Assembly (NCBI GenBank): GCA_038042445.1
Contig: JBBTED010000086.1
Location: forward strand, 1-23,355
From: Candidatus Firestoneibacteriota bacterium
GTDB lineage: Bacteria > Oederibacteriota > D2-FULL-39-29 > JBBTED01
Direction: 5' to 3'
Length of the DNA: 23,355 nt
Below are positions 1 to 23,355 of the stretch, piece after piece (the first letter of the stretch is position 1; each line of letters starts with the position of its first letter). Position numbers and translations under genes: made by a program. Below the pieces are notes generated by a model. It was given only the letters and a program-made list of their open reading frames with translations, was not told the DNA's origin and made no database searches.

Positions 1-74
1 ACCTTTATTTATCAGTATTTATGAATTTTCTTCATAAAACTTTTTACAGTACCTTTATTTATCCTTTTGCGCTT

Positions 75-224
75 TTATGGTATTGGCAAACACACCATTT
101 CAACTATTCTATTAAAATATATTGAAATAGCTTTAAGGAAAATCTGGTATACTCCATATAAACTAAAAAATAATATGCTTGTAGTCAATACGTATTCTAC
201 CATTATTTGTCCCTTGGAATTCAT
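75..224 (-). CDS. Small prepilin-like protein (class III signal peptide, Flp/Tad minor-pilin-like), 49 aa
   Basis: ATG at 224 gives MNSKG|QIMVEYVLTTSILFFSLYGVY: KG cleavage motif, E at +5, hydrophobic helix. The longer 338 start overlaps galT. Confidence 0.65.
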   Translation of the reverse strand: MNSKGQIMVEYVLTTSILFFSLYGVYQIFLKAISIYFNRIVEMVCLPIP

Positions 225-258
225 TTTTAAAACGCCGATAAATCGGCAACTACATCTA

Positions 259-1257
259 CTATAGTTCAACTTCGCGCATATATTTTGCAGCATCTTCCGG
301 CGGTGTAGGATTAATGTAAAACCCTGAACCCCATTCAAATCCTGCTACTTTAGTGAGTTTCGGCATTATTTCAAAATGCCAATGTTCCACCTCTGAATCC
401 TGTTTTCTCAATGCAGAAGTATGCAAAATATAATTGTATGGTGGATCGTTTAAAGATTTTTTCAACCTCATCAGTGTCTCTTTTAATATTCTCGCTAAAT
501 CCATTGCTTCTTCTTTTGTAACATTTAAAAAATCAGGTGAATGTCTTTTTGGAAAAATCCATGTTTCAAATGGAAACCTTGGAGCAAATGGACAAAATGA
601 TACAAAATTTTTGTTTTCGGCTACAATTCGTTCCCCACTTGATAATTCCTGTCTTACTATATCACAAAACACACATCTTTCTTTATATTCAAAATACTGT
701 CTGGCACTTCTTGATTCTTCCTGAACTCTTTTTGGCACAATCGGAGTTGCTATTAATTGTGAATGTGGATGTTCCAAAGACGCACCTGCAGCTTCACCAT
801 GATTTCTGAATATAAGTATATATTCAAAACGCAAATCTTTTTTTAAATCAACTCCTCTATCCCTATATGCCCATATCACATTTTCTACCTCAGCATCACT
901 TAAATCACAAATACTTTTATCGTGATCAGGAGTTTCAACTACCACTTCGTGAGCACCAATACCATTCATCATATCGTACATTCCTACACCTCTGCGTCCC
1001 AAATCACCTTCTATTTGAAGAGCAGGAAATTTATTTGGAATTACCCGTATTTGCCAGCCCGGAGTATTGGGCTTTGTGCTTGGATCTCTGTATGCAAGTA
1101 TTTCTGGTGGTGTTTTATCTTCATTGCCATAACAAAATGGACAAAATCCATGTTTTTTAACAGTAGATTCTTTTGCAAAATCAGATGGTCTTTTACCTCG
1201 CTCAGTAGCTATAATAACCCATCTTGATGTCACCGGATCTTTTCTTAATTCAGGCAT
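259..1257 (-). CDS. galT: Galactose-1-phosphate uridylyltransferase
   Basis: MPELRKDP start, CPFC zinc site, NKFPAL, GASLEHPHSQ catalytic HxH; AGGAGG RBS upstream. Confidence 0.93.
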   Translation of the reverse strand: MPELRKDPVTSRWVIIATERGKRPSDFAKESTVKKHGFCPFCYGNEDKTPPEILAYRDPSTKPNTPGWQIRVIPNKFPALQIEGDLGRRGVGMYDMMNGIGAHEVVVETPDHDKSICDLSDAEVENVIWAYRDRGVDLKKDLRFEYILIFRNHGEAAGASLEHPHSQLIATPIVPKRVQEESRSARQYFEYKERCVFCDIVRQELSSGERIVAENKNFVSFCPFAPRFPFETWIFPKRHSPDFLNVTKEEAMDLARILKETLMRLKKSLNDPPYNYILHTSALRKQDSEVEHWHFEIMPKLTKVAGFEWGSGFYINPTPPEDAAKYMREVEL

Positions 1258-1269
1258 ATTTATTCCTCC

Positions 1270-2484
1270 TTACGCTCCATATTTTTTTAATTTTAAACTA
1301 TGCGCTAATGCAAGTGGCATTATATTTAACGCATTTAAATGACCTAACCCGCCTTTATAACATTCACGTTCTGTCCATCTGCTCACACCATCAGAAATAA
1401 CATATTTAGATGACAAAAGAATTGGCACAGGATGCCAGCTATGTGCCTTTAAACGAGATGGAGTAGAATGATCTCCTGTTAGGACAAGCACATCAGGATT
1501 TAAATTTAAAATATCAGGCAGGCATCTATCAAAATCTTCTAACACAGCAACTTTTGCATCAAAATTTCCATCCTCACCAGAACTATCAGTTTTCTTAATA
1601 TGAAAATAAAAAAATTCAAAATTACTTAAATTCTCTTTTAATGTTTTTATCTCATCTCGTATTGTATCACCTGTTTGTAAAATTTCCATACCAACAAGTT
1701 TGGCTAATCCTTTATACATCGGATAAGTAGCTATAGCCGCAGATTTAACCTTATAAACATCCTGCATTTGAGGCAAATCTGGATATTTGGAAAACCCTCT
1801 CAGCAACATCATATTTGATGGCTTGAACTCCTTTAGAATATTTTTGGCCTGAGCCAAAAACTCATTAACAGCAATTGCTGTTATCTCACTATTACTATCT
1901 AATGCTTTTATTTCCTTTGATTGCAGTCCTTCTTTTTGTGGATCAGAATCAGAGAGATTTCCTCCTGCATTTTCCTTTCTGAATATAACTGAAGCTCTAT
2001 GTTCTTTTTCTGGTCGGACAAATATTTCAAAATTTTTTACTTTTATATTGCTTTCAAGCAACTGACACAATTCTTTGCATTTTTCAGTAGAAATTCTGCC
2101 TGCCCTTCTATCAGTAATAATTTCTTGTTCATCAACTGTGCAAAAATTAGCTCTGGATGCAATATCAGACTGTTTAATTTCAAAACCAATTCCAACAGCA
2201 CCTAAAATTCCTCTACCTATTTCATATTTTATTGGATCATACCCGAATAAAGCAAGATGAGCTGGACCACTTCCAGGAGTTATACCCGGTGCAATAGGAT
2301 ACGAAAACCCACACTGCGAAATTTTTGCAAGTTCATCCATATTTTTGGTATTAGCAGTCTCAAGTTCCGTCTTCCCTGTTTTCTCACTTGTAAGCCCGCC
2401 AAGACCATCAAGAACAACCAATACAATTTTAGCAGAATTAGAAATTGCAAGTTTTTCAATAAATTTTTGGTCAACAATATTCAT
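1270..2484 (-). CDS. apgM: 2,3-bisphosphoglycerate-independent phosphoglycerate mutase (ApgM type)
   Basis: LDGLGG, TELE, PGSGPAHL, GRG, DRRAGRI, GDHSTP..H motifs. Confidence 0.88.
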   Translation of the reverse strand: MNIVDQKFIEKLAISNSAKIVLVVLDGLGGLTSEKTGKTELETANTKNMDELAKISQCGFSYPIAPGITPGSGPAHLALFGYDPIKYEIGRGILGAVGIGFEIKQSDIASRANFCTVDEQEIITDRRAGRISTEKCKELCQLLESNIKVKNFEIFVRPEKEHRASVIFRKENAGGNLSDSDPQKEGLQSKEIKALDSNSEITAIAVNEFLAQAKNILKEFKPSNMMLLRGFSKYPDLPQMQDVYKVKSAAIATYPMYKGLAKLVGMEILQTGDTIRDEIKTLKENLSNFEFFYFHIKKTDSSGEDGNFDAKVAVLEDFDRCLPDILNLNPDVLVLTGDHSTPSRLKAHSWHPVPILLSSKYVISDGVSRWTERECYKGGLGHLNALNIMPLALAHSLKLKKYGA

Positions 2485-2529
2485 AATTTGATAATGATAA
2501 CAAAATTCGGATAAAAGTCAATTTAAAAA

Positions 2530-3603
2530 TTAGTTTTGGACTTCTATAAGTTTGTAATTTCTGTTTCCAAGACCTATTTTTTCTGCATGCAAAAGTTGAG
2601 GTGTGTGGTCAAGATTAGGATAAGCTGACTCATTAATTTTTTTTCCTGTTTCTTTTTCAATTAAATCAATTGATGCCTGATCAATAGCTACAGGATCATA
2701 AGAAGCAAGTATTCCAAGAGATTCCACAAATGGCTTTTGAACCCAAGTCATACAATCACAATCTTTTGTTACATCAATTACAAAATTAAAAAAAGCTGTT
2801 TTATTTTTTTTATCTATTACAGAGCCATAAGCATGCTCTGCAACTTTTTCCTGAAGTTCATTAGAAGAAACCCTGTAATTAAATCTTACTGCTTCATTTT
2901 TACATACAGCCAAACATTCTGCGCACCCAATACATTTAGCAGAAATAATAAATGCGGATTTCTCTTTCATTTTTATTGTATTCGCAGGACACCATTTTAC
3001 ACACAAACCACATTTTTTGCATTTACTTTCAACAATTTCAGGTAAAACTGAAGAATGCTGATTTAATTTTCCTTTCCTGCTTGAAGTCCCCATTCCAAGA
3101 TTTTTAATAGCACCTCCAAATCCTGCTGCAAGATGTCCTGTAGGATGTGAAATAACAAATAAAGCATTAGCCATAACTATTTCAGTTGCAACAGGAACTT
3201 TTTTGTAATATTTCCCGGAAATTTCCACTTCAATTTCATTTTTGCCAATTAAACCATCACTTATTATTACAGGTGCTCCAACATTTTCCATTGTGAATCC
3301 ATGCTTATGTGCCAGATGCAAATGGTCTACAGCATTTGACCTTGCTCCAGAATAAAGAGTGTTTGTATCTGTAAGAAATGGCTTGCCTTTGTTTTTCTTT
3401 ATTTTTTCAACAACCGGTGCAATTAAATATGGTTTAAGATACGTAGTATTTTTTTCTTCACCAAAATGAACTTTCACAGCAACTAAATCTTTTTCTTCTA
3501 TGCAACTTTTAAAACCCGCAGTATCAAATAATAAACCGATTTTTTGTGCGATAGAAATTTGGTTTTCGTTTTTTGATGTCTTTATAAAATATACAGAACT
3601 CAT
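2530..3603 (-). CDS. DUF362-family Fe-S protein with a 2x[4Fe-4S] ferredoxin insert
   Basis: VAVKVHFGE, TDTNTLY..R, GGAIKNLGMG, CKKCGLC..CP, CIGCAEC..C, DCDC, DPVAIDQAS. Confidence 0.88.
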   Translation of the reverse strand: MSSVYFIKTSKNENQISIAQKIGLLFDTAGFKSCIEEKDLVAVKVHFGEEKNTTYLKPYLIAPVVEKIKKNKGKPFLTDTNTLYSGARSNAVDHLHLAHKHGFTMENVGAPVIISDGLIGKNEIEVEISGKYYKKVPVATEIVMANALFVISHPTGHLAAGFGGAIKNLGMGTSSRKGKLNQHSSVLPEIVESKCKKCGLCVKWCPANTIKMKEKSAFIISAKCIGCAECLAVCKNEAVRFNYRVSSNELQEKVAEHAYGSVIDKKNKTAFFNFVIDVTKDCDCMTWVQKPFVESLGILASYDPVAIDQASIDLIEKETGKKINESAYPNLDHTPQLLHAEKIGLGNRNYKLIEVQN

Positions 3604-3611
3604 TATATTTT

Positions 3612-3698
3612 GAACTCCCCTTTTATCCCCTCTTTAGCAAAGAGGGGAGATTCACAACATATTTCCCCTCTTTACTAAAGAGGGGGTAGGGGGAGTTC
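3612..3698. repeat. Inverted doublet of AACTCCCC..CCCCTCTTT-AGY-AAAGAGGGGA palindromic repeat
   Basis: Two hairpin units in opposite orientation, outer GAACTCCCC/GGGGAGTTC; overlaps the DUF559 stop. Confidence 0.9.
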
Positions 3699-4043
3699 GC
3701 TCTCTAATTGCATAAAAACTCCCTCTACATTTTTCAAAATATCAAGATTTGAAAAACGCATTGTTTTTACGCCCACTGACACCATATATTGTTCCCGTTC
3801 TCCATCATAAGCATACCCTTCTTCCGTATAGTGTTGCCCTCCATCAATTTCAATAACAAGTTTCAATTTCGGGCAATAAAAATCAACTATATATTTATCA
3901 ATACCATATTGCCTAAAAAACTTATATCCTTCTACTTGTCTATTCCTTAATTTACTCCACAATAATTTTTCTGCTTCTGTTTGATTTTTTCTTAGCACCT
4001 TCCGTTTCTTTTTCGTTTCTTGCCTGTTAAATATTTCCATCAT
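3675..4043 (-). CDS. DUF559 (Vsr-like PD-(D/E)XK) endonuclease
   Basis: LRKNQTEAEKLLW..LR, KFFRQ, YIVDFYC..KLVIEIDGGQH, RFSN. Confidence 0.9.
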   Translation of the reverse strand: MMEIFNRQETKKKRKVLRKNQTEAEKLLWSKLRNRQVEGYKFFRQYGIDKYIVDFYCPKLKLVIEIDGGQHYTEEGYAYDGEREQYMVSVGVKTMRFSNLDILKNVEGVFMQLESELPLPPL

Positions 4044-4173
4044 ACACCCAATTGCTTTTAATATAAGCTACGAGTATCTGTTTGTAAAGAAGAATTTTAT
4101 TGAAGTTTCCTTTAAAAACTATAAAAAATACCCACAAATTTAGTGATGAGAAGATAACATGAAAAAAATTGAA

Positions 4174-4201
4174 TTGACAGGATTTTGAATTGGAGTAAAA
4201 T
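4174..4201 (+). promoter_or_regulatory. Sigma70-type promoter upstream of the ECF gene
   Basis: TTGACA-16-TAAAAT. Confidence 0.55.
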
Positions 4202-4209
4202 ACAATAAG

Positions 4210-4237
4210 CGTAACTATTATTTTACTTTTGCGTCTT
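4210..4237 (+). promoter_or_regulatory. Putative autoregulatory ECF promoter
   Basis: cGTAACt..gCGTCtt with GTAAC-16-CGTC spacing; identical motif and spacing at 5596. Confidence 0.75.
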
Positions 4238-4254
4238 ATACTATAGGAGGGAAA

Positions 4255-4788
4255 TTGGAGTCTCGGGATTTTCCAAAAGAAATCATTGAAAAGGCTAAAG
4301 ATTCTGATTCTAAAGCCATTGCGGAAATTTTTGAGCATTATTACACAAAAATTTACCGATACCTTTATTATCGCACAATGACCACTCAGGATGCTGAGGA
4401 TCTGGCAAGCGAGGTTTTTGTAAAGGTGGTAAAGTCTATAAAACGTCAGAGTGGCAATTTTGAATCATGGCTGTATATGATTGCCAAAAATACGTTGACT
4501 GATTACTACAGGCGAAATTCGGTAAGAAAAGAATATGTTTCGGATGAGGAAGTATTGGAAAATATACCAGATAATGCAAAGATAAACAGCGGTTCTCTTA
4601 CTCAAGAGGAACTAAAAATAGCTATTAATAAATTGACCAATGAACAGCAGGAGGTAGTTACTTTAAGATTTATAGAGGGATACGATAACAGGGAAACAGC
4701 TCAAATAATGGATAAAAGTATCGGTGCAGTCAAGTCATTACAGTTTAGGGCGTTGATTTCCTTGAAAGAGATTTTGAAGGAAGGTTAG
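4255..4788 (+). CDS. ECF sigma-70 factor
   Basis: TTG start after AGGAGG; DAEDLASEVF, FESWLYMIAKN, region 4 L..EQQEVVTLRF..GAVKSLQFRA. Confidence 0.93.
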   Translation: MESRDFPKEIIEKAKDSDSKAIAEIFEHYYTKIYRYLYYRTMTTQDAEDLASEVFVKVVKSIKRQSGNFESWLYMIAKNTLTDYYRRNSVRKEYVSDEEVLENIPDNAKINSGSLTQEELKIAINKLTNEQQEVVTLRFIEGYDNRETAQIMDKSIGAVKSLQFRALISLKEILKEG

Positions 4789-4792
4789 GAAT

Positions 4793-5581
4793 ATGAATAA
4801 AATAGAGGATATATTAGACCTTTGTTTAGAGGACCTTAAAAATGGCAAGGACTTGCAAGAGATTCTTGCAAAATATCCTGATCATGCAAAGGAACTTGAG
4901 TTTCTTTTGACAATCGCAACAAAGATCCAGTCTATTCCGAAGCCGGAGCCAAGCACAAATGCTGCCTATAAAACCATGGTTGAGGCAGGTAAATACTTGT
5001 CAAAAGAGATTATTTTAAAACCCCGGGTTGGCTTGAAGTGGTTTATTAATCCCAGATTTGCTTTTGCAAAAGTCATAGTTACAATTTTAATAGTAATCTT
5101 ATTTACATGGACTACTGTAAACGTATCTGTGAGTGCATTACCAGGTGATTTTTTATATCCAATTAAATTAGCAACCGAGAAGATAAAACTTATCCTGACT
5201 GTTAATCTCGAAGGGAAAGCGGAGATGAGGTTAACTTTTTCTGAAGAGAGGATGAAAGAACTTTTGTCCCGTTACAGTAAAAATGGAGTAATAGATAACA
5301 GGTTGATAATCGCTATGCTTGATGAAGCGAAGTTGGCACTGAATAAAATATCTTCTTTACCGAAAGAGAAACAACCATTATTCTATTCCAAGGTAGATCA
5401 TTTTAATGCCTACCAGAAAGAAACTCTTCAGTCAATTCAACCGCACGTCTCTGGGCAGCAGAAAGAGTATATTAATAATGCGATTGAAATCTGCTCTAAC
5501 CGTACAGAGTGGATGCAGAATATGATGAAACAGGGTATGTATTGTCCTTGGGATGAATCTCCTAATTGTAATTGGAAATAA
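4793..5581 (+). CDS. Putative membrane anti-sigma factor with DUF5667-like domain
   Basis: Directly follows sigma; N-terminal cytoplasmic domain, one TM, ALPGDFLYPIKLATE motif, Cys/Met-rich tail. Confidence 0.75.
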   Translation: MNKIEDILDLCLEDLKNGKDLQEILAKYPDHAKELEFLLTIATKIQSIPKPEPSTNAAYKTMVEAGKYLSKEIILKPRVGLKWFINPRFAFAKVIVTILIVILFTWTTVNVSVSALPGDFLYPIKLATEKIKLILTVNLEGKAEMRLTFSEERMKELLSRYSKNGVIDNRLIIAMLDEAKLALNKISSLPKEKQPLFYSKVDHFNAYQKETLQSIQPHVSGQQKEYINNAIEICSNRTEWMQNMMKQGMYCPWDESPNCNWK

Positions 5582-5595
5582 TCCATAAAATTCTC

Positions 5596-5623
5596 CGTAA
5601 CTTTTTGACACCCCATGCGTCTT
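5596..5623 (+). promoter_or_regulatory. Putative ECF target promoter
   Basis: cGTAACt..gCGTCtt with GTAAC-16-CGTC spacing. Confidence 0.75.
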
Positions 5624-5655
5624 TATAAGTGAAGAAACAGAAGGAGGTGAGTCAA

Positions 5656-5826
5656 ATGTATTGCGGTGGATGGAGTGGATTTTTGGGATATCCATATTAC
5701 TTTGGAGGATTGGTAGGGATTTTATTCCATGTAACCATATTATCTTTGGTTGTCTGGCTAATAGTTACAATAGTAAAAAGCCTAACAATCCAGAGAACAA
5801 AAGATTCTAACGGAGGTGCAAAATGA
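5656..5826 (+). CDS. Small membrane protein, 56 aa
   Basis: AAGGAGGTGA RBS then ATG 5656; Gly/aromatic N-terminus (MYCGGW) and one TM helix. Confidence 0.75.
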   Translation: MYCGGWSGFLGYPYYFGGLVGILFHVTILSLVVWLIVTIVKSLTIQRTKDSNGGAK

Positions 5827-6092
5827 AGAAGAGATTTTTTATATCCATATTGTTATTAGTAAGTATGCTGTTGTTTTCAGTTAATATTTACGCTCATTAT
5901 AATGGTCATCGTAAATCCGATGTTAAAGTAGAGGCTAAGAATGTAGATAAGGGGATACAACTTATTATCACATCAGATGACCCAGAGGTAACAAAAGAAT
6001 TACAAGAGAATGCTCGTTATTACAAAGAGATATTATCTGAGGCTGATAGTTTTTATTGTTCAGATATGAAGGATATGTGTGGTAAACATTAA
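5823..6092 (+). CDS. Small exported protein with His/Cys/Met termini
   Basis: GGAGG RBS, ATGA overlap, signal peptide ending IYA, mature start HYNGH, C-terminal CSDMKDMCGKH. Confidence 0.8.
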   Translation: MKKRFFISILLLVSMLLFSVNIYAHYNGHRKSDVKVEAKNVDKGIQLIITSDDPEVTKELQENARYYKEILSEADSFYCSDMKDMCGKH

Positions 6093-6114
6093 AGAAGTTA
6101 TATCCAAAATTAGA

Positions 6115-6164
6115 GTAATAGGTTAGCCATTATAAAAATTTACTTGGAATGGTTAACCTATTAC
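6115..6164. mobile_element. Minimal (empty) MITE-like element, GTAATAG-ended family
   Basis: GTAATAGGTTAGCCATT / AATGGTTAACCTATTAC inverted ends (16/17); same ends as the 15777-15920 element. Confidence 0.65.
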
Positions 6165-6275
6165 CATCTGCCTTCCCATTTTCATACCACAAAAAATTAG
6201 TCTTGACAGCATATACTATTTATTATATATATCTTTGTAGAAAGGACTAAAAAATAAATAAACAAAGGAGAAATT

Positions 6276-7466
6276 ATGTCAAAATATAGGTATCTTTTTT
6301 TAGTAATATTTGTTCTGTATATATCTGGTTGTGCAGGTACATCAAAAGAAATTAAGCAGGCACCTTTAACGCAAATACCGGCAGAAGATGAATCAAAGTA
6401 TGTTACTGTAGAAGCGGAGAGCTTAACTGCTCCGATAAAAGATAATATACTTGCCACAAAAGAACAGGGATTAATGGCTGCGCAAAGAGCTGCATTGGAA
6501 AAAGCACTTGGAGTATTTATAAGCGCGCAAACTATAGTGCAACAAGCTGCATTATTAGAAGAAAATATCTTTGCAAGAACTGCAGGATACATAAAGGATT
6601 ACAAAATTTTGTCAGAAGGTCCTGATGGTGAATTTTATAAAACAAAAATTTCTGCAAAAGTAAAAATGGGTGATATAAGCAAGGAAATCGATGTTTTAGG
6701 ATTACTTATAAAAAGCAAAAAGGTTGGGAATCCACGTGTAATGGTTTTAATTAACGAAGAAATCGATGGGATTAAGTCAACACAATCTATAGCAGAAACA
6801 ATTATAATAAAAAAATTGCTTGACCTTGGATACCGTGTAGTTGACCAGGAACAAATTTCAAAAATAAAACAGGATGACGAGGTAGTAAAAGCATTAAGTG
6901 GAGATGCAAATGCCACTGCAAAAGTAGGCAAAAAATTTGATGCAGAAGTCATAATATCCGGAACTGCAATAACCAAATTCAATACGGACCAGGGATTAGC
7001 AGGAATGATATCTTACAGAGCTGTAATCGACGCTAAAGTTTTAAAGGTAAGCACAGGAGATATGTTGTTAGCATCTACACCAAAACAAGGAGCAGGAATT
7101 GATGTTACAAAAGAAATGGCTGCAAAAAATTCTATAATAAAACTTTCTACAAGTGTTGCTGAAGAAATAGTCCCACAAATCGCGCCTAAATTATATGACA
7201 GTTCTTCAATAAAACTTGTAGTTAATGGAATACCTACCTTAAACAAACTTCAGGAGTTTAGTAATATAGTAAGATATTTAGATGGTGTTTCTGCAACTTA
7301 TGTACGATCTTATGAAGGCAATACAGCACAGCTTGAACTCGAGCTGAAATTTGGTAATACACAAACACTTGCTGCAAAACTTGAAGCATTGAAAGACTGG
7401 AATATGCAGGTAAAAGAAACAGCAGGAAATCTAATAACTATGGAGGTTAAAAATGAAACGAAATAA
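6276..7466 (+). CDS. Lipoprotein with FlgT-N/LPP20-like N-terminal domain and CsgG/FlgT-M-like domain
   Basis: Lipobox ISG|C19; AALEKALGVFI..GYIKDYKIL; PRVMVLI..GYRVVD. Confidence 0.75.
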   Translation: MSKYRYLFLVIFVLYISGCAGTSKEIKQAPLTQIPAEDESKYVTVEAESLTAPIKDNILATKEQGLMAAQRAALEKALGVFISAQTIVQQAALLEENIFARTAGYIKDYKILSEGPDGEFYKTKISAKVKMGDISKEIDVLGLLIKSKKVGNPRVMVLINEEIDGIKSTQSIAETIIIKKLLDLGYRVVDQEQISKIKQDDEVVKALSGDANATAKVGKKFDAEVIISGTAITKFNTDQGLAGMISYRAVIDAKVLKVSTGDMLLASTPKQGAGIDVTKEMAAKNSIIKLSTSVAEEIVPQIAPKLYDSSSIKLVVNGIPTLNKLQEFSNIVRYLDGVSATYVRSYEGNTAQLELELKFGNTQTLAAKLEALKDWNMQVKETAGNLITMEVKNETK

Positions 7467-8826
7467 GTTATTTATAACAGGTATTATAATATTTTCACTA
7501 TTATTTGTGAATTATGGTTATGCTGAAACTCAGAGAAAATCTGTAATAAGTTTTCTAAAAGGAAGTGCTAAAATCCAAAAAAAAGGAGGTTCTGACTGGA
7601 CTCCTGCAACCCTCAACTTTTCCTTAACACAAGGTGATAGAATTGAAACTTCTGCAGACACAAAAATGGAAATAAAACTTGATGATGGAAGCATTGTCCG
7701 AATTGGGCCAAAAACAACTATGGTTCTTTCAGAATACTCTGAAGATTCAGCACAAGTCAAATCCACATCTGTGAACGTATTTATGGGAAGAGTCTGGGCA
7801 AATGTAGCCAAACCATTAAAAGGCGATGCTAAATTCAAGATAGCAACTCCCTCTGCAATTGCTGCAGTTAAAGGCACAGTATATCGTGCTGATGTTTCCG
7901 ATTCTACAAGCCAAATCAATGTTTATGATGGAACAGTTAGCGTGCAAAAAACTGATGGAGGAGAAAGCATTGATATTACAAAATTAGAAATGTTAATTGC
8001 ATTACCTGCAACAGCTCTTGAAAAATCACCTTTTGACGAAAAAGATGATGAAAAAGATGAATGGATTCGCTGGAATAAATCACGTGATAAATTACGTGTT
8101 ATGATAATAATTCCAGAAAAACGCGCAGGTGAAAAAGCTCTTTCATCTATGGCTGAATCAAAAATGATAGAAAAATTTTTACAGAATTATTTATTCAGAG
8201 TACTTGACCAATCACAAGTAGATAAAATACGAGAAGATGCAAAAGTAAAAGCTGCGTTAGGCGGTGATAACAGAGCCGCAGCAGTCGCAGGGCTTGAACA
8301 AGCTTGTGATATAGTTATTATTGGAGAATCTTCATCTCAGTCATTCTCAGGAGAAATGTTAGGAGGAATGACTTCCTCTGTTGGCAACATAGTTGCACGT
8401 GTTATAAGAGCAGATACAGCAGAAATTTTGGCAACTAAAAGCGACACAGGAAGAAAACTTGATATTACACCAGATGCAGCAGCTGTAAAAGCACTGTCAG
8501 ATGCATCCTCAAAATTATCAGATTATTTTGTTGCAGAAATAGTAAAAGGATGGAAAAAAGAAATAAAAAAAGGTGCTACTATAGATATAGTTGTATCAGG
8601 TTTGAAATCTTTCAAGGACTTGTCACAAGTTGAATTAGCTCTGTCAAAAATCTCAGGTTTAAAAGATATACAAAAACTGTATTTTGTTGGAGACCGCGCG
8701 CTTTTAAATGCAACTTTTGTTGGAGATACCGTCACACTTGCTGAAAAAATAGATGAAATATCTGATATTAAATTAAATGTAATCGGATTGTCTGCTTATA
8801 AAATTGAACTGGATGTAAAACTATAA
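7453..8826 (+). CDS. Exported FecR-domain protein fused to a module paralogous to the upstream lipoprotein
   Basis: Signal peptide; GDRIET..LDDGSIVRIG, TPSAIAAVKGT, VYDGTV; then LRVMIII..FRVLDQ. Confidence 0.8.
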   Translation: MKRNKLFITGIIIFSLLFVNYGYAETQRKSVISFLKGSAKIQKKGGSDWTPATLNFSLTQGDRIETSADTKMEIKLDDGSIVRIGPKTTMVLSEYSEDSAQVKSTSVNVFMGRVWANVAKPLKGDAKFKIATPSAIAAVKGTVYRADVSDSTSQINVYDGTVSVQKTDGGESIDITKLEMLIALPATALEKSPFDEKDDEKDEWIRWNKSRDKLRVMIIIPEKRAGEKALSSMAESKMIEKFLQNYLFRVLDQSQVDKIREDAKVKAALGGDNRAAAVAGLEQACDIVIIGESSSQSFSGEMLGGMTSSVGNIVARVIRADTAEILATKSDTGRKLDITPDAAAVKALSDASSKLSDYFVAEIVKGWKKEIKKGATIDIVVSGLKSFKDLSQVELALSKISGLKDIQKLYFVGDRALLNATFVGDTVTLAEKIDEISDIKLNVIGLSAYKIELDVKL

Positions 8827-8854
8827 TATTTTAGCGGTTGTCATTCCTGTGAAC

Positions 8855-8997
8855 AGACTGTGTCATAATTGAAATAATTGCTGTTTTGTCATGCCCGAGT
8901 GTATTAATCGGGCATCCAGAGTCTTGTTTTATTAATGTTTTAAAGACACTGGATTCCCGCTTACAACATGCGGGAATGACAAAAAAACAATTATGAC
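8855..8997. mobile_element. MITE-like shell (GTCATAATTG/CAATTATGAC) enclosing a GTCAT..CCCG REP doublet (8888-8980)
   Basis: 10-bp perfect outer IR at 8862-8871 and 8988-8997; inner units GTCATGCCCGA..TCGGGCATCCAG and CTGGATTCCCGC..GCGGGAATGAC. Confidence 0.65.
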
Positions 8998-10330
8998 TAT
9001 TTTAAAATCATTAATTTTATTATCATTTCTATCCCCTGCATTTGTATATTCTGCATATTTTGAATCACACAGTGCAAAATCAGATTCAATGGGTAAAACT
9101 TTTGTCTCTTTAGGAAATGATACTGCAGCATCTGAAATAAATCCGGCAGGAATAGTGCAAATTGAAGGTCCCGAAGCTGGAATATCTATATTAAGTAGAA
9201 ATCAAAAAAATGTAAGTGCTGGAGCAAATGCAGGAATAAACAATTTTGAAAGTAAAAATGTATCTAATTGGAAAGAGGTTTTCTCGGATACCAAAGAAAT
9301 TACATCTAAAACAATGCGACTACAGTCTTTTAATCTTGTATTGCCATTTGTCGGTTTTGCAATTAGCACAAATATATACCAAACCTCTCAATACAAATAC
9401 AATTTAAGCATTGGTGGAGGAGAATATATAAATACCTCAATTATAAATACAACAGCTGATTGGCAAAGAACAATTACTGTTCCCCATCTAAACAATGAAT
9501 ACTTAATATCAGAACAATTTGTACCTACAGTATCCATAGCAACAGAAATATCTCCAGAAATACTTATTGGTATAAGTTTTAAATCAATACCAGTTGGAGA
9601 AATATATTTTGTAAATAAATTTCCTGAAAATGAATGGCAAACTTATGAATGGCTTGACAAATCAGGTAAATACAATATTCCTTTACCTGCAAGACTACCA
9701 ATGTGGTTTGAATCTAAAAAAACATACGGATGGACAATTGGAACTATATGCAAACCCTTACTTAATTTAAGTTTTGGTGTAACATACAAATGGGTAAACC
9801 CCGTAGATATGAAACTTACAGATTGGGAAAAAAGAGAGTTAGACAATCCGACAACAACGTATGTATCTGGTAATTCAAAATATACATATAGATATTACCC
9901 TATAACCTCTGATTTTAATTTGAAATTACCGCAGCATATAGCTTGTGGATTTTCTTATAAACCGGATGATAATTTAACCTTAGCTACGCAGGTAAACTGG
10001 ATAGATTATTCATCTTTAGACTGGGATACAAATGATGAATGGACTTATAGTAATGCAACAGAATATCACTTTGGAATAGAATACTCATTTGATCTTGAAT
10101 TATTTTATTTGCCAGTTCGTCTGGGATTTTACAATGAACCATACGACCAGGACTTCTATGCAGGAAATAACTCGACAATGCGAAATAAATATGGTAAACT
10201 TAATGACAAATATAGTTTGACTTGTGGACTTGGAATAACAAGAGAACAATGGTCATTTGATATTAGTTTTGATTTTGAGTTGGAAGGTAAAAAAACGGAT
10301 ATATATTTTACACCGGTATTTTATTTTTAA
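8993..10330 (+). CDS. FadL/OmpP1/PorV-like outer-membrane beta-barrel
   Basis: Signal peptide, [16 protein letters not shown]-terminal motif, FGIEY..VRLG, terminal Phe. Confidence 0.75.
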
Positions 10331-10331
10331 T

Positions 10332-10365
10332 AACTCCCCTCACCCCTCTTTAGTAAAGAGGGGAA
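10332..10365. repeat. Single copy of the DUF559-linked CCCCTCTTT-AGT-AAAGAGGGG repeat
   Basis: AACTCCCCTCACCCCTCTTTAGTAAAGAGGGGAA, near-identical to the reverse complement of 3663-3697. Confidence 0.88.
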
Positions 10366-10397
10366 TTAAAAAAGAGGGGATAAAAAAGGGAGATGAT

Positions 10398-11309
10398 ATG
10401 GTAAAGAGAGTAATGGTTTTGGCGATTTGCATAATAACTGGGATGCCAGTTTTTGTATATGCCCAAAAGAAAGCTTCGGAAAAGAAAACTGTAGTTGCAG
10501 AATCTAAAATATTAGCGGAAGTAAATGGAAAAAAAGTGTACCTTGAAGATTTCAACAAAAAATGGCAAAGGATACCACAACAGTATAAATATAATTTAAC
10601 ACAAGAAAAATTTTTAGATAATATTGTTCAGACAGAACTTTTAGCACAAGAAGCATTAAAACAGGGAGCAGATAAAGAAAAAACTTACAAACAAAAACTT
10701 GAGGATTTAAAAGTTGAGCTCCTTGCATCAGCATTCCTTGAAAAAGAAATGGATAAAAAAACACAAACAACAGAAGAAGAAATTGCCCAATATTACAAAG
10801 AGCACAAAAATGAATATTCAGTTCCGGAGGAAGTAAATGCCCGACATATTTTAATAAAAACTGAATTGGATCCAAAAGCTGAACCAGATGTAAAAGCTAC
10901 AGCAAATGCAAAAGCTGAAGCAGAGGCAAAAGCTATTTTAAAACAGCTAAAAGAAGAAAAAGCAGATTTTATTGAACTTGCAAAATCAAAATCTCAAGAT
11001 CCAGGCAGTGCGCAAAATGGAGGAAGTTTAGGCTCCTTTTCACGTGGCCAGATGATTAAAGAATTTGATGACATTGCATTTGCACTCAAAGAAGGCGAAA
11101 TAAGTGATGTCGTAAAAACTGATTTTGGTTATCATATAATAAAAGTTGACTCAAAAAGTCCGGCACGAGAAAAAGAACTTGCTGAAGTCAAAGAACAAAT
11201 TGTACAAGCAGTTGAGAATCAAAAACGTTACAAAATATTTGATGAATTAATTACAAAATTAACTCAAAAAGGCAAAATAACAAAAAATGTTGAGCTTTTA
11301 AATAAGTAA
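10398..11309 (+). CDS. Exported parvulin (PpiC)-type peptidyl-prolyl isomerase, PrsA/SurA-like
   Basis: ATG 10398 plus signal peptide; [40 protein letters not shown]. Confidence 0.9.
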
Positions 11310-11361
11310 TGTTTTAAAGACACTGGATTCCCGCTTAATACATGCGGGAATGACAAAAAAA
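11307..11361. repeat. 55-bp direct repeat of 8933-8987 containing a CTGGATTCCCGC..GCGGGAATGAC REP
   Basis: 53/55 identical by manual alignment. Confidence 0.9.
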
Positions 11362-11368
11362 TGTACGT

Positions 11369-11444
11369 GCCGAGATAGCTCAGGTGGTAGAGCGCAGGCC
11401 TGAAAAGCCTGGCGTCCGCGGTTCAACTCCGCGTCTCGGCACCA
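11369..11444 (+). tRNA. tRNA-Phe (GAA)
   Basis: GCCGAGA/TCTCGGC acceptor, CAGGC-CTGAAAA-GCCTG anticodon arm, GGTTCAACTCC T arm, encoded CCA. Confidence 0.97.
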
Positions 11445-11450
11445 TTTTAA

Positions 11451-11476
11451 AGATGCTGAAATAAATTCAGCATGAC
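11451..11476. repeat. AGATGCTGAA..TTCAGCATGAC REP unit
   Basis: Hairpin; same family as 21286-21363. Confidence 0.8.
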
Positions 11477-11479
11477 AAT

Positions 11480-12379
11480 ATGCATCCCCCTTGGTTAAAA
11501 AAAAGGTTGTTTTGGTCTGCTGAATCTTCTAAAACTACTCAAATTCTACGTAATTTACACTTAAATACAGTTTGTGAAAATGCGCATTGTCCCAATATTA
11601 TTGAATGTTTTTCAAATAATACAGCTACTTTTCTTATCTTAGGTAATACCTGCACCCGTTCCTGTAAATTCTGTGCAATAGGAACTTCGCCAGACAAAAA
11701 AACAAATCCTGTAATTGATAATGAAGAACCCTATAGAATAGCAAATGCTGTTAAAGAATTAAATCTTACCCATGTTGTCATAACTTCTGTAACACGCGAT
11801 GATTTATCAGATGGCGGTGCAGAACAATTTGCGAATACAATTAAAGCAATACGAAAAATTACAGATAATATTATTATTGAAGTTTTAACTCCAGATTTCA
11901 AAGGTATAGCAAATTCTGTTAAAAAAGTCTTAGATGCAAATCCAAATGTTTTTGCACATAATATTGAAACTGTCCCACGTCTTTATAATTTAGCCAGATC
12001 TCAGGCGAATTATTTAACATCCCTTACGCTTTTGAAAATAGCAAAAAAAATGAATACTAATATTTACACTAAAAGTGGTATAATGTTAGGATTAGGAGAA
12101 ACCAAAGAAGAAGTATTACAAGTAATGTATAATTTACGCGAAATAGGATGTGATATTTTGACACTTGGCCAATACCTACAGCCATCTACACTTAATTTAA
12201 AAGTAGCTGAGTATATTAAACCGGAAATATTTGATGAATACAAAACAATAGGGATTTCTTGTGGATTTAAAGAAATTGTTTCCGGACCATTTGTCCGAAG
12301 TTCATATAATTTGGCAAAAATGAATCTTTTTACGAAAAAAGACACTGGATTCCCGACATTTGTCAGGCAAGATGCCTGA
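11480..12379 (+). CDS. lipA: Lipoyl synthase
   Basis: CENAHCPNIIEC (CX4CX5C), CTRSCKFC radical-SAM motif, HNIETV, GQYLQPS, RSSY. Confidence 0.95.
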   Translation: MHPPWLKKRLFWSAESSKTTQILRNLHLNTVCENAHCPNIIECFSNNTATFLILGNTCTRSCKFCAIGTSPDKKTNPVIDNEEPYRIANAVKELNLTHVVITSVTRDDLSDGGAEQFANTIKAIRKITDNIIIEVLTPDFKGIANSVKKVLDANPNVFAHNIETVPRLYNLARSQANYLTSLTLLKIAKKMNTNIYTKSGIMLGLGETKEEVLQVMYNLREIGCDILTLGQYLQPSTLNLKVAEYIKPEIFDEYKTIGISCGFKEIVSGPFVRSSYNLAKMNLFTKKDTGFPTFVRQDA

Positions 12380-12400
12380 TCTATTACATACAGGAATGAC
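12338..12400. repeat. Chimeric REP: CTGGATTCC..GGAATGAC unit interrupted by a TCAGGCAAGATGCCTGA hairpin
   Basis: AAAGACACTGGATTCCC is shared with the 8942 and 11316 copies. Confidence 0.75.
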
Positions 12401-12405
12401 ATAAG

Positions 12406-13677
12406 ATGAATATAAATCTGTCAGCTAAAAATGGGAATATAACAAGTCTCATACATAATTTGCCTAAAATGGCTAGTTTCTATTTGTTCATTTTATTTAT
12501 GTTATCCGAATTATTTACTCGAAAAGCCCCGTTTAACTTTTGGCTTTACCTATTCTTTACAATATTTATTTTCTTTTTTATAGATTACAAACAATTCAAA
12601 TATATATTCGATCTAACCAGGTTAAACAGACAACTCAGCTATGTAGATCAATTAACTCAGGCATTAAGAAAAAGCATGAAATTGGAAGAAGTTCTCAATA
12701 TAATTCTTGGCAATTTAACTAATGAACTTGGATATGATCGCGTAGTAATATATGCATTAGAAACAAGTCTGGGAGGAAAACAGGATTATTTAAAAGCAAT
12801 GGCAGCTTATAAAATTGACCTTTCTAAAATTCAGGACTACACTTTAAAACTTGACAAAAGCATAGACATAGTTCCCAGAGCCGCAATTGAAAAAAAATCA
12901 TATATTGTAAGTAATGCAAAAGATGACCACAGATGTTCACAGGAATTTGTTGAACTTCTGAATCTAAAACAATATATTGTCCTGCCTCTTATCGCAAAAG
13001 ATATAACCGTAGGAGCATTATTAGCAGATAATTCGATTAATTATAAATCAATAGACGAAAAAGATTTGCCACCATTAATGCTATTCGCAAATCAAGCAGC
13101 TATAGCTATAGAGAATGCAAAACTCTATGAGCAAATTGAACAATTAGCAATAACAGATGGCTTAACAAAATTACATAACCATAGATATTTCCAGGAAAAT
13201 CTAAGAAAAGAATTATCACGATTTGACCGCTATGATGGTCAACAAAAGGGCTTACTTTCAATACTAATGATGGATGTTGACTGGTTTAAGCATTATAATG
13301 ATACAAATGGACATATAGCAGGTGATACTGTTTTAATAGAAATTGGACAGATACTGAAAAATTTCACAAGGAAAGTTGATTTAGTCGCACGATATGGAGG
13401 AGAAGAATTTATTATGGTATTGCCAAATACAACCAAGCCTGGCGCTATGCTATTAGCAGAGAGAATACGCAAAACAATAGAAGAACATCCCTTTGAATTT
13501 GGACATTCACAACCACTTAAAAAAGTTACTGTTACAATAGGTGTTTCAACATATAGAGATGACGCCATGACACAAGAAGAATTAATAGCTTGTGCAGATA
13601 AAGGACTATATATTGGAAAAGAAGCTGGAAGAAATCGTGTATGCTATGTTAATCAGCCTGCAGATTCAGACCAATAA
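12406..13677 (+). CDS. Membrane GAF-GGDEF diguanylate cyclase
   Basis: Two N-terminal TMs, GAF (ANQAAIAIENAKL), TDGLTKLHN, DVDWFKHYND, RKVD I-site, RYGGEEF. Confidence 0.93.
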   Translation: MNINLSAKNGNITSLIHNLPKMASFYLFILFMLSELFTRKAPFNFWLYLFFTIFIFFFIDYKQFKYIFDLTRLNRQLSYVDQLTQALRKSMKLEEVLNIILGNLTNELGYDRVVIYALETSLGGKQDYLKAMAAYKIDLSKIQDYTLKLDKSIDIVPRAAIEKKSYIVSNAKDDHRCSQEFVELLNLKQYIVLPLIAKDITVGALLADNSINYKSIDEKDLPPLMLFANQAAIAIENAKLYEQIEQLAITDGLTKLHNHRYFQENLRKELSRFDRYDGQQKGLLSILMMDVDWFKHYNDTNGHIAGDTVLIEIGQILKNFTRKVDLVARYGGEEFIMVLPNTTKPGAMLLAERIRKTIEEHPFEFGHSQPLKKVTVTIGVSTYRDDAMTQEELIACADKGLYIGKEAGRNRVCYVNQPADSDQ

Positions 13678-13700
13678 GTAGAGGTCGGATTTATCCGACC
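13678..13700. repeat. GTAG-type REP unit
   Basis: GTAG-A-GGTCGGA-TTTA-TCCGACC. Confidence 0.7.
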
Positions 13701-13729
13701 CGACGCAAGGGCTTACTTTTAAAACAACT

Positions 13730-13761
13730 CTGGATTCCCGATTACTACATTCGGGAATGAC
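13730..13761. repeat. CTGGATTCCCG..CGGGAATGAC REP unit
   Basis: Same family as 8949-8980. Confidence 0.85.
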
Positions 13762-13798
13762 GTGTTTCAGTGAGGATTTTTCACTGAAACACGTCATT
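13756..13798. terminator. Perfect 18-bp hairpin between convergent genes, possible terminator
   Basis: AATGACGTGTTTCAGTGA-7nt-TCACTGAAACACGTCATT. Confidence 0.55.
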
Positions 13799-14276
13799 TT
13801 GAATGTTTATCCGCAACTACACTCGCTCCATACGCATAAGGTTTAGTCTTCGCTTTATAGCCACTTCCTGTTATCATTCCAACTAATTCACGTATAATTT
13901 CTTTGGTCTCAACACTACCACCAACATCTAAATGTATTTCAATAGGTAAATTTGCTTTACCATTTTTAGCAAGTTCTGATGTAAACATACTTGCCAATTC
14001 AAGACTTAAAGTTGCCTCATAAAAAATACGTTGATGCAAATTTCTTTTCTTCTGCTCGCGAATTTTCCTATAAAAATAATAACCGCCTCTGCCTATTTTA
14101 TGAACAATAACTGCAGTCACAAATAATGGAATACCCAATGATGAAGAATCTGTCCCAACAATTATATTATATTTAAACCCCTGTTCTTTTTCTATATCTT
14201 TTAATATATACTTAAGCATCTGTTTAAAACTTAATTTACCATAAGTAGGACTTATAAATTGATTAACATCTATCAT
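13794..14276 (-). CDS. RNase H-like YkuK (DUF458) family protein
   Basis: IIVGTDS, FVTAVIVH..G.GG.YFY, RIFYEA..S, EIHLDVG, KP.AYGASVVADKH. Confidence 0.85.
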   Translation of the reverse strand: MIDVNQFISPTYGKLSFKQMLKYILKDIEKEQGFKYNIIVGTDSSSLGIPLFVTAVIVHKIGRGGYYFYRKIREQKKRNLHQRIFYEATLSLELASMFTSELAKNGKANLPIEIHLDVGGSVETKEIIRELVGMITGSGYKAKTKPYAYGASVVADKHSK

Positions 14277-14304
14277 TTTATCACCATTGATTATGACTGT
14301 ATAT

Positions 14305-14440
14305 TAATACAAACGCATGAAACAAGTTTGCAATTTTGTCATTTCGAGTGCGATAGCCCGTGGCAATCTCATAGTAAAAACGAGATTGCTTCACTTCGTT
14401 CGCAATGACAAACATCAAGACACATAATGCATTTGTATTA
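14305..14440. mobile_element. MITE-like shell (TAATACAAAYGCAT ends) enclosing a GTCATT.CGA..GCAATCTC REP doublet (14338-14409)
   Basis: 14-bp outer IR with 1 mismatch, terminal TA; inner GCAATCTC/GAGATTGC. Confidence 0.7.
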
Positions 14441-15670
14441 GTCGCCAACAAGAGAACCGAGTTCAAACATTGGCATAAACATTGCTACAACAATAGCTCC
14501 TATAGTAGCACCCATAAACGCCATAAGCAATGGTTCTATCATTGCTGTCAAACCTACAACTGCAGTATCTACTTCATCATCATAAAAATCCGCGGATTTT
14601 ATCAACATTTCATCAATTGCACCTGTCTCTTCACCTACAGAAATCATTTGTGAAACCATTGGAGGAAAAATTCCACTTGCCTTCAAAGGAGTTGATATAT
14701 TTTCACCTTCTCTTATACTATTTCTTGCTTTCATTACAGCCTCTTCAATAACCATATTACCTGCAGTTCTTGCAACTATTTCAAGTGCTTCCAATATTGG
14801 AACACCACTTTTAATTAACGTTCCAAGTGTTCTGGCAAATCGCGCAATTGCTACTTTTCTTAATAACATACCAAACACCGGCATTTTTAGCATAAGACCA
14901 TCCCACATTAATCCACCTTTTTTAGTCTTACGAAAACGTGAAAGTGCAATAAAACCAGAAATCACTAAACCAATAAATATCAGATAAAATATTGCATTTG
15001 ATTTTGATGGCGTAAGAAACTCACTTATTCCAAGTAATATTTTAGTAGGTAAAGGAAGCTCAGCGCCAAAACTTGAAAACACATCTTTAAATGTAGGTAT
15101 AACACCAACCAAAAGGAAAAACACAACAGCAATAGCTATTGAAGAAACAACAGCAGGATAAACCATTGCAGATTTAACTTTACGTTTAAGCGCATCTGCT
15201 TTTTCTAAATACCCTGAAAGTCTTTCTAAAATAGCATCAAGAATTCCAGCGCTTTCTCCTGCTTTTATCATATAAACATAAAGAGGATTAAAAATAGTTG
15301 GATGTTTTGCAAATGAATCTGAAAGAGTAGATCCACCAGCTATATCATCTCTGATTTTAGCTATAACTTGTTTTAATCCGGGATTTTCAAGTTGCTCCAC
15401 TATAATATTTAAACTCTGCAAAACAGGAAGACCTGCATTTATCATTGTAGCGAATTGCCGTGAAAAAACACTTAAATCCTTAGTAGAAGCTTTTGGCTTT
15501 TTTTTCAAAAAACCTAATAAAGGAAAACCTTTTTTTTGTATCTTTGAAGAAACGACTACCAACTGCTGAGCACGCAACTTTGTTACAAGCTCATGTTCAT
15601 TTGCCACCTCAAGAGTACCATTTACTATTGCACCTTGTGGGTTTTTTGCTTTATAATGATAAACCGGCAT
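14438..15670 (-). CDS. pilC: Type IV pilus platform protein PilC (GspF family)
   Basis: FSRQFATMINAGLP, AGESAGILD, KVKSAMVYP, VGEETG, IEP. Confidence 0.95.
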   Translation of the reverse strand: MPVYHYKAKNPQGAIVNGTLEVANEHELVTKLRAQQLVVVSSKIQKKGFPLLGFLKKKPKASTKDLSVFSRQFATMINAGLPVLQSLNIIVEQLENPGLKQVIAKIRDDIAGGSTLSDSFAKHPTIFNPLYVYMIKAGESAGILDAILERLSGYLEKADALKRKVKSAMVYPAVVSSIAIAVVFFLLVGVIPTFKDVFSSFGAELPLPTKILLGISEFLTPSKSNAIFYLIFIGLVISGFIALSRFRKTKKGGLMWDGLMLKMPVFGMLLRKVAIARFARTLGTLIKSGVPILEALEIVARTAGNMVIEEAVMKARNSIREGENISTPLKASGIFPPMVSQMISVGEETGAIDEMLIKSADFYDDEVDTAVVGLTAMIEPLLMAFMGATIGAIVVAMFMPMFELGSLVGD

Positions 15671-15693
15671 AAAATATTATCCCCCTAAAAAAC

Positions 15694-15769
15694 AGACTAT
15701 AGACTTCAAACTATAGACTACAGACTTTAAATCATAAATACATTCTCTTAGTCTAAAGTCTAATGTCTG
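15694..15769. repeat. Inverted pair of heptamer tandem arrays (AGACTWH)n
   Basis: agactat agacttc aaactat agactac agacttt, then the inverse tagtctaaagtctaatgtctg. Confidence 0.8.
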
Positions 15770-15776
15770 TTTTTTT

Positions 15777-15920
15777 GTAATAGATTAGCTATTCTAAGTA
15801 AATAATTTTTAAAATAGTTGTAGCTGCAAAGCGTTAGCTTTGCTTGTATTTGCAGAGCTTCGCTCTGCCGCTACAAAAACAGCAACAATTTAAATACATT
15901 TATAACCGCTATCCTATTAC
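15777..15920. mobile_element. GTAATAG-ended MITE with 8-bp target duplication, carrying a GTAG REP doublet (15820-15874)
   Basis: 21-bp imperfect TIRs (16/21); GTTTTTTT at 15769-15776 and 15921-15928. Confidence 0.75.
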
Positions 15921-15941
15921 GTTTTTTTGTCTGTCTTATTA

Positions 15942-17003
15942 CTATACTCCTTTAACCATACGCTGTAAATCCTTAGGATCAGTACTTCTCGCAATTATTT
16001 CATTATAAGTAACAAGCTGCTTCTGATATAAATCATAAAGTGTTTTATTCATTGTCTGCATCCCAGATTCCTGACTAGTCTGCATCACAGAATAAACCTG
16101 ATGCACTTTTTCTTCACGAATTAAATTACGTATTGCTGAATTCATAATCAAAATTTCACAGGCCAACACCCTTCCACTGGAATACGCCCTTGGCAATAAC
16201 TGCTGAGCAAATACTGCCTGTAAAACAAAAGAAAGCTGGGCTCTCACCTGACCCTGTTGATGCGGAGGAAATACATCAATTATCCTGTTTATTGACTGAA
16301 TTGCATCTGTTGTATGCAAAGTCGCAAAAACCAAATGTCCTGTTTCTCCTATACTCAAAGCAGCACTAATTGTTTCCAAATCCCGCATTTCTCCAATAAG
16401 TATAACATCAGGATCCTGTCTTAATACATGCCGCAATGCTTCAGTAAAAGTCTTACTATCAGCACCTATCTCACGTTGATTAACCATACTACTTTTATGT
16501 GTATGTATATATTCTATAGGATCCTCTATTGTAACTATGTGACATTTCCTATTGGTATTAATATAATCAATCATAGATGCCAATGTTGTAGATTTACCAC
16601 TTCCAGTAGGCCCTGTAACTAACACTAAACCTTTTGGGAATTTAACTATTTCACTAACAACAGCAGGCAAAGCAAGTTCTTCAAAAGTAGGAATACGAGT
16701 AGCAATATTTCTTAATGCAGCAGCTACAGCTCCTCTTTGTCTGAAAACATTCATCCTGACTCTACCCATACCTTGCATTCCAAATGACAAATCAAGTTCC
16801 TGCTCACGTTCAAATTTTTCTTTCTGGTCATCAGTTAAAATACTATAAATTATACTCTGACTTGTTTCTGGAGTTAATCTCTCTAATTCTGTTGGAACTA
16901 ATTCTCCGTCAATACGTAAAATAGGAGATGTGCCAGCAGTAATATGAAGATCTGAAGCATTCTTTTCAAAAAGCAATTTTAGCAATTCGTTTATTGTTGT
17001 CAT
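15942..17003 (-). CDS. pilT: Type IV pilus retraction ATPase PilT
   Basis: ASDLHI, GPTGSGKSTT, TIEDPIE, LRQDPDVILIGEMRD, ETGHLVFATLHT, AIRNLIRE. Confidence 0.96.
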   Translation of the reverse strand: MTTINELLKLLFEKNASDLHITAGTSPILRIDGELVPTELERLTPETSQSIIYSILTDDQKEKFEREQELDLSFGMQGMGRVRMNVFRQRGAVAAALRNIATRIPTFEELALPAVVSEIVKFPKGLVLVTGPTGSGKSTTLASMIDYINTNRKCHIVTIEDPIEYIHTHKSSMVNQREIGADSKTFTEALRHVLRQDPDVILIGEMRDLETISAALSIGETGHLVFATLHTTDAIQSINRIIDVFPPHQQGQVRAQLSFVLQAVFAQQLLPRAYSSGRVLACEILIMNSAIRNLIREEKVHQVYSVMQTSQESGMQTMNKTLYDLYQKQLVTYNEIIARSTDPKDLQRMVKGV

Positions 17004-17015
17004 AATTTTTTCCCC

Positions 17016-18740
17016 TTATTGTTCTATATCAGCCATTGTTACACGCAACAATTCTTCAATAGTTGTAACACCTGCAAATACTTTTTTTATGCCAGCTTCA
17101 CGCAAAGTTACCATACCGTCTTTTCTTGCTACTTTTTTAATTTCAGTTCCAGGAGCTCTTTTCAAAACAACAGCCCTTAGATTATCTGTCATTGGCATAA
17201 CTTCATAAAGTGATAGTCTACCCTTATATCCAGTTTTTGAACATCTATCACACCCCATACCTCTATAGAGTATAAATTTTTCCTCGCCTTGTGGAATTAC
17301 ACCAAGCTCTCTAATAACTTCAGGAGAAACTTCATACGCTTCTTTACATTTCGGACATATTTTTCTAACTAATCTTTGGGCTATAACCATTACTACTGAC
17401 GAAGATATCAAAAATGGCTCTATTCCCATATTGTCCAAACGTGTCATTGCACCCGGAGCATCATTTGTATGTAATGTACTTAAAACCAAATGACCTGTAA
17501 GTGCAGCATTTATAGCAATACCGGCAGTTTCTTTATCTCTGATTTCTCCAACCATTATAATGTCTGGATCCTGACGTAAAAATGATTTTAATCCGTCTGC
17601 AAAAGTAAGGCCTGCTTTTGGATTTGCCTGAACCTGATTAATCCCTGACACAACAAATTCAACAGGATCTTCTATTGTAAGAATATTAACGTCAGGAAAA
17701 TTTAGTGTGGAAAGAGTTGAATACAATGTTGTAGATTTACCACTTCCTGTAGGACCTGTTACAAGAATCATACCATACGGAACTTCAATATTTTTTTTGA
17801 AAATTTGCAGTATGTCAGATTCAAATCCGAGTTGCCCAAGATCCAATTGTAAATTGCCTGTATCAAGAATACGTATAACTAATTTTTCACCAAAAACAGT
17901 CGGCAAAATTGACACACGCAAATCCACATCTTTGCCTGTAACCTTTATTTTAGCACGCCCATCCTGCGGTCTTCTTCTCTCAGCTATATCAAGCTGAGAC
18001 ATAATTTTTACTCTTGATATAATAGCTGCATGCATTCTTTTAGGAGGTGATTTGGTTTCATGCAATATTCCATCTATTCTATATCTAAGTCGTGATTTTT
18101 TTTCATAAGGTTCTAAATGAATATCCGATGCACCGGATTTTACAGCTTCGGAAAGCATTACATTAACAAGTTTAACTATAGGAGCATCTTCACTAGCAGC
18201 AGCAAGTTGTGAAGCATCCATTTCTTTTTCCCCTTCTAATACTTCCACGTCTTCAACATTTTCCAAATCTTTCATAACCTCTTCCATACCCTGAGTAGTT
18301 GTACTATAATATTTCAGTATTGCTTCTTTTATATCTGTTTCACTTGCTAATACCGGTTCTATTTCAAAACCAGTGCTTAATTTTATATCATCAAGTGCAG
18401 AAATATTTAAGGGATCAGCAATAGCGACAGTCAACTTATTGTTATTTTTAGCAATTGGTATCACACACTGCTTCAGCGCAACACCTTCAGGAACAGCTCT
18501 CACAACTTCTACATTTAATTCACCAAGTTCTGCTAAATTCACTGTTTTAATCCCCATCTGATTGCCAAGAAAAGCCAGTATTACTTCATCTGTAGCAAAA
18601 CCTAATTTAACTAATGCCTGTTCAAAACGAATTCCACTTGCTTTTTGTTCTTTAACTGCATCTTGAAGTTGTGCGTCAGTAATAACACCTTCATCTACAA
18701 GCATTTGAGAAAGCATTTCCCTCATTGTTTCTACTGCCAT
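17016..18740 (-). CDS. pilB: Type IV pilus extension ATPase PilB
   Basis: MshEN-like N-terminus, ASDIHLEP, PQDGR, Walker A, LRQDPD, CPKC..CDRC zinc site. Confidence 0.95.
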   Translation of the reverse strand: MAVETMREMLSQMLVDEGVITDAQLQDAVKEQKASGIRFEQALVKLGFATDEVILAFLGNQMGIKTVNLAELGELNVEVVRAVPEGVALKQCVIPIAKNNNKLTVAIADPLNISALDDIKLSTGFEIEPVLASETDIKEAILKYYSTTTQGMEEVMKDLENVEDVEVLEGEKEMDASQLAAASEDAPIVKLVNVMLSEAVKSGASDIHLEPYEKKSRLRYRIDGILHETKSPPKRMHAAIISRVKIMSQLDIAERRRPQDGRAKIKVTGKDVDLRVSILPTVFGEKLVIRILDTGNLQLDLGQLGFESDILQIFKKNIEVPYGMILVTGPTGSGKSTTLYSTLSTLNFPDVNILTIEDPVEFVVSGINQVQANPKAGLTFADGLKSFLRQDPDIIMVGEIRDKETAGIAINAALTGHLVLSTLHTNDAPGAMTRLDNMGIEPFLISSSVVMVIAQRLVRKICPKCKEAYEVSPEVIRELGVIPQGEEKFILYRGMGCDRCSKTGYKGRLSLYEVMPMTDNLRAVVLKRAPGTEIKKVARKDGMVTLREAGIKKVFAGVTTIEELLRVTMADIEQ

Positions 18741-18801
18741 ATTTCATCACCTCTTAATTTTTTAACTATGGTCTGTCTTTTTCCACCAGACCATAAATAG
18801 T

Positions 18802-18830
18802 ATTATACAAATTTCAAAATGAGTTGACAA
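18802..18830 (-). promoter_or_regulatory. Sigma70 promoter for pilB-pilT-pilC
   Basis: Minus strand TTGTCA-17-TATAAT. Confidence 0.7.
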
Positions 18831-18853
18831 TACAATTATATTGGGTGTATACT
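18824..18853 (+). promoter_or_regulatory. Sigma70 promoter for the barrel-TPR-cyclase operon
   Basis: TTGACA-18-TATACT. Confidence 0.65.
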
Positions 18854-18863
18854 TATAAAAATC

Positions 18864-18914
18864 GTAGGGGCGAGTTTACTCGCCCAGTAAATGGGCAGGT
18901 AAACCTGCCCCTAC
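18864..18914. repeat. GTAG REP doublet (REPIN-like)
   Basis: GTAGGGGCGAGTTTACTCGCCC ... GGGCAGGTAAACCTGCCCCTAC. Confidence 0.88.
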
Positions 18915-18929
18915 TAATATTTAAATTAT

Positions 18930-20147
18930 ATGTTCAAAATATTAAGTAGTATTCTTATAATTTTATTTATAGCCGGTAATGTTTTAGCCGTAAATTGGGG
19001 ATTTGTTGGTGCAGGTGCACGTTCATCAGGAATGGGTGGAGCTTTTATAGCTGTAGCGGATGATGCAACTGCAATTTTCTGGAATCCTGCAGGATTAACA
19101 CATCTAAGACGTGAAGAAATATCTTTAGTTAGCAGACTTGAAAACGGAACATGGAACGTGCCTGCAGATGAACAAGAGCTTTCCACACCTGAATCTACAA
19201 GCAGTTTATCACTAAATTTTGCCAGTTTTGCATATCCTATAAAACTTGGAAACCGAAATTTTGTATTAGCAACAGGAGTAACAAATATTTTAGATTTTGC
19301 CTATAACTGGAGAAGTACAAACAATGTCAATAACCCAGGAGAAAAATTAACATTCATTGAAAATAATAGTGGTAAAGTATATCAAATGTTTGTTGGCGCT
19401 GCAATAGATGTTCTACCTGACATTGCTTTTGGAACCACATTTAACTGGCATTTTGGAGACGTGTTTTATAAAGGAATAGAATATAATTCTGCAAGTGTAA
19501 TATCCCAAAAACAAAACACCCAGGCAAGTTTTTCTGCTGGAGCAAGCTCCACATTTGGTGTATTTATTGATCTTTCATCAAAATTACATTTTGGAAGTGT
19601 TGTAAAAATACGACTTAAAGATGTAGAAAATAATTTTGAAATAGAATCACTATATAATCCTACTTATTATAGTTATACTAATCAAAATTTTAAATTTGGT
19701 GGGACTTCCAATTTGTCATTTCCTGCAACTTATGGTGCCGGAATTTCATGGACACCAAGTGATGTCCTAACATTTGATATAGATTATGATTTAATAAAAT
19801 GGAGTAATTACAAAACTAATGGCGCAACTCCAAAGCACTTGAATGGAATAGAAAAATTTATAGATATTACACAATGGCATTTTGGGCTTGAGTTTCTTCT
19901 CTCAAAAAACTTCTTAAATGACTACCCAATGCCTATAAGATTAGGTGCATATACTGATCCAAATCCGCAACAGAGTGAAAATAAAAAGTTTACAAACACA
20001 ACATTTTTCACATTTGGATTTGGAATTCCTCTTGAATCAGGACAATTAGATTTTTCTTTAGAATATGGCAGACGTGATTATTTTGGAATAGGCAAATATT
20101 ATGAAAATATCGTAAGAGGCATCAGTTCTTTAATTTTCAGATTATAA
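18930..20147 (+). CDS. FadL/OmpP1/PorV-like outer-membrane beta-barrel
   Basis: GARSSGMGGAFIAVADDATAIFWNPAGL, FGLEF..IRLG, amphipathic terminal strand. Confidence 0.82.
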   Translation: MFKILSSILIILFIAGNVLAVNWGFVGAGARSSGMGGAFIAVADDATAIFWNPAGLTHLRREEISLVSRLENGTWNVPADEQELSTPESTSSLSLNFASFAYPIKLGNRNFVLATGVTNILDFAYNWRSTNNVNNPGEKLTFIENNSGKVYQMFVGAAIDVLPDIAFGTTFNWHFGDVFYKGIEYNSASVISQKQNTQASFSAGASSTFGVFIDLSSKLHFGSVVKIRLKDVENNFEIESLYNPTYYSYTNQNFKFGGTSNLSFPATYGAGISWTPSDVLTFDIDYDLIKWSNYKTNGATPKHLNGIEKFIDITQWHFGLEFLLSKNFLNDYPMPIRLGAYTDPNPQQSENKKFTNTTFFTFGFGIPLESGQLDFSLEYGRRDYFGIGKYYENIVRGISSLIFRL

Positions 20148-21262
20148 TGAATAATTTTAAATTTAAAATTATTATAACCATAGCAAGTATTATTTTCCCT
20201 GTTACTTTTGCATATTGTGGCTTTCTTGAATGGTATGATTATTATAAAACAGCTGAGAAATATACAAAAGAAGAAAAATATAGAGAAGCATCTGATGAAT
20301 ACCAATTAGCAATAGAATTAAAGGACACTGAGAAAACAAAAGCTAAAACTTATGGAATGAATTTTGTGGACTATTTTCCTCACAGAGGTTTAGGAATTGC
20401 ATATTACAATCTAAAGGAATATCAAAAAGCAAAAGACGAACTTGAAATATCAATTAAAATTTCATCTACTGACATAGCAAAAGAATACTTAATGAAAATT
20501 GAACAAGTACTTATAAAAGAAACAAAAGTACAAGAACAGCTTGAAAAAGCTGTTTCATTATTTAAAAAGGGAAATCTTGACGAAAGCACTGCGGAAATGA
20601 ATGAAGTTCTAAAGTCAAATCCAGAAAATCTTGAAGCAAAAGGCTACATTGAAAGAGCAAATACAATTAAACAAGTAATGAATACATTGCCAAAATCAAA
20701 ACCAACTCAAACCACTAAAACTACTACTGCACCAAAAACTGAGGATAAAAAAATTCTTGATGATTTTAAAATATTAGTAAAATCAAATTATAATAAAGCT
20801 ATTGAACTGTCCAATAGAGGAGAATATAAAAAAGCTATAGCATCACTGGAAGATACATTAACAATCATAGAAAGAAAAGAAGGTTTGGACAAAGAAATAA
20901 CATCAACTAAAGAACAAATAACTCAAATAAACATAAAACTTTCTGATCTAAAAAATAAATATGTCAGTGATGCAAAAAAATCAAAAAATCTTTCAAAAGA
21001 AATTGAAATTTTAAAATCTGCAGTAAAAGCACTCCCTGAAACCAAAGAATTAAAAGATATGTTGTCAAAATCTGAAGCAAAAATATCAAAAGAAGTGGTA
21101 AAATTATATTTTAAAGGTGTTGATTTATATTCTGCTGATAAATTTTCTGAAGCAATATCTGTATGGAAAGAAGCATTAGAACTTAATCCAGATCACACAC
21201 GTATAAAAACTGACATTGCACGTGCCGAAGATAAATTAAAAAGTTTAATGAAAGTGAAATAA
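20147..21262 (+). CDS. Exported TPR-repeat protein
   Basis: Signal peptide; TPRs (LGIAYYNLKEYQKAK, EAISVWKEALELNPDH); 1-nt overlap with the barrel stop. Confidence 0.85.
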   Translation: MNNFKFKIIITIASIIFPVTFAYCGFLEWYDYYKTAEKYTKEEKYREASDEYQLAIELKDTEKTKAKTYGMNFVDYFPHRGLGIAYYNLKEYQKAKDELEISIKISSTDIAKEYLMKIEQVLIKETKVQEQLEKAVSLFKKGNLDESTAEMNEVLKSNPENLEAKGYIERANTIKQVMNTLPKSKPTQTTKTTTAPKTEDKKILDDFKILVKSNYNKAIELSNRGEYKKAIASLEDTLTIIERKEGLDKEITSTKEQITQINIKLSDLKNKYVSDAKKSKNLSKEIEILKSAVKALPETKELKDMLSKSEAKISKEVVKLYFKGVDLYSADKFSEAISVWKEALELNPDHTRIKTDIARAEDKLKSLMKVK

Positions 21263-21285
21263 AATTTTATAGATAAAATTTTATT

Positions 21286-21363
21286 TCACCCTGAACTTGT
21301 TTCAGGGTCTAATGAGATGCCGAAACAATACTGAAACAAGTTCAGCACATGGTTCGGCATGAC
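21286..21363. repeat. TCACCCTGAACTTGTTTCAGGGTCT / AGATGCCGAA..TTCGGCATGAC REP doublet with a nested third unit
   Basis: CTGAAACAAGTTCAG sits inside the loop of the second unit. Confidence 0.85.
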
Positions 21364-21381
21364 AATTTAGTAGGATCTCTT

Positions 21382-22791
21382 ATGAAACTAGGTCTAAAGT
21401 GGAAAATAACTCTTCTTATTGTTTCTTTACTTTTAATTGTAGTTATTGCTGTCCGCTTCATAGTTGTTGAAAAAATGCGATTAGCATTAACAAAAGAAGT
21501 AATTGAGAGTGGTAAATCAATTGCAAAAAATATGGCAAGACCCACAAAAGATGCATTACTTGGTGGAGAATTAGGGCCTGATTATCTAACTTTAGGAATA
21601 CTTGCCAGCCAGGCAACAGAACAGACAAATATTGTTTATGCATATGTTATAGACTCAGAAAATATAGTTCGTGCATATGCCGATAAATCGGCAACTACAA
21701 AAGCTGAAGAAGTGCGAAATAAACCATATAAAACCCCACAAGAATTAATTGAATATTCCAATGAAGGAGGAGTTAGAATTTTAAAAGATAATATAAATGG
21801 TATTTATGAGGTAGAAGTTCCTCTTAAAGTTGCTGAAAAAGATATAGGAAAAGTGAAAATTGGTTTATCTCAGGAAGGAATAAAAAACGCTGTGCGACAA
21901 ACTGTAAACATAGCAGTTAGAGTAACTTTAGGTATTTTAGCTATTGGAATAATTGGTGCCTTTTTGCTTGGCAATTATCTGGTTGGCCCAATAAAGAATC
22001 TGTTGGAAGGAGTTACAGAAATAGGAACTGGAAATTTTGACTACAAAGTAGCTGTTCAATCCCGTGACGAACTTGGAGACTTAACAAATGCATTCAATAA
22101 AATGGCAAAGGGATTAAAAGAGCGGGAAACTATAAAAGATGCCTTTAGCAGATATGTATCACATGACGTATTAAATCAGGTTTTAAAAAATAAAATACAA
22201 CTTGGTGGAGAAAGAAAATTAGCTACTATATTATTTTCAGATATCAGAGATTTCACAACAATGGCAGAAAGTTTAAAACCAGAATTAGTCGTAGAAATTC
22301 TAAATGAATATTTTACAGTTATGACAGACGTGATATTCAAGAATGAAGGCACAGTTGATAAATTTATAGGTGATGGAATCCTTGCAGTATTTGGTTTACC
22401 TATTGCGCATGAAGATGACCCAAAAAGAACAGTCCAAGCTGCAATAGAAATGCAAAGTGAATTAAACAAACTACATGAAAAATGGAAAAACGAAGGTAAA
22501 CCGCAGTTTAAAATCGGAATAGGAATAAACACTACTGAAGTAATTGTAGGAAACATCGGCTCTACAAAAAGAATGGAATATACTGTTATAGGTGATGGTG
22601 TAAATACAACTGCAAGAATAGAAAGTTTAAATAAAAACTATGGCACTACAATATTAATCAGTGACAATACATACGACATTGTAAAAGATTATTTTGTATT
22701 CAATGACTTAGGAGAAGCACAGGTAAAAGGCAAAAAAGACACTGTGCATATCTACGAAGTTAAAGGCTACAAGCAGGAAAATAAAACATAA
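21382..22791 (+). CDS. Membrane class III adenylate cyclase (TM-periplasmic sensor-TM-HAMP-cyclase)
   Basis: SRDELGDL HAMP, FSDIRDFT, DKFIGD (Lys, ATP-type), EYTVIGDGVNTTARIE; ATG 21382 preferred because the 21349 start lies in a repeat. Confidence 0.92.
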   Translation: MKLGLKWKITLLIVSLLLIVVIAVRFIVVEKMRLALTKEVIESGKSIAKNMARPTKDALLGGELGPDYLTLGILASQATEQTNIVYAYVIDSENIVRAYADKSATTKAEEVRNKPYKTPQELIEYSNEGGVRILKDNINGIYEVEVPLKVAEKDIGKVKIGLSQEGIKNAVRQTVNIAVRVTLGILAIGIIGAFLLGNYLVGPIKNLLEGVTEIGTGNFDYKVAVQSRDELGDLTNAFNKMAKGLKERETIKDAFSRYVSHDVLNQVLKNKIQLGGERKLATILFSDIRDFTTMAESLKPELVVEILNEYFTVMTDVIFKNEGTVDKFIGDGILAVFGLPIAHEDDPKRTVQAAIEMQSELNKLHEKWKNEGKPQFKIGIGINTTEVIVGNIGSTKRMEYTVIGDGVNTTARIESLNKNYGTTILISDNTYDIVKDYFVFNDLGEAQVKGKKDTVHIYEVKGYKQENKT

Positions 22792-23355
22792 TCACCAGCT
22801 GAAATTGAAATATTTAAATCCTTTAACTCGTTATTATTAATTAATTCTTCCCACACTGACACTGTAGTCAGAAAAAATTTATTTTCACCTTTGCTAATTT
22901 TTTCATTTAGAATCTCAATATTCATAACTGGCCTTGTAAGTGATCTGTCCGAGTAAAACAAAAATGGCAATTGAGTGAACCAATAATCATCAATTTTATA
23001 TAATAAAACTTTTTCATCAGGATTTATATTTGCTTTTGCATAAGCTGCAATTTTTTTCATATCTGCATTCCTGTTCCAATCCAAACGTATTGGAGTACAA
23101 GTTATTATTAAATTGGCAATAATACAAAAAGCTATAACTCCCTTTATGATATTTAATTTAATCTTTTCAGAAAACCAAGTATCAATCATTTTTGCATTAA
23201 TTATAGCAAAACAGGGAAAAAGCGACATAAGATACCATTGTTTTTTCGCTATTGCAAGACTTAATATACCAAAAGTTATTCCACACCATAAAACCAAAAG
23301 CGCTGCAGAATAATCGCGTTTTGAAATATAATCTTTCAATAATCTAAAGAATCCG
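22767..23355 (-). CDS. C-terminal part of a polytopic membrane protein, likely ArnT/GT39-like glycosyltransferase (5' truncated)
   Basis: Frame open to the window edge; W..I.FGILSLAIAKKQWYLMSLFP resembles the ArnT K..Y.LP motif; FY motif in the soluble tail. Confidence 0.65.
   Translation of the reverse strand, partial: GFFRLLKDYISKRDYSAALLVLWCGITFGILSLAIAKKQWYLMSLFPCFAIINAKMIDTWFSEKIKLNIIKGVIAFCIIANLIITCTPIRLDWNRNADMKKIAAYAKANINPDEKVLLYKIDDYWFTQLPFLFYSDRSLTRPVMNIEILNEKISKGENKFFLTTVSVWEELINNNELKDLNISISAGDYVLFSCL

Follow-up and report, generated by a model that had tools for sequence, protein, structure and literature searches.

Composites in which a REP lies inside a MITE have a single described precedent, QMITE2 of Coxiella burnetii, in the literature surveyed, whose coverage of subscription journals was thin. 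As excerpted, the account of QMITE2 by Wachter et al. 2018 describes elements of 150-190 bp with inverted ends of 17-31 nt, variable direct repeats of 7-11 nt and a GTAG REP core, alongside smaller REP-only versions that have neither ends nor direct repeats (PMC5896051). In species with multiple REP families each family has its own gene, according to the consulted portion of Di Nocera et al. 2013 (PMC3733652), and the genome examined here is alike in this respect. Modular intergenic stacks of REP hairpins and linkers are described for E. coli BIMEs and other mosaic REP clusters (PMC3184786, in excerpt), and 8-bp direct repeats for the IS66 members ISPpa5a and ISPpa7 of Paracoccus (PMC3281130, in excerpt).

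The locus considered here combines features of all of these. The window, i.e. the whole stretch of DNA analysed (23,355 nucleotides), is the complete contig C86 of a metagenome-assembled genome (MAG) of 2.81 Mb in 181 contigs, with 33% GC, 90% completeness and 2.2% contamination; given such an origin, copies of the element could derive from mixed strains. A 144-bp element occupies the spacer between genes resembling pilT and pilC, and a 50-bp relative lies in the same window:

6115-6164, no strand assigned: cargo-less shell copy of 50 bp, with a 27-nt left-type end (minus strand) and a 23-nt right end
14438-15670, minus strand: PilC-like gene with T2SSF domains (PF00482, E 6.8e-66)
15769-15776, no strand assigned: left target-site duplication, 8 bp, GTTTTTTT, 8/8 identical to 15921-15928
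15777-15803, plus strand: left shell end (inverted repeat plus AAGTAAAT extension), GTAATAGATTAGCTATTCTAAGTAAAT, PWM score 29.6
15804-15819, plus strand: left linker from shell end to REP doublet, common to the sibling copy C21:41722-41840
15820-15874, plus strand: REP1 doublet (REPIN) of 55 bp with GTAG heads outward, from REP-family matches and fold
15820-15843, 15844-15851 and 15852-15874: REP-a, spacer and inverted REP-b of that doublet, with GTAG motif matches at 15820-15832 (plus) and 15862-15874 (minus)
15875-15899, plus strand: right linker, a 92% match to the solitary right-end fragment C7:6737-6776
15900-15920, minus strand: right shell end, GCGGTT variant, TTTATAACCGCTATCCTATTAC, with the minus-strand reading GTAATAGGATAGCGGTTATAA, PWM score 24.0
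15921-15928, no strand assigned: right target-site duplication, 8 bp, GTTTTTTT, 8/8 against the left copy
15942-17003, minus strand: PilT-like ATPase gene (T2SSE; PF00437, E 2.2e-47)

We consider it highly probable that 15777-15920 is a MITE whose ends come from both ends of an IS66-family insertion sequence (IS), and whose core is a REPIN of the family belonging to a RAYT gene on contig C63. Re-reading of the sequence recovered all that the preliminary description had placed there: the terminal inverted repeats, the 8-bp direct repeat on both sides and the GTAG REP doublet within. By repeat search the 21-nt terminal arms (15777-15797 and 15900-15920) are 76% complementary, the inverted ends overall spanning 21-27 nt, and the inner REP arms (15818-15833 and 15861-15876) are 88% complementary. 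Folded as DNA, the doublet (15820-15875) reaches -16.4 kcal/mol (z -4.45), and the entire 144-bp strand forms one nested hairpin at -24.3 kcal/mol (z -3.7). The element is non-coding, no ORF of at least 80 aa being present within 15671-15941. Contigs of individual sequencing runs break inside the REP doublet; those of runs X3 and X4 hold flank plus element with zero differences, and none of the contigs of runs X3, X4, X6 and X10 contains an empty-site joint over 15300-16400, a type of evidence that cannot exclude an empty allele.

Inverted repeats of the form TAGACT/AGTCT (15696-15768, 20-nt arms, 80% complementary) adjoin the left duplication. Comparable sequence comes after the solitary left-end fragment C27:90964, and copies genome-wide are few; a sizeable family of this repeat was rejected, as its motif counts equal those of controls. 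Free REPs stand at 234-253, 12362-12385, 14384-14407, 18864-18914 and 21679-21698 of the window (two of REP2, one each of REP5 and REP3, and a REP4 doublet), so that this 23-kb contig has members of every one of the genome's five REP families. REP-a followed by TTGTATTT (15826-15843, plus strand) scores as the sole terminator-like site within 15600-16000, on the strand that does not encode the pil genes.

Evidence that the ends belong to a mobile family comes from their number and from their flanks. The bare heptamer GTAATAG has 637 matches in the genome, about what base composition predicts by our own arithmetic, so it is the longer end that counts. The 21-mer end consensus GTAATAGGTTAGCCATTCTAA (family end consensus GTAAYAGRTTAGCCATTCTAA) matched 29, 44 and 68 times at up to 3, 4 and 5 mismatches, against 0, 1 and 19 in the reversed genome, and a weight matrix of the end, applied at a score of at least 14, returned 67 matches from the 2.8-Mb MAG compared with 5 from the control, giving the end pairs beyond the window that the preliminary description had anticipated. 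It had also allowed that the poly-T match, being of low complexity, could be due to chance. When the 8 bases on each side of 15 convergent end pairs were compared, 8/15 pairs agreed at 7/8 positions or better (seven of them perfectly), compared with 2/210 mismatched left/right flank pairs used as control; with duplications of such varied sequence, the target-site duplication is real. The seven perfect duplications are CTCGTCTT, CATTTAAA, GAAAAATA, AACTATTT, GTTTTTTT, CTTAATAC and GTTTTTTA, and the duplicated pairs include REP1-loaded copies as well as the REP2-loaded C27:91234-91409 (AACTATTT) and the REP3-loaded C155:12178-12283 (CTTAATAC). A clear duplication is missing in the other 7/15 pairs, among which that on C147 (ACCCTCTT) is offset by 2 nt and that on C72 agrees at 6/8. 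The pilT-pilC element shows what is expected of a MITE: inverted ends, an 8-bp duplication of variable sequence, a small non-coding multicopy body and a matching autonomous IS.

That autonomous IS was sought in several places. Ends beginning GTAA are a trait of the IS66 family, and since the shell ends start with GTAA and are bordered by 8-bp duplications, this family was suspected as the parent. An element of 2,075 bp on a metagenome contig (L085:1447-3521) has the ends GTAATAGGTAAGCAATCCTT and GTAATAGTTTAGCCATCCTG (longer reading GTAATAGGTAAGCAATCCTTAAAA and GTAATAGTTTAGCCATCCTGAAAA) and encodes a 496-aa transposase (ORF 1530-3020, minus strand; PF03050 DDE_Tnp_IS66, E 7.4e-36) and a second, 108-aa ORF with DUF6788 (orfA). 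Its right end, GTAATAGTTTAGCCATCCTGAAA, agrees by eye at 22/23 positions with the right end of the MITE copies in 'candidate division WOR-3' MAGs. No duplication borders L085 itself (AAATTTAA and GGATGGTT). A second IS copy, L086, has an orfA 96% identical, terminates at the same CTATTAC and continues into a different flank. When the L085 transposase was searched against the genome, its residues 442-472 matched C6:37224-37316 with 65-69% identity (E 9e-5 and 1e-4), a short match of 29-31 residues with stop codons after it. Some 125 bp separate this relic from a lone end (C6:37441-37461), towards which it is oriented with the geometry seen in L085, so that the genome contains a degraded end piece of the parent IS. 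The autonomous IS with the same ends that the preliminary description called for has thus been located in metagenome contigs and, as a relic, at home; no intact transposase with shell ends was found in the assembly of this 90% complete MAG.

Other candidate partners were set aside. The sole PF03050 gene of the genome, on contig C153, has different ends (GTACTTATTAAGCT) and lies beside Ribosomal_L35Ae and L16/L10e genes (L001:1-2707) that we take to be archaeal-type; C153 probably entered the MAG as a contaminant. An ISL3 transposase gene cut by a contig end (C143:12130-12840) has an end, GGTTCTTTCGTATTT, unrelated to the shell, a DDE_Tnp_1 gene on C40 has no shell-like ends, and searches of the genome with PF12762 and PF00872 gave no match. 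IS66 genes occur in 10/99 genomes of the phylum sample, this genome included, and none of them has shell-like ends, one having GTAACGTAAGCG ends. Three wide end pairs were rejected as full IS copies: L047 brackets an 800-aa ORF resembling a TonB-dependent-receptor-like outer-membrane protein by sequence reading alone, and the ORFs bracketed in L071 and L083 read as housekeeping genes by translation alone. Nine ORFs beside seven of the lone ends in genomes G099 and G100 matched no transposase family in Pfam. L060:177-362 and L082:600-746 each hold roughly 85 nt from the right end of the IS (the orfA side in L085), after which comes unrelated sequence that has no transposase match, and these two may be intermediate deletion forms on the way from IS to MITE.

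The shell also occurs outside this genome. The exact 21-mer is found in two 'candidate division WOR-3' MAGs (48 and 20 ends), where the cargo of the 152-bp copies is a GTAGTTGC...GCAACTAC doublet and duplications were seen by eye at 6/7 loci, or 5/6 distinct sites; the REP type of this doublet has 127 and 58 matches there, many of them far from any shell end. The 152-bp copies (L009:3001-3152) differ from 119-bp copies (L040:101-219) by a 33-bp hairpin inserted in the loop of one REP, which is a third layer of nesting. Across 41 genomes the end pattern was present in two, this one included, and the other has only two copies, each with 2 mismatches. A first metagenome scan with the strict 21-mer returned nothing; a looser end pattern returned 39 loci, classified by eye as follows:

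15/39 loci: CCCTCCC/GGGAGGG hairpin pair, non-GTAG, the commonest cargo
12/39 loci: GTAG doublets, often with further stacked modules
4/39 loci: IS-type ends
1/39 loci: cargo-less copy of 67 bp
7/39 loci: other or unclear

The tie between shell and RAYT is not exclusive, given that the commonest metagenome cargo is a non-GTAG hairpin pair. Duplications agreeing at 7/8 positions or better border 14/23 script-called metagenome pairs; among the nine pairs below that level are five doubtful pairs of 186-419 bp and two with a missing left flank. L066 and L092 hold the same two-doublet composite with different duplications, L092 with an extra 31-bp insert. The largest stack, L070:751-1120, places four stacked hairpin modules in 370 bp between perfect duplications (GGCAATTA), and L090:165-427 consists of two shells in tandem.

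Taken further, such variety would make the IS66-type shell an all-purpose carrier of hairpin repeats and a landing pad for them, with at least six cargos and stacks up to 370 bp, a tentative idea that we regard as rather less likely than otherwise. The cargos would include REPINs of four or five RAYT systems together with non-GTAG hairpins, and the single-stranded loop of a minimal palindromic shell would be a preferred target for HUH insertion. If this were true, loaded and cargo-less copies would naturally preserve the states before and after REPIN insertion, an event that to our knowledge has never been directly seen, and REP1 would persist chiefly by hitch-hiking on a DDE transposon.

Genome-wide counts of each REP family, with matches in the reversed genome as control, were:

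REP1 (GTAGCNGCARAGC): 66 matches, control 3
REP2 (GTAGTTGCYGATNNATCRGC): 184 matches, control 0
REP3: 12 matches, control 0
REP4 (GTAGGGGC): 91 matches, control 11
REP5: 53 matches, control 0

A REP stands within 100 bp inward of 41/67 shell ends (REP1 at 19, REP2 at 16, REP3 at 3, REP4 at 2 and REP5 at 1) and outward of 0/67, one type of shell thus carrying at least five unrelated REP families. Conversely, shells bear 23/66 matches of REP1, 20/184 of REP2, 3/12 of REP3, 2/91 of REP4 and 2/53 of REP5. Profile search with PF01797 identified five Y1_Tnp genes in the genome:

C63:23635-24243: Y1/RAYT gene flanked on both sides by REP1, with five REP1 matches (PF01797, E 4e-11)
C59:5329-5787: Y1 gene, flanking repeat REP5
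C11:20005-20529: Y1 gene, flanking repeat REP4
C63:8398-8664: Y1 gene, flanking repeat REP2
C74:19400-19933: Y1 gene, flanking repeat another palindrome

No shell end was found near any of these five genes, the best PWM scores around the C63 RAYT being negative, so the REP families carried as cargo exist independently of the shell; the link between GTAG REPINs and RAYTs, given as known in the preliminary description, has its local counterpart in a REP1 that flanks its own Y1/RAYT gene outside any shell. At C63:8398-8772 (L005:1150-1875, minus strand) a RAYT-like gene reads in frame through REP-encoded residues into a very long frame downstream, open for 1382 aa in the genome search, which could be a fusion, a read-through or a missing stop.

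This distribution bears on an unlikely reversal of the order, in which the MITE came first and the free REP doublets are what is left of MITEs after truncation and loss of their ends. Such a reading would accommodate the 12/18 REP1 doublets that lie inside shells (decayed copy C21:41757 included) and the roughly 10 nt of left linker that the free doublet C21:10595 shares with the 141-bp loaded copies, and it is the view that the authors of QMITE2 take of their REP-only copies in the excerpted text (PMC5896051). It fits poorly, however, with a C63 RAYT gene that has REP1 on both sides and no shell end near, with at least five unrelated REP families in one shell, with the low shell-borne fractions of REP2, REP4 and REP5 given above (20/184, 2/91 and 2/53), and with the remaining free REP1 doublets, 5/6, whose flanks are unrelated to the shell and which share with shell-borne doublets only GTAG...CTAC.

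The preferred reading, a REPIN carried within a shell of IS66 origin, is strengthened by copies in which shell and cargo have moved together. Six loaded copies of 141 bp (three on C27, the others on C147, C170 and C176) are 92-99% identical across ends, linkers and doublet and have six different duplications, and such near-identity at separately duplicated sites argues that shell and cargo are copied as one unit; loaded copies with common cargo and variable 8-bp duplications, which the preliminary description named as a check on itself, therefore exist. The 144-bp element has its own relatives: a sibling with decayed ends at C21:41722-41840 (95% over 122 nt), a related form at C72:62569-62720 and the solitary end fragments C7:6737-6776 (right) and C27:90964 (left). 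Among REP1-loaded copies with both ends readable, 8/9 have the GTAATAG end by REP-a and the GTAACAG end by REP-b, with 15777-15920 as the one exception. Uniform orientation of this kind points to a single capture of REP1 followed by spread, as opposed to repeated insertion.

The same copies weigh against a very improbable course of events without joint mobility at this site, namely that a shell without cargo entered the pilT-pilC spacer and produced the duplication, and that the RAYT later added the REPIN to it in place. A cargo-less shell does stand in the same window (6115-6164), and both REP1 and its RAYT are present in the genome. Yet shell, linkers and doublet recur together at C21:41722-41840 and in related form at C72:62569-62720, which makes the composite older than the pilT-pilC insertion, and REP1 cargo keeps one orientation in 8/9 shells. 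The last rival, that the whole 144-bp palindrome is a long REPIN-like unit moved by an HUH transposase with the GTTTTTTT pair as a chance match, can draw on the single nested hairpin (-24.3 kcal/mol, z -3.7) and on the frequency of T-runs at 33% GC, but has next to no chance of being correct against varied duplications in 8/15 pairs versus 2/210 controls and in other genomes too, ends that match an IS66-family DDE element and five Y1 genes of which none has a shell end beside it.

The 50-bp copy at 6115-6164 requires separate comment. It folds into a hairpin of -11.5 kcal/mol (z -5.6), has the CCATT variant in both ends, and matches the GCGGTT-type right end of the 144-bp element (3 mismatches/22) hardly better than the left end of that element (4/22). 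The preliminary description saw in it the same two asymmetric ends and no cargo, an empty sibling of the loaded element. Both the ends and the emptiness stand, but the asymmetry of the outer ends barely discriminates; the shell is clearly asymmetric in its inner extensions (AAGTAAAT versus TTATAAA). The copy is bordered by no duplication, its flanks AAATTAGA and CATCTGCC agreeing at 2/8. It retains the left extension AAGTAAAT(TTTTA), which is common to REP2-loaded copies, and its junction with the right end falls in a TTTT(A) present at both borders, with no remnant of cargo. Two cargo-less copies elsewhere are instructive. One of them, 73 bp long (G099:C3:77945-78017, duplication AAATAAAA), can be aligned with loaded copies, retains the final bases of the doublet (CAACGAC for CAACTAC) and has a gap bordered on both sides by AAATCAA; it is, judging by this alignment, a deletion product of a loaded copy. 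The 67-bp copy, L077, is compatible with a loss bordered by ATT/TT and likewise looks like a deletion product. As both appear to have lost their cargo, 6115-6164 is somewhat better read as a secondary loss than as an unloaded ancestor, which qualifies its description as an empty sibling: it is a cargo-less shell, though perhaps not a progenitor.

Together, these results suggest the following mechanism. An IS66-type DDE transposase supplied in trans would recognise the GTAAYAG... ends and move the whole unit, so that the REPIN inside hitch-hikes; at this locus the unit entered the spacer between pilT and pilC and duplicated 8 bp of the target, and across the family shell and cargo have been copied jointly to new sites. 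As 12/18 REP1 doublets are shell-borne, transport in the shell would be the main route by which this doublet has multiplied. Acquisition of cargo looks rare, to judge from the single orientation of REP1 in 8/9 copies. The cargo probably entered in one of two ways, through a RAYT-type insertion into the loop that a palindromic shell leaves single-stranded or as filler DNA captured when gap repair was aborted, and a longer foldable spacer may ease the pairing of ends relative to the 50-bp shell. The two-tier non-autonomous element first proposed, a REPIN in a DDE-mobilised shell, accordingly has the support of the family, the duplications and the IS66 partner, with the mode of cargo entry its inferred component.

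Several consequences follow for how such loci are viewed. The composite joins two classes of selfish DNA that depend on unrelated enzymes, the shell on a DDE transposase and the REPs on an HUH tyrosine transposase, and its layering helps to explain the dense, nested intergenic palindromes of uncultured groundwater bacteria. With an IS66-family parent named, trans-mobilisation becomes testable, and the defined junctions allow the rules of REPIN insertion or capture to be read. In annotation, these stacks are best treated as layered mobile litter and not as purpose-built regulatory hairpins, whilst shell stacks inside operons, as here between pilT and pilC, may influence the fate of transcripts.

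Set against known systems, the shell family shares the 8-bp duplication with IS66 members, although the window element is only 144 bp and non-coding. Classical IS66 elements have three ORFs (tnpA, tnpB and tnpC), whereas L085 has a DUF6788 ORF and one transposase ORF. Modular intergenic stacking of REP hairpins is common to BIMEs and to the shell cargo described here; neither IS-type ends nor target duplications are known from BIMEs. Nor do we know of IS-type terminal inverted repeats or target duplication in classical REPINs, and unlike these the present doublet rides inside another element. Its core (15820-15874) is likewise made of two inverted GTAG-headed hairpins, as in the REPINs described in the portions consulted of Bertels & Rainey 2011 (PMC3116915, PMC3337134), and here too a Y1/HUH transposase gene has copies of this REP beside it. 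The nearest likeness, drawn at the level of architecture and from an excerpted source, is with QMITE2, which similarly places inverted ends and direct repeats around a GTAG REP and has REP-only copies elsewhere. In that excerpt, its direct repeats are mostly 9 nt as against 8 nt here, its cargo is one REP type as against at least five cargo families, and no parent IS is named (PMC5896051), whereas the shell ends match an IS66-family element. Within literature that covered subscription journals thinly, no account was found of one shell with many REP cargos or of an IS66 parent. The layered REP-in-MITE design is therefore already known from Coxiella; what is new is that the shell has an IS66 partner and that its cargos are many and interchangeable.
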